From a virus (taxonomy: Duplodnaviria > Caudoviricetes), in IMG/VR virus record IMGVR_UViG_2906976556_000001, positions 8,557 to 72,556 of that record: a DNA stretch of 64,000 bases; one strand, given 5' to 3'. Under the pieces are notes generated by a model. The model was not told the origin of the DNA and made no database searches. It worked only from the letters and a program-made list of their open reading frames with translations. The first letter of the stretch is position 1, and each line of letters opens with the position of its first letter. This document shows, one piece after another, positions 1-64,000 of this stretch. A program made the translations under genes and the position numbers.

Positions 1-23
1 TTCGTCGATAGCGAGGATGTCCA

Positions 24-1886
24 TCAGGCGTTCACCGTCTCCCAGGAAGCGACGCGGCCGGAACCGTCGCGGGTGTAGGTCGTGATCTTTCCGGCCTTTG
101 TCTCGGATTGGATGCGGCCAGCAGAGTCACGGCCGTAGGTGACGGTAACGCCGTTCTCCACGGCTGAGGTGATCCGTCCGGCGCTGTCTCGGGTCAGGAC
201 GGCGGTCTCCACTTTCGGCGCATAACGTGCGTCACCTACCGTTGCGACGACCTCTGCGACGGCGGTTTCGTCCAGTCCTCCGACCGACTGCCTCACCAAT
301 GCCGCGGACACCGCGTCGCCGACGTGCGCCCACCCCGCCGTATTCGGGTGCAGCCCATCCGGGCCGAGCATGGTGGTCGGGTCCCACCCGGCTGCCGGGT
401 CGACCACCACCACGTTCGGGAATTCCTGCGCCAACACATCCGGGATCGACCGCAGATACGTCAGCAGTGCTGTCTTGCCGGTGTAGCCGGTGGCGGTGAC
501 TGCGACGGGTTTGATCCACACGATCGTCGGCGGTGTCTGCGACAGGGTGAGGAGGCAGTCGACGGCAGACACCGCGCCTGCGACACCGCCGGTGGTGAAC
601 GTCGCCCGCGCCGTCCCCGCCGACATGCCGTCGAGACGCACCACGACAGGTGCCACCCCCAGCGACGCCCGATACGTGGTAGCGCGGGCCTTCTCGTTCG
701 TGGCCTTCGTGAACGTGCGGCCGCCCTGCGTCACCGTCACCGTGCCCGTCTTGAATGCGGCACCGTCGCCGCCGAACACCGTCAGATACGAGGTGCCCGC
801 CGGGACCGGGAAATCCACATACGCGCCATCGTTGGTGGAGATGGCGTACGAGTCGCCCGACGCGCCGGCGTAGCCCATCGCCGTGTCCGACCACGCCGGT
901 GACGACGAATACGTCCAACCCGTCGACTCGGTCTTCGACGCAGACGACAAGATCGCGCACAGGGCGCGGGCCGACTCCAGGGCGGCGCCGCGGTTAGCCG
1001 CATCATCCGGGTCGGCCAGGTTGTTGCCGAGATCGTTGACGACCACCACACCGCTACCGGGGGTCCACTCGCCCACACCTGGGGAGAGGGCGGTGATCGC
1101 GGTGTCCTGCACCCGATGTCCGCCGACCGCACGATTCCCCGACAGAGAGAATCCGAACCGGGACGGCAGGGCCCCGAAGAACCCGGCCGCGTCCATCCAT
1201 GAATTCCCGTACCCGTACAGGGGGACGGCTGGGTACATGCCCGTCAGGGTGGCTTTCGACGCGATCTGATCCCGCACCTCCGGGGCGAGTTTCGCCTCGG
1301 TCACACCTTCGTCGGGGACGCCGCTGCCGCCCTCCGGAAGGGGAATCGGTTCGGAGAGCTCGGTGCCACTCGCGGTCTGGTATTCGATCGCGAACGCGGC
1401 ATCCTCCACCGGGACCGCGCCGACGACACCGAACCCGCGAGCACCACGCGACAGTTGCACCGCCGTCGAACCGGGTGCCACATTCACGTGATCGGCGAGG
1501 TTGATCTCCACACCCGGCTCTGCCCAGAAGTAGATCGGCGGCTGCTGCGGCAACACCTGCCCGCCATACGTGAGGTCCTTGAACGTTGCCTTCCACTGCA
1601 ACTGCGACACATTCGAGGTGGCACTCGTCGGCGCCGGCACCGTCACATAGTTGCGGTTCCGGTGCGAGATCTCGCCCGTCAATCCGATGTCGGCGGTGAA
1701 CGGTGCGACGACCTTGATCTTCATCTGCCCGTTGTCGTCGACCTGCACCGGCTTACCCGGGTCGAGCATCGGCTCGAAGATCACCCGCCCCGACGCGGGA
1801 ACATCGTCGTAGACGTCGTCGTCGTCGACACCGTCGATGATGAACACGCCGATGTTGACGCGGACAGTGGTGAATCCAACGGCCAT
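24..1886 (-). CDS. Minor tail/receptor-binding-like protein with SGNH (GDSL-like) hydrolase domain and C-terminal YD-like repeats
   Basis: SGNH-like blocks YGYGNSW, NDLGNN, DGLHPN; C-terminal (T/G)RDxxGR repeats; follows other minor tail genes. Confidence 0.65.
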   Translation of the reverse strand: MAVGFTTVRVNIGVFIIDGVDDDDVYDDVPASGRVIFEPMLDPGKPVQVDDNGQMKIKVVAPFTADIGLTGEISHRNRNYVTVPAPTSATSNVSQLQWKATFKDLTYGGQVLPQQPPIYFWAEPGVEINLADHVNVAPGSTAVQLSRGARGFGVVGAVPVEDAAFAIEYQTASGTELSEPIPLPEGGSGVPDEGVTEAKLAPEVRDQIASKATLTGMYPAVPLYGYGNSWMDAAGFFGALPSRFGFSLSGNRAVGGHRVQDTAITALSPGVGEWTPGSGVVVVNDLGNNLADPDDAANRGAALESARALCAILSSASKTESTGWTYSSSPAWSDTAMGYAGASGDSYAISTNDGAYVDFPVPAGTSYLTVFGGDGAAFKTGTVTVTQGGRTFTKATNEKARATTYRASLGVAPVVVRLDGMSAGTARATFTTGGVAGAVSAVDCLLTLSQTPPTIVWIKPVAVTATGYTGKTALLTYLRSIPDVLAQEFPNVVVVDPAAGWDPTTMLGPDGLHPNTAGWAHVGDAVSAALVRQSVGGLDETAVAEVVATVGDARYAPKVETAVLTRDSAGRITSAVENGVTVTYGRDSAGRIQSETKAGKITTYTRDGSGRVASWETVNA

Positions 1887-1958
1887 GTCAGACTCCGATC
1901 CAGATAGGTGTGGGCATGGCGGTACTCCAATCGCGAGACAAGGGGAGGGGGATCGGAA

Positions 1959-2795
1959 TCAGACGACGGTGAGGACGAGATAGGTGGAGGCAGTGATGGT
2001 GCCGCGGCCCGAGTTCGGTGACGTGACGGACGCTTCGAGGTGGGCGACCTCGCCGGTGCCGGTGAACGTCCCGGTGCGGGTGGTGGTGGTCGTCGTGTTC
2101 GCGATGGTGACCGAGTCGACGACCGTCGAGCCGTTCACCAGCCGCATCGACTGGGTGTTGCCGGTGCCCGCCGCGGACGACACAGCGAGCCGATACTCGT
2201 AGGAGGCCACCACACCGGCGGGCACTCGGATACCGTCGCCGTCGACGATGACCGTCGCCGGGTACCCGGAGCGGACAGCCCACGGGGACAGCCGCGTCCA
2301 CACGTTGGCGGACGTGAGGATCTGGTTGCCGGACTTGTCGATGCCCTGGTTCGCGAGCACGTACTGCGACACCGCGACGTCGAACTGCAGCGTTGGCGCC
2401 ACCTCCACGACAGGGGCTGTGGCAGCGGTGACGTCGAAGTCGAAGGTCGGCGCGGCCGGCGCGACGGGCACAGTCGACGGGTCGACCGTCAGGGGAAGCT
2501 CAGCGGCCACGGCCATCGTGTACGTGCCACCTGTCGGCTGCTGAATCACCGTCACGTCGAACGGAAGCTCGGCGGACGCCGGGAGGAAGATGATCGGGGT
2601 CTGCGCCACCGCGACATCGAAGAACAGGTCGGCCGCGACATCCTGCAGAACCGCCTTCTGCGGTTGCCTCGGCACCGTGTCCGGCGGCGCCTGCGACACC
2701 GTCATGAACGGGCGCGCCGCCACACTCGACGACCGCGCCGGTCTCGGAATGGCCGTGACCGGGATAGTCGGCCGGGCGGCGGTGGACGAATCCAC
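1959..2795 (-). CDS. Putative minor tail protein
   Basis: GTG start just after the 2798 stop; Thr/Val-rich repeats like (L/F)xFDV(T/A)V; context. Confidence 0.55.
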   Translation of the reverse strand: MDSSTAARPTIPVTAIPRPARSSSVAARPFMTVSQAPPDTVPRQPQKAVLQDVAADLFFDVAVAQTPIIFLPASAELPFDVTVIQQPTGGTYTMAVAAELPLTVDPSTVPVAPAAPTFDFDVTAATAPVVEVAPTLQFDVAVSQYVLANQGIDKSGNQILTSANVWTRLSPWAVRSGYPATVIVDGDGIRVPAGVVASYEYRLAVSSAAGTGNTQSMRLVNGSTVVDSVTIANTTTTTTRTGTFTGTGEVAHLEASVTSPNSGRGTITASTYLVLTVV

Positions 2796-2797
2796 TG

Positions 2798-3163
2798 TCA
2801 GCCCTGCGGCGCCGAGAACGTGGCCGTGATCCGGACCTTCGACGGGCCCGGGTATTGGATGTTCGAGATCGGCACCGCCCACTTGAACGTCGACCCCGAC
2901 CAGCACCCCAGATGCGTCGGCGTGACGACGGTAGCGGGGGCGACCGGTCCGGGAATGTTGAACTCGACCTCGCTGCCGGCCACCGCCCCATCGACCGCAC
3001 CAGCGGTCCACGTCGTCGCCACCCGGGAGTAGGAGCCGCCCGAGATTTCGTTGGCGCCGGTCGTTCCCGGGTCGCCGGTGTGCAGACTCAGCGAATTGCC
3101 TTGGCTGGTCGCCCACACCGCAGCGCCCTCACGGAAATCGGCGGTCATCTTTATAGCAGCCAT
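2798..3163 (-). CDS. Minor tail/tail-fibre-associated protein
   Basis: LSLHTGDPGTTGANEISGGSYSR motif, common in actinophage tail accessory proteins; good RBS. Confidence 0.65.
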   Translation of the reverse strand: MAAIKMTADFREGAAVWATSQGNSLSLHTGDPGTTGANEISGGSYSRVATTWTAGAVDGAVAGSEVEFNIPGPVAPATVVTPTHLGCWSGSTFKWAVPISNIQYPGPSKVRITATFSAPQG

Positions 3164-3164
3164 G

Positions 3165-3506
3165 TCAGTCTTTCCTTCTCACGGTTCCGCGGTACCAGCA
3201 GAAGTCGAATGTGTCGGTGATCGGGGCGACGGCCGGGTAGTGCACCATCAGCCGATAGCGGTAGCGGGCGGGTACACCGTCGAGGTCCTCGGACTGCACC
3301 CAGAATTCGATGTAGTTGTCGGTGACAGACTCGGCCGGCCACGTCGCGAGGACGGGAGAGCCGGGCTTGTCGTCTTTCGTGACCTGAATTTCGGCTGTCG
3401 TTCCGGTGGGGAACGCGGTGTCCGACTGGGCTTTGTTGTAGCGGTGCGCCCAGTCAGCGCCTCGGGTCAGGATTAGGTCGTCAACGATGGGGTCGTAGCC
3501 GCTCAC
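3165..3506 (-). CDS. Hypothetical virion-associated protein
   Basis: GTGA overlap with upstream stop; position after the lysis cassette. Confidence 0.55.
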   Translation of the reverse strand: MSGYDPIVDDLILTRGADWAHRYNKAQSDTAFPTGTTAEIQVTKDDKPGSPVLATWPAESVTDNYIEFWVQSEDLDGVPARYRYRLMVHYPAVAPITDTFDFCWYRGTVRRKD

Positions 3507-3811
3507 GAGGCCCTCCTCCAAGATTGGATCTCGCGGTGCCGCGTTCGCGCCGTCGCCTGATCAATGGACTGGTCGATAAGACCGAGCACGAGATCGGACA
3601 AGGCGTCGCACTTGCGGGAGCAGAGATCGAGGTCGGCGATCGCCTTGTCGAGACGCTCGTCGGCGAACTTCACCGATCCGGCGTACATGTTGGCGATGAT
3701 CTGGTTCGTGTCAGCTGAGTTGCGGCGACGGTCTTTCAGCCAAGTCAGCGTGAGGGTGAGAGCTGCGGTCACACCCGAGGCGCCGACCAGCTGTATGACC
3801 GTCCCTAGCAT
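3503..3811 (-). CDS. Lysis-cassette membrane protein (1 TM plus predicted coiled coil)
   Basis: N-terminal hydrophobic helix followed by KDRRR; last gene of the lysis cassette. Confidence 0.65.
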   Translation of the reverse strand: MLGTVIQLVGASGVTAALTLTLTWLKDRRRNSADTNQIIANMYAGSVKFADERLDKAIADLDLCSRKCDALSDLVLGLIDQSIDQATARTRHREIQSWRRAS

Positions 3812-4260
3812 TCGCGCCTCTTTCGCTCGGCCTCACGGAACGTGTCGGAGATTTCGAAGACGCGGTACGCGCAGTACGTTCCGACGCCGATGACGAGCCA
3901 GACGCCGGATGAGGTCGGCGGTCCGGAGTTGTAGTCCACGACGGACATCACGTAGATCAGTGAGGAGAACGCGACCAGGACGGCGCCTACGCGTTCGATG
4001 CCCATAGCCGCGCTGATGTCCCGCCAGCCGATCGTGAGCGACGCCAACGTCACTGCTCCGCCGAGGAATTGCATCCACATGTAGACGATGTCGGTCCACT
4101 CGGGCGAGTTCGTCGCCGACACCGATCCCGGCACTTTGCCTGTGATCAGTTGGAAGGCACCCGAAATGGTGAGCATCAGCATGCAGATGCGGTACAGCGG
4201 CCAGCTGCCCGAGATGACCTTGCGGCCACCGAGCATGAACATCCATGCGCGGCGCAACAT
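3805..4260 (-). CDS. Lysis-cassette membrane protein (~4 TM)
   Basis: ATG at 4260 overlapping upstream stop; several hydrophobic segments. Confidence 0.65.
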   Translation of the reverse strand: MLRRAWMFMLGGRKVISGSWPLYRICMLMLTISGAFQLITGKVPGSVSATNSPEWTDIVYMWMQFLGGAVTLASLTIGWRDISAAMGIERVGAVLVAFSSLIYVMSVVDYNSGPPTSSGVWLVIGVGTYCAYRVFEISDTFREAERKRREC

Positions 4261-4688
4261 CACAGCCGCCCTGGAACTTTGACGGCCGATCGCAGCGCCA
4301 TCAGCAGACACAGCGACAGGTAGACCAGTGCTCCCGGCGCGCCGAATGGGCTTTGCGATTCGACGACGTCGAACAGGAACGATCCTCCGAAGAACAGGAA
4401 CCACAACACCATCACCGTCGCGCCGACGATGATCAGCCGGTGCCGGTCCAATAGTTGACCGCTGATCACGCAGATGCCCGCGGCCATCGCGACGAGACCC
4501 CAGGACTGCGGTGCGTACGGAACCGACAGGGCCGTCCCGTACACGTGAGATGGGCCGTCCCACAGTGCTTCACCGAACACGAGCGTGAGCGCGCCGTAGC
4601 CGATCGCGATCGCACCGAGAACGAGGGTCGCCGTCCTCGCGAAGAACAGCAGATCCTTCAGCAGGATTGCTATCGAGTGAGGGCTCAT
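4260..4688 (-). CDS. Lysis-cassette membrane protein (~4 TM)
   Basis: MSPHSIAILL start with ATGA overlap; four hydrophobic segments. Confidence 0.65.
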   Translation of the reverse strand: MSPHSIAILLKDLLFFARTATLVLGAIAIGYGALTLVFGEALWDGPSHVYGTALSVPYAPQSWGLVAMAAGICVISGQLLDRHRLIIVGATVMVLWFLFFGGSFLFDVVESQSPFGAPGALVYLSLCLLMALRSAVKVPGRL

Positions 4689-5137
4689 AGACCCACCTTC
4701 GGCGGCTTGATCGCCAGCTTGTTCTGTACGAGGCTGACGAGCGCGGTTCCGACGGCGCCGACGCCGAGCCCAATGGCGATCTTCCAATCGGAGGCGGAGG
4801 TGTAGTCGAAGCCTGGATCGGCGATCGACTGCACCACTGCGGTACCGAATGCGATGACGACGGCCGAAATGATGCCTTGCAGAAGTGTGCGCCAGGCACG
4901 CGACGCGGCTTGTGCTTTGATCCAGCCGACCGGGTCGAAGTCGCCGTCCTCGGTGATCACCGGCGTCGAGGCCGGGAATTGAGTGACAGCTGCGTCGAGA
5001 CGTGCCCGAGCTTCTGTTTCGACGCGGGCGGCCGCGTCAGCGATGACCTGCTCGGCGCGCACACGGACCGCGTCGAGTTCAGTGCCGACCTTCGCCAAGA
5101 CCTCGCGGGTGACGATCTCCGCTACGGTGTCGCCCAT
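4685..5137 (-). CDS. Holin
   Basis: RAWRTLLQG followed by two TM helices, typical of actinophage holins; directly after lysin A. Confidence 0.75.
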   Translation of the reverse strand: MGDTVAEIVTREVLAKVGTELDAVRVRAEQVIADAAARVETEARARLDAAVTQFPASTPVITEDGDFDPVGWIKAQAASRAWRTLLQGIISAVVIAFGTAVVQSIADPGFDYTSASDWKIAIGLGVGAVGTALVSLVQNKLAIKPPKVGL

Positions 5138-5922
5138 CACTTGCCTGCTTTCAACGCGGTGATGATGATGTCGAGTTTCTGCTCGATGCGTGCGTTCTGC
5201 TCGATCGAGAAGTTGTTCTGCTGGATGACGCGGCCGAGTGCGTCGACGATGGACCGCTTCGACTGGAGGAAATCGCCCAGCTGGGGCCAGCCTCGTTTGC
5301 CGTCGTCGCCTTCCGGCCCCATGACCTGTTCGAAAACTCCTGCGGCGTCTGCCATGTCGTCCTCCTGAGGAAGTAGTGCGTCGCCGAGCCGGAGTGCTCG
5401 GTCGTATCTGGCTTGCCGATCAGGCATGCCGTTCGGTGTAGGAACCCAGCCGTTCACGCAGCGCGAGACCGCGAGGATGTCGCCGGCGTCGGCGAACGAA
5501 TTGATCTCCCCGGCGCGGGGACCGCCGCGCAGCCAGTACCAGGACGCGGCGAGGAACCCCCAACGTGGTTGCTCGACGAGTTCGGGTCGCTCGACGAACA
5601 ATTCGGGATTGTCGATGTAACCGACGTCGTGACACCACGTTCCGAACTTGCGGTAGTTCGACTGCCAGGTGAGTTGGATGGGGCCGCGCCCGCGGTAGCG
5701 TGTGCGGTCCCACGACCAGTCGTGCCCGGACGTCTGGATCTCGGCCATGTACCGCAGGCCCGCCGACTCGTGTCCGATCTGGCTGCACCACGCCGCTGCC
5801 CGCCTGACGGTGTCGATCTGCGCCGCGCGCATTGCCTCCTCGAAGTGCGGGAGGTAGGCGGCGATGGTCGCGTCGGACACGTAGGTTTCCTGCATCGCAG
5901 CGCGGAGCGTCTGTGCGTCCAT
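5137..5922 (-). CDS. lysA: Lysin A, glycoside hydrolase family 19 (chitinase-like) subunit
   Basis: SQIGHESAGL and YRGRGPIQLTWQSNY GH19 motifs; TGATG coupling. Confidence 0.9.
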   Translation of the reverse strand: MDAQTLRAAMQETYVSDATIAAYLPHFEEAMRAAQIDTVRRAAAWCSQIGHESAGLRYMAEIQTSGHDWSWDRTRYRGRGPIQLTWQSNYRKFGTWCHDVGYIDNPELFVERPELVEQPRWGFLAASWYWLRGGPRAGEINSFADAGDILAVSRCVNGWVPTPNGMPDRQARYDRALRLGDALLPQEDDMADAAGVFEQVMGPEGDDGKRGWPQLGDFLQSKRSIVDALGRVIQQNNFSIEQNARIEQKLDIIITALKAGK

Positions 5923-6509
5923 CAGCGCGGACCCAGGAATTGATCTTCGATCAGCGCCCACGTCTCAGCCTGGGCGTCGACCACTGGAACAGGTGCACCA
6001 GTGGGTGCTGCGCTGTAGCCCTTCGGTGTGATCATCGACGCCAGCTTCTCGACCGTGAACCAGTACTCGGAGTAGCCGCCGAAGCGGGCCGGGTCCGCGA
6101 CGTACACCTGACGCCCGTCCGGCTCGTAGCCCATCACCGTGAAGTAGTGATAGATCGTGTAATTCGGGTAGCCAGGTGGATGGTTCGATGCCGGGGCGAC
6201 GATGTTCGCGACGACCCCGTTGCCGCCGTCGATCGACCGGACGATGTCGTCCCACAGTCGGTCCACCTGTGCACGCGTCGGCGGATCGTTCGGCATCTCG
6301 ACGGTGATGTACGGGCGCCCGGAGCGGCGCTGCAGCACTTGGCTGATCTGCCCGATCCAGTCGGTGCCGTTCGTCGTTGTCCCGAGCTCCAGCGCGAGAT
6401 CACGTTCAGCGACATCGATACCGAACCCGGTCAGGACGATCTGCGTCGACGCTGGGCCGCACCAGAATCCAGTCTCCTGAGGGGTGTTGCTGTGCTTGAG
6501 GATCGGCAT
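5922..6509 (-). CDS. lysA: Lysin A, C39-like cysteine peptidase subunit
   Basis: QETGFWCGPAS (catalytic Cys), HYFTVMGY (His), VADPA (Asp). Confidence 0.88.
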   Translation of the reverse strand: MPILKHSNTPQETGFWCGPASTQIVLTGFGIDVAERDLALELGTTTNGTDWIGQISQVLQRRSGRPYITVEMPNDPPTRAQVDRLWDDIVRSIDGGNGVVANIVAPASNHPPGYPNYTIYHYFTVMGYEPDGRQVYVADPARFGGYSEYWFTVEKLASMITPKGYSAAPTGAPVPVVDAQAETWALIEDQFLGPR

Positions 6510-6709
6510 CAGGACTCCTGAAAGACTCGGAGAATGGTTTCGGCGGTGGTGAAGTCGACCGAGGTGGATGAGGTGGCGCCGGGCTTGGACCGGGCCGCCA
6601 TGACCGCCACTACATCGGGGACTGTGACGCCGCAGATTTCGGCGACCTTCGACACCGTCTGCGACGCTTTGAACGGGGACGCCTGCTCCTTGGTGCGGAT
6701 GAAGCTCAC
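6509..6709 (-). CDS. Hypothetical protein
   Basis: GTG start overlapping upstream stop; coupled to lysin. Confidence 0.5.
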   Translation of the reverse strand: MSFIRTKEQASPFKASQTVSKVAEICGVTVPDVVAVMAARSKPGATSSTSVDFTTAETILRVFQES

Positions 6710-7062
6710 GGCTCCACCTCCGCGGTGGGCTCTACCTTGACGTCGGGGTCGCCCGGAGGCGTCTCTTCCACCGGAGGCTTCTCGCCGATTTCGTAGCCGA
6801 TCTCGGCCAGAGCTTCCGCATGTGTGCACAGCGGGAACGGGATGGACAGCGCGAGCGAGTTATCGACCCCGGTTTGAGTTATCACCTGCCCGTCGAGCAA
6901 CTGGCCAGGCGCGATGCGGGTCTCCCGCAGCCCGAATGCAGCCCAGTCGATTCGCGACACAATCAGGTAGTCGGCGCCGCTATATGGCTCGGACAGTTCG
7001 TAGCCGTAAGCCTCACCGGCTTTCCCCGGTATTTGTTCGGTAATCCGATATGCGACAGGCAT
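6706..7062 (-). CDS. Hypothetical protein
   Basis: Good RBS (GAGGA), tight packing in the operon. Confidence 0.6.
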   Translation of the reverse strand: MPVAYRITEQIPGKAGEAYGYELSEPYSGADYLIVSRIDWAAFGLRETRIAPGQLLDGQVITQTGVDNSLALSIPFPLCTHAEALAEIGYEIGEKPPVEETPPGDPDVKVEPTAEVEP

Positions 7063-7064
7063 AT

Positions 7065-8066
7065 TCAGTCCTCAAGTTTCGTGTATTCGATGAGAGTGAC
7101 GCGGCCGTCGGAGGCCAGACCGCCCTCTCCGTCCGTCGAGCCGATACCGTGGCCACGTCCGCCGCCACCGCCACCAGGGCCTGACGGGTAGCCGCCGTTG
7201 CCGCCCTTGCCGCCGACAGTTCCGGCGAGCTGCGTTCCGCCGCCGCCGCCACCGCCGCCGCCATTACCGCGGGCCACAGGACTCAGAACTGCGTCCTGGC
7301 CGTCGGATCCGGCTCGGGTCCCGCCGGTAGATCCGCCTGCGCCTCCAGCAGCGAATGCAGATGAGCCTCCCTGCTCGCCGCCGGTGGGCGCGTCACCCGT
7401 GACAGGGTCGGACCCGTCCCCGCCTTTGCCGCCGCGCTCAGTAGCCGAATTCGAGATCACCGCTCCCTCGACCGAGAGAATGGCGCCGACCCCCGGCACG
7501 GACACGACGTGGTTTCCGAAGCGGGACACCCCACCCAGCTGTGACGGAATCTGGCCGCCCGCTCCGATCACCACTTCTTCAGTGGCGCCGAGGTCGTGCT
7601 CGATCGCTGCGAGCTCGAACCATTGGAATCGGTAGCCGCCCGACAGTCCGCCGAGACCGCCGACGCGGGCAGTGACCGTCGAACCGGACCGGCCCGCGTG
7701 CCCGCCACCTTCGACTGCGACACCCAGCCGGATCAATCCAGGTGGTTTCGTCCAAATGCTGTTGAACGCGTAGGTGCGGACGGTGACCGCGCCGCCTTCC
7801 AACAGTTCGACACGGTTCTCCAGGCTGGTGAGATCCTCGGTGATCTCGCCCGCTTGTGTGACCTGCTCGTCGAGGACCGCGTTGAAGTTCAGGATCCAGT
7901 CGGCGATGCCCGCGAACAGGCCACCGAACAGGCCTTGCGCGATGCCGAACCCGCCGATCTGCTGCCGCAGACCCGCGCGAATCGATTCCTCGGACTGCCC
8001 TTGCGCATCCGAGACGGTGCCCTCGACATACGCCTCAGATGGCGGATTCCCGACCGGATAGGTCAC
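7065..8066 (-). CDS. Minor tail protein, glycine-rich
   Basis: WTKPPG...GGG and G-rich GGxGG C-terminus; context. Confidence 0.75.
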   Translation of the reverse strand: MTYPVGNPPSEAYVEGTVSDAQGQSEESIRAGLRQQIGGFGIAQGLFGGLFAGIADWILNFNAVLDEQVTQAGEITEDLTSLENRVELLEGGAVTVRTYAFNSIWTKPPGLIRLGVAVEGGGHAGRSGSTVTARVGGLGGLSGGYRFQWFELAAIEHDLGATEEVVIGAGGQIPSQLGGVSRFGNHVVSVPGVGAILSVEGAVISNSATERGGKGGDGSDPVTGDAPTGGEQGGSSAFAAGGAGGSTGGTRAGSDGQDAVLSPVARGNGGGGGGGGGTQLAGTVGGKGGNGGYPSGPGGGGGGRGHGIGSTDGEGGLASDGRVTLIEYTKLED

Positions 8067-8680
8067 AGACCCTTCCAATCCGGGTAGTTCAGAATCTTGT
8101 CGCGGCGCTTACCGAGCATCTCCAACGCGAGGACCCGGCGGCGCTCGGTGTCGTCCTGGCCGAGGAGGTAGCCCTTCACCTCGGACGGCGTCCATTCCGT
8201 CGGGTTGAATGTCTTCGGCGGGTCGGTTTCCACCGTCGCGGTGGCGGGCCCCTCCGCCTCCTCGGGCGGGCGGAATCCCTTGTCCAGCAGCTGCTGGAAG
8301 TGCACCTGATTCTGTTCGGTGGTGAATGCGTCCATGTCCTGCGCCACCATCGGCACCGAATCCGGCTCGTCGAAGTCGACCCACTGCGAAGTGTTGTTCA
8401 GCGTGTGATGCTGGCCCATCGCCGGGAGCTTCAGCTTCTTCGTCTGCACCGGAAGCTTCGACACATGGATGTTGCCGTCGGCGTCGGCGAGCGTATGCAG
8501 GTCGGAGACATGCACATACCCGCCCTCCGGGATGCGTTCGGACAACACCTCGAGACTGTCGTCGTCCGGGGTGTAGCGGGCGGTGGCGCCGTACACCATC
8601 GACCCGACGAACAACCACTGGTGACGCTTCTTCGGATCCTCTTGGGCGAGGCACCACTGCTGAGTAGGTATGCGCGGCAA
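8063..8680 (-). CDS. Minor tail protein (DUF2744-like)
   Basis: Position after the baseplate gene; RIPTQ...DP...HQWLF N-terminus. Confidence 0.6.
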   Translation of the reverse strand: MPRIPTQQWCLAQEDPKKRHQWLFVGSMVYGATARYTPDDDSLEVLSERIPEGGYVHVSDLHTLADADGNIHVSKLPVQTKKLKLPAMGQHHTLNNTSQWVDFDEPDSVPMVAQDMDAFTTEQNQVHFQQLLDKGFRPPEEAEGPATATVETDPPKTFNPTEWTPSEVKGYLLGQDDTERRRVLALEMLGKRRDKILNYPDWKGL

Positions 8681-8690
8681 CGTGACCCCC

Positions 8691-10343
8691 TTACATGATT
8701 CCGAGTTCGGTTGTGATGGAGAAGATTTCCTGGATGGCCTCGTACAGCTCCATCACCGGATCAGTGGGGATGCGCTGGCCGATCGTGATGTCCCACGTCG
8801 GCGCTGTGGAGCGGTCCCACGCGAGGGTGAGTTCCGAGACCTGCTCGACGTAGACGACGCCGGGCGGCATGCCGATGATGTTGAATCCGACACGGTCGCC
8901 GAGGAAGAAGTCGCCGCCGCCGTAGTCGCCGACCGTCCACGGCGCCGAGTCCGCCACCTTCAACGTGCAGGTCCGGACCTCGCGGGTCTTCCACATCTGT
9001 GCGCGCTGCGCGATCAGATACCCGAGGGTGTACGCCTTGTCGGCGCCCTCAGCGAACTCCTCGTGATAGTGCGCACCACCCGCACGCCGGGCACGATTCG
9101 AGTTCTTGATCTTCCCGAACGCCAGGAAAACATCGGTGTACAGCGGCTTCAGTAGTGCGTCTGCGATACCGCCGAGCGGCGGAACGCCTGGGATCATTGC
9201 GGTGAGGTCGCCGATCATCTGCACCGTCGCCGAGATCAACTCGTTGACGCCGGGCATCGAATGCCCGCCGGCGACAGACCCGACCGGGCCCGACGGCTTC
9301 TGCGAGTACTCGGACGACTGGATGCCGGACATCTCCGACTCCCAGAACACGACACCCGGGTTCGCCGGTGTCGTGCCGCGCACCTGCGGCGCAGGGTAGA
9401 TGCCGGGAATGTTGGGGTCGTCGACCTGCTCCACCGTCTCGGTGATGCCGTCGCCGTGAATGTTCAGAAACTCTTTGATGATCCCGGCGAACAGGTTGCC
9501 CTGAAACGCTGTGCCCGTGTTGAATCCGGACTTGTCGACGAGATCCCACACCAGGCAGCCGTAGCGCAGGTTCGCGCCCTCCCACGGCGGTGGATCACCC
9601 GGCAGATAGCGGCGGCACACCCACGACAGCTGCGAGTCGGCGACGATTTTCTTGCCGGTGTCGAACATCGTCTTCATCCGCGAATGCACGATCGCGGGCA
9701 GCGAATTGTCGATATCGCCCGGCATAGACGGTTTGACAACGTTCCACCAGGTCGACTGGTTGAAGTTGTTCCACTGCGACTTGTCGAGCGGATTGTCGGG
9801 CAGCGTCCACAGCGACGATTCGAGCCGCATGATCGTGCACAGCAGCGTCGTCTTCAGCGCCCACTTCGCCTTGCCGAAGCACAGCCATAGGCGGGGGAAC
9901 TGAATCTCCGGCGGCAGGAACGGATTCGGGTACACCACCATGTGGGCGAGCTGTTGCAGGTCGTGCTTGAACAGCAGTCGGACGAACCGGCGGCCCGAGT
10001 CATCCTTGATGATCTTGAGCTCGTCCATCTTGCCGGTCCAGCGGGCGCCGTCCTTCTCCATCCGGACGTGCACGTCGGAGGTGGCGCGGCCGTCGACGTT
10101 GATGGCCCACTCGGACAGGTAGTAGTCCAGCGGCATTTCGAGCGAGGCCGACCCGACCTCGTTGTCGATGAACTGGAACGACGCCGAGTTGATCTGTCCG
10201 CAGATTCCGACGGAATTCCAGTCGCCGTCGTACAACTCGACCTCGGGAGGGAGCCGACGGCGGTCGGCCTCCTCTTTGAGCATGTCTTCGATCTGCTGGT
10301 TGAACTTCTCGAAGTCGATCTTGTCGGCGACGGGAGCAGTCAC
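8691..10343 (-). CDS. Minor tail protein (baseplate hub-like)
   Basis: LYDGDW, PNPFLPPEIQFP, DFFLGDRVGF motifs of the second post-tape-measure gene of actinophages. Confidence 0.85.
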   Translation of the reverse strand: MTAPVADKIDFEKFNQQIEDMLKEEADRRRLPPEVELYDGDWNSVGICGQINSASFQFIDNEVGSASLEMPLDYYLSEWAINVDGRATSDVHVRMEKDGARWTGKMDELKIIKDDSGRRFVRLLFKHDLQQLAHMVVYPNPFLPPEIQFPRLWLCFGKAKWALKTTLLCTIMRLESSLWTLPDNPLDKSQWNNFNQSTWWNVVKPSMPGDIDNSLPAIVHSRMKTMFDTGKKIVADSQLSWVCRRYLPGDPPPWEGANLRYGCLVWDLVDKSGFNTGTAFQGNLFAGIIKEFLNIHGDGITETVEQVDDPNIPGIYPAPQVRGTTPANPGVVFWESEMSGIQSSEYSQKPSGPVGSVAGGHSMPGVNELISATVQMIGDLTAMIPGVPPLGGIADALLKPLYTDVFLAFGKIKNSNRARRAGGAHYHEEFAEGADKAYTLGYLIAQRAQMWKTREVRTCTLKVADSAPWTVGDYGGGDFFLGDRVGFNIIGMPPGVVYVEQVSELTLAWDRSTAPTWDITIGQRIPTDPVMELYEAIQEIFSITTELGIM

Positions 10344-10353
10344 AGTTCCTCCC

Positions 10354-11307
10354 TCACGCTTGCATGCCCCAGGGGCGTGGCCAGGAGCTGGTCATTCGCA
10401 GTTGAATCGACGCTCCCGCAGCGGCTTTCGACATCGACACCGGCAGTTCGATGCGCTCGGTGTAGGCGGGAACGGAGTAGAGGAAGCGGACCATTTTCAT
10501 CCGTTGCCGGTATGACTGGTCGAACGACTGATAGCCGCCGAGACGGGCATCGGGCCGTGTGTCGACTCGCACCGAGTAGGTGGCGTCCGGGATTCCCGGC
10601 GGCCCGCCGGGTAATACTTCGGCCATCACGATCTTGCGGGTCGCGAATTCCTTCGCCGCATCGAAGTAGCCGTTGGTCCCGAACTTGTTGTGCCGCTTGT
10701 CGCCCCACGAATAGTCGGGGAGGCGGGGAATGCCCGGGTCCATGAGCAGCCACTTCGGGTAGATCTCGTGTGGGGTGGAGTTCTCCATCCACACCGACCC
10801 GATCTCGAAGTCACCCGCAGCAGTGACCCGAGTCGATGACCACTCGTCGGTGTAGTCGTCCTCGTACCACCACGGATCCATCGCGATGCACTTGAGCTTC
10901 ACCGTCTCGACCTGCACCTGATTGGGGTCGTACTCGATGTCGTAGGTGAATTCGAGCGGCCGGATCTTCAGATGCCGGCGCGACGACTCGGTCTCGATCC
11001 ACAGCTTCGAGTCCTCGAAATGGCTCCACATCTTCCGGAACTCGGAGTCGTTCTCCTGCCACGGCTGGCCGTTCGTCGAATCGATGACGACACCGAACTC
11101 CAACGGCCGCTCCAGCACTCGCGCACCGAAGAACGTCGAGCCCTCCTGGAACGCGTGAGAACCGCGCAGCACCTCGACGGGGACGTCCATGAACCCGGTC
11201 ATCCCCGTCGCCAGGTACGTTGCAGACTCGTCAGACCCCTCGCCGGACAGCGTCACCATGCGGCCGTTGACCCCTTCGAGCTCGACCTGGGTTACGTGCC
11301 GCTTCAT
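10354..11307 (-). CDS. Minor tail protein (distal tail protein-like)
   Basis: First gene after the tape measure; AMDPWW, RLPDYSW and C-terminal WPRPWG. Confidence 0.82.
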   Translation of the reverse strand: MKRHVTQVELEGVNGRMVTLSGEGSDESATYLATGMTGFMDVPVEVLRGSHAFQEGSTFFGARVLERPLEFGVVIDSTNGQPWQENDSEFRKMWSHFEDSKLWIETESSRRHLKIRPLEFTYDIEYDPNQVQVETVKLKCIAMDPWWYEDDYTDEWSSTRVTAAGDFEIGSVWMENSTPHEIYPKWLLMDPGIPRLPDYSWGDKRHNKFGTNGYFDAAKEFATRKIVMAEVLPGGPPGIPDATYSVRVDTRPDARLGGYQSFDQSYRQRMKMVRFLYSVPAYTERIELPVSMSKAAAGASIQLRMTSSWPRPWGMQA

Positions 11308-14300
11308 GAGCGCTTCTTGAACGACAGCGAGCGGACATTCACTTCACTGCGCCACGCCCGGATGCCCTGATCGACTGAGTCGGTTTGGAACACCACGGTG
11401 GGCTGGCGGGCAGCCTTGGCCATCTCGTCGATGCGAGCCTCCATCTTCGATGTGTCCACAGTCGCCACACCGCCGGCCTGGTTGTTGGCGCGGACAGCTG
11501 CGATCTCGCGCATCTGCCGATCCCGTTGCGACGCAGTGGTGACCCACTCGTCTTCGCCGGACAGGTTGAGCGCCGCATGCCCGTGTGGCAGCCGACCGCC
11601 GGTGTCACGCAGCAACATCGGGGTCTTGCGCTGCGAATCGAGCAGGTCGGCGAGCTTCTGTTCCCACGGTCGTTCCGCGAGGGACTTGTTCTCGAGGAAG
11701 GTGGTGACCGCGGGATGGTCCTCTTCGACACCGAACGTGCTGCGGGTGTTCTGGTCGAAGTTGCCGGTGAACAGCGACCGCGACCCGAGAGCTGTGACGA
11801 CCAGCGGGTTGTCCTCGGTGAGGCCCATCGCCGTCAGGCTCGGGTCGTACTTTCCGTTCTCGACGAGGTTCTGCAGGCCGCCGGCGGCCGGACCGAACAG
11901 GCTCTCCACCCATCCGGACGCGCCGACCGGAACGAGCTCTCTAGACTTGTCGCCCGTCGACGACTTCCTTTTGGCGGCCTCCGCTTCGGCGCCGAAGGTG
12001 GGGACCTTCAGGTCCCACCAGCGAGACTCGCCGATACCGAACGGCAACTGTTCGAACAGGGCGTCGACGAGGATGCTGGACACCTGCGAGCCGAAGTCCT
12101 TCAGGCGTTCCTTGACGGAGAATCCCTCGCCGCTGCCGCCGGACGAAGTCGACGACCCGCCGGTGGCCTCCTTCTCCTGCTCCTCCTTCAGCGCGTTGCG
12201 GGCCGACGCCAACGCGAGATCGGCCTCGGTGCGGTCGTTCTCGGTCGCTTCGGGGTCGGCGTACACCTCGTTGCGCTTCGCATTGGCCTGATCGACCGCG
12301 AGCTGCGCCCGCATCAGCGAGATCTCTTCGTCGGTGAAGTTCTTCGCGAGATCCGGTGCTTGCGGTGCCGGGCCCTCGACCGCACCCGACGCGGCAGCGT
12401 CCTTCTTGGCCTGCAGATCGATGACCTTCTGCTTCGCGGCCTTGACCTTTAGATCGGCCTGCTCGCGGTCAGCCTGCGACTTCTTCTCGTTCGCGTAGAT
12501 CTTGTCGCGGGCTTCCTGCGCCTGGGTGACAGCGACCTGGGCCCTGTCCAGCGCGATCTGGTCCTTCTCCGCCCACGTCACCTTCTTCGTCGACGACGAA
12601 CTCGTGGACAGCGACGTCGACGAGTCCCGCGAGTCGAGGGCGGCGATGATCGACTCCGCTTCACCGGCACGCTCCCGGTAGTTCGAGCCGTCGGAGAACG
12701 CGGACTGCTGCACCCGTTGTGCCGCGTCAGCCGGGTCCATCGAGTCGTAGTCGAACTCGACGAGACGGTCGTAGAATTTCCCGGCCGCGATGGTCGGGTC
12801 CATCCGCTCCTCGTACGAGCCCCACCATTCCTGCTGCTGGAACGGGCCGGTCGACGTGTCAGGTCCGCCCTCGACGAGCGACAGGTCCGACTCGGCGAGT
12901 CCGGTCATGACGGCGGCCTTGATGCCGTTGTCGGTGATGCCGCGACGCCGGCCTTCGGCGATGATCGCGTCGGCGATCGCGTCCCGCTCGGACAGCGGCG
13001 CTACCTCAGTCTCGGGTTCGTCGCCGGGGTCGACCAGAACGTGGTCGGTGGCGATGTGCACGTGGTTGGTGTGGTCGCCTGCGCCGTCGTAGAACGAGTC
13101 GTCGACGAACTCGCCGTCCTTGATCTCGCGGCCGAAGCGTGGGTCGTCGTAGATCAGCTCTTTCAGCTCGGATCCGAACTTGCTGGCCATCAGCGTCGCG
13201 AGTCCCAGCTGGGCGTCGGTGTTTCCGAAGCCGTTCGAGAAGTCCGCTGCCATCCCCATGCTGTGGTACGAACCGGTCTCGCCCTCGCGGCCTATGTAGC
13301 CGGACGTCATCTTCAGGGCCGGGAACTTCTGTCCGACATACGCGGTCAGGCTGTCGACGATCGCGCCGCCACCCGCATAGCCGCGGACCTCGCCGCGCGC
13401 CAAAGCGTCCCGGAACCGGTAGACGCCTTCCTGCCCGCCGAGACGGTTGACGTCGTCGACGGTGAGCATGTGCTCGCCCGGCATCGCCAGGATCGGCACC
13501 GAGTCCTTGCCGGGCACGCCGCCGGTGATTGGCCCGCCAGTTGCGAAAGTCTGACCGCGAACTGCCACGCCCGATCTGACTGCCGCGTCGAGTCGTCGAT
13601 CGACTTCTTCGATGTTGTTGAGGACTACGTCGATGGACACTGTGCGGTTACGCGCCGTGTTGTTGGCGGCGAGGTCGATGTCTCGGAGCTGACGCAGTGC
13701 GTCGTCGGTGGGTGCTGTGATCCGGACGATGCCGGGCTTGCCGTTGATGTCCGTTTCGACGGTGCCACCGAGGTCTTTGATCTTTTGGAGAGCCTCCGCG
13801 TCGAGGACGTCGACGGGGACGTCGACGGGCTGGCCGACGCCCTTGAGCATGCTCGAGATTACGGTGAGTTGCTGGGTCACATCGTCGGCCCCGGACAGGC
13901 TGGCCAGCATGATGATCTGCTCGGGCAGCAAACCTTCAGCAGCCGCCATCGCTTCGATCTGCGTCTTCGTGAGCTGGTAGTTGTTGCCAAGCCCAAGTAG
14001 TGCGTCAGCGTTTGAAGCAATCGCTGCGCGCGCGGCTTCTTGCGCCTCTGGCAAGCTCTTGCCCTGCGCTAGCGACGCAGTGATCGTGGCGTTGGTGACC
14101 TCGATCGTGCGGTCACGGATCTCCGTCAGCGAATCACGCAGAGCAGAACCGTTCGCGAGCTGAGTGTTGACGGCGCCGTTTTCGCCTACGAGCGCATCAC
14201 CGACACCGCCGGCCGGGTCAACCCCAGCTGGCTGTTCCTCGCCGAGTTGCCTGATAGTGTCGTTGTAGGCCTGAACAGCGTCGGAGAGTGGAATCTCGTT

Positions 14301-16703
14301 GCCTAGGAACACATCCAGGGCAGTCTTGAGTGCGCTGACCCGATCGTCTGCGGAGGCTGCCTCGTCGCCGAGGGTGGCGATCGCGGCCTTCATGTCGAAG
14401 AAGCCGGGAGTGGTGTTCTTCGCGGTCTGTTCCGCCCGCTGAGCTTCCTCTCGAAGGAGGCGCATCTTGTCGGCCGCTTCTGCGCCGCCCTCGCCGGAAT
14501 TACGAAGTACTGCCTCGAAGGTCGCGAACTCCGTATTGGAAGCTGTCAGCTTCGAAGCAAGCTCTTCGTTCGACAGGCCGAGGTCGTCGAAAGCCTGCTT
14601 AACGCGGGCAGCGGATTCGGCTGTTTCTTCCTGCTTGTTGTAAGCCTCGGTACCTGCCTGCGCGACACCGGAGAACCAACCGATGACGTCCTCGTAGCCA
14701 GCCCGAAAAATGCCGAACGAGCCGGGCGCCGTGTCGGCCAGCTCGCCGAGTTCGCCACGAACGGTGTCGATCTGTACTGCGAGGGCCGACATAACCGTGT
14801 CGGAGATCTCGCCATTCGACTCCTGGAATGCTTTTGCGACATCGCGTTGCGCAACTGCGAGGTTGGTCGAGGAATCCTGGAGCACCTGTGCCTGCTGGCT
14901 CGCCTTCGCGTTCTCGGAGGAGAACTGGCCGACAATCGCAGTCGCAGCCATGATGCCGACCATCCACGGCCCACCCAGGACGCCGACAACACCCTTCGTT
15001 GCAGATACGAGTCCGTTAGCACCTGCCACAGCGGCGCCGCCAACGACTCCACCGAACCTGGCAGCCTGCGCAGCACCGTTACGGAGTGCGCCAGTCACAG
15101 CGCCGGAGGTGGTGGCCAGGTTCCGCTGACGGTCAGCGAACCTCTGCGTTGCGGTGGTGACACCGCGGTAACCGTCGGCCATCTGGCGGATCGCCGGGTG
15201 GCGGCGTTCGAGCGTCGCCAAACCTGCAGCGAGCTCGGACAGCGGCTCGGCGTTCTCCTCAAGCGCACCAGCCAGCTCGTCGGCGCCACCCGTGAGTTCG
15301 GTGAACGGATCGTTTTCGCCGATGCTGCCGAGGGCGGCCTGCATGTCGATCTCGCCCTGCATTTCCTCGCGGAAACTCTGAAAGTTCTCGGTGATGTCCT
15401 GGAACCAGCTGCCGATCTTGTCGGCTCCACCGGTGACCTGCAGTGCAGCGAGAGCACCGGCGACGGCCTGCACCGGGGCAGGGAGGTCGAGGAACGCGCC
15501 GACAGCGTCGCCGACGAATCCAGCGACCGGGGCGAGCATCTGACCGAATTCGACGGCCGCTCCGCCAGCATCCTGAAGACCGGAGATGATGCCAGGCGTG
15601 ACGGCCGAAATTTTGTCAGCGGCCGCGGTCGCGAAGCCTTCGAGCGGGCCCTCGATCAGCCCGTACAGGCCGAGTGTGAGTGTCTCGGTGGCGTTTTCGA
15701 TCGACGCCATCGCACCCGGAAGGCCCTGCGTCTTCGCAGCAGCGACCTCGGCGGCCGCGCCCTGCCGTTCGATCGCCGTATGCATGGCGTCGTACCCGGC
15801 CTGGCCCTGCTCGGCCGCGACACCGGCGAGACGCATAGCGTCCGAACCGAACAGAGTCGCCGTCGCCGCTTGATATAATTCAGGTGTCATGCTGGCCGCG
15901 GCCTCATCGAGCTGGCCGAACAAACTCGACATGCCGACGAACTGGCCCTCGGCGTCGTAAATCGTCAGACCGAGCTCTTCGATCGCCGCCTGCGCGGGCT
16001 TGCCCTGGTCTGTCACCGCGAGAAGCGCGGACTTCAGCAAGGTACCGGCGTCGGAACCCGAGATACCGGCGTTCGACAGCACACCGAGGGCAGCCGCAGT
16101 GTCTTCGACCGTCAGGCCGAACTGGTTCGCGACGGCACCGGACTGCTGCAAACCTGCAGCGATGTCGGTGATCTCAGCTGAGGAAGCGTTCGCGGCGTTC
16201 GCGAGCACATCGGCCGCAGTCGCCGCATACGAGGCGTCCAACCCGAATGCCTGCAGTGCCTGCGACTGAATCGTCGCCGCGGTACCGGCGTCGATCTGCG
16301 CAGCAGCAGCGAGCTGCAGCGTTCCACGCGCAGCCTCCATCGACTGCTCGACCGTGAAACCACCCTTGGCGAGCTCAGTCATCGCGGCCGCCGCATCGGA
16401 CGCCGACGTCGCAGACAGCTGATTGTCGTTGCCGAGTTCCTTGGCCCGCTCCGACACGGCGGCCATCTGCTGTGCCGTCGCCGACGACACCGCCTGCATC
16501 GTGTTCAGCTCGTTCGTAAAGTCGTTGCCGGTCTTGATGACCTCACCGAACGCTGCGGTGACACCACCGGCGAGGATGCCGGCGCCCATGATCTTGCCGA
16601 AGGTGCCCGCTACGCCGACTGCACGGCCGAGTCCACGCTCGAGGTCTCCTGCAACACGGCTGACGTCAGCCGCCACCTCAATATCTATGCGGCCACCAGC
16701 CAA
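11304..16703 (-). CDS. Tape measure protein with C-terminal peptidoglycan-hydrolase-like domains
   Basis: ~1800 aa Ala/Gly-rich; TP901-type TMP core; TTG start AGGRIDIEV; HSMGMAAD...HTNHVH and AESDL...GPFQQ motifs. Confidence 0.95.
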   Translation of the reverse strand: MAGGRIDIEVAADVSRVAGDLERGLGRAVGVAGTFGKIMGAGILAGGVTAAFGEVIKTGNDFTNELNTMQAVSSATAQQMAAVSERAKELGNDNQLSATSASDAAAAMTELAKGGFTVEQSMEAARGTLQLAAAAQIDAGTAATIQSQALQAFGLDASYAATAADVLANAANASSAEITDIAAGLQQSGAVANQFGLTVEDTAAALGVLSNAGISGSDAGTLLKSALLAVTDQGKPAQAAIEELGLTIYDAEGQFVGMSSLFGQLDEAAASMTPELYQAATATLFGSDAMRLAGVAAEQGQAGYDAMHTAIERQGAAAEVAAAKTQGLPGAMASIENATETLTLGLYGLIEGPLEGFATAAADKISAVTPGIISGLQDAGGAAVEFGQMLAPVAGFVGDAVGAFLDLPAPVQAVAGALAALQVTGGADKIGSWFQDITENFQSFREEMQGEIDMQAALGSIGENDPFTELTGGADELAGALEENAEPLSELAAGLATLERRHPAIRQMADGYRGVTTATQRFADRQRNLATTSGAVTGALRNGAAQAARFGGVVGGAAVAGANGLVSATKGVVGVLGGPWMVGIMAATAIVGQFSSENAKASQQAQVLQDSSTNLAVAQRDVAKAFQESNGEISDTVMSALAVQIDTVRGELGELADTAPGSFGIFRAGYEDVIGWFSGVAQAGTEAYNKQEETAESAARVKQAFDDLGLSNEELASKLTASNTEFATFEAVLRNSGEGGAEAADKMRLLREEAQRAEQTAKNTTPGFFDMKAAIATLGDEAASADDRVSALKTALDVFLGNEIPLSDAVQAYNDTIRQLGEEQPAGVDPAGGVGDALVGENGAVNTQLANGSALRDSLTEIRDRTIEVTNATITASLAQGKSLPEAQEAARAAIASNADALLGLGNNYQLTKTQIEAMAAAEGLLPEQIIMLASLSGADDVTQQLTVISSMLKGVGQPVDVPVDVLDAEALQKIKDLGGTVETDINGKPGIVRITAPTDDALRQLRDIDLAANNTARNRTVSIDVVLNNIEEVDRRLDAAVRSGVAVRGQTFATGGPITGGVPGKDSVPILAMPGEHMLTVDDVNRLGGQEGVYRFRDALARGEVRGYAGGGAIVDSLTAYVGQKFPALKMTSGYIGREGETGSYHSMGMAADFSNGFGNTDAQLGLATLMASKFGSELKELIYDDPRFGREIKDGEFVDDSFYDGAGDHTNHVHIATDHVLVDPGDEPETEVAPLSERDAIADAIIAEGRRRGITDNGIKAAVMTGLAESDLSLVEGGPDTSTGPFQQQEWWGSYEERMDPTIAAGKFYDRLVEFDYDSMDPADAAQRVQQSAFSDGSNYRERAGEAESIIAALDSRDSSTSLSTSSSSTKKVTWAEKDQIALDRAQVAVTQAQEARDKIYANEKKSQADREQADLKVKAAKQKVIDLQAKKDAAASGAVEGPAPQAPDLAKNFTDEEISLMRAQLAVDQANAKRNEVYADPEATENDRTEADLALASARNALKEEQEKEATGGSSTSSGGSGEGFSVKERLKDFGSQVSSILVDALFEQLPFGIGESRWWDLKVPTFGAEAEAAKRKSSTGDKSRELVPVGASGWVESLFGPAAGGLQNLVENGKYDPSLTAMGLTEDNPLVVTALGSRSLFTGNFDQNTRSTFGVEEDHPAVTTFLENKSLAERPWEQKLADLLDSQRKTPMLLRDTGGRLPHGHAALNLSGEDEWVTTASQRDRQMREIAAVRANNQAGGVATVDTSKMEARIDEMAKAARQPTVVFQTDSVDQGIRAWRSEVNVRSLSFKKRS

Positions 16704-16779
16704 GGCGCACCCCCTATGAGCGTTTCTTCCGCCTATGAACGGAGTTGTTCGTGGGAAAAATGTCTGGTATTCACAAGCG

Positions 16780-17070
16780 ATGGACACCAGAAAGAAGCTC
16801 GTATTTGCCGCCGTCGCCGTGGTAGTTGCTGTCCTGGCAGTGGCGGGCTTCTTAGGAATCAGGCATGAGAACGACAAGGCCGCCGAGCAAGCGCGTCTTG
16901 TCACCCAGTCGTGCGAAAAGAGCGCTCGACAACAGAGCTATTCGTCGGCGGCATTGACCCGGAACGTCGAAACAGACTCCAACCTCGTCGTAACCGGCGA
17001 AGTTAGTGAGGGCCCGTTCTGGTATGCCTTTACCTGCGATACGAGCACGATTGCTGAGCTTCAGCGTTAG
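16780..17070 (+). CDS. Small membrane-anchored protein on the opposite strand (moron-like)
   Basis: MDTRKK, one TM helix, 2 Cys; fills the gap between tail chaperone and tape measure; locally lower GC. Confidence 0.65.
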   Translation: MDTRKKLVFAAVAVVVAVLAVAGFLGIRHENDKAAEQARLVTQSCEKSARQQSYSSAALTRNVETDSNLVVTGEVSEGPFWYAFTCDTSTIAELQR

Positions 17071-17534
17071 CCGAATTGCCAGCCGCCGATGAGGTCCTTC
17101 AGCTTCGGTTTGGTGGGTTGCTCCGCCTTGGGCGCGTATTTCGCCGACTCGTCCCGGTGTCGCTGCAGCAGAGCTGCGGTGATGTCGGGATGGCGTTGCG
17201 CCACAGGTGGAATGAGCGGCCGCGGTGAAGGCTTCACCTTCTTGAACCGTTCCCGCTCGGCCTTGACTTCGGGGTCGTCTGGATCGGTGACCCAGGATCG
17301 ATACTCGGATGTCAGCCAGTAGTCCTTGCGGTCGACCAGCATCGCGAGGTTTTCCGAGTCGCGGGCCTCCTGGTCGAGGACTTCCAGCGCGTGGTTGAGC
17401 AAAGCAATGAAGTCCTCGCGGCGCAGCTTGAGAGCCTGCCGAAGGTCTAGGTGGTGGATCCTCTGGAAGATCGCGTAGCAAGCGCCCCAGCCATCCGCCG
17501 AGCAGAGGTAGGCAAGAGCGCCACGGCTTCCCCC
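17067..17534 (-). CDS. Tail assembly chaperone, -1 frameshift extension (G-T product)
   Basis: -1 frame is open from the slippery GGGGGAA (17528-17534) to the stop at 17067. Confidence 0.8.
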   Translation of the reverse strand, partial: GGSRGALAYLCSADGWGACYAIFQRIHHLDLRQALKLRREDFIALLNHALEVLDQEARDSENLAMLVDRKDYWLTSEYRSWVTDPDDPEVKAERERFKKVKPSPRPLIPPVAQRHPDITAALLQRHRDESAKYAPKAEQPTKPKLKDLIGGWQFG

Positions 17535-17914
17535 TCGACGAGAGTGGAGAGCTGCGCGATTTTGTTGACAACCTTGACGCCCTGCTCGATCGAGAGTTTG
17601 TCAATCTCCGTTGCGAGCGCTCTGGCGTCGTCCCCGACCACCAGTTCGAGTGCCTGCAGGATCTCGTTGCGGCGCAGGTGCTCGCTGAACTTGAGGTCCT
17701 CTTCGGCGCTGTACGTCCGCCGGATGGTGGCGTGCACACCGAAGAGGCTCACGGGCAGTGGTTCCTGCTCGGTGGTGCCGAGAGCGTCGAGCAGGTCGAA
17801 CGCATCCGGATTCTCGACCGGCTCCGCCGCAGGTTCCGTCGCGGGAACCGTGCGGGGAGCGGCCTTCTTCGCCGCCGTCTTACGGGCAGCGGACTTACGT
17901 TGGGTGCCTGGCAT
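17447..17914 (-). CDS. Tail assembly chaperone (G product)
   Basis: Between major tail and tape measure; ends shortly after GAG GGG GAA. Confidence 0.85.
   Translation of the reverse strand: MPGTQRKSAARKTAAKKAAPRTVPATEPAAEPVENPDAFDLLDALGTTEQEPLPVSLFGVHATIRRTYSAEEDLKFSEHLRRNEILQALELVVGDDARALATEIDKLSIEQGVKVVNKIAQLSTLVEGEAVALLPTSARRMAGALATRSSRGSTT
17528..17534 (-). promoter_or_regulatory. Programmed -1 frameshift slippery site GGGGGAA
   Basis: Heptamer known from actinophage tail chaperones, in the correct frame and joining two ORFs. Confidence 0.82.
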
Positions 17915-17931
17915 GGGTGTCGCCTCTCAGA

Positions 17932-18495
17932 TCAAGCGAGGGGATTGGAATCGGACAGCGGAATCACCGGCGCGAGAGCGAGCAGCTCCATGTCGAAGCC
18001 GTCGATCTTGTCGCCGCCGAGCGAACGCGGCGGCGGGGTGAACAGGGTGGCGCGCTCGCAGTAAAGGGCATGCGAGTCGTCCTCGTCCTCCAAGACGAGC
18101 AGGATCGCGAACTCTTCCGAGTCGCCGAGGTTCCACTTCCACACACCCGAACCCGTGGTCGTCTCGGTGATCGAACCGCCCTGCAGCAGGGTGGTGATCG
18201 TCGCCTTCGAATAGTCGACAGGCTTCAGCTTCAGCCGGTCGCTGCGAGGCGAGCGTGCGATCTTGTACGAGGACTGCCGGTAGTTCCAGATCGGCAGTTC
18301 CTTCGTGTCCTGGCTGGGGTTCTGCTCGAACCCGGCCTCGATGCCGCCGAACGCATCCCACACGACCGGGGTGCCGGTGCCGGACGAAGGTGCTTCACCG
18401 AACGGGTTCGTCGGAATCGGGGTGCCGGCAGGGGCACGGAACGCGTTGCCGTCCTGCCAGACATAGGCCTTCTCCGGATTTGCGTATGTACTCAC
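17932..18495 (-). CDS. Major tail protein
   Basis: GTG start with AGAAGGAG RBS; ANPEKAYVWQDGNAFRAPAGT N-terminus; synteny. Confidence 0.85.
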   Translation of the reverse strand: MSTYANPEKAYVWQDGNAFRAPAGTPIPTNPFGEAPSSGTGTPVVWDAFGGIEAGFEQNPSQDTKELPIWNYRQSSYKIARSPRSDRLKLKPVDYSKATITTLLQGGSITETTTGSGVWKWNLGDSEEFAILLVLEDEDDSHALYCERATLFTPPPRSLGGDKIDGFDMELLALAPVIPLSDSNPLA

Positions 18496-18538
18496 GGATT
18501 CTCCTTCTGAGGTGAGCTCACGACCGTGAGCATTGGAA

Positions 18539-18579
18539 GTCCCACCTCGGACGTGCCAGGCGAGCACCCGAGGTGGGAC
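18539..18579 (-). promoter_or_regulatory. Strong hairpin in the major tail protein leader
   Basis: 12-bp stem GTCCCACCTCGG/CCGAGGTGGGAC with inner GTGC/GCAC stem. Confidence 0.5.
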
Positions 18580-18604
18580 AGTTGAGACGCCCGAATAGGG
18601 CGAG

Positions 18605-19051
18605 TTAGCGGACGGTGAACTTCATTTCGAACCGGCAGATCGCACGGAACAGGGGAAGATCGGGTCCGCGTTCCGTGTCGACGTCGGTGATCGGGCCTTC
18701 GTCCCACGTCGCCCGCCACGACGACTGGGTGTCACGGAACCGCTGAATCCTCGCCTTGTGGACAAGCCGCCCCGACAGGTCGGCGATGTTCCAAGCGAGC
18801 TCGTCGGGGGCGATGTCGCCGCCGAGGATTTCCCACTTCGGCACCCACACATCGAGCTGCACCAACGGTTTCCGCAGCATCGGGTCCTGCCCGAAATTGG
18901 AGACCGCAGCCAACGTGACGAACGGGCCGGTGATCTTGTCGGGGATGTCGGACGTCGACACCGACTCGACGGGCACCTGGTTCGTGAACTCGGGCTGCCC
19001 GATCAGGAAGTCGCGGAGCGCGGCAGGCGCGTACGGGGTCACCGTGGTCAC
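18605..19051 (-). CDS. Tail terminator
   Basis: Synteny; PLVQLDVW motif. Confidence 0.7.
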   Translation of the reverse strand: MTTVTPYAPAALRDFLIGQPEFTNQVPVESVSTSDIPDKITGPFVTLAAVSNFGQDPMLRKPLVQLDVWVPKWEILGGDIAPDELAWNIADLSGRLVHKARIQRFRDTQSSWRATWDEGPITDVDTERGPDLPLFRAICRFEMKFTVR

Positions 19052-19383
19052 GAGCGTCGCCTAGCCCTTCGGCCGCCAGCACCCCGAGGCTGAAAGCCGG
19101 TGTATTTGCCGTGCTTTCGTGCCGCGTTCGTCAACGACGCCGCACCCCGAGACTTCGACGTCCCGTACTCCTTGTAGAAACCGAGCGGGTCGTCGTTCAC
19201 CGCGAACACCCGGTCGCCTTCGACGACGACGTGCGAGTTGTTCGCGAACTGACCGGACCTGCGGGGGGCCGTGCCACGGAACTCCTGCGCAATCTGAATG
19301 GCGATTTCCTCGCGCTTCGGTGTGGACGCTTCGCGGGCCTCCCGCTCCGACTGCCTGCGGAAGACCCGGACCCTGGCGACCAT
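19048..19383 (-). CDS. HK97 gp10-like neck/tail-completion protein
   Basis: APRRSG...YKEYGTS motif. Confidence 0.72.
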   Translation of the reverse strand: MVARVRVFRRQSEREAREASTPKREEIAIQIAQEFRGTAPRRSGQFANNSHVVVEGDRVFAVNDDPLGFYKEYGTSKSRGAASLTNAARKHGKYTGFQPRGAGGRRARRRS

Positions 19384-19610
19384 CAGTCCTTCTTCGGCTC
19401 CGCGACCTTCGCGTCAGCGGCGGCCTTCGGATCAGTGCGAGGAGCCTGAACGCGAGCAGGCGTCTCGACGACCGGCCGCGCAGCAGGCTCGTCGACAGGA
19501 ACCTCCTCGACAGGGGCTTCCTGCGACTTCACATGCTTCTCGTATGCCTTCGAATGCTCGTCGGCCCAATGCTCGACACCGTCGGCATCGGTGTAGGTGA
19601 CAACAGCCAT
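19383..19610 (-). CDS. Hypothetical protein
   Basis: GGAG RBS, coupled ORF. Confidence 0.6.
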   Translation of the reverse strand: MAVVTYTDADGVEHWADEHSKAYEKHVKSQEAPVEEVPVDEPAARPVVETPARVQAPRTDPKAAADAKVAEPKKD

Positions 19611-19614
19611 GGGA

Positions 19615-19986
19615 TTACTCCAAATCGTTTGTTCGCCGCACCATCACGGCGAGGTAGGAAGGTTTACGTCCACCGCGGATGTGGCGGCGGGACCGCGCAT
19701 TAGCGACGACCTGATAGCGGAGACCATCCGCATCGATCAACTCGTCACGAGATTCAGGTAGTGGACTATCAGGCTCCAGCAGCAGCACGTACACCGACGT
19801 CACATGCCCGTCGTCGAACTCGACGTTGCCCGCGTCGACGGACGACGCCGACAGTTGCCGCTGCTGCAGCAACCCACGCACCGGAATCGGTTCGGGCTTC
19901 ACCCCGGGCTTCTTGTTTCCGGTCGACGGATCGAAAGTCGGCGCGCCAGAGGGTCGTTGAAGCCGCCACTGTTCGGGAAATTTCAT
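19615..19986 (-). CDS. Head-to-tail stopper
   Basis: Synteny; D.L...G.RYQV pattern. Confidence 0.68.
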   Translation of the reverse strand: MKFPEQWRLQRPSGAPTFDPSTGNKKPGVKPEPIPVRGLLQQRQLSASSVDAGNVEFDDGHVTSVYVLLLEPDSPLPESRDELIDADGLRYQVVANARSRRHIRGGRKPSYLAVMVRRTNDLE

Positions 19987-20372
19987 CAGCCCGGCGCAAT
20001 CGAAAACGACTTCGACGTCGTCACCGGAGGCGTCAGCCGCGCCTTCTGCTTGTCCGTCATGTAGACGAGCTCCTCGAAATCAGCCGACGAAAAGTTGTAC
20101 TCGGTGGTGACCTCAGGGAACTGCTCCGACTTGATATTCGGGCCGATCCGCATGTTGTCGAGCGCCCGAGACACCATCACGCAGATGACGCCCTTGACGA
20201 GATCGATGTCCAACGCGGCAGACTCGACCGACGCGTCGAGCGTCGGAACTTCCTGCCGCGCAACAGCGGACGCGAAGCGGATCAGGAAGAGGACCTGCGG
20301 CAGCTGCGCCTCGGAGAACACCTCCGAACGGAACGTCTGCAGATCCCCTTCCGAGATCAGCGGGTAGGCCAC
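19986..20372 (-). CDS. Head-to-tail adaptor
   Basis: Synteny; VICVMVSRAL helix. Confidence 0.7.
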   Translation of the reverse strand: MAYPLISEGDLQTFRSEVFSEAQLPQVLFLIRFASAVARQEVPTLDASVESAALDIDLVKGVICVMVSRALDNMRIGPNIKSEQFPEVTTEYNFSSADFEELVYMTDKQKARLTPPVTTSKSFSIAPG

Positions 20373-20375
20373 GAA

Positions 20376-20636
20376 TCAGGCCTTGGCTCCGGCAGCGGCC
20401 TTCTCGGCTGCTTCCTTGTCGGCCTTGGCCTTTGCTGCAGCGGCGGTACGCTTCTCCGCGGCGGTCGGCTCGTCCGAGTCGTCGGAGCCTTCCTTCGCGA
20501 TGAGTCCGTCGCCGAGCAGACGCTTGATCGCGTCAGCCGAAATGTCCGACGGCACGGTTGCACCCTGGTACAGGTACTTGATCTTGCCGTCCGAGCCGTT
20601 CACGCCGACGAGCGGCGCTGTCACGATGTGTCCCAT
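20376..20636 (-). CDS. Hypothetical protein after major capsid
   Basis: Good RBS; YLYQGATVP motif. Confidence 0.6.
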   Translation of the reverse strand: MGHIVTAPLVGVNGSDGKIKYLYQGATVPSDISADAIKRLLGDGLIAKEGSDDSDEPTAAEKRTAAAAKAKADKEAAEKAAAGAKA

Positions 20637-20648
20637 GTCAGTTTCCCC

Positions 20649-21557
20649 TTACGCCGCGATGCCGGTGATGCGGATGGCTGCGCCGGGTTCGTTGACGTAC
20701 GGCACGCAGACACGGCGGGCACGGACGCGCCACTGGTCGTTGTCGTCGTCGCGGATCGACTTCGTCTCGATGACGTCGCCGGTGTAGCCCTGGCCGAGCT
20801 TCTCGTCGGCGATGCCTCCGAGAGCGTTGGTGTCGATCAGCCACGCGCCGGCTGCGGGCAGGTTCGACGTCGGCAGCAACGTCAGGCCCGCGACCTGACG
20901 GAACTGTCCGGTCGACACGGCGTTGTCGCCGGTCTCACGGGGAAGCAGCGTCGACAGCTTCTCGTCGGACGCGAGGATCGCCCAGGTGGCGTCGTCGACG
21001 ACGATGACGTTCGGGTCGTAGCCCTTGTTCAGGGCAGCGACCTTCGCCTTCGCGAGCATGATGTCGCGCAGGATCGTCGCCGAGCTGCCCGTCCACGGGT
21101 TCGCCGCAGCCTGGGTGGCAGTGACCTGGGAAGCGATCAGCGACAGCGACAGACCGTCGACGGTCTTCACCAGCGTGTTGACCAGACGCTGGAACGCCTT
21201 CTCCACGGGGGAGAAGTTCGAGCGCTTGATCTTCTCGTCGGTGATGGGCACGTCCTGGCCCCACTTGGTGACCTTCACGGCCTGAGGCGTGCCGTCACCG
21301 AGGCCCGCGAGGGGGTACTCGGCGCCCGGCGTGATCGCCTCGGGTGCACGCTCGGTGTACAGCGGGTCGTCCTGCTCGAACACCACTGCGCCGCCGGACA
21401 CGTCGGTCCGGGAGGTCAGGATGATGTCGGAGATGAAGCGCTGCTGCGCGATCTCGTTGACGCGCTTCGCCACGACGGTCGGGTTGGCGAGGAATCGGTT
21501 GATCGAGGTGATGTCGCCCGAGAACGTGGGCGGCCCCGATGGGTAGGTGATGGCCAC
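20649..21557 (-). CDS. Major capsid protein
   Basis: 302 aa; GAEYP, KWGQDVPITDE; follows scaffold and decoration genes. Confidence 0.9.
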   Translation of the reverse strand: MAITYPSGPPTFSGDITSINRFLANPTVVAKRVNEIAQQRFISDIILTSRTDVSGGAVVFEQDDPLYTERAPEAITPGAEYPLAGLGDGTPQAVKVTKWGQDVPITDEKIKRSNFSPVEKAFQRLVNTLVKTVDGLSLSLIASQVTATQAAANPWTGSSATILRDIMLAKAKVAALNKGYDPNVIVVDDATWAILASDEKLSTLLPRETGDNAVSTGQFRQVAGLTLLPTSNLPAAGAWLIDTNALGGIADEKLGQGYTGDVIETKSIRDDDNDQWRVRARRVCVPYVNEPGAAIRITGIAA

Positions 21558-21624
21558 GGTGGCCCTCCTTCAAGACTGGGAGCCGCTCGGCCCCAGGGGG
21601 AATGGGATGTGTTGGGGCGGCGCG

Positions 21625-21984
21625 TCAGCGCAGCAGGACGCGGACCTTGCCGGACGCGGCGGCAGCGAGCGCGACGCCGACGACCTGGTCGGCGGTACCT
21701 GCACCGACAGTTGCAACGGCGCCGGCCGCTGCGGCGACGACATTCGCGCCAGCAGCGATCGCGCCGGACGCAGCGAGCTCGTGCACGCCGCCGGCGTGGA
21801 CGGTGACCTTCTCGCCGGACGCTGCATCGAACGCGGCGACACCGAGCCATGCGGCAGTCGCTGCCGAGGTCGGAGCGACGGTGTCGTTGCCGGACACCGC
21901 AACCAGCTGTCCGCCGGTGACGGCTGCCGAGGTAGCGATCGGAAGATCGGCACCTGGCTTACGGATGGGAACGTATTCGGCCAT
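21625..21984 (-). CDS. Capsid decoration/cement protein (DUF2190-like)
   Basis: Ala/Gly-rich 119 aa; GVAAFDAASG...GVALAAA. Confidence 0.78.
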   Translation of the reverse strand: MAEYVPIRKPGADLPIATSAAVTGGQLVAVSGNDTVAPTSAATAAWLGVAAFDAASGEKVTVHAGGVHELAASGAIAAGANVVAAAAGAVATVGAGTADQVVGVALAAAASGKVRVLLR

Positions 21985-21993
21985 GTCAGGGCC

Positions 21994-22626
21994 TCACTTT
22001 CGATTCTGGGAAGATCCGTAGAACTCCCCGTAGAGGAGGTCGTCCGCGGTCTGCGGGGGACCGGGTTGAGCACCCTGCGACGGCACCGGAGCAGGAACAC
22101 GCGGCGCGTTCGGATCCACCACAGGGGGTGGAGGAGTGGCAGGGGCCAGAGTTGGCTGGATGGTCGCCCAGTCAGCAGCCAGCTCTTCGGGCGTCGCGCC
22201 CTTGAGTCGGTCGATCCACACAGCGGGGACCGAATTAGCGATCGCGAATCGGAGCCGAAGGTTCTCGGCTTCCTTTTCCTTTGCGGCGGTGTCCCGTTCG
22301 GCGCCGAAGTTCTGCGCTCGTTCGAGTTCGGAGAGCTTGGCGTCTTCCGCGGCCTTCGCGTCGGCAGCCGCCTTGTCCTGAAATTCCTTCAGCGCCTTCT
22401 CGGCAGCGGCACGTGCTTCACGTTCCGCGTCGAGGGCCTTCTTTCCGGGGTCACCGAGACCGTCGGGATACTGCGGATCCGGCGTCGCGCCGGGTGCAGG
22501 CGAAGGTGCAGCTGGGGGAGTGGCCGGGTCAGCCGGCGGGGCCGCGGGCGGCTGCTGCGCAGCAACATCCGCGGGAGTGGGGACAGGTGCAGCCGGTGCG
22601 GTCGTAGCCGGAGCGGGAGCAGTCAT
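21994..22626 (-). CDS. Scaffolding protein
   Basis: Pro/Ala-rich N-terminus; LGDPGKKALDAER, KLSELER, LKGATPEEL. Confidence 0.85.
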   Translation of the reverse strand: MTAPAPATTAPAAPVPTPADVAAQQPPAAPPADPATPPAAPSPAPGATPDPQYPDGLGDPGKKALDAEREARAAAEKALKEFQDKAAADAKAAEDAKLSELERAQNFGAERDTAAKEKEAENLRLRFAIANSVPAVWIDRLKGATPEELAADWATIQPTLAPATPPPPVVDPNAPRVPAPVPSQGAQPGPPQTADDLLYGEFYGSSQNRK

Positions 22627-22732
22627 CGGATGGAAACCTCCAGGAAGGGTTGGACACGTCATCGCGACGTCGACCACCCCAGATCGCCTGAGGCGGTTTA
22701 GATCCCCACGGCGTGGGGAAGAATTTGGGCAT

Positions 22733-22764
22733 GAAAAAACCCCGCAGCGCGTGGCTTACGGGGC
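22733..22764 (-). terminator. Intrinsic terminator
   Basis: CCCCGTA...TGCGGGG stem followed by TTTTTT, just after the 22782 stop. Confidence 0.7.
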
Positions 22765-22781
22765 TAAGAGGGTGTGTACGG

Positions 22782-23027
22782 TTATTCGGCGAGTAGTTCG
22801 TCGAGTGTGTGGCCGCCCTTGGCGGCGGCTTTCTCCCAGTACTCACGGTTCTCGTCGGTGAGTCTGGTCGGGGTGTTCGGCGCCGATTCTTCCTGCGGAT
22901 CGAAGTCAGGATTGATCCGCAGGCGGGCCTTGATCTCGGCGTCGGTGAACACTTTCCGCGCCGGGTGAACGTTGCCGAACACGTCGAGGTAACGGTAGTT
23001 GCCCAGCACCAAGTTCGGCAGCATCAT
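22782..23027 (-). CDS. Small hypothetical protein coupled to the MuF-like fusion
   Basis: ATGA overlap with the 23024 stop; followed by a terminator. Confidence 0.65.
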   Translation of the reverse strand: MMLPNLVLGNYRYLDVFGNVHPARKVFTDAEIKARLRINPDFDPQEESAPNTPTRLTDENREYWEKAAAKGGHTLDELLAE

Positions 23028-26000
23028 GGCAGGACCCCCATCCGTCGGAACGTCCAGGCAAGTATATCCATCGCTTCACGGCTGCCACCTGAGATCGCTG
23101 CGAGCTGAGCAGGGTTGCCCATCACGAGCGCGGCGTAGCCTTCCGCGATCCACTCTTCCCGGCCGGACACCGAAGTGCCCTCCGATCCCGATCGGTAGTA
23201 GTCGTTCACGCCAGAGTTCGCCTCGACGAATTCCTTGTGCGCCCACTGGATGTACGGGTCGTCGACGAACCGGCCCACCGTGTAGTCGACTGGTTCCTGA
23301 GCTCGTGCCACGATGCTCGCAGGCAGGTTCGGGTTGCCCTGTTCCTGCCAGCGGACATCGATCGGATTGTCTCGCAGCGTGTTCGAGTCCAGCGCGTGCC
23401 CGATCTCGTGCGCGACGACGTTCACCGAACCGTGCGGCGCGTCCGTCGAGATGACGACTGCCTTGATCTGGTTTTGGTAGAACGAGATCGCATCGATCGG
23501 ACGGCCATCGGCACTGGTGATTCCGTCGAACATCGCCGCGAACGGGCCTTCCGATACCTTCCGTGACGCCACAACCCGGACACCTGTGTCACCGAGGATC
23601 TGTCGGGCGGCGAATGGCACAGATAGGAAGTCGTTCTCGAACTGGAGCCGCTCCATGAAGCCGACACGACCATCGATCTCGGGTGTCACCGGCTCGTTCG
23701 CGCTGAACCCAGCGGGTTCGCGAGCGACCGTCAAGCCTCGGGCGGCGCCAGCAGGCGAAGGGGCGACGTCGACCTCATCGGTATCCCCTTCGACCATTCG
23801 CCAGAACTTCTCCTGCGCAGCCATTTTCAATGGTGCCGGCGCCGAAGGATCGCCGATCAGCCGCATGTTCAGGCCGGACTTCAGAACCTCGTCGAACACC
23901 TCTCGGAGCTGTTCCGAGTCGCCGATGTCGAAGTCCAATTCCTCCATTGCGGCGGCAAAGTCGCTGTACTCGTCGACGAACTCGCCGCCCTTGACTGACT
24001 TCACAACCTTCGGGGACCCAGTCACATCTACGGGAAGCGGTCTGGACTCAACCCGGCGGTGCTTCTGCAGAATCGACCACAACGCGGACCCGATTTCTTC
24101 CGACTCCAAGAAATCTGCATCCGGGTCGTTGATTCCGGCGACATTCAGCTTGGTTTCGATGATCTCGTTGGTGACGGCCCGCATGTCGAAGTCGCTCGTT
24201 CGTGCACCACCAGTCAACCGGCCCGCTGGCGCGTCTCTGTAGCTCGAGGCCGCCTGATAGCTGAGCCAGGAATGCACCGACTGGTTTACCTCGTAGAGCT
24301 TGTTCTGCGACAGCGACTCGACATCGGTGCCGCGGTAGGTCGTCAGGTAGCCCTTGAACGGTGCACCGGTTTTCGCCCGGTTCTCGTCCCACTTCAGCTT
24401 CGCTGCCGCCGACTCGGCGGCCTTCTCGGCCGCCAGCACTGCATCGTCCTTGACCTTCGCCGCACTGATCAATTCATCCAGACGGCTGCGGATTGCCGTG
24501 TCGACACCGGGCAGGATGTCAGGATCGATCAGATGCTCGACATTCAAGCCGTCCGCGAGGATCTCGTCGACTAGCGTCGGCGCCTGTGCGGTGCCCGAGA
24601 CTCTGAATCGACCCGGGCGTACATCGAAATTGATGTCGTCACGCCCGAGTTGCTTCAACGCGACCGCGACCCGCAGCGCATCCGCTCGATCGCCTGTTTC
24701 GATGCTGGTGCTCGAGTACGGCCGAGTGACGCCGCGGTGCGGCGACTCCGACATGTACGTCCGGTTTTGACCGAAGATCGAGTCCAGCACCGCGGTGGTC
24801 GAAGCACGATCGTTGACCGGCTTGTAGATGTACTCCAGCGGCTGGACGTTCAGCCCAGCCTGCAGGACGGAATCCGCGATCTCAGGCAGGTCGTAGGCGA
24901 CAGGGTTCAGTGGCGTCGCACGGTCGATCGGATCTTTCCGCCGATTCAACTCCAACCGCAGATGCGCCGAAATCCCAGCAGCGGTGTCCAACACCTGCTG
25001 CGGTGTCGCCTCAGCGAGCGGCACCGGCACTTGCACCGGCGGACTCGGTCGCACAACCGGCGGCGACGACATGACCCGACCGGATGCGATGACCCGATCC
25101 AAATCGACCGTCGGTAGCTGGTGCAGCGGAACGTTCAGCAGCTCGTCGAGATCCGGCACCAAACCGGTGCGAGACCCAACACCCGAAGCAGGACCGGAGC
25201 GTTCGAGCACGTAGCCGTTCAGCTTCAGCAGCCGCAGCGCATCCTCGCGGGACTCGGCGACCTCGTAAATCGCTTCCGGCATCAGTCTCGGCGTCGTCGT
25301 CGGAGTCCGGCCGCGCGCACGAATCAGCTTCCCCGCGACACCGCGCTTCGTTGTGCCCTCAGTCGTGTACGCCAGCTGCCGCCCGTACACCTGCGCTCGC
25401 TGCATCCCACGGTCCGCGTTCACGACCTGGCTGATGTCTGCGCCGTCCCGGATGGCTTGCGCGGCAGTCGGGCCGAACGCCGCATCCTGCTCGACCTTCG
25501 ACAGCGAACGAAAGTAGCGGTCCGGGTCGACCGAGATCTCGGACGCGATCTTCTGCGTCGACGGAACGTGCCGGCAGTCGCACCGCGGGTGCCGTCTGAA
25601 TCCGGCACTCCACTTGTAGAACCGGCCAGCCAGGATCACGCACCGCGCACACGACGGCGGATTCAGCATCCGCACATATCCGACCGACGGGCGAGCTGTG
25701 ATGCCAACGGATTCCGCGGCACGACCCGTGTCCGACAGTGTCGTCTGCACCAGCATCTGCAACACCTCGGCGCCCGCCGACAGCGCGTCAGCCGGAGCCA
25801 GTCCCGAGGCGACAGCAGTCTTGGACTCGATCACCGACCGGTACATCGCGTCGCCGAGCTCGACACCGCCGCCGGTCACACCGACGAACGACTCCGGCAC
25901 GACGTCCGCGAGCACGTCAGGCTGCAGGCCTTGCTCGTCGAGAACCGTCGGGACAAAGTCGACAGCGAGGTTCGCCGACGCCAACTGCGCCTGCTCCACC

Positions 26001-26158
26001 GAACCAACCAATGTCGGCGCGATCTGGTCCCACGACTCGTCGAAGTCGTTGCCCATCCGCAGCCACAGCCGCTTCACCAGCGCTAGCGTTGCAGCGGAAA
26101 TCCGCTGCTGGCCGAGCCAGTACGCGCCGACAGAATCAGGCAGCGCCACCGGTGACAT
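23024..26158 (-). CDS. MuF-like/capsid-maturation protein with long extension and C-terminal HExxH zinc metallopeptidase
   Basis: After portal; CARC...HPRCDC in the N-terminal domain; VVAHEIGHALD and REEWIAEGYA at the C-terminus. Confidence 0.8.
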   Translation of the reverse strand: MSPVALPDSVGAYWLGQQRISAATLALVKRLWLRMGNDFDESWDQIAPTLVGSVEQAQLASANLAVDFVPTVLDEQGLQPDVLADVVPESFVGVTGGGVELGDAMYRSVIESKTAVASGLAPADALSAGAEVLQMLVQTTLSDTGRAAESVGITARPSVGYVRMLNPPSCARCVILAGRFYKWSAGFRRHPRCDCRHVPSTQKIASEISVDPDRYFRSLSKVEQDAAFGPTAAQAIRDGADISQVVNADRGMQRAQVYGRQLAYTTEGTTKRGVAGKLIRARGRTPTTTPRLMPEAIYEVAESREDALRLLKLNGYVLERSGPASGVGSRTGLVPDLDELLNVPLHQLPTVDLDRVIASGRVMSSPPVVRPSPPVQVPVPLAEATPQQVLDTAAGISAHLRLELNRRKDPIDRATPLNPVAYDLPEIADSVLQAGLNVQPLEYIYKPVNDRASTTAVLDSIFGQNRTYMSESPHRGVTRPYSSTSIETGDRADALRVAVALKQLGRDDINFDVRPGRFRVSGTAQAPTLVDEILADGLNVEHLIDPDILPGVDTAIRSRLDELISAAKVKDDAVLAAEKAAESAAAKLKWDENRAKTGAPFKGYLTTYRGTDVESLSQNKLYEVNQSVHSWLSYQAASSYRDAPAGRLTGGARTSDFDMRAVTNEIIETKLNVAGINDPDADFLESEEIGSALWSILQKHRRVESRPLPVDVTGSPKVVKSVKGGEFVDEYSDFAAAMEELDFDIGDSEQLREVFDEVLKSGLNMRLIGDPSAPAPLKMAAQEKFWRMVEGDTDEVDVAPSPAGAARGLTVAREPAGFSANEPVTPEIDGRVGFMERLQFENDFLSVPFAARQILGDTGVRVVASRKVSEGPFAAMFDGITSADGRPIDAISFYQNQIKAVVISTDAPHGSVNVVAHEIGHALDSNTLRDNPIDVRWQEQGNPNLPASIVARAQEPVDYTVGRFVDDPYIQWAHKEFVEANSGVNDYYRSGSEGTSVSGREEWIAEGYAALVMGNPAQLAAISGGSREAMDILAWTFRRMGVLP

Positions 26159-27491
26159 CCTGGAAGCTACGGTTCACGCGGTCGAGTTGCGGATCGACCG
26201 CGGCTTCCAAGTCCATCTGCCGCATCTGCTTCCGCTGAGTCTCCGTGTACCCGAGATCGATACGCGTCTGCTCCAACGGCACGATCTTTGACTCGTACTT
26301 CTTGACCGCAGCGTCAGCCTTCTGCGACTCGGTCGGCGTGGACGGGTCACGCCACACCGTCTCGAGCGAATAGTCACGCATCTCCAGCTCGGACTTGCCG
26401 CGCATGAACATGAGGTTGATGCGCTGCACATCCTCGTGCGCGCCACCAAGGAACGTGTGCTTCCGCTCGATGCGCTTCACCAGCTGAATTTCCGACGACC
26501 GGATCGCATCCGCGGACGCAGGATTGTCGCCGACGAAGCCCATGTAATGCGGTGGCAGCGCAGCCATCTGCGACGCCAACTGCGCCAGCAGCTTGATCGT
26601 CGAATGAAAGTTCGCGAGATCAGCCTCAGCGAACTGGCCGACCTTCACATTCGGGTTCTCGTTCGCCCAGATCCGTGATTTGATCTGCTGCCACGCCGTC
26701 ACACGACGACCCGACGGATCCTCGAAGTCCTTCGCCGTCAGGCCGAAAGCCCACCGGCGAGGCATCGCATGGAACTCGCCCGAGATCATCATGTCCGTCG
26801 CCATCTTGTTCGCGGCATCCGCGAGAGGCAGCAGATCCTTGAACTCGGTGGTGCCGTTCGGACGCAACGTTCGAGGACGGTTCACCAGCGGAACGACAGG
26901 AACGACCCCGAAGTTGTGCTTGTCCTGGAACTCGCCCTTCGCCCACGCGCCCTGTGTCTGCACGAACTCCGACGTCTCCATCGGCGTGTACACGAGCGCA
27001 TGCTCGACGTCGTCGAGATCCTTCCACCGCTTGATCGCGGCAGTCACCTTCTGCGTCGCCGGGTCCCGCTGCGCCCACATCTGAAACGGCGACTCGATCG
27101 AGTTGATCGGCGGCATCCCCTTCTCAGGGTTCGTGCCGATCGTCACGTACGACCGCGACAACGAGATGGAATCGAGGTGCGCCTGCTGCGACTTCTCGTC
27201 CATGTTGTTGTACTGCCACCACGACCACAGCTCGTCGTCGCCGGAATCCATGTCCGCGAACCGGAATCCCTCGACATCGAGACGGTTCTCGTAGGCGTCG
27301 GCGACGAACCGCGCCCAGTTGATTACCAGCTCGGCGACCGTCTCGCCGATCTCGTCCTTCATCGCCTCGGACATGTACTTCAAGGGCTGCTCGCCCTCGT
27401 AGTAGTTGTCCCACTTCGTCAGGTTGTCGACGTCGACGCGGAGCCCTTTTTCGAGCTCCGGGATCAGCTCCAGTGGTGTCTTGTCGGCCAC
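26136..27491 (-). CDS. Portal protein (SPP1 gp6-like)
   Basis: YYEGEQPL, HNFGVVPVVPLVN, NPASADAIR motifs. Confidence 0.93.
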   Translation of the reverse strand: MADKTPLELIPELEKGLRVDVDNLTKWDNYYEGEQPLKYMSEAMKDEIGETVAELVINWARFVADAYENRLDVEGFRFADMDSGDDELWSWWQYNNMDEKSQQAHLDSISLSRSYVTIGTNPEKGMPPINSIESPFQMWAQRDPATQKVTAAIKRWKDLDDVEHALVYTPMETSEFVQTQGAWAKGEFQDKHNFGVVPVVPLVNRPRTLRPNGTTEFKDLLPLADAANKMATDMMISGEFHAMPRRWAFGLTAKDFEDPSGRRVTAWQQIKSRIWANENPNVKVGQFAEADLANFHSTIKLLAQLASQMAALPPHYMGFVGDNPASADAIRSSEIQLVKRIERKHTFLGGAHEDVQRINLMFMRGKSELEMRDYSLETVWRDPSTPTESQKADAAVKKYESKIVPLEQTRIDLGYTETQRKQMRQMDLEAAVDPQLDRVNRSFQDVTGGAA

Positions 27492-27507
27492 GACACCCCC
27501 ATTCAGT

Positions 27508-28113
27508 TCAGAAAACGATCATTCGGCTGCTCACCTGGTTCGGTTCGGGCCAGCCAGCTGCCCAGGAATCCGCAGCTGCCTCATGTGCGACGATTGATGC
27601 CATTGCGGCGTCGATCTTTTGGTGATCGGTGGGTTTGCCGAGAACGTATTTCTGGCCTGGCTTCGCCACTTTGCGTGCGTTCGCGATGTGAATCGCGGTG
27701 ATCGGGCAACCGTCATGCGATATGCGCCCGGTCGCGAGATCCGTCTCGAAACGGCGGATCGACTCGTACATCTGATTGACACGCCCTGTGTGCCACTCGA
27801 AGACGTGCTCCTCGCCGTGGTTTCGTGACCAATCACCGATCTCCGAGTACCAGTCCTGCGGGTCGCAGTACATTCGCTCGACCTTGTACCTGTCGAAGAT
27901 CTCGTCGACCGCTGCATGGACCTCGCCGCGAGGAATACGGCCTTCCCACTCACTCGGATCCCAGATCGTCGGGAGATCGTCAGGCCCGTACCGAGGAGTG
28001 AACTGAACGCCATCTCGTGTCTCGCAACGGATCGCGGTCCAGTCATTGTTCTCGGAACCGTCGAAGCCAACGGCCACCTGAGTTCCGGCCGGTGGGTTAG
28101 GAAGCCACAGCAT
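27508..28113 (-). CDS. terL: Terminase large subunit, nuclease domain (separate ORF)
   Basis: VGFDGSENND, YCDP, KIDAAMA RNase H-like motifs; ATG at 28113 overlaps the ATPase ORF by 17 nt. Confidence 0.85.
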   Translation of the reverse strand: MLWLPNPPAGTQVAVGFDGSENNDWTAIRCETRDGVQFTPRYGPDDLPTIWDPSEWEGRIPRGEVHAAVDEIFDRYKVERMYCDPQDWYSEIGDWSRNHGEEHVFEWHTGRVNQMYESIRRFETDLATGRISHDGCPITAIHIANARKVAKPGQKYVLGKPTDHQKIDAAMASIVAHEAAADSWAAGWPEPNQVSSRMIVF

Positions 28114-30148
28114 CGACGTACCTGTCGTTCCACAAGCCGTCCCGCAACCACGAGCCCTGGCCGTACACAAGACGATTCCCGAAGAACCGCTCAGCCTGAG
28201 CTGGGTCGGTCTCGCCGATCTCCAGCGCTTCCGCCTCGATCGAGTCGAGGTTCACCCACGGCGAACCCTCGTACACGTACTTCAGGATCTTCCGACGCTC
28301 ACGCTTGTTGCCCCACGAAAGGCCAACCGGCGGAATGCGGTAGAACTTGAACACGTCAGTCACCCGCGACTCGTAGGTCTGCTGAGCGGTCGAGTTCTCG
28401 GCCGGATCCCACGCATTCGTGGTCTCCATCGTCCGACCGTTCATGCCGGCTGCGCCGCGACGCTGATCCTGAGCGACCTTCAGCATCTTGTTCGACCGCG
28501 TGTACAAGCCGGACTCGTCGTGCAGCACCCAGGACACCGGGTTACCGACACGACCATTCGCCGACGACGTCACTGCGTCGATCCGGTCGAAATCCTCACC
28601 CGGACTTTCGCCTGCGATTCGAACGAAACCCTCGCGCACGAACAGCAACTCGGACAGGGGCCCAAGACGGATCATCGCCGTCAGCGGCCGATAGACGTTG
28701 TCGACCTGGTCCTCGTTCGTCGCAGTCAGCTGAATGACTGGCGACGGATGCCGCATCCCCATCGGCTCCCCCGGCTCATACGGAAACTCCCAGCCGCACG
28801 AGCACCCGTAGTCAGAGCACGCATACCCGTCATCGCGACCAGCCCATCCGAGGAACTGACTCGGGCCGACAGCCTCGAACGTCGCCATCGATGCCGACCA
28901 CGGTCCCTTGCCTGTGTTGCAGGTCGGAATCATCTCCCGGCCGGCGAGGAACACGTGCGAGTCTGCAGCGACAGTCAGGCATTGCGTGGGGACAGTTTCG
29001 ACGCGCTCCACACTGACAATCCGACGGTGACCGAACTGGGCGTGACCGCGGCCAGGGGAACGTAGGCGTTCCTGCTTCCGATCCAAGCCGAACACCGGCA
29101 TATCGCTGCGAGCAGAGAAAGCTATGCGCCACTTTGGGCCAGTCACACGGCCTTTCAACGTCGCGTGACCCGAGTAGCACTTCGGCCGGATACCAAGCGA
29201 CGCGAGGAGCTCAAGCATCCCGTCGCGGAGGGCTGAAAGTGTGGTCGTGAACTCGCACTTGCCCTGACGCTCGTCGCAGTGCCCGTCCGTGTCCATCAAG
29301 CCCTGCAGCAACGACCAACGTTGCTTCTCCGATGACCGCAAGTACTCAGCCGGAATGTGCTTGTTATTCAACACGCCCAGCCGTCGAAGTGTCGCCTTCA
29401 ACCCGACGACGCCAACCCGCTTCTCGACCTTGTGGCGCCGAACTTCGTGACCCGCGAGCTCAATGTTCTCCCAGATCTGGACGTCCAGTCCAGTGAGTCG
29501 ACCATCATCGGAATTACCGTCACCCAGCCATGCACCCAGCGTGTATGGGTCAAGCAGCAACTCGGCGTCGGGCAACTGCAGCGGCTTCGCATTCGGGACA
29601 CGGAACACCCGCGCACCATCGCGAACCAAGTTCCCCACGAGATCCTCGGTCCGCACCCGCATCGGCACGTACTTGGACGACGGATTCCGCCACTCGACCC
29701 ACCACTGATGGTCCTTGCACGCCGTCAACGACGAACCGTCCGAAAACGCCACCCGGTATGTATCCGAATGCCAGACAGGAGACTTCGACACGACACGGGT
29801 GGGGTCACCCTGCTCGTCGAACACGAAATCTCCGACTTGCAGAGCCGCCATCGTCGACCAACCGTCAGGAGTAGCGATCGGCGTATCCAGCGCCAACGCC
29901 TTCTGCGGCGCGACGATCTGAGCTCGGCGATAGGTGAACGCCTGGTTGAACAACGGCTGCCCGTCGATCCACTCCACGCCCGGTCGGATCCGGTAGTAGT
30001 TGGCGGAGCACCAGAACTGCCAATCCGACCACACGAACTCGGCGCCACGGTTGTAGCCGTCCGGGATCCGGCAGTGCTGCCGAGTCCACGCTTCCCCAAG
30101 ATCACCAAGAGTGGGGAAGTCGACCAGGAAGCCGTCAGTTGCCTCCAC
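28097..30148 (-). CDS. terL: Terminase large subunit, ATPase domain, intein-containing
   Basis: Walker A APQK|TGKG interrupted by an intein; Walker B VLHDESG; TTNAW coupling motif. Confidence 0.9.
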   Translation of the reverse strand: MEATDGFLVDFPTLGDLGEAWTRQHCRIPDGYNRGAEFVWSDWQFWCSANYYRIRPGVEWIDGQPLFNQAFTYRRAQIVAPQKALALDTPIATPDGWSTMAALQVGDFVFDEQGDPTRVVSKSPVWHSDTYRVAFSDGSSLTACKDHQWWVEWRNPSSKYVPMRVRTEDLVGNLVRDGARVFRVPNAKPLQLPDAELLLDPYTLGAWLGDGNSDDGRLTGLDVQIWENIELAGHEVRRHKVEKRVGVVGLKATLRRLGVLNNKHIPAEYLRSSEKQRWSLLQGLMDTDGHCDERQGKCEFTTTLSALRDGMLELLASLGIRPKCYSGHATLKGRVTGPKWRIAFSARSDMPVFGLDRKQERLRSPGRGHAQFGHRRIVSVERVETVPTQCLTVAADSHVFLAGREMIPTCNTGKGPWSASMATFEAVGPSQFLGWAGRDDGYACSDYGCSCGWEFPYEPGEPMGMRHPSPVIQLTATNEDQVDNVYRPLTAMIRLGPLSELLFVREGFVRIAGESPGEDFDRIDAVTSSANGRVGNPVSWVLHDESGLYTRSNKMLKVAQDQRRGAAGMNGRTMETTNAWDPAENSTAQQTYESRVTDVFKFYRIPPVGLSWGNKRERRKILKYVYEGSPWVNLDSIEAEALEIGETDPAQAERFFGNRLVYGQGSWLRDGLWNDRYVDAVAS
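28916..29899 (-). mobile_element. Class 3-type intein with LAGLIDADG homing endonuclease (328 aa)
   Basis: Starts ALALDTPI; block B DHQW; LGAWLGDG and LQGLMDTDG; block F TQCLTV; ends IPTCN followed by Thr. Confidence 0.9.
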
Positions 30149-30617
30149 CGGCGACCGCCCTCAAACGGCGAGCTGGACGAGGCTTCGCCTCCGACTTCGC
30201 AGCCGTTGCTCGCTTCGATTCACGGGCCGCGCCGACTTCATCCGCGACGATCTGCCAGCCGTTCTCTTTCAGTCCTGCGGGACTGAGTCCGATCTGATCG
30301 GCAAGCCGCTGTGCCTGGACAGCGTCGGCGGCCGGCGAATCGGGATTCTCGGCGCGCACTGTCCAACGGACCCAGAGCCCGACCGAACGGTGACGCCACT
30401 TCTGGCCGACCCACTGCGTCGCCTGCGGAGTTCGCCACGCCTCTTTCCACACATCCCGTTCCCGTGCAGTCGCACGAGACAACGGCCAAGCCGGAACCCG
30501 ACCAGTGAATCCCTCCGCCGGAAGGTCCACCAGCGAGATCCCCCTTCGGTCGGACCGAGCAGAGTTCGGATCTTTCTGCGGCCCGGATCTGTTCCGAGCA
30601 CCGCCATGACCGGCCAT
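30135..30617 (-). CDS. terS: Terminase small subunit
   Basis: MAGHGGARNRSGP, WRTPQA, IGLSPAGL; GAGGAG RBS. Confidence 0.85.
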   Translation of the reverse strand: MAGHGGARNRSGPQKDPNSARSDRRGISLVDLPAEGFTGRVPAWPLSRATARERDVWKEAWRTPQATQWVGQKWRHRSVGLWVRWTVRAENPDSPAADAVQAQRLADQIGLSPAGLKENGWQIVADEVGAARESKRATAAKSEAKPRPARRLRAVAGGGN

Positions 30618-30799
30618 GTGATTTCTCCTCCGTGGCATCGCGCCACAAACGGAAGCCCGTCGGCATCGCGCCGACCGGATGGAACGAATCTGCGTGCCGG
30701 CCGAGCGCGCAAAGGCGCTGGGGCACAGCCGAGGAAGCTACAACCAAAGTGCTGGACATCGAAGGCGGTCCGGAATTCTTGAACCCTCCGCGCCATCGG

Positions 30800-30930
30800 C
30801 TGACCTCCCCCGCGGCGAAACGCGGGTGGGGGGTCTGGGGGTCACCCCCCGCCCCGGTGTTTCCGCTGGTCAGAGGCTTGCCGGATTGTCGTTACCGATG
30901 CGAACGAGTTTACGTTTCCGCTGGTCAGAG
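30800..30930. other. Probable cos/packaging region, with 17-bp direct repeat GTTTCCGCTGGTCAGAG at 30859 and 30914
   Basis: Non-coding gap between HNH and terS; G/C runs around GGGGGTCACCCCC; exact repeat. Confidence 0.55.
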
Positions 30931-30936
30931 CTGGTG

Positions 30937-31290
30937 TCAGAATCGGGCGGCCTGGCGGGAGTTGCAGGATCGGCAGGTGACGGAGAGCGGTCCGCGTGGG
31001 TCGCCGCCGAGGGCGATAGGGGTCACGTGGTTGGCGGTGAGGCCGCCGTCCCGCTCTGTGAGGTAGTGGGCGGGGCGTCCGATTCCGGGGCACCATTCGC
31101 CGTTGATCGCTCGGTGGGCGTCGACGGCTGCCTTGCGGCGTGCCTGCTCTTCACCGTCGCGTGTGGCCTTCGTGGGGACTGTCGCTCGTTGATGTCGTTC
31201 TCGGTCCTTTGCATGCTCCCGGCACAGGGGGCCGGCCTGCATGCGTGGGCATCCGGCGATGCGGCACACCTTCAGCGTGGCGCGTGACAC
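30937..31290 (-). CDS. HNH endonuclease (packaging-associated)
   Basis: CRIAGC...C..H and NHVTP...CRSCN; immediately before cos/terS. Confidence 0.8.
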   Translation of the reverse strand: MSRATLKVCRIAGCPRMQAGPLCREHAKDRERHQRATVPTKATRDGEEQARRKAAVDAHRAINGEWCPGIGRPAHYLTERDGGLTANHVTPIALGGDPRGPLSVTCRSCNSRQAARF

Positions 31291-31454
31291 TACTCGTGGA
31301 GCTCTCTGCCGTCGAGGCTGTGGTGAGTGACCAGCCAGCCCATGCTGCCGTCGTCGCGTGGTACAGGCTCGGTGGTTGGGCCGCACGGGCAGTCGCCGTC
31401 GAGGTGTTCGATGAGGTCGTCGACTGGCACGACGTGGATGTCGCCGGTGGCCAT
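31290..31454 (-). CDS. Small hypothetical protein (CPCGP)
   Basis: MATGDIHVVPVDDLIEH...HHSLDGRE, 54 aa, coupled on both sides; below the ORF-track cutoff. Confidence 0.55.
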   Translation of the reverse strand: MATGDIHVVPVDDLIEHLDGDCPCGPTTEPVPRDDGSMGWLVTHHSLDGRELHE

Positions 31455-31735
31455 CAGTCTTCGCCGAACAGGACTGCGCTCGCGATGCCGTCCTCACGGA
31501 TAGAGGCGACATTGAGAATGCCTTGGCTGTCTCCGATGTCCATGCTGCTTCGCTTGAAGAACGACCATGCCACCAGGTCGTCATCTCCGTCGAAGTAGCT
31601 GGCCTTCGAGACGAGGTACCAGGCGGTGATGATCTTGCCGCTGTCCGGATCGTCCTCGCCGTACGCGACACGGGCTTGTTCGATCGCGGCTTCGATGGCG
31701 TCGTCGGCTGCGATCTGTTCGGGTGTGCGTGACAC
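31454..31735 (-). CDS. Hypothetical protein
   Basis: GGAG RBS; TGATG coupling. Confidence 0.55.
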   Translation of the reverse strand: MSRTPEQIAADDAIEAAIEQARVAYGEDDPDSGKIITAWYLVSKASYFDGDDDLVAWSFFKRSSMDIGDSQGILNVASIREDGIASAVLFGED

Positions 31736-32178
31736 TGACTGGCTCCGTTCGGTGTTCGCTTACCCGCCGGTGAGGGATGGTGACTTCATGCTGGTCAGAA
31801 GCGTGAGTCGTGTGGGTATCGGGCGAGGAGATTGTCGAGCCGCTCAGTCTGAACCAGCTCGGCGTCGAGGTCGCCGCGCTCCCTAGCTCCGAGGACGAGG
31901 AGGTAGGCGTCGGTGATCTGCTGCTCGAGTGACGGCATCAGCAGCCATCCTGCTCAGGATGCTGCGGCCCGTAGTTGCAGACGAAGCGGTTACCGCCAGC
32001 AGTGACTGTGATGCGATGCTGGCCATGATGATCCGACTCAGACACTGTGTACGACTGCGGTGCAAGGCGATACGCGATCGCATGCAACAGGTTCGCGATA
32101 CGCGTCATGACCGTGCCCGTCGAACAGCCCAACGGATGACTGACGCCACGATCTCGGACCACCAGTCGGCGAGCATGG

Positions 32179-33125
32179 TCAGCGCCGCAGATTCTCGATC
32201 ATCGAGCGGATGTGCGCGATGGAGATCTCCGTCGCGCCGGACATCTCAAAGGCCCTCAGATACTGGTCAATCAATACGTACGGGATAACCGTGTCATCGG
32301 CTAGGAGCGCGCGAGCCTCAGCGAGCATCGCTACATCCTGCGTCCGGTGTAGGTCAGGCTCTGCTGGATTCCCTTTGAGATTGCCTCGTTCACGCCCGGC
32401 GCACTGTGAACGTTGCACTTCATCACCACAGGCTTGATCGGGGACAGGTGGTTCGCGGTCACACGCAGAACCTCAGCCAACCAACTACGCATGACTCGCC
32501 ACCCACTCCGTTGCAACCCGTCCCGCATAATCCAGGACTAGAAGTTTCTCGCTGGTTTCTGCCTGGACGATGCTTGCGGTGTGTACGAACCCACCGACCC
32601 GAGCTGCCGAGCGGTCATACGTGACGTAGACGCCGCGATCGGAGAACGCTTCATTAGCGATAGCGCGAGCCGAAGGATCGGCAAGCGGGATGGTGCACCG
32701 AGTGTCCGTGCATTTCCATCCATCCGCCGCCGAGCCGAGGAGTTTCCATTCCTCGCCCCAGATATTCACCGCAGTCATGCCGACACCTTCCCCGCACGTG
32801 CAGCCTGCTGAAAGGCCAATCGCGCGTCGCTGACGACATCGTCGTTGAATGCTGCCGGGTTCATACCCAGCGCCTCGCAGAGTTTGCCGAATGCATTGTC
32901 GAATAGCGAACCGGCCTCCACTGCCGGGACGAGATCGCCGACAGCGTTTCGGACTGTTTGCCCATCTTCCTTTACGCACGCCCAAGTTCCAGCGGCGTGT
33001 GTACCGACATTGCCTTTACCTGCGATCAGGTGCAATCCACCGCGTTCATCGACATGCCATTTCGTGGCTGTCGGATATTCGACCGTCGAGCGGTGGTCGT
33101 CGGTGCGCATGCGGACAGTGATCAT
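32179..33125 (-). other. Run of small hypothetical genes downstream of the putative late promoter
   Basis: Closely packed short minus-strand ORFs (e.g. MITVRMRT..., MTAVNIWG...). Confidence 0.5.
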
Positions 33126-33307
33126 GATGATCTTTCTGGTGATGGTGGTGGTACTGCTCAACCCGGCATTGGCGGGAAGTGAGTTGGCTCCCTGCTCCGT
33201 GATCGCACGGACACCCGGGGGAGGATGCTGGGGAAGTCAGGGAGCCAAGACTGGGATACAAGAATGTCGGTGCAACTGGATTTGGACACAGTTCACCGAC
33301 AGGGATC

Positions 33308-33358
33308 AGCGTAGCATTTGATGTCGCGAACGCGACATGACACGCGACATCGCGACAT
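33308..33358 (-). promoter_or_regulatory. Putative late promoter with repeated ATGTCGCG boxes
   Basis: Three direct and one inverted copy of CGCGACAT, then extended -10 TGcTACGCT. Confidence 0.55.
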
Positions 33359-33966
33359 CATGCAACTTTCGCGCAGCCAATCGCCGCCGCCAGCAACTCA
33401 AACGACGTCGGCGGCCAAACCGTCCCACACGAGAGGCAGCGAGCTTCCTGGGCCGTCACCAACAGCGCTGGCTGCTTCACGTTCTCGTCGAGGTCATCCC
33501 GACGCCACACCGTCTTCGCCTCGCACTGTGGGCAGGCGCCAGTCACCTCCACCTCGGAGACGCCGTCGAGCAGGTTATTGATTGTCTTCACCCAGCCGCG
33601 AATGGTCAGCGCCCACTTCTGTAGCTCGGACGAGTCCTGCGGCCTCCAACCCATATGGGGAAGATCTGCAAGGAGAGAAAGGGTATGGCCTCGGTGAGGC
33701 GCCGCCCACTCCGCTACGGTTCGCTCGATACGCTCCACCAGATCGAGACCGGCAATCCACACCGAAGGCCGGGATCGGAACGCTGACTTGCCTTCGCCTG
33801 ACTGTTGTCCGTGCAGAGCAGTCTTCAGTTGCACGTACAGGTTCGGCGCCGTGTACACCTGCCCGTCAGCATCTCGCATCGTTTGGACCTTGATGAGGTC
33901 ATGGATGGCGTCGTCGAGTGCCGTGATGGCGGCTGGCAGGTATTCAGCATCGGTAGTAACGCTCAT
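33358..33966 (-). CDS. Zn-ribbon protein, candidate late-gene regulator
   Basis: CPQC...CLSC at the C-terminus; position at the end of the early region. Confidence 0.55.
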   Translation of the reverse strand: MSVTTDAEYLPAAITALDDAIHDLIKVQTMRDADGQVYTAPNLYVQLKTALHGQQSGEGKSAFRSRPSVWIAGLDLVERIERTVAEWAAPHRGHTLSLLADLPHMGWRPQDSSELQKWALTIRGWVKTINNLLDGVSEVEVTGACPQCEAKTVWRRDDLDENVKQPALLVTAQEARCLSCGTVWPPTSFELLAAAIGCAKVA

Positions 33967-34082
33967 ATTCTCGACTTCCATTGTGGGACAACGGTATACG
34001 GAATCAATTGTACCGGACATGCACCAAAAACTCGAGCTGTCAACACCCCTGGAAAGATAACGATTTACAGCAGGTCAACCCG

Positions 34083-34451
34083 TCAGTCCCTCTCCCACCC
34101 GAAAGCATCCGCAGGCAACCCGTCCGTCTCCACCGGCGACACGAACACCTCAGTACGGGTAACAGTCACCGTCTTCCGCACCCCACGAATCTCCGGAAAC
34201 GTGTACTTCTCCCAACCGGAATCAGGATTCAACGCCTTGAGGTCGGCCACAGCCTGCTTCAAATCACGGTTACCACGCAGATGACTTTCGATGGCGGCCT
34301 CACGCGTCGGTCCCGACGCATAGCGATCACTGTCATCGGTGACTGTCGCCCACTCCACCCGCGTCTGCGTGAACTCGTGAGTCGATCCCGACAGGATCGC
34401 GGGGATGAGGTCATCAGACGCCTTCGGGCCTTTCACGCGCCCATCTTTCAC
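34083..34451 (-). CDS. Hypothetical protein
   Basis: GTGA overlap with upstream stop. Confidence 0.5.
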   Translation of the reverse strand: MKDGRVKGPKASDDLIPAILSGSTHEFTQTRVEWATVTDDSDRYASGPTREAAIESHLRGNRDLKQAVADLKALNPDSGWEKYTFPEIRGVRKTVTVTRTEVFVSPVETDGLPADAFGWERD

Positions 34452-34873
34452 TGTTCCCCCTCCACTTCCGCCCATGTGCCGCACGATGGTTTCCGCTTGG
34501 TAAGTACCTCGACCGCAATCGGGCGACCTTGTCTGTCGCAGTGACGTTTCATCGCGAATCCGTGCTTGTCCGTGTAAAGCCGAATCCGCTCGGAGTACGC
34601 GATACTGCCGATGACGACTTCCGGCGGACTCTGCAGGGTGAACGATTCGATTCGGGCCGAATGAATGTCTTCGCATCGAAACCACACCGGCTCCGCGAGG
34701 ACGTCGTCTAGAAGTTCTCCGTCACCAAAGTACTGCTTTGGGGCGAGAGACCGTTCCGCCGCGATAGCTTGGACCGCCGAGTTCTGTTCGAGCACAGCCG
34801 CTATCCGCCGCAACGTCGCAACCTCCTCACGCTGCAACGCCAACCTCTCCTCGCGGTACTCCGACTTCCTCAC
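34448..34873 (-). CDS. Hypothetical protein
   Basis: Coupled ORF, C..H...HC..C pattern. Confidence 0.5.
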   Translation of the reverse strand: MRKSEYREERLALQREEVATLRRIAAVLEQNSAVQAIAAERSLAPKQYFGDGELLDDVLAEPVWFRCEDIHSARIESFTLQSPPEVVIGSIAYSERIRLYTDKHGFAMKRHCDRQGRPIAVEVLTKRKPSCGTWAEVEGEQ

Positions 34874-35131
34874 GACTCACCCAGCCAATACATGACAGCC
34901 AGGAACGCGAGCACGAGTCCGAAGCTGACGACCAAAGCCCATTCACTCACTGGCAGATCGCTTTCTGTGTCGTCGGCCATTCGAACGGAAGCCGTGGCGG
35001 CCACAGCCTCACCGTCACGACGAGCGGCGGATTTGCGTCCTGGAGGATCCGCGACATCTGGTCGCCCCAACGCTTCTGACGACACTGCGGGCAGTAGCAG
35101 AGCATCCAGTCCGCTGCATACGAGTTGTCCA

Positions 35132-36031
35132 TCAGAAGTCTCCTGGCGCGACCTGGAAGCAGGGCAGGCCAATCTCCCGCCACATTTGCACGACCTGCGT
35201 TCGATCATCGAATACGGCCTGCACGTTGTACCGGTGGCGCACATGCTTGTCGAACAGTTCAGCCTTCACGACGGCGTCCTTGCGTCCGTCACCGTTCTGG
35301 CGCATCAGCAGCTCGTCGAAGCGGACGTCGAAGCGATGAAGCCACGCCGCCGTGTCTGCTAGGCAGGAATCTTCGCGGCCGGACATCACGATGATCTTGC
35401 CGTCGAGCCGATCGATAACCTCTGCGACGTGAACCACCAGCGTGTCCTCGGAGACGCGCGTGTAGTCGTACGGTCCACGGTCGCCCATCGAAGCGAGGGT
35501 GCCGTCGACATCGACGATGTAGGCGCGCGGCGAAGACAGGTCCGGCACATACGGTGCTGGCTTCACCGCGACGTCAGGCCGCACCTCGATCGGCTGCCAC
35601 GACTTGATCGGGAACCGTGCCGCCATATCGCGGATCGCCGTCTCGCCGACGAACCGGCCACCCTCGACTGCACGGTGCTTGTCGCGGCGTAGGCATTCCT
35701 CCAACGGCGTCGGGACATCCTGCGTCACGAAGTCGGCGCCCACCTGTTTCGCCAGAGACGCGATCTCGCGGGCGTACTTCATCCGCAGATTCGTATCATC
35801 GAACACCACCGAGACGCCATTCTCGAGCAGATGTTTCGCCGCGGTGTGCTGGGCGATCGTGACGGCCCGCTCTTGTAGATAGGTGCCAACACCATCGACA
35901 GCGAACAGGGACGCACGGAGATCGTCTCGGTTCAGCCGGGCACGCCTCTCCGGGTCCTCGGCGACCCAGGTGCGAGCCCACGTCGTCTTACCGGATCCTG
36001 GGTAGCCGCGCGTCGCGACGACGACGGTCAT
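35132..36031 (-). CDS. pnk: Polynucleotide 5'-kinase/3'-phosphatase (T4 PseT-like)
   Basis: GYPGSGKT Walker A, NRDDLR; HAD DVDGT, SGR, FDDR, QVAPGDF. Confidence 0.95.
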   Translation of the reverse strand: MTVVVATRGYPGSGKTTWARTWVAEDPERRARLNRDDLRASLFAVDGVGTYLQERAVTIAQHTAAKHLLENGVSVVFDDTNLRMKYAREIASLAKQVGADFVTQDVPTPLEECLRRDKHRAVEGGRFVGETAIRDMAARFPIKSWQPIEVRPDVAVKPAPYVPDLSSPRAYIVDVDGTLASMGDRGPYDYTRVSEDTLVVHVAEVIDRLDGKIIVMSGREDSCLADTAAWLHRFDVRFDELLMRQNGDGRKDAVVKAELFDKHVRHRYNVQAVFDDRTQVVQMWREIGLPCFQVAPGDF

Positions 36032-37116
36032 GCGACTGCCTCCGAATGGTCGAGCATGAACGTGTCACCGCGGGGTTTCAGGGTCTTCCAGATGGCGGTG
36101 TTCATGCGGTCCTGCTGGCCGTCGAGGAGGCAGAACAGTAGCGGCGTGTTGTCGTGACGTTTCGCGATCTCGGCGAATTCTCGGCGGTCACCAGATGGCG
36201 CGATTTCGCGGATCGAATCGAATGCGGCGCGCGCAGTGTCCGCTATGGCCCGGTGCTGCTTCTGCAGCGTGAGCCAAGTCTTGGTGAGCCAGTCGTGGAA
36301 TTCGTCGGGCAGGTCGAGAACGAGATCCTCGAACGGCTTCCCGGCGGCGGCATGCTCCCACACCGTCTTCTCGGACATGCCCGTCACGATCTTGTGGAGC
36401 TGCACGTACCGTTCCAGCTTCAGCTTGACCATGGTGCCGTCTTGGAAGTGGACGACGAAGCCCTCGGCGTTGTCTCGGACTGGCGCTCGAAGTGCCTCCC
36501 CGAGAGTGGCGTACGGGAACCGTTCCGCTTTCCGGCCAGGCCACTCGTAGCCGGCATGCGGGGACCCGACGTGCCCGGTCTCGTTGTCCACCACCGCGAG
36601 CAGGACGAGTCCCTCGAAGTCGTAGTCGACGACGATTCGGTTCGCCCTGTAGATGATCTCGAACAGGTACGTGAACCCCGGCTCCGGGCTCCACACATCG
36701 AAGTAGAGGTCCGTGAAGTGTTGGGTCGCCCACTTCGCTTGATCTGATTCGAACGAGCCGCGGGTCGCGATCGCATACCCGCCCTGGCCTGTCGGGTACA
36801 GGATGCCGAGTGAGCCGTCGAGTTTGTCAGTCACTTCCACCGGTGCCGACAGGTCGAGCTGCGGCAGCCGGTCGCCGTCGTGCTCGGCGTCGTTAAAGAA
36901 CTTCGGGAACGGCCGGGCGATAACTTCACCGGTGTCGTCGACGATGAGTCCGCGGCACTGCAGAGTGACGTCGTCCCACGTGCGCGAGTAGGCGGCGAGC
37001 TCCGAGTAGTTGTAGATCCGGTACGGCAACGTCGGATGCGCGCGGACTTTGACCATGCCCTCATCGATCCGGGCCTGCAGCGCAACCGGACTCATAAGCT
37101 GGTCGATGTTCACCAT
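36028..37116 (-). CDS. rnlA: RNA ligase, T4 Rnl1 (RnlA)-like
   Basis: QCRGLI, RPFPKFFN, motif I KLDGSLG, ATRGSF, FEII, EGFV, VKLK. Confidence 0.93.
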   Translation of the reverse strand: MVNIDQLMSPVALQARIDEGMVKVRAHPTLPYRIYNYSELAAYSRTWDDVTLQCRGLIVDDTGEVIARPFPKFFNDAEHDGDRLPQLDLSAPVEVTDKLDGSLGILYPTGQGGYAIATRGSFESDQAKWATQHFTDLYFDVWSPEPGFTYLFEIIYRANRIVVDYDFEGLVLLAVVDNETGHVGSPHAGYEWPGRKAERFPYATLGEALRAPVRDNAEGFVVHFQDGTMVKLKLERYVQLHKIVTGMSEKTVWEHAAAGKPFEDLVLDLPDEFHDWLTKTWLTLQKQHRAIADTARAAFDSIREIAPSGDRREFAEIAKRHDNTPLLFCLLDGQQDRMNTAIWKTLKPRGDTFMLDHSEAVA

Positions 37117-37859
37117 GCGATCTCCCCGAGGTAGTGGCGGCGGACGCGCTGCAGGAAGTCCTCGACCGGCGCCTCGTCCGGCTGGTCGGGCAGCGGGGAC
37201 GTGGCAGCGTTGAACTTGATCTGGTATTCGGTGATGAGGGTGCGGGCGGCGAGCGCTTCGGGATCGTTGACTATCGACCGACCGAAGTCGAAGAAGGGCT
37301 GCGGATCCGGCACCTTGATCGGCAGCACGCCGGTCGTGTACAGCTCGTAGCCCTGCCACAGCAGCCTCATCGTGTGCCGAGCGTGCTTCTCGCGGCGGGT
37401 CTCGAGCGACCCTTGGAAGCGTCCACGGTGCACGAGACGGTGGAACTGGCTGGTGGCGTAACCGAAGAACGCGTCGCGGACTCGTTTCCTCGTGAGGAAG
37501 TTCGATCGCAGCGAGATCAGTTCCTCACCGAACTGGTTCTGTCGGAGGTAGTGGGGGAGCCACAGGATCTCGGACGCGGTCGGGTTGCACGACAACATGA
37601 GGCCGAGCGCCTTGCCGAGTTCGTGGAACGTGGTGTCCGGGTCCTTCCGCTTCCACGTCGCCCGTTCACGCTGCGGCGGATGCAGTCCCAGCAGCACTTC
37701 GGTCGGTTCGACGTAGATGCCGGAGTAGTCGATGTCTGAAGTTGGCGTGTTCAGCCCGTAGGCGACCGACCCGACGACGCCTTCCAGAAGGATGTGCGAG
37801 GTGCGGGTTTCGGGGTTGAACTTCGGGTGTGGTCGAACGAGTTTCGCGGTGTCGCTCAT
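37110..37859 (-). CDS. DNA polymerase beta-superfamily nucleotidyltransferase (RlaP/YcgL-like)
   Basis: GSVAYGLNTPTSDIDYSG (GS...DxD), CNPT..EIL, KHARHTMRL. Confidence 0.88.
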   Translation of the reverse strand: MSDTAKLVRPHPKFNPETRTSHILLEGVVGSVAYGLNTPTSDIDYSGIYVEPTEVLLGLHPPQRERATWKRKDPDTTFHELGKALGLMLSCNPTASEILWLPHYLRQNQFGEELISLRSNFLTRKRVRDAFFGYATSQFHRLVHRGRFQGSLETRREKHARHTMRLLWQGYELYTTGVLPIKVPDPQPFFDFGRSIVNDPEALAARTLITEYQIKFNAATSPLPDQPDEAPVEDFLQRVRRHYLGEIAW

Positions 37860-38452
37860 CGGATCCCCTGTCGGTTTGGCTGGTTCCGGTTTCGGCGTGG
37901 GCGACGTGAACGGCCCGGGTTGTTCGCCCACATCGGTGGCGTTAACGAAGGGCTGGGCATGCGGACCCATGCATGCCCCGATTCGCGGGGCGTGTCTTCG
38001 CCTTCCATCCGTGTCGTGGTGACACCGGTGTCGGGATCTGTCGAATGCTCGGCGACGACACCGATATGGACTCGGCCGTTCTCGTCCTGGTAGCCGATGC
38101 GGTCGCCGCGCTGCAGTCTCGGCGCCTCAGGGCGAGGGGCATCAACGAGGACGATGTCACGGAAGATCGCCGCTATGGACTCCGCATGCTCGGCGAGACG
38201 ACGGAGCGCCGACGTGACGCCGTCCCCGACGGTGATAGTCCACCCTGGTGTTCCGCTGCCCCATGGAACGAACACGTTGTCGGTGAGCGGGCCCTCGGAA
38301 GCCGAGCCGGGGCAGCCTGTCTGCGGCAGGCCGTGCCACGACCTGCCGCAGCGGCACACTGGGGCGCGGCCCCCGAAGACTGGTTCGCCGCCCGCCATCT
38401 GCTCGTCCACGAGGCGATCGATGTCGTCGAGGACGTCCTGCTCTGGGTTCAT
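37856..38452 (-). CDS. Hypothetical protein with C-x-C...H...C motif
   Basis: MNPEQDVLDDID start, TGATG and ATGA overlaps with both neighbours. Confidence 0.65.
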   Translation of the reverse strand: MNPEQDVLDDIDRLVDEQMAGGEPVFGGRAPVCRCGRSWHGLPQTGCPGSASEGPLTDNVFVPWGSGTPGWTITVGDGVTSALRRLAEHAESIAAIFRDIVLVDAPRPEAPRLQRGDRIGYQDENGRVHIGVVAEHSTDPDTGVTTTRMEGEDTPRESGHAWVRMPSPSLTPPMWANNPGRSRRPRRNRNQPNRQGIR

Positions 38453-40023
38453 CAGAACGGCCAGTCGGTGTCGGTTCCGTTCTCCAGGAGGGGGATCTGC
38501 CGGAACGCTTGATCCGTCAGTCCGCCGAAAACGTGACGGTTGGGTCCGGATGCGGTGTGGCCATGCCGGTATCCGGCCAGGTTGTACGTGAACAGGGGGA
38601 CGTGATCGGGGATGACGTCGCCCGGGTCTCCGTAGTAGCCGCCGCCCTGTTCGTCCGTGAGGATGACGACACGGTTGTGACTGGAGAACGCAGCCTTCGT
38701 CGCCCCGGCGGTCGCTGTACCGCCGCCGAGGAAGTAGCCGTCCGTCCGCCACCGCTTCAACCCGGACAGGAGGGATTCACCGAGGACCTTCGGGAAGATC
38801 GCGGCCCGGTTCGAGTAGGACACGACGGTGGCGTCGTCGCAACGCCGCGCCAACGCCAACCCGAACAGGGTGGCGGCGTCCCACCGCATCAGGGTGCCGT
38901 CCTTCGAGAACCCGGAATGCATCGAGCTCGACGTGTCGACCATGATCAACGTCCGACCCGGCAGGGAGGGGATGTTGGCGACCGATGCGTCGAGTGCCTT
39001 CTCCAGCGGGTACGACCAGCGCAGCGACGGGGCCGCGTTGTACGCGGACAGGAAGCGGAGCGGGAACTGGCGAGACCTCGCGACCTGAAGCGGTTCGGAC
39101 AGGAACGCGGCGACGACCTCCGCCACCTCATCGGAAACGCCAGCCTGGTCGAAGTTGCGGAGATTCCGGAGCAGGGCCATGTAGCCCATCGACGGGATGA
39201 TCGCCTCCCACAGCTCCTTCGTCCACGGCCCGTTCACCAACGACGGAATCGACTCCCACGTCGCGCCTGCGTCTGCGAGCGCAGGCGCAAGCGCACCCGT
39301 CTCGGCGAGATGGGTGACCTGGGTGGGGTTGAGCTTGCGAAGCGAGGCATTGCGGCGCAGGGTCTCGAGCTCGCCGGGGATCTCCAATCCGTCGACGCCG
39401 ATCCGCTGCCCGATGACGTAATGGAACAGCGCCTGCTGCCACTCGGCCTTCGGTGTCGGCCGGGTCAGCCGGATGACGTCAGCGAACCGCACACCATGAG
39501 ACGCGGTGTCGTACTTGAGGACCGAGCGTTCCGTGTACAGCCGAACGACTGCATCAGCGACGCCGCGCTTCACCGGCTTCGGCAGCTTCCGGCCGTACCG
39601 TGAATGCCAGTAGGCGATGAACTCGCCTGGCTCGTCCGGCCGCTGCAGGACCGCGTTGACGATGCCGCGGGAACCGTCAAGGCCCGCGTCGAGGCGGGCC
39701 TTCACTGCTTCGGCAGCGAGAACGAGAGACGCAGTCCGCATGTTCGCCTCGGAACGCAGCCAGGTCGCGAACCGTGTCAACCAGTCGAAGTCATCGACAG
39801 CGACCGCCTTGACCAGTGAGGTGAAGCGGGAGTCGCGGTCGCGGGCGTTCTCGTAGAACGTGTCCTCGCCAACCATGTTCGCCACCGCCAGCAGGAACAG
39901 TTCCGACTTAGTGTCACGGGTGAACCCGGGTGCGCCTTCGAACGTGCGGCCGGACGGGGAGGTCTCCGACCGGATCGGGCCTCTACCCGCCGGACGAGCC
40001 AGGGCGGTGTTGAACTTCGACAT
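38452..40023 (-). CDS. rsr: Ro60/TROVE-domain RNA-binding protein (Rsr)
   Basis: TFEGAPGF, RPDEPGE, MGYMALLRNLRN, SRQFPLRF; vWA MIDAS DTSSSM and ILTDEQ; ATG at 40023 with GAGAGG RBS. Confidence 0.95.
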   Translation of the reverse strand: MSKFNTALARPAGRGPIRSETSPSGRTFEGAPGFTRDTKSELFLLAVANMVGEDTFYENARDRDSRFTSLVKAVAVDDFDWLTRFATWLRSEANMRTASLVLAAEAVKARLDAGLDGSRGIVNAVLQRPDEPGEFIAYWHSRYGRKLPKPVKRGVADAVVRLYTERSVLKYDTASHGVRFADVIRLTRPTPKAEWQQALFHYVIGQRIGVDGLEIPGELETLRRNASLRKLNPTQVTHLAETGALAPALADAGATWESIPSLVNGPWTKELWEAIIPSMGYMALLRNLRNFDQAGVSDEVAEVVAAFLSEPLQVARSRQFPLRFLSAYNAAPSLRWSYPLEKALDASVANIPSLPGRTLIMVDTSSSMHSGFSKDGTLMRWDAATLFGLALARRCDDATVVSYSNRAAIFPKVLGESLLSGLKRWRTDGYFLGGGTATAGATKAAFSSHNRVVILTDEQGGGYYGDPGDVIPDHVPLFTYNLAGYRHGHTASGPNRHVFGGLTDQAFRQIPLLENGTDTDWPF

Positions 40024-40065
40024 GGGGCCTCTCTCAACATCGTTGGAGGGGAGCCGAACCATGCG

Positions 40066-40204
40066 TAGCAGTGCCGAGAAACGGAAGGGGGCCACGCTGA
40101 TTAAATTTCTCGCTCTACCAACTGAGCTACCTGAGCTGCACGCACAGGGCGGGGGTCGAACCCGCGACACAGAAGGATGCGCAGTCGGCACACCGGCACT
40201 GCCA
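40066..40204 (-). ncRNA. Y RNA-like 1 (YrlA-type circularly permuted tRNA mimic)
   Basis: Terminal stem GCAGTGCC/GGCACTGC, GGTGTG...TTTCTC; T arm GCGGG-TTCGACC-CCCGC precedes closed acceptor-like hairpin CCTG/CAGG and D arm TAGCTCAGTTGGTAGAGC. Confidence 0.88.
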
Positions 40205-40217
40205 CTATGGAATTAGG

Positions 40218-40321
40218 CCCCCGAGGAATAGTGCGTAACCGTCTGCGGGCTTGAACCGCAACAACGAACCACAGTCCGTTGCCTGAACCAGAAGTAACGG
40301 TCCGACGCGACACACCGGGAG
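40218..40321 (-). ncRNA. Y RNA-like 2 (T arm only, no D arm)
   Basis: CTCCC/GGGGG stem, GGTGTG...TTCCTC, TACTTCT, 9-bp hairpin, T arm TGCGG-TTCAAGC-CCGCA. Confidence 0.75.
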
Positions 40322-40337
40322 TGCAAATGCGTTTAGT

Positions 40338-40480
40338 GCGTGGCTGAGGAAAAGTCGATGGTGGTAACGAAGTGTTCTAGGCCGCTGAACTACGGGACTC
40401 GTTGAGCCTCGGTGGGATTCGAACCCACGTCTCTCTCTTAGCAGGAGAAGTAACCACATGCATCTGCACACCAGCCACGC
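40338..40480 (-). ncRNA. Y RNA-like 3 (YrlA-type, with anticodon-like hairpin)
   Basis: GCGTGGCT/AGCCACGC stem, GGTGTG...TTCCTC, TACTTCT; T arm GTGGG-TTCGAAT-CCCAC then D arm TAGTTCAGCGGCCTAGAAC. Confidence 0.88.
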
Positions 40481-40493
40481 TGTTCAGTTGTAA

Positions 40494-40566
40494 TGCTTCA
40501 GAGAAAGCCGTGGGGCACGGGATAATTCACCCAAAGAAGTACCGCGACCCGATCACACCTGAAGCA
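40494..40566 (-). ncRNA. Y RNA-like 4 (minimal, no tRNA domain)
   Basis: TGCTTCA/TGAAGCA stem, GGTGTG...TTTCTC, TACTTCT. Confidence 0.72.
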
Positions 40567-40572
40567 CCACAA

Positions 40573-40601
40573 ACGTTATCGGCGCCGACGTTGACACTCA
40601 A
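40573..40601 (-). promoter_or_regulatory. Putative SigA promoter of the Y RNA/rsr/RNA-repair locus
   Basis: TTGAGT-N17-TAACGT, with 6 nt between the -10 and the first Y-like stem; palindrome TCGGCGCCGA in the spacer. Confidence 0.6.
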
Positions 40602-40616
40602 CCTGTTTCCGAACGG

Positions 40617-41405
40617 TCAGAATCGGCGGTCGATCTCGGCGGCCGCCCAGTCCGTCCACGTCAGCGTCGAGCCGGGGAATCGCTCGGTCGCATACAGGGT
40701 GTGTTCGGTGGTGCGCGGTGTCCGGGCCGGGTTGGGGAATGCGTATCCGGCGAGGCCGATGAGTGCTTCGGTGTAGCGGCCGGGGCGGATGCGGGCGAGC
40801 CAGTCAGCTTTGCGGAGGGCGTCGACGGACTTGAACGGGTCGGCGGCTTTGCCTTCGAGTGCTGCGAAGGGGGAGAGTCCGCGGGCGATGTGTCGTGCGG
40901 GGGAGTATTCGTCGGCGTTGCCGATGATGTCGTGCGGGTTGCAGACTTCGAGGTTCAACATTCCGGCGGGGAGTGGGCCGTGGGATGAGTGAAGGCCAGA
41001 GCCTTTCAGCCCGGAGACGGCGGAGTCGCCCCTGTTTCGGGACGGGTTTGCGATGCCGACGTGGAAAGCGATCTCCATCCGCGACCCGTCACGGTTCCGG
41101 TACTTGCCGGAGGCGACGCCTTCGAGGAACCGCATCGCGGCAATGCCACCGAGACTGTACGACACGAGTCCGACAACATCGTTCGTCGATTGGACGAAGC
41201 GGACGAGGTCGGCGACGGCCTGGGTGACGGAGTCGTCGAGGGACAGTGGGAGTTCCCCGGCCGCGCGGATGTTCCCGATCGATGCCGAATATGAGATGTC
41301 GTAAAGGTCCCACTTGTTTTGGAAGTGGCGGGCGACGTGGCCGGTCATGGCGCCGTTGAGTGCACCGCGCTGGTTGGCGGTGCCGCGGATCGTTACGAGG
41401 ATCAT
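40617..41405 (-). CDS. lysB: Lysin B-like cutinase/serine esterase
   Basis: TIRGT N-terminus, GLVSYSLGG nucleophile elbow, IANPSR, candidate Asp (HDII) and His (EHTLY). Confidence 0.72.
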   Translation of the reverse strand: MILVTIRGTANQRGALNGAMTGHVARHFQNKWDLYDISYSASIGNIRAAGELPLSLDDSVTQAVADLVRFVQSTNDVVGLVSYSLGGIAAMRFLEGVASGKYRNRDGSRMEIAFHVGIANPSRNRGDSAVSGLKGSGLHSSHGPLPAGMLNLEVCNPHDIIGNADEYSPARHIARGLSPFAALEGKAADPFKSVDALRKADWLARIRPGRYTEALIGLAGYAFPNPARTPRTTEHTLYATERFPGSTLTWTDWAAAEIDRRF

Positions 41406-41776
41406 GGGGTCTCCAGTTCGGTGATCTCCAAGGTGATGCGCGGGTTCGCGCGGTCGAGTTCGACGCGGCAGGACTCGGTGCGGACGAACACGTAGTGGTC
41501 GTCGGGCCAGACACCGGCGTCTTTGAAGCCGTCGATCGTCGCTTTCAGGAGAGGAAAGAGGCTGCCAGCGTCGCGGCGGATGGCGTTGGGCGCCCACCAC
41601 GTGATGAGGACGTCGGAGCGGGTGTGCTCGCGGATCTTCAGGGATTTCGCGAGGGCCCACATTTCGCGGCGGACGGTCTTGGTGGTGCGCGAGTTGTGGC
41701 GGCCGGTGGACCGGGCGGACTCGTTGGATGTTTTCGGTGGCCGCAGGTAGGGGAGTGTGACGAGGGTGGCGGTCAC
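41402..41776 (-). CDS. rusA: RusA-like Holliday junction resolvase
   Basis: RRDAGSL...KATIDGFKDAGVWPDD. Confidence 0.8.
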   Translation of the reverse strand: MTATLVTLPYLRPPKTSNESARSTGRHNSRTTKTVRREMWALAKSLKIREHTRSDVLITWWAPNAIRRDAGSLFPLLKATIDGFKDAGVWPDDHYVFVRTESCRVELDRANPRITLEITELETP

Positions 41777-44700
41777 AGGATTTCGTCCATCAGCTCGAGA
41801 GTGAGGCTGTCAGCATTCTCGGCCGCAATCGACTCCGGTATGCCCAGCATCGAACACAGGGCACCCAGGGATAGCGTCAGCGCTTGCGACATGTGGGTGA
41901 GCAGTTCGATGCGCTGCCCGGTGTCGAGTTGCGCGATGAACGACTCCCACGCCTCCGCTTCAGTGTTCACGTCTGGCTTTCCGCAGCGAGACGACGAAGC
42001 CGGTACACGTACCAGCGCACTTTCTTCCACGTCGACGTCGGCCCGTAGTGCTCGTAGCAGGGCGCCGAGTACCACCATTGGCCGCACTCGTCGCATTCCG
42101 CGACTGAGTAGTCGGCGTATCCGGTGGAGCCGTAGCCGCCTCGCATCGTTGGGAGGTCGCACTGGTGTTTCCTGTTCTCGCGTGGTTCGATCACGCGGGC
42201 GCTCATGGCTTTTGCTCCTGGTCCTTGCGTTCGCGGCTTCGACGCCGGTTGTGGCGTTCGTTGGCGACGCAGGTGCCGTCGGAGTGCCCGAGGGCGTAGA
42301 TACGTGCCGCTAGCCGATGCAGATCGGAGATGCCCGATTCGTCAAGGGCAGTCTTGTTGTCGAACTTGTCGGCGGATCGACGCTCGTTGTCGACGTACTC
42401 CTCAACGAGCTGAACAACTTCGTTCGGTTCTACTGGCAGGCTCATCGCTTACCGCCTCTCATCGCGAAGGCCAGCGCCCGATAGCGCCAATACTGGCGCA
42501 ACGACATGTGGCAGAACCACTCGTGTGTCGCGCCGAATCCGACGCACAGTCCAGCTACGAACGCGAGAATCGTTGCTCCGCTCATGGGGTCCTCCGCGCT
42601 TCGTAGTATTTCGCGAGTGCATCCTGTGCTTCCGCGAGCGCATGATCGACGGCGTACTGGTGTTGCCAGTCGGTCTCGGGGTGCCGGTATTCGCGGTCCC
42701 GTTGTTCCTGCGCGTGCATCACCTTGAGCCGTGGTCGTTCCAGTTCGATGTCGACCGCTGGAGGCTCCGGCTCCTTCGGTGTGAGGGTGTATGCCGCCGA
42801 CACCACAGAAGCCACATGAGCGGGGTAGTTCTCGCCCCACCATCCGCATTCGCAGTTCGATGCGTCGTCGGATGATGCTGGCCCGAAGTAGCGGCAGACG
42901 TGGTCTCGCAGTAGTGCGGTGAGGTCGGTTTCCACGCTCACACACCACCCCTCAATCCGGAGCGCCACAACATCAGCGACATGACAGCCGACGATGCGAT
43001 GTAGGCAGTGAACAGTGCTGCGATGGTGGGGACGTAGCTCGAATCCCATCTCCACGAGGCGACGACTGCAAACCACAGTGCAGCAAGCAGTGACGTGATC
43101 CGAGTCAGTGTTACGAGGGCAGCGAATGCAATGGCTACCCGATCCCCCGCGCTCACTTGCTCTCCTCCCCAGCAGCAGGCACAGCAGCGAGAGCGGCGAT
43201 ACGCACAGGCCCGAACCGGCGCACCAGCTCGTCCCAGGCGTAGTAAACCTTGCCGCCGAACAGGTAGCCCTTCCATTCGTTGTCGTGTGTGCGCCCGAAC
43301 CTCAGCGCCACTCCGCTGTCGTACTCGTCGATGTCGTCGAACTCGATCGAATCGACGGCGATCACGTTCTCTGCGGGCTCGGGCGAGCCCATGTCGAGGA
43401 CGGTTCCGATTGCGTTGTCAGTCATTGGTGTTCTCCTCAGCAGGCTTCGCAGTCGCCGCACGACTCTGAATTGCCGCGTCCGATCACAGGACCGGAGTCG
43501 ACATCCTCGTATCCGAGAGCCATATACTGCTCGCGGATTTCACGCAGGCTAGGCCGATGGTCACTCATGGTTGGTGTTCTCCTGTGCGGAAACAGGCGCG
43601 GCCCGGACGATGCGATTGCCGTCGTCGCATTCCGCCTCACACGCACCATCGTGGTTGTCGGTCAGGTTGAGGGCTTCGTGGTTGGGGTCTGTCGCGCAGT
43701 GCGGGCAGCACCGAAACTTCGCGCCCATCACTCACCGTCCTGTGCGGAAGGGGCGGGGAGCCACTGCGCGATCGTGAACAGCTCCCCGTTCTGCCGCACC
43801 TCGAACCAGTGACGGTGCCACTCGCCTTCGTTGTCGCAGCCGACTCCATCCACGCGCCCGCACCACTTGACGCGCGGCCGGTAAGCGAGACGTGACTCGG
43901 TGATCGACAGCACCTCGCTACCGTGTTGCAGGCCGACGTTGTGCTCCAGGTCCGCTTGCAACTCGGCACGATCGAGGTCGTGGCCCTGGTGAATCCGCCC
44001 CCAACGATCGTTGCTCGTGTAGATGTCCTGCGGGTAGGCGCTCACGATTCCTCCTGTGCGGGTGCGGTAGGCGAAGCAGCAGCGGCGAGGGGTTCCCAAT
44101 CCGAATCCAGTTCGTCGCGGTACTCCAACTGAACCGTGTCCACGCCAGGCAGACCGGCAAGTGCGCTCTGATGCAACTCGAACCACCGCTCGGCTTCCTC
44201 GCGATCGCAACCGAACGTCGTCGGCAACATGTACTTCTGACCGAGGGTCGACGCGGCCCGGTAGGTGCGCACTATGCCGTCGCTGGGCACGATGGTGTGT
44301 CCGTGGTGCCGCAACCGCTCCACCTGGTGGCCTGCAAGTATTCGGCGTGCTTGCGGAGGTATCAGGAACTCCGACTTAGACTTCGGAGCCACCTCCTCAT
44401 GGCCACACAGGCAGACCGCGCGCACTTCATGTCTCCCTGGCATAGAGACCAAAGACCAACTCGACAGGCCGTGCTCCGCGATGATGGCTTCGGGTGACAC
44501 ATCAGACATCAGACGGCCTTCTCTCGGTAGTACCAACCGTCCCAATCCACAGGCACCTCAGGGAAGCCACGTAGCACCGCATCCAGCTTCTCGGTCACCG
44601 ATTGCCAGCCACCGAACGCCGACTTGAACTCCGGGTTGTGCAGCAACGTCGTTCCATCCCAACGAAACATCCAGTTCCCGCCGTAGCGGGTGTCAGCGAC

Positions 44701-46551
44701 AGACAGCAACGAGTCGAAGTCGCTCGCATCACGATCAGTGAACGAAAACAGGCGGTAGGAGCCGAGCGTTACGACTGTCTCGCCGTGCTTACGGCTCGCC
44801 CACAGCGCGTCGACTCGCTCGCCGTCGAACGTTGCCGGTGCGAACGCATATGGCGTCCGTGAGGGTGTGAACTTGTCACGCTTCGTGAGGCTCATCGTGG
44901 ATCACCCGACTCCCACAACACCGTCGCAGACAACTTCGGCTGCCCAACGCCGTAACCAACTGCGACCCAACCGCCATTCCATCGCTCCATCACGGCCGTG
45001 TCAGCGTCGCGGATAACAGTCTCCATCACGCAAGCGTCCAGCTCTTCGACCGATTCGATCAGTCGTGCTGGTGGACGCCAACCCGCAGCGAGAACCGCCT
45101 CCGCGAGAGCGTGTTCCGTCGGGTAACGGTCCGGCGGCCGCTTGTCGTAGTCGGCGCGGATCGTCGCAGCCAATGCATCTCGTTCGCTCATGCCGAGTAG
45201 TCCTTTCTCGCGGCCTTCGTCAAATGCCAGAACCCACACGCACACTGGTACGAACGAGACGGCAACGCGCCGCTACGGCGGGAGCGTTGCCACACCGTCG
45301 ACATCGACTGCTCAGCCCGCTCCCGGCTAGCGAATTTCTTCTTTCCCGGATGCGGGCACGGCGGCCGACCAGCCTGCTCGAGATGCTCCCGGCCCCGCTC
45401 CGCCGCCAACGTTTCGTGACGCGTGTAATCACCGCGATACTCCCAACCACACGAACACGACGTCCGGTACATGCGACGCTTCGCCCCAGTCACCGCAGGA
45501 GACAAGCCGACGATGCGGATCCGATGCCCGCTCACGACGCCCGCCCCATCTCGCCGTCCTTCAACGCCAACCGGCAGTCACGGCACGCCCCACAAATGCA
45601 CACACCATCCACCGACTGCGGCGACCCGCCATCGAAACTCCGCACCTGACCAACCACCGCACGCAACCGCTTCACAGGAGTCTTCCCGTCACTCACACGA
45701 TCACCCGCTCATAGCCAGCCCGAAACTCCAATTCCCGCAACACCTGAAACATGCCCGTTCCGACACGGACAATCCAGCCGTTTGGATACACGTCAGTGGG
45801 CTGACCGTCCGGGTCGATCAGCTCGAACACATACCCGCCGAACGGGGCCGGCCGCGACAGTTGGAACGTCCAGCCTTCCGGATCAGTCCACGCTGCAACC
45901 TGTTTGGCCGACTCCGGAGTGTTGTCCCACTGCATCGCCTGCACCCGCTCCGGGCGCTTCTGAAACACCAACACCCCGGTCACAACACGCCTCCCTCGGA
46001 GGGCTTCGAAATGTCTTGTGGTCGTCGCAGAGTGCGGACGCCGTCGCCGACATTCGTGACGACGATCGACGGGTCGATCTTGATATCGCCCTCCACGAAC
46101 AGGCGGACCTGCACGAACTTGAACCGCTCGACCTCCGTGTGGTGAATCTCGAGACCTTCGGTGGACACAGCCCACGGGACGAACTCGCCGTTCAGGTAGA
46201 GCTCGTAGCCGCCATCAACGTCGTCCTTGCGGCGGATCTCGAACGCGCTGGCAATTCGGTCGCTTCGATCGCTCATGCTGTGCGTCCTTCGATCAGCGAG
46301 AGCGTGTACATCGGCATCTCGCCGCGCTGGTCGTACGTCTTGGCCTTGACCGTGACGATGGTGTTCCGGTCCCAGTTCGCGGTCTGGGCCATGATCTCGT
46401 CGAGGTCGGCGAGTGTGATGTTGTCGCGCGCTTCGAGTTTCAGTTCGGTGGTGAGCTGTGCACGCCGCGGGGCGCGAGCTCGTCGGCCAGCCGATTCCAT
46501 CTGCTCGGTCTCCATGTTCTGCTGAAGTGGTTGCTGATTCCAGATGCTCAT
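41773..46551 (-). other. Run of about 15 small, coupled hypothetical early genes, several Cys/His-rich
   Basis: Consecutive minus-strand ORFs with ATGA/GTGA overlaps (e.g. 41967-42206, 42203-42445, 44509-44895, 45188-45535, 46273-46551). Confidence 0.55.
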
Positions 46552-47303
46552 TGCCCCTCCTGGGGGTGTAGTGGTTCGGAATGAAATCGGTTGACTGCGT
46601 CGGGTTTCGGGTGGCAGTCACGTGGTCGCGGTGAACAGCAGTCCCTGCACACCGACATCGATCGATGCCGTGCAGACGGACCGGGGCATGCGCTCTCATG
46701 GGTGCACTCGTACGTCCCGTCGCCGTGATTGACGACATCGCCGCCGCAATGGAATCGGAGCGGCCGATCCGGGTACTCACGCGACCACTTCTGCTCGTAC
46801 TCGTATGCGCCCCAAAAACATTTCTGCCGCAGATGGAACGTCACAGGCGGCCCGAGGACCGCGACGACGTTCTCCTGCCAGGTCACGGCCTGTTGGCGGC
46901 GGGTGACAACCTCCTCGCAGGCGGGGCAGACGCCGGCCGTCTCATACCTGGCTGCGTTCTCCGCCGACTCGGCCGCGATCTTCACGGACACGACCTCACG
47001 ACACGGCGTCAGATCCCCGCACTTCACACACACCGGATAGTGCTCGCCGAGGATCGGCCACAGGGTGTCCACGACCCGGCCGTGAATGTCTTCGTCCATC
47101 GCCGTACGCCAAGTGTCGAGTTGCGCGGGACGCAGGTGCAGCATGTACGGCTTGCACCAGGTCTGTTCGCCGTCGCGCAGCGGTGAGTCTCGGACTTCCA
47201 TGACTCGCCACGGCTGGTAGTCGTGGCCGATGATGTCTCCGACGTCGGGTCGAGTCTTGGCGTCGACGCGTCGAGCGCCGTCCGGCCACCACTGCCGCCT
47301 CAC
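46548..47303 (-). CDS. Cys-rich hypothetical protein
   Basis: GTGA overlap; CVKC, CPAC and further Cys/His clusters. Confidence 0.6.
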   Translation of the reverse strand: MRRQWWPDGARRVDAKTRPDVGDIIGHDYQPWRVMEVRDSPLRDGEQTWCKPYMLHLRPAQLDTWRTAMDEDIHGRVVDTLWPILGEHYPVCVKCGDLTPCREVVSVKIAAESAENAARYETAGVCPACEEVVTRRQQAVTWQENVVAVLGPPVTFHLRQKCFWGAYEYEQKWSREYPDRPLRFHCGGDVVNHGDGTYECTHESACPGPSARHRSMSVCRDCCSPRPRDCHPKPDAVNRFHSEPLHPQEGQ

Positions 47304-47533
47304 TGGTCCTCCTGTGGGTGGAGAGGTTCGGTGATGTCTCGCTGCTCCGGCTCGTCGAGATCGGTCAGCCCCGACCCGACCGACACGGCGCCGTCGTACC
47401 GGTCCGCCGCACGCAACCGGTTCAGACACGGTGTCCGCCGCTCCCTCCCGTCCGGCCACACACAGCGGGACCGGACGGGAGCGTGGCAGTCAGGGCAGGC
47501 GACGATCCCGGCGTCGTTGTGTGCGGCCGTCAC
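47300..47533 (-). CDS. Small zinc-finger protein
   Basis: CPDC...C...PC..R; coupled to the replication gene. Confidence 0.6.
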   Translation of the reverse strand: MTAAHNDAGIVACPDCHAPVRSRCVWPDGRERRTPCLNRLRAADRYDGAVSVGSGLTDLDEPEQRDITEPLHPQEDQ

Positions 47534-48258
47534 GACGTCCGCCTCTGCTCGTGACCGCAGCGGACGACCGGCTCGGAACCGATGATCCAGCCGGCCTCGT
47601 CGCAGTCCGGGCATGAGCTGATCGCGGCGCGTTTCGCTTTCGCCTGATCGAGGACCGCCCGCCCGTGCGCCTCGTCCCAGTCCGCTCGAGCTCGGCGCGC
47701 GTCAGCGCATGCGCCGCAGCGTGGTGGGTGCGGTTCGTTCCTGTGGCGGATGCATTTCGGGGAGGGCGGTTCTTGCGCGTTGCTTTCAGTAACCCTCCTA
47801 CCCAAGTCTTCACTAGAAGAGGTCGGGTCGGGTCGGGATGGGGTCGGGTCGGGTCGGGGTTCGCGAACCGATTCCGAACTTCGCTCGGTGTTCGCCTGAA
47901 CATCGTTGGAACGGTCGCCGGTTTTGCGTTGCGCCCGTTTCTTTTTCATCCGTTCCCTGGCTGCCTCGCGTTCGGCTTCTACCACGGCTTTCATCGGCTG
48001 GTAGCCCTCCCAGTCGTGGAACTGGAAGCCGTTCTCGCCGTGGTGCACGGCCTCTATCCACAGCTCAGACGTGACCAAACGGCGTGCATACGAACCGCGA
48101 GGATCCCAACGCTTCGCGATCTCTCGCGGTACAAATCCGTCAGTCAAATTGCGCGCCGACCATGCACCCGCGAGCACCCAAAGCCCCATTGCGGCGGTTC
48201 CTGCGCGTCGAACCTTGCGGTGATCGGGCAGTCCGTCGTCAGCTTTGAACCATGGCAT
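47530..48258 (-). CDS. RepA-like replication initiator
   Basis: MPWFKADDG..HRK, GLWVLAGAWS...TDGFVP, FHDW..YQP; C-terminal Cys motifs. Confidence 0.8.
   Translation of the reverse strand: MPWFKADDGLPDHRKVRRAGTAAMGLWVLAGAWSARNLTDGFVPREIAKRWDPRGSYARRLVTSELWIEAVHHGENGFQFHDWEGYQPMKAVVEAEREAARERMKKKRAQRKTGDRSNDVQANTERSSESVREPRPDPTPSRPDPTSSSEDLGRRVTESNAQEPPSPKCIRHRNEPHPPRCGACADARRARADWDEAHGRAVLDQAKAKRAAISSCPDCDEAGWIIGSEPVVRCGHEQRRTS
47820..47860. repeat. GGGTC pentamer repeats inside the replication initiator (candidate origin iterons)
   Basis: ggtcgggtcgggtcggg-atgg-ggtcgggtcgggtcgggg. Confidence 0.55.
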
Positions 48259-48420
48259 GTGGTGGGTTCTCCTTTCCTGTCAGTGCGCGGCGCTCGGTCG
48301 ACCCGTAGGGGTAGGTGAGGCCGCGTTCTGTGTCGGATTCGCGGAGCGCGAGGATGATTCCCGTCGCGCCGAGAAGGATCGCGGCGGCCGCCAACACACC
48401 GCCGACGATCTCGATCCACG

Positions 48421-49359
48421 TCATGACGCACCTGCCGGGAACTCGTCCCACGTGCGGCCGTCGAGTTCCCGGCCGGCGGTCTTCTTTCCGACTCGGCGCA
48501 TGAGGTGGTCGGCGTAGCGCGAGTAGCGTCCGGGGGCAGCCGGTTCGGTGTCTGGTCGCCACGGGTAGGCGTGGCTTTCGAATGCCTCGCCGAGTACCCA
48601 GACGTCACCGTCCTGTGGCTGGCCGTCGACTGGCGCCCATTCGCCCCACTGCTTGAAGTGGAATGCGATTTGTGCGTCTTTGCACTCGTCGCGTAGCAGT
48701 CGCACCCAGCCGGGATGTAGGGGGCGTGCGCGACGGCCGGACTCACCTCCAGCAATGACCCAGTCGAGCCCGGGCAATCGGTCTATCCGAGTGCTGCGAA
48801 AGATGTCGATCTCACCGAGAAGCGGTTCGGCGCTGACGAATCGGACTGCCGCCGGGGTGTCGAGCAGACGGTCGATGCGGATGTCGGCCCACTTCTGATT
48901 TTCGGCGGACACACCCAACCAGACATTCGGCAACGGAAGCTGGAAGTACCCGTCGAAAGCTCCGTCGCATGCATCGAACACAGCCGCTTCGAAACTCTCG
49001 GACGACAGCAGGGATTTCATCCTCGCGTGGCGCTTGGTCAGGACCTGGAAGGTGTGCTGCGGCGTAAGCGCCATGACCGCGAAGACTCGCGCGATGTACT
49101 CGTTGGGGATGTCGTCGTGGAACAGATCCGACATGCTGTTCACGAAGACGCGGCTCGGTGTCCGCCACCGCAGCGGCTCAGCGAGTTTCGCCGGCCGCAG
49201 CTGGACGTCGAAGCCGTTCTCGAAGTAGTGGCCCGGTGTACCGCGGAACCGTTCAGCGAGGGTCTCGGCGTAGCAGTGATCGCACCCGGGTGACACTTTG
49301 GTGCAGCCGGTGACCGGATTCCATGTCCGGTCCGTCCATTCGATCGTCGTTTTTCCCAT
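48421..49359 (-). CDS. Gp37Gp68/DUF5131 family (radical-SAM-like three-Cys) protein
   Basis: IEWTDRTWNPVTGCTKVSPGCDHCYA, FVNSMSDLFH, GGESG, FHFKQWG. Confidence 0.92.
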   Translation of the reverse strand: MGKTTIEWTDRTWNPVTGCTKVSPGCDHCYAETLAERFRGTPGHYFENGFDVQLRPAKLAEPLRWRTPSRVFVNSMSDLFHDDIPNEYIARVFAVMALTPQHTFQVLTKRHARMKSLLSSESFEAAVFDACDGAFDGYFQLPLPNVWLGVSAENQKWADIRIDRLLDTPAAVRFVSAEPLLGEIDIFRSTRIDRLPGLDWVIAGGESGRRARPLHPGWVRLLRDECKDAQIAFHFKQWGEWAPVDGQPQDGDVWVLGEAFESHAYPWRPDTEPAAPGRYSRYADHLMRRVGKKTAGRELDGRTWDEFPAGAS

Positions 49360-49688
49360 CAGCTGCGACCTGGCTTGTCCTCTGGCCACTCTGCGGCCCA
49401 CGGGTTCCCGAGTTTTCCGGCCTCGACGACACCCGTCTCCATGCCGTGCTTGGCCGCGTAGTCCTCAGCCTGGACGATGCAGAACCCTTGCGGGCCCGAC
49501 GCGATCAGCTTGTGGCGCGGCGGATCGTATTCGGTGTGCAACGCGAACGCCCGATGCGTGTTTGCTTCATTCATTCGGAACTCCTGGAATAGCTCTCGCC
49601 GAGTCGTACAGCGAGGGAACAGATTTGGAATGCGGCGTACGCGGTCGCTGATGCGGCCAGTGAGAACGCCGTGAACAGGGATGCGAGT

Positions 49689-50045
49689 TCACGCTGCGTC
49701 ATCAGGCACCCCCGGCAGGTATTCGATTCCGCCGGCGTCGTCCAACAGCACCAACTGGCCGCGGTACAGGACGGGGACGTCGGCGGGTTCCTTGTGCTGA
49801 GGCACCAGCCAGCCATGCTGGAGCGCGTCCGCGCGGGCCGACTCGATCCGGTTGTGGCAGCGCAGGCAGACCGCGAGGCAACCCGACGCGGCGTTCGTAG
49901 ATGCTCGCCGCGTACCACCCATCCCTCGGGCACGGCGGTGGTGATCCTGAACAGCCCAGTCCAGTCCGCAGCGTTCACACAAACCCCCTGAGCGTTGACG
50001 GACAACCGACTTCGTCTGCGGAGAAAAACCTGTGTAGCGCGCCAT
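49689..50045 (-). CDS. HNH endonuclease-like protein
   Basis: CERC...HHRRARGMGG...CLRCH. Confidence 0.8.
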   Translation of the reverse strand: MARYTGFSPQTKSVVRQRSGGLCERCGLDWAVQDHHRRARGMGGTRRASTNAASGCLAVCLRCHNRIESARADALQHGWLVPQHKEPADVPVLYRGQLVLLDDAGGIEYLPGVPDDAA

Positions 50046-50425
50046 CACGCCTCCTTATTCGCGAGTTCGAGCAACACGTCGGCGTGACACGGCTCATCGA
50101 GGGAGCACCAGCAGACGACGTCGTGACCTCGGAGGACCGGCAAAGCGTCGCGGATCCAGTCACGCTGGGAATCCAGTTGCGGGTATCCGCCGCCCACCAT
50201 CAGCGCGGGCGCAGCTTTCCCTTTGGTCAGCCAGTCATGGAACAGCCGAATGACCATCTGCTGCGACATCTCAGGATCGGCCGAGAAGTACATTCCCGGA
50301 CCAGCGACTAGCCCGTCCGAGCCGATACGCCACGGGTTGCCGAACCGGGTCGGCCGACCGACGTACACGGCACCCTCGGGCATACGCCAGCCCTTCGTCC
50401 GCTTGCGCTGGATCCGTTGCGGCAT
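50045..50425 (-). CDS. DUF4326 family protein
   Basis: YVGRPTRFGNPW, LRGHDVVCWC...CHADVL. Confidence 0.88.
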   Translation of the reverse strand: MPQRIQRKRTKGWRMPEGAVYVGRPTRFGNPWRIGSDGLVAGPGMYFSADPEMSQQMVIRLFHDWLTKGKAAPALMVGGGYPQLDSQRDWIRDALPVLRGHDVVCWCSLDEPCHADVLLELANKEA

Positions 50426-51379
50426 CACGCACCACCGCCATGACCAGCCAGGCGCATGCACTCGATCGCCAACTTCGCGCGCGTCTGCAACGACGACCGC
50501 GTCGACGAACGCTCATCCACCAAATCCGCTGTGTACCGGACCTCCACCTCCGCCAACTCGAACGCGAACTGCTCCTCATCGGTGGCCTGATCTACGAACG
50601 CCTGCAAGTCGGGGATCGTTGGTTTCGTCAACTCCGCCTTTGCTTTCAGGCGGGCGACGACCCGGGCGCGCCGCAGATCGCGGCGCGCCTCCACCAACGC
50701 GGTACGCGCGTTCTTCAACTCCAACGCGGCGAGACCACCCGAAATCTCGAGGTGCTGCAGGCCTCGTTCGATCGCGTACAGGTTGGGGACTGGGTCGTCC
50801 TCGATCTGCGCCGTCGTCGGGACGGCAGGCACGCCGCTCATGACGTGGTCCCGGACGTCGGTGGCTTCTTCTCCACCTTCAGCTTGAACACCAGGCCCAT
50901 CGCGTTGGCCAGTTTCGCGACCTGGTCGAGCGTTGCAGTCGGTGCTTTGGTCACGACCTCGAGGAAGGCATGCTCGGCACTGTTGGTGCCGAACACCGCG
51001 GCCCAATCGGACTTGTCGGGAAGCCAGATGCCACCCTTCGGTTCCTGGCTCATGACGGCTCACCGCCATTCGGCTGGACCAGACGGACTGCGACCAGATC
51101 CTCGTGCGTTTCACCGAACTCGACGACGCGGCCGTGCTCCATCGCAATCAGGTCGACCTGCTGCATGTTGCCTTGGCGGATCCAACGCCAGTCGGTCGTC
51201 GCACCGAACCCAGGCTTGTCAGGTGTGGGTGAAACGTCGCCACCGAGCTGACCTTCGAGGACCCCCATCTCGAAACCGGCCATGTAGTCCGTAGCCTCGT
51301 AGATGCCACCACCGCCCTTGAGCGCGACGATCGGGCGGAACATCTCGTACTCGCCACTCGTCTCGTGTTCGCCGCTCAT
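50425..51379 (-). other. Three small hypothetical genes (50425-50841, 50838-51053, 51050-51379)
   Basis: Coupled ORFs with overlapping stop/start codons. Confidence 0.55.
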
Positions 51380-52503
51380 GCTGGCTCACCCGGCTGCTCT
51401 GGCTCGGCGAATGCGTCGAGGGCGGCCTGCGCCTGGGCGGCGGTCAGGCCGTTGATGCCCTTCACGTCCTCGTCGAGGATGCCGTTGCCCTTCAGCCACT
51501 CGAAGCGGTCAGCCCAGCGGGTCAGCTTGATCGCCTTGAACTGGTCGTTGAGGTCGCGGCCCTGCTGTTCGGTGACGGGACCGTTCGGGTCGACGTCCGG
51601 GGCTTTCGGCTCGTCCGGCTTCTCGGCCGGGTCGGAATCCTGGGTCTCGGCGGCAGGCTTCTCGGCCTTGTCGGCGGCTGGCTTGTTCTTCTCCGCCTCC
51701 GCCTTGATCGACTCCGCCGACAACCGAATAGGCGGAAACTCCTCCTCCTTCGTCACCTCGCCGTTCTTCAACGACCGGAACGTCACACCGAGCGCAGACA
51801 GGTCGTGTTCCGTCCACGCGTCACGCTTGCTACCAACCTTCGCCTCAAGCTGCGCGAGCGAAATCCCGATGGTCTCGAAGTGCCCGACACTGTTCGCGAT
51901 TCGCGTCGCGATCGGCACACCGCCGCCGTCCTGCAACGTGGCGTTGCACAGGTCCTTCGCCTCCTCAACGAACCACGACGGCAACACCGACAGGATCGCC
52001 TCGCGGACACGACGGGCACCCGCGTTGGCGTTGTTCTCGTAGATGTCACGCATGTCGGTGAGCTTCACTGCGCCACCGGTCTTGTCCCTCTTGTGCGGGA
52101 CGATGAATGTCGTCGAGTTTCGGGCGTTCGTCTCGAGATCCCAGGCGTAGGCCTGCATCTCCGATTCGCCCTTCTCGTCGTCACGACGGAGCTCGGTGAC
52201 GCCGTACTGGATGTTGCCCCAGCAGCGGGCGAGTTCGCGGGCGAGGTGCACCGACGGGCCGGTGACCGTGTTGCCGCCACGTGAGTACCGGAAGAATGCT
52301 TTCTCGGCGACTGCCTTCTGGTGGGTGGTGTCGCGCATTTCGTCGACGGCCAGCGGCTTCGACCGCCGGTTCTGCTGGGCGACGAGAACAGCGGCCTGGA
52401 CCTCGGCGACGGCGCGGGACTGTTCGATCGCGGTCGCCTGACTGACGCTGGTTCGCGGAGCTGCGGGAGTGGCGACGGGCTGGTAGCGGACGGGGCTAGA
52501 CAT
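51376..52503 (-). CDS. recT: RecT-like ssDNA annealing protein
   Basis: GPSVHLARELARCWGNI, AYAWDLETN; directly after the RecE-like gene. Confidence 0.7.
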   Translation of the reverse strand: MSSPVRYQPVATPAAPRTSVSQATAIEQSRAVAEVQAAVLVAQQNRRSKPLAVDEMRDTTHQKAVAEKAFFRYSRGGNTVTGPSVHLARELARCWGNIQYGVTELRRDDEKGESEMQAYAWDLETNARNSTTFIVPHKRDKTGGAVKLTDMRDIYENNANAGARRVREAILSVLPSWFVEEAKDLCNATLQDGGGVPIATRIANSVGHFETIGISLAQLEAKVGSKRDAWTEHDLSALGVTFRSLKNGEVTKEEEFPPIRLSAESIKAEAEKNKPAADKAEKPAAETQDSDPAEKPDEPKAPDVDPNGPVTEQQGRDLNDQFKAIKLTRWADRFEWLKGNGILDEDVKGINGLTAAQAQAALDAFAEPEQPGEPA

Positions 52504-53344
52504 GGCTGAGGAACTCCTCTGACTGGTAGAAGGCCCAACTGGGCAGGGAAACCTGGTGAACGTCATCGCCCCAACCAGGCCAGTCATCGTTGGCGTGGCA
52601 TTTGGCGTAGATGTCGATCGCGGCGCGGCTGAGACGACGGCCGAGATTCACTGCGTCCTGGTCGAGTTCGATGACTGACACGGTGTACGGGGCGCTTTTC
52701 TCCTGAACGACGAACACGAAAGCGGGGTCGTCGTCCAATCCCAACGCGATCGCTGCGTCCCGGTACCACGGATCCTGAATGTGGTAGCCGTACTCAGCGG
52801 CGGACTTCGCGAACTTCGCAGGGTTGGCGGACGCAGCGGTCTTGTAATCGGTGATGATCAGCCGACTCCGTGAATGCACCGGCAGCCAATCCGGCCGCGC
52901 CCGGAGCATCACTCCGGTCTCAGGATCCTCGTAGTACATCGAGCGTTCGGCGACGCCTTCGTGAAAGAGAATGTTCGCGAGCGGGTGCGATCGGAGGGCA
53001 GCCGCCATCTCGTGGACCTTGCGGAAGTCCTTCTCGAGCAGCGGCGTTTTGCCTTCCGCGCGTGCCTCGTCTCGTTTCTCCTTCGACGCCTTCGTGCTCC
53101 AGCTGTCGAATTCAAGCGACACGATCTCGGCGCCCTCACCGAGCACGAGTGTGTGAGCCGCATGCCCGAGATCGAAGTTGTCGTTCGACTCCGGCGGATG
53201 GTCGCGTTCCCACTTGAAGATCGCGGGGCACGACGGCGGCAGAAGTTTCCGTGCACCCGACGACGACAAACTTCCCTTGTCGCGGTGGTACTCCGAGTCG
53301 GGAATGCCGTCGTACTGGCCTGGCCCTTCGACGATGTCACTCAT
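52496..53344 (-). CDS. recE: RecE/exonuclease VIII-like PD-(D/E)xK nuclease
   Basis: LSSSGAR, RARPDW, DYKT, YGYHIQ..WY, FVVQEK. Confidence 0.9.
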   Translation of the reverse strand: MSDIVEGPGQYDGIPDSEYHRDKGSLSSSGARKLLPPSCPAIFKWERDHPPESNDNFDLGHAAHTLVLGEGAEIVSLEFDSWSTKASKEKRDEARAEGKTPLLEKDFRKVHEMAAALRSHPLANILFHEGVAERSMYYEDPETGVMLRARPDWLPVHSRSRLIITDYKTAASANPAKFAKSAAEYGYHIQDPWYRDAAIALGLDDDPAFVFVVQEKSAPYTVSVIELDQDAVNLGRRLSRAAIDIYAKCHANDDWPGWGDDVHQVSLPSWAFYQSEEFLSHV

Positions 53345-53525
53345 GGTCGGCCTCCTGGCAGACTCAGATTGTCGGGATGGGTGGGTGTGACCGTGAAGTG
53401 CCCGTACCGGACGTGCACCCACTTCGAGCAAACGGATTCGATAACTCCGTCCTCCTTGTAATTCGGGTCGACGGGGGAGGTGTAGATGACGTGAGAACCA
53501 ATGCGCTTCTTCGCTTCTCGGAGTT

Positions 53526-55082
53526 TCACGACGCAACCCCTAGCGATTCGGCGACGACGGCGACGAGGTCTCGAGCAGCCGGCGGGGTGACCGCATTCCC
53601 TGCCATGCGGACCTGTTCGCGGCGCGTGCCGAGAACGACGTAGTCGGATGGGAAGTCCATCGCGGCGACGATCTCGCGGGGCTCGAGCATCCGAAAACGA
53701 ACGTCGTCGATGTCGATCGTTGGCCTGTCAGCCTCGATCAGCGATTGGTGACCCGCGGTGGTGACGGTGCGGATGTACTCATCTGACGGTGTGGTGTGCC
53801 GTGCAGGGTTCCCTCCTCGAACTCCGTTGTTGCGCATGATCAGCGCGTGGTGATTGCCAGAGGCGGTGACCGTCGAGAGTGGATCACTGGCTGGTCGTGC
53901 GACCGACCCGCCACCGCGGAGTTCCGCGATGAACGGCGGCGACACGACACCGTGGTGAATGCCGCCTCCAGAGACCGTCGACAGTGCCGCGTCGGAGCGG
54001 TGGTTCTTCGACTGCCCACGCATCACCGTCACGAACGGCAGAGCGACGCCGGTCTCACTGCGTGTGGTCATCGTGCGCATGGGGTCATCGGATGACGATG
54101 CCGACTTCCCTTCGCGGCCCTCGACCGGGACGACGAGAGCCTTAGTCGTGGCCGTCGTCATCGTCGGCATCGGCTCGTCAATCCCGCGCCCGCGGTTCGA
54201 GTGATTGTTGTCGAGCACGAACGGCGACCAGTACCGCTCGATCCCTGCCTGTATTCGGGCCATCGTCTTCGCGGCCAGCGGCTTCGGACGGTCCCCGATC
54301 CGCACGCCCTGCATCGACCAGTCGATGATGTCGGCAGCCGGCCGGAATGCAGGCTCGACAACCTGGTTGCGGCACTTCACGTTCGGGCAGCGGTAAACGT
54401 ACTGCGCGCGGTACCGACCCCACGGTGCACGATCAGTCCGCTTCCACGACTGCATCGCCCGAACCGGGCCACACTCCGCACACACCGCGTGCGGCCGCGT
54501 GACGTGATGCAAGTTCGGCTTCGTGTTCCCGTGCAGCCAGAACACGATGTACATCCGATCCCGCGACTGCGGAGCACCCGGCCCATGCAATTGCGCGTGC
54601 ATCGAGTTCAGATACACGACCTCGTGGTCATAGCCGAGCGAGTCCATCGCCATCAGCCACGCGCGGAACGGAGTCCAGTTCCACGCATCGACAACGTTCT
54701 CGACGATGACCCCGCGGTACCGGTGGAACTCGGTGAAGCGAACGACGTCCCACATCGTCGCCCGAGACCGCTCAGCGGCGTCGTCGGGCAGAACCTCCTC
54801 GAACAAGTCGGGTGCCGAATCGGCCCGCTTCTTACCCTTCGCGATCGAGTGGTTGGTGCACTCCGGTGAGAACCACCCGATGTCGGTCGTCGGGAAGTAG
54901 CGGGGATCGATCTGGGACAGGTCAGCGCAGATGTGGTCCGCGTCGGGATGGTTGGTGTTGTGCGTTTCGATCGCGAGCTTCCAGTGATTCGAGGCGACTC
55001 GAATGCTGATGCCCGGCACTTGGATCGCACCGGTGCTTGAACCGCCAGCACCACAGAACATGTCGGTCAGCGTCAACGTCAT
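53526..55082 (-). CDS. C5-cytosine DNA methyltransferase
   Basis: DMFCGAGG (I), SPEC (IV), VENV (VI), QSRDR (VIII), GNAV (X). Confidence 0.93.
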   Translation of the reverse strand: MTLTLTDMFCGAGGSSTGAIQVPGISIRVASNHWKLAIETHNTNHPDADHICADLSQIDPRYFPTTDIGWFSPECTNHSIAKGKKRADSAPDLFEEVLPDDAAERSRATMWDVVRFTEFHRYRGVIVENVVDAWNWTPFRAWLMAMDSLGYDHEVVYLNSMHAQLHGPGAPQSRDRMYIVFWLHGNTKPNLHHVTRPHAVCAECGPVRAMQSWKRTDRAPWGRYRAQYVYRCPNVKCRNQVVEPAFRPAADIIDWSMQGVRIGDRPKPLAAKTMARIQAGIERYWSPFVLDNNHSNRGRGIDEPMPTMTTATTKALVVPVEGREGKSASSSDDPMRTMTTRSETGVALPFVTVMRGQSKNHRSDAALSTVSGGGIHHGVVSPPFIAELRGGGSVARPASDPLSTVTASGNHHALIMRNNGVRGGNPARHTTPSDEYIRTVTTAGHQSLIEADRPTIDIDDVRFRMLEPREIVAAMDFPSDYVVLGTRREQVRMAGNAVTPPAARDLVAVVAESLGVAS

Positions 55083-55302
55083 TCCTGGCCTCCGATGTAC
55101 AGCAGCCGGTGCGGATAGTCGTCGAGATCGGACGATGTGATGGGCGTGGAGTCGCCGGTCTCGACCCACTCGTCGGGCTCGGATGCAGTTGCAAGCCAGG
55201 TCTTTTGCGCGACCCGGGCAGTTCCGGATCGGACGATCGACCCGACTGGGAGCTCGACGAGCTGGTCGAGCGAGGTGATCTCGTCGCCGACGTTGAGCGT
55301 CG

Positions 55303-55782
55303 TCATGCCACACCTGCCGTCGCCAGCTCATGCTCGCGGTAACACCTGCCGCACATGCCCTTGCGGTGGTGCGACACGGTGTCCGGGTATTCCTCGAGCA
55401 GACGACCCATCGGCCGCACCGAACGGCCGCACGAACCTGCACAAGCGAACGGCCCACGTGGTGGACGGACCCCGCCCGCCCGGGGCGCGGGGGCTGTGGT
55501 GCCAGCAATCTCTTCGAGCCGCTCGCGGGCATACCTGCGATCCAACGCGTGAGACCCCATATAGACACCCGCCCACACACCCGACACCGACAAGCTCGTG
55601 AGCGCCCTCCGTGCACACTTCTGCTTCACCGGGCAGTCCGCGCACACCTGCTGCGCAGCCACGACCTGGCTATGAATCGCCGACGGCGGCCCCTCCGGGA
55701 AGAACATTTCCGGGTCGACCTGAGCGCACAGCGCGTCGACATCCCAGTCGTCGGCGTCGACGAGATCCAGATCGAAGATCAT
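55303..55782 (-). CDS. whiB: WhiB family transcription factor with C-terminal Cys cluster
   Basis: CAQVDPEMFFP, CADCPVKQKC, GVWAG. Confidence 0.88.
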   Translation of the reverse strand: MIFDLDLVDADDWDVDALCAQVDPEMFFPEGPPSAIHSQVVAAQQVCADCPVKQKCARRALTSLSVSGVWAGVYMGSHALDRRYARERLEEIAGTTAPAPRAGGVRPPRGPFACAGSCGRSVRPMGRLLEEYPDTVSHHRKGMCGRCYREHELATAGVA

Positions 55783-56537
55783 GACGCCACCGCCATCTCG
55801 GACTTGTACCGTTCGACCGTCCGCTTGGAGATCGACAAGCGACCCGCGATTTCGTTCGCAGGCAGACCCTGCACGGACAGCAGCCGCCACGCCTCCCGGC
55901 GTTCCGCGCGCGTCGCATCAACACGACGCCCGTCCACCAGGCGTTCCACCACAACCGGATCCGGGATACCTGAATCGTCAGGTGCAGCCGGAACCTCGTA
56001 GAAGTCGTCGATGTCGTCCCACAGCATCGGATGGACAAAGCCTCGCCGCTGCGCCCACTTCGTCGTCCGGATGTCGCCGCGGCGAATGTGCGAGATCCGG
56101 TCGAAGACGTCGAGGACCGCGACATGCGTCCGCAAACTCAACACAGATCCGGCGTGGACGCGATGCAGCGACGGCAAATTCAGGCCGCTTTGCGCCGAGA
56201 TCGCTCGGCCCGGCCAACCCATTACCGCCAGTCCCTCCAACCGTCGGCGGGCCGCGTAAGCGAGCACGTTCGCCTGCTGCGGATGCGGGCGAGGAGAAAC
56301 CGCGAGAAGCGCATCGACAGTCGGCTTCAACGCGACAGTCTGGCCGGCGAGGATCTTGTACAACGGACCAGCTGATACGCCAGCAGCCCGAGCAATCATG
56401 CACGGCGTCATGCCGATCGACAGAAGATGCTGCAGATGCGGCATCACCACCTCGGCCGGGACCTTTGCGGTCTTCGGCATCTGTGGAATGCGAGTCACTG
56501 GCTGCCCGATGTACGGGCCACGGTCGGGGCGTTTCAT
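55779..56537 (-). CDS. Multi-HTH DNA-binding protein
   Basis: IARAAGVS and EIAGRLSISKRTVERY helix-turn-helix motifs. Confidence 0.75.
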   Translation of the reverse strand: MKRPDRGPYIGQPVTRIPQMPKTAKVPAEVVMPHLQHLLSIGMTPCMIARAAGVSAGPLYKILAGQTVALKPTVDALLAVSPRPHPQQANVLAYAARRRLEGLAVMGWPGRAISAQSGLNLPSLHRVHAGSVLSLRTHVAVLDVFDRISHIRRGDIRTTKWAQRRGFVHPMLWDDIDDFYEVPAAPDDSGIPDPVVVERLVDGRRVDATRAERREAWRLLSVQGLPANEIAGRLSISKRTVERYKSEMAVAS

Positions 56538-56989
56538 GACGCGGCCGCCAGCAGTTCTGGTCGCGCGTCCTGGCCGCGGAACAGGCGCAGGCAGGAGCTG
56601 CAGCGCCCATCACCGGCCAGCGCGACAGTGCCAGGTGCATCCTCGATACGGACGCGCTGCCTCCGCAATGGTCGACCACACGGACCCTGGCAGACCCGCG
56701 GGATGCGCGGCGCCGGCGTGTACGGGCCGCGGCCGGCGATCAGCGACAGCCGCTCCTTCGCGGCGAGACGACTCGCCGGGGTGTCACCGAAATCGACGCC
56801 AGCCCACACACCATCCTCGGCGCCGCCATTCAACGCCAGCGCGGCGCATTCACGGTGGTTCGCCAACGGGCACGCAGCACACACCTTCTGCGCCTCCATC
56901 ACGCGAACCTGCCGGACCCTTTCCCGCCCGGCCGTCCCTTGCGGGAAAAAGATTTCAGGATCGTGCTCTCGGCATAGAGCGTTCTCCAT
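56534..56989 (-). CDS. whiB: WhiB family transcription factor with C-terminal Cys cluster
   Basis: CREHDPEIFFP, CAACP....EC, GVWAG. Confidence 0.88.
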   Translation of the reverse strand: MENALCREHDPEIFFPQGTAGRERVRQVRVMEAQKVCAACPLANHRECAALALNGGAEDGVWAGVDFGDTPASRLAAKERLSLIAGRGPYTPAPRIPRVCQGPCGRPLRRQRVRIEDAPGTVALAGDGRCSSCLRLFRGQDARPELLAAAS

Positions 56990-56991
56990 GA

Positions 56992-59067
56992 TCAGACTCC
57001 GTTCTCGATATCGATCTGTCGGTCTCGTGCCCGGTCGGCGGCTGCGCCGTCGTCGAACACGGGATTGGATTGGGGGAGTGGATGAGCGACCAGGTGCAGT
57101 TGTCCTCGGTCGTCGGGTAACTCGATTTCGATGTAGACGGTGCACGCCGATTTCTGTGTGGCTTCGTAGTGCGCTTCGGCGGTGGCGACGGTCCATTCGT
57201 GGTGGCCGGGTTCGGTTCCGAGGTCGTCGATGATCTGCTCGGCGAGATCCCGCAGGTATCCGTCGACAGTGTCCTCAGGTGCAGTCGTCACAGCACCCAC
57301 TTCAGGAAGTCGCCGAGCGCCAGGAATGCCTGGTACAGGGCGAGATACAGGACGGCCGAGATCGGAACCGCCAGGATCAACACCTGCATCACGTTCAGCC
57401 TCATCGGATGACCTGGAGAGGTGCGCAGTAGCGGGCGAGGTAACGCGAGGTGCGCGCGTGAACGAGGCCGCTTCCGTGCCACTCTTGTGGGCGGGTGCGG
57501 ATCCAGACGCCCGGCTCGTCGAAGGCGTTGCAGGTGACGACAGCGCGACCCGGCAGCGCATCGAGTGCAGCCTCGATCTCCTCAGCCGACAGCTTCCTCG
57601 GATCGAGTACGCGCGGAACAGCTTCGAGCTCCCGTACACGGGCGACCAGCAACGGCACATCAGTGCGAGCAGCAGCGATGAACTCCGCGTCGATTGCTTC
57701 GAAAACGTCGTTCGTGGCGTGCCAGATCGTGCGTCGGGTGTCTGTCTGGACTACGTAGCGCTGACGCACGTACTTCGACGGCTCTGTTCGCCATGGCCCT
57801 TCGGTCGCAGCGTCGGCACGATCCAGAATCGCCTGCAAGTCGAGTGTCGTCATGCCGCCGCCCACCCGAGGGCGCCAAGAATCGCACCGATCACCGAACC
57901 GGACACCCACAGTGCGATCGAGTCAGCGCGAGTCAACGCGCGATGCGCCGGACCCCAATCGAATTCGCTCATGCCGGCACCAGCCCTGCCCGCAATTGGT
58001 CGACGACCTCAGCGTGCGCCGTCAACGCAGCAGCCTCCGTCGCCGCATACACAACACGCTCAGCCGCAGCCCGACCCGCCCGCTCCACGATCGTCTGAAA
58101 GATCTGCGGGACAGGCTCTTTCCCCAACGAGAAGTCGACGCCCTGCCACAACGTGTACACCCGAAACTCGCCATCCGGCGACGGCACCCGATCATCGGAC
58201 AGGACAACGTAACTGGCGTCCTTCACCCGCGCCTGCCACGTCGCCTGATCGATCACCTCAGCCGACCGGTCATAGAACGTCACACTCATTTCGTGATCTC
58301 CTTCAAAATGTCCAGGCGTTCCTGCAGGAACCCGGTCTCGATGTCGATGAGGCTCGACGTGCTCTCGTACAGCCGTCGGGCAGCCGACCGCTCCGAAGGC
58401 GTTTCCGCAGTGCGGAAGTCGGTGACGTAGTCGTCGAGATCCGCCTTGCGGGCGCTGATCTTCGCCAGCAGCTCGGCGCACTCCGCCACCACAGCAGCGA
58501 CCTCGCCGCCGTCGACCCGCCGCGGCGCAGGCATGCACACCACCCGCACGGGGAGATGAGTGATGGACGCCGTCACCGGACGCCACCTTTATGATTGATT
58601 CGGTCCATCGGGAATCCCCTTTCCGGTTTTCGTGGACTTTCGGACGGGCCCCGCCGGCATGCGGGGCCCGACCTCATTTCAGGACGTAGGGGCGGCAGAA
58701 GCAGGGAAGGAAGCTCCTGCCGCCGGTGACACCGCGCCAGTGGCTGCAGGCATCACCCGATCCGCGCCGACGCACAGCCCATGCGCGGCAGCGGAAGTCG
58801 AAGAAAGAAGAGCGAACGTGAACTCGGTCGCGACTCGCTCGGCGATAGACACCGTCGACGCGATCGCATCCAAATCACACTCGGCGTACGGGGCACTCAT
58901 CGAAGCACCACCACAGCAGTCGTGACCACACCGATCACCACGACCATTACGACGGCCCACAACAGAACCGTCCAATCGGCCGTCGGCGGATGAGCCTCGT
59001 ACGCGGCCACGAACTTCGCATGCTTCCGGTTGAACTCGTGACGAGTGTCCGGGTAACGGTCGGTCAT
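56992..59067 (-). other. Run of small hypothetical early genes, some membrane-bound
   Basis: Coupled short ORFs (e.g. MTTLDLQAILDRADAATEGPW, MSVTFYDRS, MTASITHL, MTDRYPDT). Confidence 0.5.
58645..58670. other. GC-rich hairpin, possible terminator or processing site
   Basis: CGGGCCCCGC-N6-GCGGGGCCCG in an intergenic gap; no clear U-tract. Confidence 0.45.
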
Positions 59068-59294
59068 GCCGACCTCCGCAGCGTCCTGGAAGCCGAAGTG
59101 CCCGACACCCACGCGTCGAGGTCGTCGACATGGATCAGCCATGCGCCCTTCGGTGCTTTGCGCTGCCTGCCGACCAGGCCGGTGCCCCTCTTCAACTCCT
59201 CGTCGTGGAGGGCGGTGTAGATCGTCTCGCGGTGGCAGCGCGCACGGTCGGCCGCTTCTTGCGCTGTCAGCCACGGAGAGGTCGGGGCGCTCAT
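59064..59294 (-). CDS. xis: Excisionase-like HTH protein
   Basis: WLTAQEAA...TIY...WLIHVDDLDAW. Confidence 0.75.
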   Translation of the reverse strand: MSAPTSPWLTAQEAADRARCHRETIYTALHDEELKRGTGLVGRQRKAPKGAWLIHVDDLDAWVSGTSASRTLRRSA

Positions 59295-60055
59295 GCTGCA
59301 CCGCCAAGATCCGCTAGTAGCTTCTGCATGCCCTTCGGCGTGACCCGAGGCTGCGGCGGATCGAGTACGAGGATGCCCGTCTTCGGGTGGTAGTGCGACT
59401 GCGGAATGACCGACATGACACCGGCCTGGATGACGGAGGCGTAGACGCGCCACTTGCCGTCGCCTTTCGCGCGATACACCCAGCCGCGGCGTTCGAGGTC
59501 AGAAAACAGTCGACCTTGCCCAGTTTTGATGCCGGCGCGGGTCAGGGTGTCGGCTGCATCTTTCACCGAGTAATCGCCGTCGGCGTCGAGGAACTTCTCG
59601 CCGATCTCAGCCTTCGGTTCGAGCTCGGCGATACGGCTGTCCTTCGCAGCGAGCAGCTCTTGCGCCGCCATCAGTCCGCGCGCCATCTGCTCGGCAGCCG
59701 TCAGCGCCGGTGTCGCTGTCTCGGCCTCACGCGTCTTGATCGCGAAGTACGACTGAGCCGCTGCGATCTCCGGCTTGCGCGGATCACCGTTCATCGCGAC
59801 GAGGTAGCAGGCAAACCGAGTCATCCGGTAGTCGAATCGTGGTCGGCCGCCGGACTTTTCCGTGACGCCACGAAAAAGATCGTCGAAGCGGTGACCCTGG
59901 TTCTCTGCTGTCAATCGGGCGCGGTCGATTGCAGACTCGAAGTTCTCCCATCGGTCGTAACCGAGGTGGGCCATCAGGTCGCGCGCCGACCAAGTGCCGT
60001 CCGAGCGCTGCAGCGCGTCGAACGTCGACTCCATTGGTAGAGTCAGGTCAGACAT
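59291..60055 (-). CDS. Antirepressor (Bro-N/DinD-like plus KilA-C)
   Basis: WSARDLM..LGY..WENF, MNGDPRK, LEPKA, GQGRLF, PRVTPKG. Confidence 0.9.
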   Translation of the reverse strand: MSDLTLPMESTFDALQRSDGTWSARDLMAHLGYDRWENFESAIDRARLTAENQGHRFDDLFRGVTEKSGGRPRFDYRMTRFACYLVAMNGDPRKPEIAAAQSYFAIKTREAETATPALTAAEQMARGLMAAQELLAAKDSRIAELEPKAEIGEKFLDADGDYSVKDAADTLTRAGIKTGQGRLFSDLERRGWVYRAKGDGKWRVYASVIQAGVMSVIPQSHYHPKTGILVLDPPQPRVTPKGMQKLLADLGGAA

Positions 60056-60094
60056 TTGATCTCCAATCTGTGTCGTGAGCCGTCACCTGTTGCC

Positions 60095-60538
60095 TCAGGT
60101 GGCGGCTCTTTCGGTTAGAAATCTGGGATCCGGGCGGTTGGTGACGTGTCGTGCACCCGGGAACCTCTGGTGCGCTTCGCGGTACGCCTTTTTGACGGCG
60201 ACCGGAAAGTCCATGCCGCCCTGCATCAATCCAGCGATCCGCCTGTTGGCCCAGGCGTCCCGGCGCCTCACTTCTCGGTGCCGTTTGGGAGTCCAGCCGT
60301 AAAGCGGATCCTCGGACCGAAGCGCCTCTCGTTCGATGCCCCTGGCCGTCCGGTAGCAGTACGGCCCTTGCATCCGAAACGTGCGGGCCTTCGACGTCCA
60401 CCACGGACTGGACGAGCGATGCTCGTTCCATCGCGTCAGAGGCCGTGAAGAGCATCCGACGTAAAGCAGTCGGCCGTCTTTGTCGAAAGCTCGGTAGACG
60501 AAGTGGTTTCGGACGTCGTCTCCCCGATCGAGCCCCAC
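60095..60538 (-). CDS. GIY-YIG nuclease family protein
   Basis: FVYRAFD...LLYVGCS....RWNEH, conserved Glu in IEREAL. Confidence 0.78.
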   Translation of the reverse strand: MGLDRGDDVRNHFVYRAFDKDGRLLYVGCSSRPLTRWNEHRSSSPWWTSKARTFRMQGPYCYRTARGIEREALRSEDPLYGWTPKRHREVRRRDAWANRRIAGLMQGGMDFPVAVKKAYREAHQRFPGARHVTNRPDPRFLTERAAT

Positions 60539-60858
60539 TAGGCCGGCACCTTGCGTCGAGCGGTGGATTGCCGCTCATTGTTGGAAATTTCGGGCACGAA
60601 AAAGACGTCGAGTGGCACGTCCAACGCCTCGCAGATGAGCTCTGCCGTTCGCGGCTTGTTGACCGCCTGTGTGCGCCCGTTGAGCAGATTGTCGATCGTG
60701 CCGGGTGCGCATTCGGCGTACTTCGCCAGACGTCGATTGGAGAAATCCTTGCGGATCATTCGATCGAGCAACGCGTCACGTGCGACGAGCTTCATTCGCA
60801 TTCCCACTGGCCACCTCCTTCGTTTGATTCGACGGCGCTGTGTCGTTGTGACCTGCAT
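60538..60858 (-). CDS. Cro-like XRE HTH regulator
   Basis: SNRRLAKYAECAPGTIDNLLNG...ICEALDVPLDVFF; divergent from the repressor. Confidence 0.82.
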   Translation of the reverse strand: MQVTTTQRRRIKRRRWPVGMRMKLVARDALLDRMIRKDFSNRRLAKYAECAPGTIDNLLNGRTQAVNKPRTAELICEALDVPLDVFFVPEISNNERQSTARRKVPA

Positions 60859-60873
60859 ATCCTCACCCCTCGT

Positions 60874-60934
60874 TAGGCGCTCTGTCAAGCATGATGCGGT
60901 GAATCATTACCCATTGCTAGGCAACACGTCAAGC
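60874..60934 (-). promoter_or_regulatory. Candidate repressor operators and early lytic promoter
   Basis: Two copies of TAGGC-N5-GTCAAGC (60874, 60918); minus strand TTGACG-N17-TAATGA overlaps one copy. Confidence 0.6.
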
Positions 60935-61091
60935 CCTATCTTGCCGTCGCGGCGCTGGTGTGGGCATATGCCAAAAAATTCTCTGATCAGTAGTTAGGCG
61001 TAACCGCTGCGCGCAACTGGTCATCTGGGTTACGCACTGCCTAAGATCGCCAGGTGGACAGATCATCCAGCGACAAGCGACGGTTGCTCCT

Positions 61092-61775
61092 GTGATCGAA
61101 GAACGAACCCTGAGCGAGCTGATCGCGGACCGAAAGGGCACCCGCTCGTACGAGCGGCTGTCTCAGGACTGCGGCGGCACGCCGACGGCGAAGCGTCTTC
61201 ACCAGCTCGCAACCAAGCAGCAGCGCAACTTCCCTGACCCGCCCACGATCCGTGGACTGGCGCTTGGGTTGGGCGTTTCTGTAACTGACGTCGTAATGGC
61301 GGCCGCCCGTGCACTCGGGCTGTCGGTGGGGGTCGGCAACGACCCCCACGCCTTAACCCTCCCCCTGGCCGGCGACCTGCCAGCCTCGGCTCGAGAGTCC
61401 ATCGAAAGCGTCAGCCGCGAGTTAGTGGCGATGTACGTCCGTGCTCAGGCGTCGTTCGAGATCGCAGCAATCGCCGACCGGCATTTCGCTGACGCAAAGG
61501 ATGATCATGATGACGAAGAGCAGGAACCGCGGACGGAAGAGGGCAGCCCGGAGCAGCGCGGCCCAGGCGGCGGCGCGGAAGTCCGCAAACCCCCCATGAA
61601 GCTCGTCAAGCCCACAGACGGGACTGACGAGAATCAAGGCGACTGGCCTGACGGGATGCCGCCGTTCGATCCGCGCAAGGCGCTGGCGGCATCGCGATTC
61701 CCCGACAGCGAGGCGAGTCTGTACCCGGACCCGCCGCGGCCCGAGGACGAGTCGCAAGATCCCGACGACCAGTAG
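61092..61775 (+). CDS. Immunity repressor
   Basis: N-terminal RSYERLS...FPDPPTIRGLALGLGVS; divergent from cro, upstream of immA and int. Confidence 0.78.
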   Translation: MIEERTLSELIADRKGTRSYERLSQDCGGTPTAKRLHQLATKQQRNFPDPPTIRGLALGLGVSVTDVVMAAARALGLSVGVGNDPHALTLPLAGDLPASARESIESVSRELVAMYVRAQASFEIAAIADRHFADAKDDHDDEEQEPRTEEGSPEQRGPGGGAEVRKPPMKLVKPTDGTDENQGDWPDGMPPFDPRKALAASRFPDSEASLYPDPPRPEDESQDPDDQ

Positions 61776-61815
61776 GTCATTCGAATGAATCCTGCGCGCT
61801 GCAGCGCAGGTCAAA

Positions 61816-61856
61816 AAACTACAGCCGTGTAGTTTGTCGGACCCATCACAGAGACT
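61816..61856 (+). promoter_or_regulatory. Palindrome plus PafBC/RecA-NDp-like promoter of immA
   Basis: AAACTACA-gccg-TGTAGTTT overlapping TGTCGG-N10-GAGACT, 7 nt before the ATG. Confidence 0.6.
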
Positions 61857-61863
61857 CGTCGGC

Positions 61864-62295
61864 ATGACTCGATGGCATCCGTGGCGAACGCTGAGGGACA
61901 CGCATCCCGACGTTTCGGTGACCTGTCGGTACTACCTTCCGGGCGACCTCAAGGGCGTCTGGACGGACGACGGAATCTATCTCCACCGAGGCCTCGACCA
62001 GGCCGGCCGCAGGTCGGTTCTCACACACGAGCTGGTGCACCGCGAGCGCGGCACCGAATGCAACCCGCACGACCGCTTCTCGGCGGAGGAACGGATCGTC
62101 GACGAGATCGCATCACGCCGACTGATCCCGATCGAGGCGCTTCTCGACGCCCTGATCTGGACGCGTTTCGACGTCGGCCAGGAGACCGCGGGCGAGCTGT
62201 GGTGCGACGTCCACATGGTCATCGCACGCATCCAAGGCCTGACGGCCGAGGAGCGCCGCTACATCGACGACGAACTGAAACGGAGACAGCCATGA
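61864..62295 (+). CDS. immA: ImmA/IrrE family metallopeptidase
   Basis: RSVLTHELVH, EE..VD..ASRRLIP, A.ELW; between repressor and integrase. Confidence 0.85.
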   Translation: MTRWHPWRTLRDTHPDVSVTCRYYLPGDLKGVWTDDGIYLHRGLDQAGRRSVLTHELVHRERGTECNPHDRFSAEERIVDEIASRRLIPIEALLDALIWTRFDVGQETAGELWCDVHMVIARIQGLTAEERRYIDDELKRRQP

Positions 62296-62437
62296 TGATG
62301 ACCTGGACCGACCCAGTGTCGGGAAAAGAGATCACTGTTCTTGCATGTCAACGGGGACCGAAGGAAAGTCAGATCCTCGACGACAAATGGGAACGCGAAA
62401 TTCACGCCGCAGATCCAGAAGGGAGTGAGTGGGGAGC

Positions 62438-62665
62438 ATGAAGCCGTACGAGTTGAAGATGCTCGAGATCGAGAAGCGCTTCTACAAATCGCAGGCCGGG
62501 AAAGAGGTCGACATCGCGCTCGAACTCATGATCTCTCCGGTCCGCTACTACCAGCTGCTGAACGAACTCCTCGACAACCCCGAGGCGCTCGCAGCCGAAC
62601 CTGTCCTCGTCAACAGGCTCCGACGGATCCGCGACAGCAAAGCGAAAGTCAGACGGGCGAGCTGA
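62438..62665 (+). CDS. DUF3263 family protein
   Basis: KE..I...L..SPVRYYQLLN.LLD.PEALAAEPVLVNRLRR. Confidence 0.8.
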   Translation: MKPYELKMLEIEKRFYKSQAGKEVDIALELMISPVRYYQLLNELLDNPEALAAEPVLVNRLRRIRDSKAKVRRAS

Positions 62666-63873
62666 TGGCATGGACCAGAAAGCTACCGTCCGGCAAGTAT
62701 CAGGGGATGTACCGCGACGCTCACGGCAAAGTGCGGTCCGCCGGCAGCTACCCCCGAGAAAAGCAGGCACTCGGAAAAGCGACCGCCGCCGAACAGGATG
62801 CTCGGCTGAACCCCAAAGATCCTGCCGCCCAGTCGATGACGTGGGCGCAGTGGGAGCCGCTATGGCTCGAACGGCGTTCCGTCGCCCCGCAGACCCTCAC
62901 CGGTGACATGTCGAAGATCGAGAACCACGTCCGGCCTCGATGGGGCGACGTGCCACTGTCGAAAATCGAGCACGACGACGTCCAACTCTGGGTGACTCAA
63001 CTCGGTAGGACAGGCGGAGTCCGGACGGCCGGATCGTTCACCGCGGGCGGGCCGCTCTCGGCGTCGACGGTCGAGAAGATCTACCGCGTGCTCTCGGCAT
63101 CGATGAAGGCCGCCGAACTCGCGAAGCTCATCGACCGCACACCGTGCCGTGGCGTGAAGATCGTCCAGGACGGTAACTCTCCTGAGCGGTATCTCACCGA
63201 GGCCGAGCAGGATGCGATCACCGACGAACTCGTCGGACAGGATCGGCTGCTGGCGAAGTTCGGATTCGCGACCGGGATGCGCATGGGGGAGATGCAGGGT
63301 GTGCACTGGGAGTCGATCGATCTCGAAGCCAAGTCGGTGACGGTGAGGCACGCCTACGACCCGAAAGGTCGATCCATGAAGGCGCCGAAGTCGTATCAGC
63401 TTCGATCGATACCGCTGACCGACGAGGTCGTCGAGATGCTTCGAGATCGGCTCGATGAGCACGGGCCAGGGTTGTGCTGCCCGGTGCGACACAACCGGGT
63501 GACGAAGTGCCGCAGTGGATTGGTGTTCGCACAGGGCGCCGACAGGAAGGCGATCGACGCGGACAATTTCCGGCACCGGAGCTGGGCGCGCGCATGCTCA
63601 CGCGCGGCCGTCAAAGATTCGCAGGGCCGCTGGAATCCAGTCGGACACGTACGGGTCCATGACATGCGGCACACGTTCGCATCGACGCTCGTGCGCGCCG
63701 GCATCCCACTGGCGGAGGTGTGCACCTTGATGGGGCACTCGTCGATCACCGTGACGCAGCGGTACGCCCATCTCGGCCGGTCCCAGTGGGGTGTGGTCGC
63801 CAACGTGCTGAACCGGCGTGCAGCACCGCGTGCAGCAAAACCCAATTTGAAGGTGCTTGATGGCACTGGATGA
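62665..63873 (+). CDS. int: Tyrosine integrase
   Basis: TGMRMGE, PKS, HDMRH, LMGH, TQRY catalytic residues; ATG at 62665 by TGATG overlap. Confidence 0.96.
   Translation: MAWTRKLPSGKYQGMYRDAHGKVRSAGSYPREKQALGKATAAEQDARLNPKDPAAQSMTWAQWEPLWLERRSVAPQTLTGDMSKIENHVRPRWGDVPLSKIEHDDVQLWVTQLGRTGGVRTAGSFTAGGPLSASTVEKIYRVLSASMKAAELAKLIDRTPCRGVKIVQDGNSPERYLTEAEQDAITDELVGQDRLLAKFGFATGMRMGEMQGVHWESIDLEAKSVTVRHAYDPKGRSMKAPKSYQLRSIPLTDEVVEMLRDRLDEHGPGLCCPVRHNRVTKCRSGLVFAQGADRKAIDADNFRHRSWARACSRAAVKDSQGRWNPVGHVRVHDMRHTFASTLVRAGIPLAEVCTLMGHSSITVTQRYAHLGRSQWGVVANVLNRRAAPRAAKPNLKVLDGTG
63816..63837 (+). repeat. Tandem GCGTGCAGCA, candidate integrase arm-type sites
   Basis: Two exact 10-mers 2 nt apart, about 120 nt from the att core. 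Confidence 0.5.
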
Positions 63874-63954
63874 AGCTGGTTCGAAGAGCTGTACTGACCA
63901 GCAGAAACAGTGAAAATTGGGGATCTGCTCGGACCTGGCTGGACCCCGTCGAAT

Positions 63955-64000
63955 GGACTTCTAATCCCTTGGTCGCAGGTTCGAATCCTGCCGGGGGCAC
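63955..64000 (+). other. Attachment site core: 3' half of tRNA-Arg(TCT)
   Basis: GGA-CTTCTAA-TCC anticodon loop, GGTC variable loop, GCAGG-TTCGAAT-CCTGC T arm, 3' acceptor strand; no D arm or 5' acceptor strand upstream. Confidence 0.88.

Follow-up and report, generated by a model that had tools for sequence, protein, structure and literature searches.

A YrlA-type Y RNA of an actinophage carries four tRNA-like arms in permuted order, including an anticodon-arm-like hairpin

The window, i.e. the whole 64,000-nt stretch of DNA analyzed here, comes from a high-G + C actinophage. On its minus strand it carries four tandem Y RNA genes (Y-a, Y-b, Y-c, and Y-d) just upstream of a phage rsr gene, which encodes an orthologue of Ro60, followed downstream by a block of RNA-repair genes (Table 1). 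The rsr product matched PHROG 850 (RNA-binding protein, 1.3e-47), and its relatives comprised 33 phage proteins and, among the matches listed, 80 bacterial ones. An element homologous to Y-a was found at the same position in the loci of the two closest phage relatives, L003 and L006 (Rsr identity 69% and 66%, respectively). Y-c has an 8-bp/4-nt hairpin one base before its T-arm-like hairpin, and Y-d aligned at positions 40088–40185 with the Rfam YrlA model (RF02553) at 47 bits with an E-value of 3.2e-9, which does not reach the gathering score of 69. A promoter/terminator scan of positions 39900–40800 gave one promoter-like site, on the plus strand only, and two minus-strand terminator-like sites inside Y-a and Y-d, which are probably parts of the folds of these RNAs. 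Comparison of the Y RNA cluster with phage records by blastn yielded one weak match, to Gordonia phage BearBQ (78% over 80 nt); as the cluster is too diverged at the DNA level, homologues were anchored via Rsr.

Table 1 Features of the Y RNA–rsr–RNA-repair locus, with the parts of Y-b in 5′ to 3′ order.
Feature	Position	Strand	Basis or remarks
Y-a, Y RNA-like	40493..40567	minus	GGTGTG and TACTTC motifs, terminal stem, no T arm
Y-b, whole predicted YrlA-type Y RNA	40338..40480	minus	~143 nt; MFE folds
P0 of Y-b	40480-40471 paired with 40347-40338	minus	MFE folds
5′-strand motif CTGGTGTGCAGATG, candidate Rsr-binding strand	40461..40474	minus	Conserved columns, alignments A1 and A5
P1 5′ strand GTGGT-T-AC	40450..40457	minus	Pairs with 40361-40368; sequence and MFE fold
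YUAY motif of Y-b, UUAC	40453-40450	minus	Opens the V region, precedes the hairpin
Anticodon-arm-like hairpin TTCTC-CTGCTAA-GAGAG	40433..40449	minus	Sequence, tRNA-model alignment, enrichment, covariation
AGAC, variable-loop-like 4-nt spacer	40429..40432	minus	tRNA-model alignment
T arm GTGGG-TTCGAAT-CCCAC	40412..40428	minus	Rfam YrlA and tRNA alignments
Closed acceptor-like hairpin CGAGGCTC-AAC-GAGTCCCG	40393..40411	minus	Sequence and Rfam YrlA alignment
TA, equivalents of U8 and A9	40392-40391	minus	Rfam YrlA and tRNA alignments
D arm GTTC-AGCGGCCTA-GAAC	40374..40390	minus	Rfam YrlA and tRNA alignments
Linker ACTTC, then P1 3′ strand GT-T-ACCAC	40361..40373	minus	Sequence, MFE fold, homologue consensus
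Y-c, Y RNA-like	40218..40321	minus	GGTGTG and TACTTC motifs as in Y-a, no D arm
Y-d, YrlA without anticodon-like hairpin	40088..40204	minus	Rfam YrlA RF02553 match
rsr, Ro60 orthologue (TROVE and vWA, 523 aa)	38452..40023	minus	Pfam TROVE 3.2e-17
RNA-repair genes RlaP-Rnl1-Pnkp as a block	35132..37970	minus	Downstream of rsr, same strand
RlaP nucleotidyltransferase	37110-37970	minus	Pfam RlaP 1.7e-25; PHROG 388
Rnl1-type RNA ligase	36028-37359	minus	Pfam RNA_lig_T4_1 1e-13; PHROG 562
Pnkp	35132-36031	minus	Pfam HAD_PNKP 1.2e-49; PHROG 505

The ends of Y-b were predicted from pairing; an outer stem with covariation was also predicted for 15 of its homologues by RNAalifold, and P1 appeared in the RNAalifold consensus of 15 type-I homologues. 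The 5′-strand motif CTGGTGTGCAGATG is a variant of the conserved CCGGTGCG(C/A)AGG of the homologues and would be the strand that binds Rsr. In the YUAY-type motif that precedes the hairpin, T and C were invariant and A nearly so among 92 aligned homologues. On the minus strand, the hairpin consists of TTCTC (40449–40445), the loop CTGCTAA (40444–40438), and GAGAG (40437–40433), forming five pairs of which one is U·G. The T-arm helix was 100% paired in alignments A3 and A4. The acceptor-like hairpin has seven tRNA-like pairs with one A·C mismatch and an extra G:C pair beside the loop, and corresponds to a covarying 7–8-bp helix in the homologues, whose alignments also gave the D helix. RNAalifold independently predicted the hairpin, the T arm, the acceptor-like hairpin, the D arm, and the outer stems. 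The original prediction, made from the sequence alone, had placed all parts within 40374–40449 at the same coordinates and in the same order. Its claim that all four tRNA arms are there but permuted, the D arm and the anticodon-like arm flanking the break, was borne out by the sequence and by the tRNA-model alignments.

A location within about 4 kb of rsr (TROVE) on the same strand is required of YrlA RNAs by Chen et al. (2014, PMC4201824), and Y-b, encoded on the strand of rsr, precedes the start of that gene (40023) by 315–457 nt. It has the YrlA order of T arm, closed acceptor-like hairpin, UA, and D arm, and positions 40374–40431 aligned with model positions 28–81 of Rfam YrlA at 24.4 bits (E-value 0.011), below the gathering score of 69; the Rfam consensus contains no hairpin ahead of the T arm. 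A terminal stem is predicted, and the motif on its 5′ strand (GGTGTGCAGATG in Y-b, CCGGTGCG(C/A)AGG in the homologues) resembles, without equaling, the GNCGAAN0-1G described for the 5′ strand of the YrlA stem (PMC4201824). UUAC at 40453–40450 matches the published YUAY. Y-b RNA is a further member of the YrlA family already known, for which Rsr binding has been established with the M. smegmatis RNA (PMC4201824).

Chen et al. [quoted passage not shown] The seed alignments of that study (supplementary texts 1 and 2) show CTTCTAA, CTCATAA, and ATTGAAA at V, the seeds with such a loop being those of M. smegmatis, Streptosporangium, Gordonia, and phage ET08. The Y-b hairpin is this V stem-loop. The premise that YrlA normally lacks an anticodon loop agrees with the description of the Salmonella RNA by Wang et al. 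(bioRxiv 10.1101/312249), but does not extend to the many YrlA RNAs with a V stem-loop (PMC4201824). The label “non-chargeable” given to Y-b was not secure either, since in vivo the YrlA of M. smegmatis is a substrate of RNase P and has CCA added to it (PMC4201824), and Y-b also has a 7-pair acceptor-like stem. In the main text of Chen et al. (2014), the word “anticodon” occurs three times, for Yrn1 or for acceptor-versus-anticodon orientation only, and the main text notes no 5-bp/7-nt geometry, U33, R37-A38, or class I variable loop for V. An anticodon-like reading of the V loop was not found in the literature searched, and seems to be undescribed in the papers covered (PMC4201824, 10.1101/312249, PMC7790460, PMC10424219, and PMC7824862).

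Positions 40404–40449 of the minus strand matched the Rfam tRNA model (RF00005, gathering score 29) as a 5′-truncated tRNA covering model positions 26–71, with 29.1 bits and an E-value of 4.1e-5. This alignment puts the hairpin in the place of the anticodon arm and AGAC in that of the variable loop, so that an anticodon arm of 5 bp whose 7-nt loop has U33 and R37, a variable loop, a T arm, and an acceptor 3′ strand are colinear in Y-b. With the hairpin removed from 40404–40449, no tRNA match was listed and the best of the clan was tmRNA with 13.8 bits; the equivalent 46 nt of the hairpin-less neighboring YrlA copy gave no tRNA match. The stretch for the 5′ part of a tRNA, 40373–40399, aligned to tRNA positions 1–25 at only 10 bits (E-value 4.4). 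ARAGORN called no gene in the native window, and the Rfam scan at gathering thresholds reported no tRNA at the Y-b locus; in the DNA, the acceptor-like stem is closed by AAC. When permuted by script, Y-b was called as tRNA-Ser(gct) by ARAGORN, a lenient test in which shuffled-hairpin controls were also called. We dropped the ARAGORN comparison of script-permuted sequences as non-discriminating (24/31 called vs 21/31 with a shuffled hairpin), while noting that those with a perfect hairpin gave the expected anticodon in 11/11. The likeness to tRNA-Ser(GCU) stated in the original prediction holds for the triplet only. Bacterial tRNA-Ser belongs to class II with a long variable arm, and this arm is absent from Y-b, in which the 4-nt AGAC corresponds to a class I variable loop; genuine phage tRNA-Ser(gct) genes called by ARAGORN in two related loci (L013 and L015) are 89 nt long.

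The Y-type elements upstream of rsr were surveyed for the same hairpin. A perfect 5-bp/7-nt hairpin placed 4–5 nt before the T stem was present in 19 of the 53 phage elements and in 58 of the 128 from actinobacteria (77/181 in all, 104/181 being without this geometry), compared with 1.28 ± 1.10 and 2.56 ± 1.58 hairpins, respectively, expected from shuffled flanks. Its occurrence among these elements is not due to chance. In the phage elements, other registers were found in 0–3/53 and other loop sizes in at most 5/53. The loop-size scans of the survey had a sharp peak at 7. Among the 77 hairpins, Y32 was kept in 72, and U33, R37, and A38 in 73 each, whereas the middle triplet varied, with 15 different triplets in the 19 phage loops and 24 in the 58 bacterial loops. 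The homologues keep a 7-nt Y-U-NNN-R-A loop with a variable triplet, which was the check proposed together with the prediction. In Micromonospora, CAT, TCC, and CAA triplets occurred within otherwise near-identical 44-mers, and the triplet GTT was kept across genera in one paralogue type (9/58 bacterial loops). AGAC was the commonest spacer in the bacterial homologues with the hairpin (16/58).

In alignments A3 and A4, comprising 47 and 45 sequences chosen by spacing alone, the hairpin helix was paired in 86.5% and 84.4%, respectively, compared with 33–67% in slid controls. The two inner pairs were changed on both sides in 15 + 25 sequences of one alignment and 15 + 9 of the other. Stem bases 1–3 (UUC) were invariant, and because they are part of a motif that Y RNAs without any hairpin conserve as well, those three pairs give no compensatory evidence. 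The closest phage relatives, L003 and L006, have a 5-bp stem with a 3-nt loop instead.

ARAGORN called eight Y elements in native loci as tRNAs, seven of them with the anticodon read from this loop, and in GenBank, Y elements are annotated as tRNA-Arg(tct) in Gordonia phage VanLee and tRNA-Arg(cct) in Streptomyces phage GiJojo. The ARAGORN calls at these eight loci read the Ro-binding 5′ strand as a degenerate acceptor plus D arm. We rejected this reading, since the annotated acceptor of VanLee pairs at about 4/7 positions by eye and the 3′ strand finds its true partner in the hairpin strand further downstream. Phage tRNA counts are consequently inflated where the 5′ parts of Y RNAs are taken for tRNA genes by gene finders and GenBank annotators.

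Taken as a whole, Y-b is, in our judgment, probably a YrlA-class Y RNA whose V hairpin is a homologue of the tRNA anticodon arm, making it a tRNA look-alike bound by Rsr. The homology is argued from the geometry of the hairpin, its Y32-U33-NNN-R37-A38 loop, and the class I variable loop behind it, and the pattern among homologues indicates that selection keeps an anticodon-arm-like hairpin in many actinobacterial and actinophage YrlA RNAs. The ends of Y-b would pair as a long P0/P1 stem, the 5′-strand motif of which is taken, within the YrlA family, as the binder of the Ro ring. Its middle would form a five-way junction with the anticodon-arm-like hairpin, the 4-nt variable loop, the T arm, the closed acceptor-like hairpin, U8-A9, and the D arm, the Y stem entering at the place that nucleotide 26 takes in a tRNA, between the D and anticodon stems. 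Held by its stem on the phage Rsr, Y-b could present a complete tRNA look-alike to one or more tRNA-recognizing proteins, the obvious candidates in this phage being RlaP, Rnl1, and Pnkp or host anticodon-loop nucleases. This would link the Ro–Y RNA particle with tRNA damage, and with its repair, in the course of infection. The anatomy of the sequence, its match to the tRNA model, the enrichment of the hairpin and its covariation, and the gene neighborhood are results of the analysis; the expression of Y-b, its binding by Rsr, and its partners are inferred.

Several other readings were weighed against this one. In this particular copy, the 7-nt loop may not form. By slippage along the GAGAGAGA run, the stem could become UUCUCCU/AG-GAGAG, leaving a GCUA tetraloop and a spacer of 2 nt, or else UACUUC may pair elsewhere; in either case the resemblance to an anticodon arm would be apparent only. 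The nearest-neighbor energies of ViennaRNA favored the slipped register (−5.3 vs −2.8 kcal/mol), with pair probabilities of 0.53–0.77 compared with 0.01–0.02 for the 7-nt-loop register, and the MFE folds of Y-b showed it too. We nevertheless regard this reading as improbable, given that homologues with other, non-slipping stems keep the 5/7/5 arrangement with 4–5-nt spacing, and that a 2-nt spacer would leave the tRNA-like core without a variable loop. Moreover, MFE folding missed the true register in 23/57 control hairpins, most of them real tRNAs. Counting against the anticodon-arm reading, the exact register was recovered from isolated hairpins in 22/77 Y elements, compared with 34/57 non-Y controls, mostly tRNA. 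The 108-nt fold did not exceed shuffled sequences in stability (z = −0.08), and with a z of −1.44 for the 591-nt cluster, fold stability was uninformative. Alternatively, P1 may replace the anticodon stem under the D stem, with the hairpin projecting like a class II variable arm and its loop being, in line with the dimeric-tRNA origin model of YrlA, a relic of the tRNA ancestor with no role in mimicry. This orientation was chosen by Chen et al. (2014, PMC4201824) and agrees with the Salmonella crystal structure, where the Y stem lies at the anticodon-stem position. It also accommodates the weakness of the hairpin stems and the retention of RNAs in which the hairpin is shortened to a 3-nt loop (L003, L006, and the element at −285 in L029) or absent (Y-d and many others). 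The hairpin of Y-b and its homologues, however, has 0 nt before it and a 4–5-nt unpaired spacer of the AGGTC/AGAC type after it, which is the layout of tRNA positions 27–48 and differs from that of a class II long variable arm, and in Y-b five unpaired bases (ACTTC) lie between the D stem and the P1 3′ strand. A relic should also decay evenly, whereas positions 32, 33, 37, and 38 are kept in 72–73/77 loops across distant genera and positions 34–36 vary. We consider a variable-arm relic unlikely, although it deserves more weight than the slipped fold.

Y-b could also be a circularly permuted tRNA gene, in which the acceptor loop is opened (RNase P, 3′ processing, and CCA), the Y stem removed, and the ends ligated, perhaps by the ligase of the phage, to give a working tRNA. 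The order of parts matches, the possibility was raised for YrlA by Wang et al. (10.1101/312249), M. smegmatis YrlA is cut by RNase P and bears CCA (PMC4201824), the script-permuted sequence was called as tRNA-Ser(gct) by ARAGORN, and a ligase gene is nearby. Such a role is nonetheless highly improbable. No bacterial stem-excising enzyme is known according to Wang et al. (10.1101/312249), no bulge-helix-bulge motif was found by eye (P1 has one U·U mismatch), the combination of a GCU anticodon and a variable loop of 4 nt is known from no bacterial tRNA-Ser, little weight attaches to the ARAGORN test in view of its shuffled-hairpin control, and conservation of the Ro-binding stem speaks for a role as Y RNA. 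In a further reading, which builds on the original prediction, the anticodon-like loop would lure host anticodon nucleases and serve as a decoy, a competitive inhibitor, or a sensor of damage, with Pnkp, RlaP, and Rnl1 re-sealing the cuts. In its favor, the three repair genes follow immediately downstream in the same orientation, the loop keeps U33 and R37-A38 as a frame while the triplet varies even between close relatives (Micromonospora), and YrlA was already suggested to be a competitive inhibitor of an anticodon nuclease (Hughes et al. 2020, PMC7790460). In that work, Salmonella YrlA was not cut by the nuclease studied, but this RNA has no such loop. More generally, the variability of the triplet is equally explained by absent constraint, the GTT triplet kept across genera in one paralogue type is not what an arms race predicts, and the hairpin is common beside chromosomal rsr (58/128), where a phage decoy as such makes no sense. 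Nor is the link to repair a general one: RlaP was found within 3 kb of rsr in one of 35 related loci (L006), and tblastn with the window's Rnl1 and Pnkp gave no match in these 35 loci, each covering ~3 kb downstream of rsr. The Rnl1 family was found in 0/10 related phage records (three at least 90% complete and seven less than 90%; positive control, the window's own genome, 51.6 bits) and Pnkp in 0/5, for which the query's own genome was the only positive control. We regard a role of the loop as nuclease bait as improbable. Still more doubtful is the full form of the idea, in which the YrlA loop is a true anticodon stem-loop mimic with a fast-changing triplet in a fixed U-turn frame, which here, together with Rsr, RlaP, Rnl1, and Pnkp, would make up a decoy or damage sensor able to repair itself and to shield the tRNA pool while the phage infects.

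The favored reading of the V hairpin as an anticodon-arm homologue bears on the YrlA family at large, whose members have so far been described as tRNA mimics without an anticodon loop. In a large part of the family (77/181 elements), V has the size of an anticodon arm, its loop pattern, and a variable loop following it, kept with covariation. The working secondary-structure model of YrlA would change to a five-way junction, the anticodon-arm reading fits the proposed origin from a tRNA dimer, and the published idea that YrlA interferes with anticodon nucleases could be put to a direct test with M. smegmatis or with phages of Gordonia and Streptomyces.

Compared with known YrlA RNAs (RF02553; M. 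smegmatis, mycobacteriophage ET08), Y-b likewise lies just upstream of rsr on the same strand, has about 140–150 nt with ends paired in a stem and a conserved motif on the 5′ strand, and is composed of YUAY, stem-loop, T arm, closed acceptor-like hairpin, UA, and D arm; its acceptor-like stem has seven pairs, as in M. smegmatis YrlA. It differs from them in its Rfam score (24.4 bits vs the gathering score of 69), in having GGTGTGCAGATG rather than GNCGAAN0-1G, and in standing among four tandem Y RNAs beside RlaP-Rnl1-Pnkp instead of RtcB/RtcA. Its hairpin occupies the position that the V stem-loop has in Chen et al. (2014), after YUAY and ahead of the T arm, where the Salmonella type of YrlA, said to lack an anticodon loop, has no hairpin. 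A hairpin with a 5-bp stem was likened to an anticodon arm by the authors also in D. radiodurans Yrn1 (PMC4201824). Unlike that of Y-b, it has a 6-nt loop and lies between the T-like and D-like hairpins, the site of the acceptor-like hairpin in YrlA, in what is a separate lineage.

Y-b further has the layout of permuted tRNA genes, its 3′ half being upstream of its 5′ half and its acceptor ends joined by a short spacer. Red algae and an archaeon have permuted tRNA genes (Soma 2007 and others, cited in 10.1101/312249) in which the 3′ half likewise comes first, a short loop joins the acceptor ends, and the transcript ends pair beside the anticodon region, but their transcripts are matured into real tRNAs by a splicing endonuclease and a ligase at a bulge-helix-bulge. 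In Y-b, the terminal stem is instead long and maintained as a module for Ro binding, and bacteria are not known to process transcripts in this way.

In healing and sealing of the T4 type, Pnkp and Rnl1 counter the PrrC anticodon nuclease, and the textbook substrate of such enzymes is a tRNA cut in its anticodon loop. No Ro protein or Y RNA is known to belong to the T4 repair system. The same enzyme families, those of the T4 system with RlaP (PMC7824862), are encoded directly downstream of rsr here, and the suggested connection between Y RNA and repair enzymes is one of gene neighborhood in this phage, plus RlaP in L006. A tRNA look-alike in RNA-repair neighborhoods has a parallel in b7a-tRNA, found beside RtcB (Burroughs and Aravind 2016, cited in 10.1101/312249) and proposed to be interchangeable with YrlA; by the description given there, b7a-tRNA has an authentic, unpermuted likeness to tRNA, unlike Y-b, in which the arms of the look-alike are permuted.

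The viral record, 72.5 kb long with direct terminal repeats, was estimated to be complete. On the minus strand of the window, an endolysin-like ORF is followed by a non-coding stretch, rsr (the gene of the Ro60 orthologue Rsr), and the RNA-repair genes for RlaP, an Rnl1-type ligase and Pnkp. The roughly 530 nt between the endolysin-like ORF and rsr contain no convincing ORF and comprise four Y RNA-like genes in tandem (Y-a to Y-d), each with a 5' motif of the GGTGTG type together with (T)ACTTC or CCTTC. The closest Rsr from a bacterial genome among the matches listed was that of Nocardia (68% identity), and the nearest from named phages were those of Streptomyces, Gordonia and Arthrobacter phages (45–48% identity), which suggests that the host is probably an actinomycete.

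Coordinates of the Y RNA-like genes, the parts of Y-b and the neighbouring genes in the window.
Feature	Position	Strand	Description
Endolysin-like ORF	40617-41660	minus	PHROG 102
Y-a	about 40493-40567	minus	no T arm
Y-b	40338-40480	minus	carries anticodon-arm-like hairpin
P0 outer stem of Y-b	40480-40471 with 40347-40338	minus	10 pairs, predicted
Conserved 5' motif	40461-40474	minus	alignments A1, A5
P1 stem	40457-40450 with 40368-40361	minus	GTGGT-T-AC with GT-T-ACCAC; closes Y-b
Anticodon-arm-like hairpin	40449-40433	minus	TTCTC/CTGCTAA/GAGAG, then AGAC
T arm	40428-40412	minus	
Closed acceptor-like hairpin	40411-40393	minus	CGAGGCTC-AAC-GAGTCCCG, then TA
D arm	40390-40374	minus	
Conserved 3' motif	40345-40355	minus	alignments A1, A5
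Y-c	about 40218-40321	minus	8-bp/4-nt hairpin one base before T-arm-like hairpin; no D arm
Y-d	about 40088-40204	minus	YrlA without anticodon-like hairpin; Rfam YrlA 47 bits, E 3.2e-9, below gathering score 69
rsr	38452-40023	minus	Ro60 orthologue, 523 aa; TROVE 3.2e-17 + vWA; PHROG 850
RlaP	37110-37970	minus	nucleotidyltransferase
Rnl1	36028-37359	minus	Rnl1-type RNA ligase
Pnkp	35132-36031	minus	

Elsewhere in the window, a LAGLIDADG homing-endonuclease domain (Pfam 1.7e-6) was located in a 683-aa ORF (28097-30148, minus strand), possibly an intein-containing or endonuclease-invaded gene, and an HNH-type ORF was located at 30937-31671. A 58-nt tRNA-like element at 63942-63999 (plus strand), comprising an acceptor stem, an anticodon arm (loop CTTCTAA) and a T arm but no D arm, stops one base short of the right end of the viral record, where the window ends too. 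It scored 32.1 bits with the Rfam tRNA model (gathering score 29), received no call from ARAGORN, and may represent the 3' part of a tRNA, a type of fragment found at phage attachment sites.

The original prediction described Y-b as a permuted element with all four tRNA arms, and reading of the minus strand located every one of its parts at the position given. Y-b is assigned to the YrlA class of Y RNAs; the Rfam YrlA model aligned its T arm, acceptor-like hairpin and D arm with 24.4 bits (E 0.011). When searched alone, 40404-40449 matched the Rfam tRNA model as a 5'-truncated tRNA covering positions 26–71 (29.1 bits, gathering score 29, E 4.1e-5), with the hairpin aligned as anticodon arm and AGAC as variable loop. 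The score depends on the hairpin, since no tRNA match was listed for the same segment after its removal (best in the clan, tmRNA with 13.8 bits) or obtained for the equivalent 46 nt of the hairpin-less Y-d. The segment 40373-40399 aligned to tRNA positions 1–25 with only 10 bits (E 4.4) because it is short.

As a sequence feature, the hairpin was confirmed and holds across relatives. We collected 33 phage loci found through Rsr, two named phages and 80 bacterial loci, and took every perfect T arm within 1 kb upstream of rsr with T[ATC]CTTC in the preceding 45 nt, which after removal of identical copies gave 53 phage and 128 bacterial elements. Spacing between TTC and the T stem peaked at 21–22 nt (22/53 phage, 70/128 bacterial), that is, 5+7+5 plus 4 or 5. 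A perfect hairpin, defined as a 5-bp stem (G·U allowed) with a 7-nt loop ending 4–5 nt before the T stem, was present in 19/53 phage and 58/128 bacterial elements, against 1.28 ± 1.10 (maximum 7) and 2.56 ± 1.58 (maximum 10), respectively, with shuffled flanks; 104 of the 181 elements lacked this geometry. In the phage set, counts were 0–3 in other registers and never exceeded 5 with other loop sizes; in the bacterial set, the runner-up to the 7-nt loop gave 13. Of 20 non-Y T arms, which belong for the most part to true tRNAs in phage tRNA arrays, 10 passed the same strict test. In the nearest phage relatives (L003, L006), the stem of the corresponding element had 5 bp, its loop 3 nt and its spacer 2 nt, and in the nearest bacterial relative, Nocardia (L038), the 7-nt loop was CTTTCAC.

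Homologues keep a 7-nt loop with a variable triplet, the feature by which the original prediction was to be checked: the 77 perfect hairpins had 15 forms of the middle triplet among 19 phage loops and 24 among 58 bacterial loops. Position 32 was a pyrimidine in 72, 33 was U in 73, 37 a purine in 73 and 38 A in 73, with T and A frequencies of 0.25 and 0.19 in the flanks. The spacers 3' of the hairpin (AGGTC, TGGTC, TGGTT, AGAC and similar) are ordinary class I variable loops. The loop thus has the pattern of an anticodon loop whose frame is constrained and whose triplet is free or selected. The window's loop, CTGCTAA, recurred on other stems in L015 (TTCTT/AAGAA), L027 (TTCAC/GTGAG), L089, L052 and L049, and a Microbispora locus (L054) had the window's stem and spacer with the loop CTTCTAA. 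Micromonospora 44-mers were near-identical save for the triplet (CAT, TCC, CAA), and GTT was constant in one paralogue type over several genera (9/58); the variation would fit either neutral drift or diversifying selection. Position 36 was U in 9/19 phage and 24/58 bacterial loops, and in most of these A37-A38 came next; in tRNAs, t6A37 is added where U36 precedes A37.

Covariation was assessed in alignments selected by spacing and not by pairing (47 elements with 21 nt, 45 with 22 nt), in which 86.5% and 84.4% of the hairpin helix cells were paired. Both sides of the two inner pairs had changed in 15 and 25 sequences in one alignment and in 15 and 9 in the other, and sliding the partner by 1–3 columns reduced whole-structure pairing from 93.3% and 92.2% to 33–67%. 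The three outer pairs (U·G/U-A, U-A/U·G, C-G) are helix-compatible and not compensatory, because their 5' side, UUC, never varies. RNAalifold on 15 sequences predicted the hairpin, T arm, acceptor-like hairpin, D arm and terminal stems, from sets that are not independent for the hairpin because they were drawn from the hit list. In Y-b, the stem can slip on the GAGAGAGA run, leaving GCUA as the loop; ViennaRNA preferred this register, with -5.3 kcal/mol versus -2.8 kcal/mol for the 7-nt register (pair probability 0.01–0.02). Folded in isolation, 22/77 Y-element hairpins adopted the exact register versus 34/57 controls; the stems are weak and fold prediction is unreliable even for tRNAs.

ARAGORN did not discriminate among permuted sequences. 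On native IMG/VR loci it called eight Y elements tRNAs, seven with the anticodon read from the loop. GenBank features tRNA-Arg(tct) of Gordonia phage VanLee (L036, 3704-3775) and tRNA-Arg(cct) of Streptomyces phage GiJojo (L037, 3769-3843) likewise lie on Y elements just upstream of a Ro-like gene. The annotated acceptor stem of VanLee pairs poorly and its 3' strand pairs perfectly with a downstream hairpin strand, so the call covers the 5' two-thirds of a YrlA. Both features correspond to 5' parts of YrlA-like RNAs and not to free-standing tRNA genes; the arm is tRNA-like enough to mislead annotation.

RlaP was located within 3 kb of rsr in 1/35 related loci (L006), the Rnl1 family was detected in 0/10 related phage records (window's own genome as control, 51.6 bits), and the window's Pnkp matched none of 5 records, the query's own genome being the only positive control. 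The Rnl1-less records include two complete ones (holding L029 and L030) whose Y RNAs carry the hairpin, which is also frequent beside chromosomal rsr. Hence the repair cassette is not what the anticodon-like arm evolved for, but in this phage the cassette may nonetheless make use of the arm. It is rather unlikely that the loop is an inherited structural element only. The decoy-and-repair mechanism of the original prediction, with Pnkp and Rnl1 mending an RNA cut by anticodon nucleases, is speculative, and a particle serving as bait for nucleases seems quite improbable. [quoted passage not shown] 2020, PMC7790460).

Most likely, Y-b is tethered to Ro and mimics a complete tRNA. Rsr would be bound by the terminal stem and conserved 5' strand, on the model of M. 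smegmatis and D. radiodurans, and the elbow and anticodon-like arm would jointly form a full tRNA surface for proteins that recognise tRNAs. The gene neighbours suggest a setting of tRNA anticodon-loop damage and repair, and our preferred guess is that the particle would be a scaffold uniting the repair enzymes with Ro.

Throughout the phage and bacterial Y RNAs (A1, A5), a 5' motif, CCGGTGCG(C/A)AGG, and a 3' motif, (G/T)(A/T)TCTCGG, were conserved; the pair probably forms the Ro-binding site in this actinobacterial family, and both differ from the published YrlA motif GNCGAAN0-1G. Micromonospora and Actinoplanes loci (L098, L099, L102, L105, L114) had an additional G+C-rich hairpin of GGCCCGCAAGGGCC type between the D arm and the P1 3' strand (columns 115–132 of A5).

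Beside rsr, YrlA has been identified in 254 bacteria and 22 phages, and its 'V' stem-loop, begun by a conserved YUAY, has been equated with the variable arm (Chen et al. 2014, PMC4201824). YrlA has been likened to permuted tRNA genes, with a tRNA dimer as possible origin (Wang et al., bioRxiv 10.1101/312249). In the main text of Chen et al. 2014 (PMC4201824), 'anticodon' refers only to D. radiodurans Yrn1 and to acceptor-versus-anticodon orientation. The anticodon-arm homology of 'V' seems not to have been stated explicitly in the literature surveyed, may stand in Burroughs and Aravind 2016, Sim and Wolin 2018 or Sim et al. 2020, and is worth reporting. Between GGTTAY and the T arm, the seed alignments (PMC4201824, supplementary texts 1 and 2) contain CTTCTAA (M. 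smegmatis, Streptosporangium), CTCATAA (Gordonia) and ATTGAAA (phage ET08), followed by TGGTC, AGGTT or AGGTC; the experimentally studied M. smegmatis YrlA, as given in its seed, thus has an anticodon-like loop.
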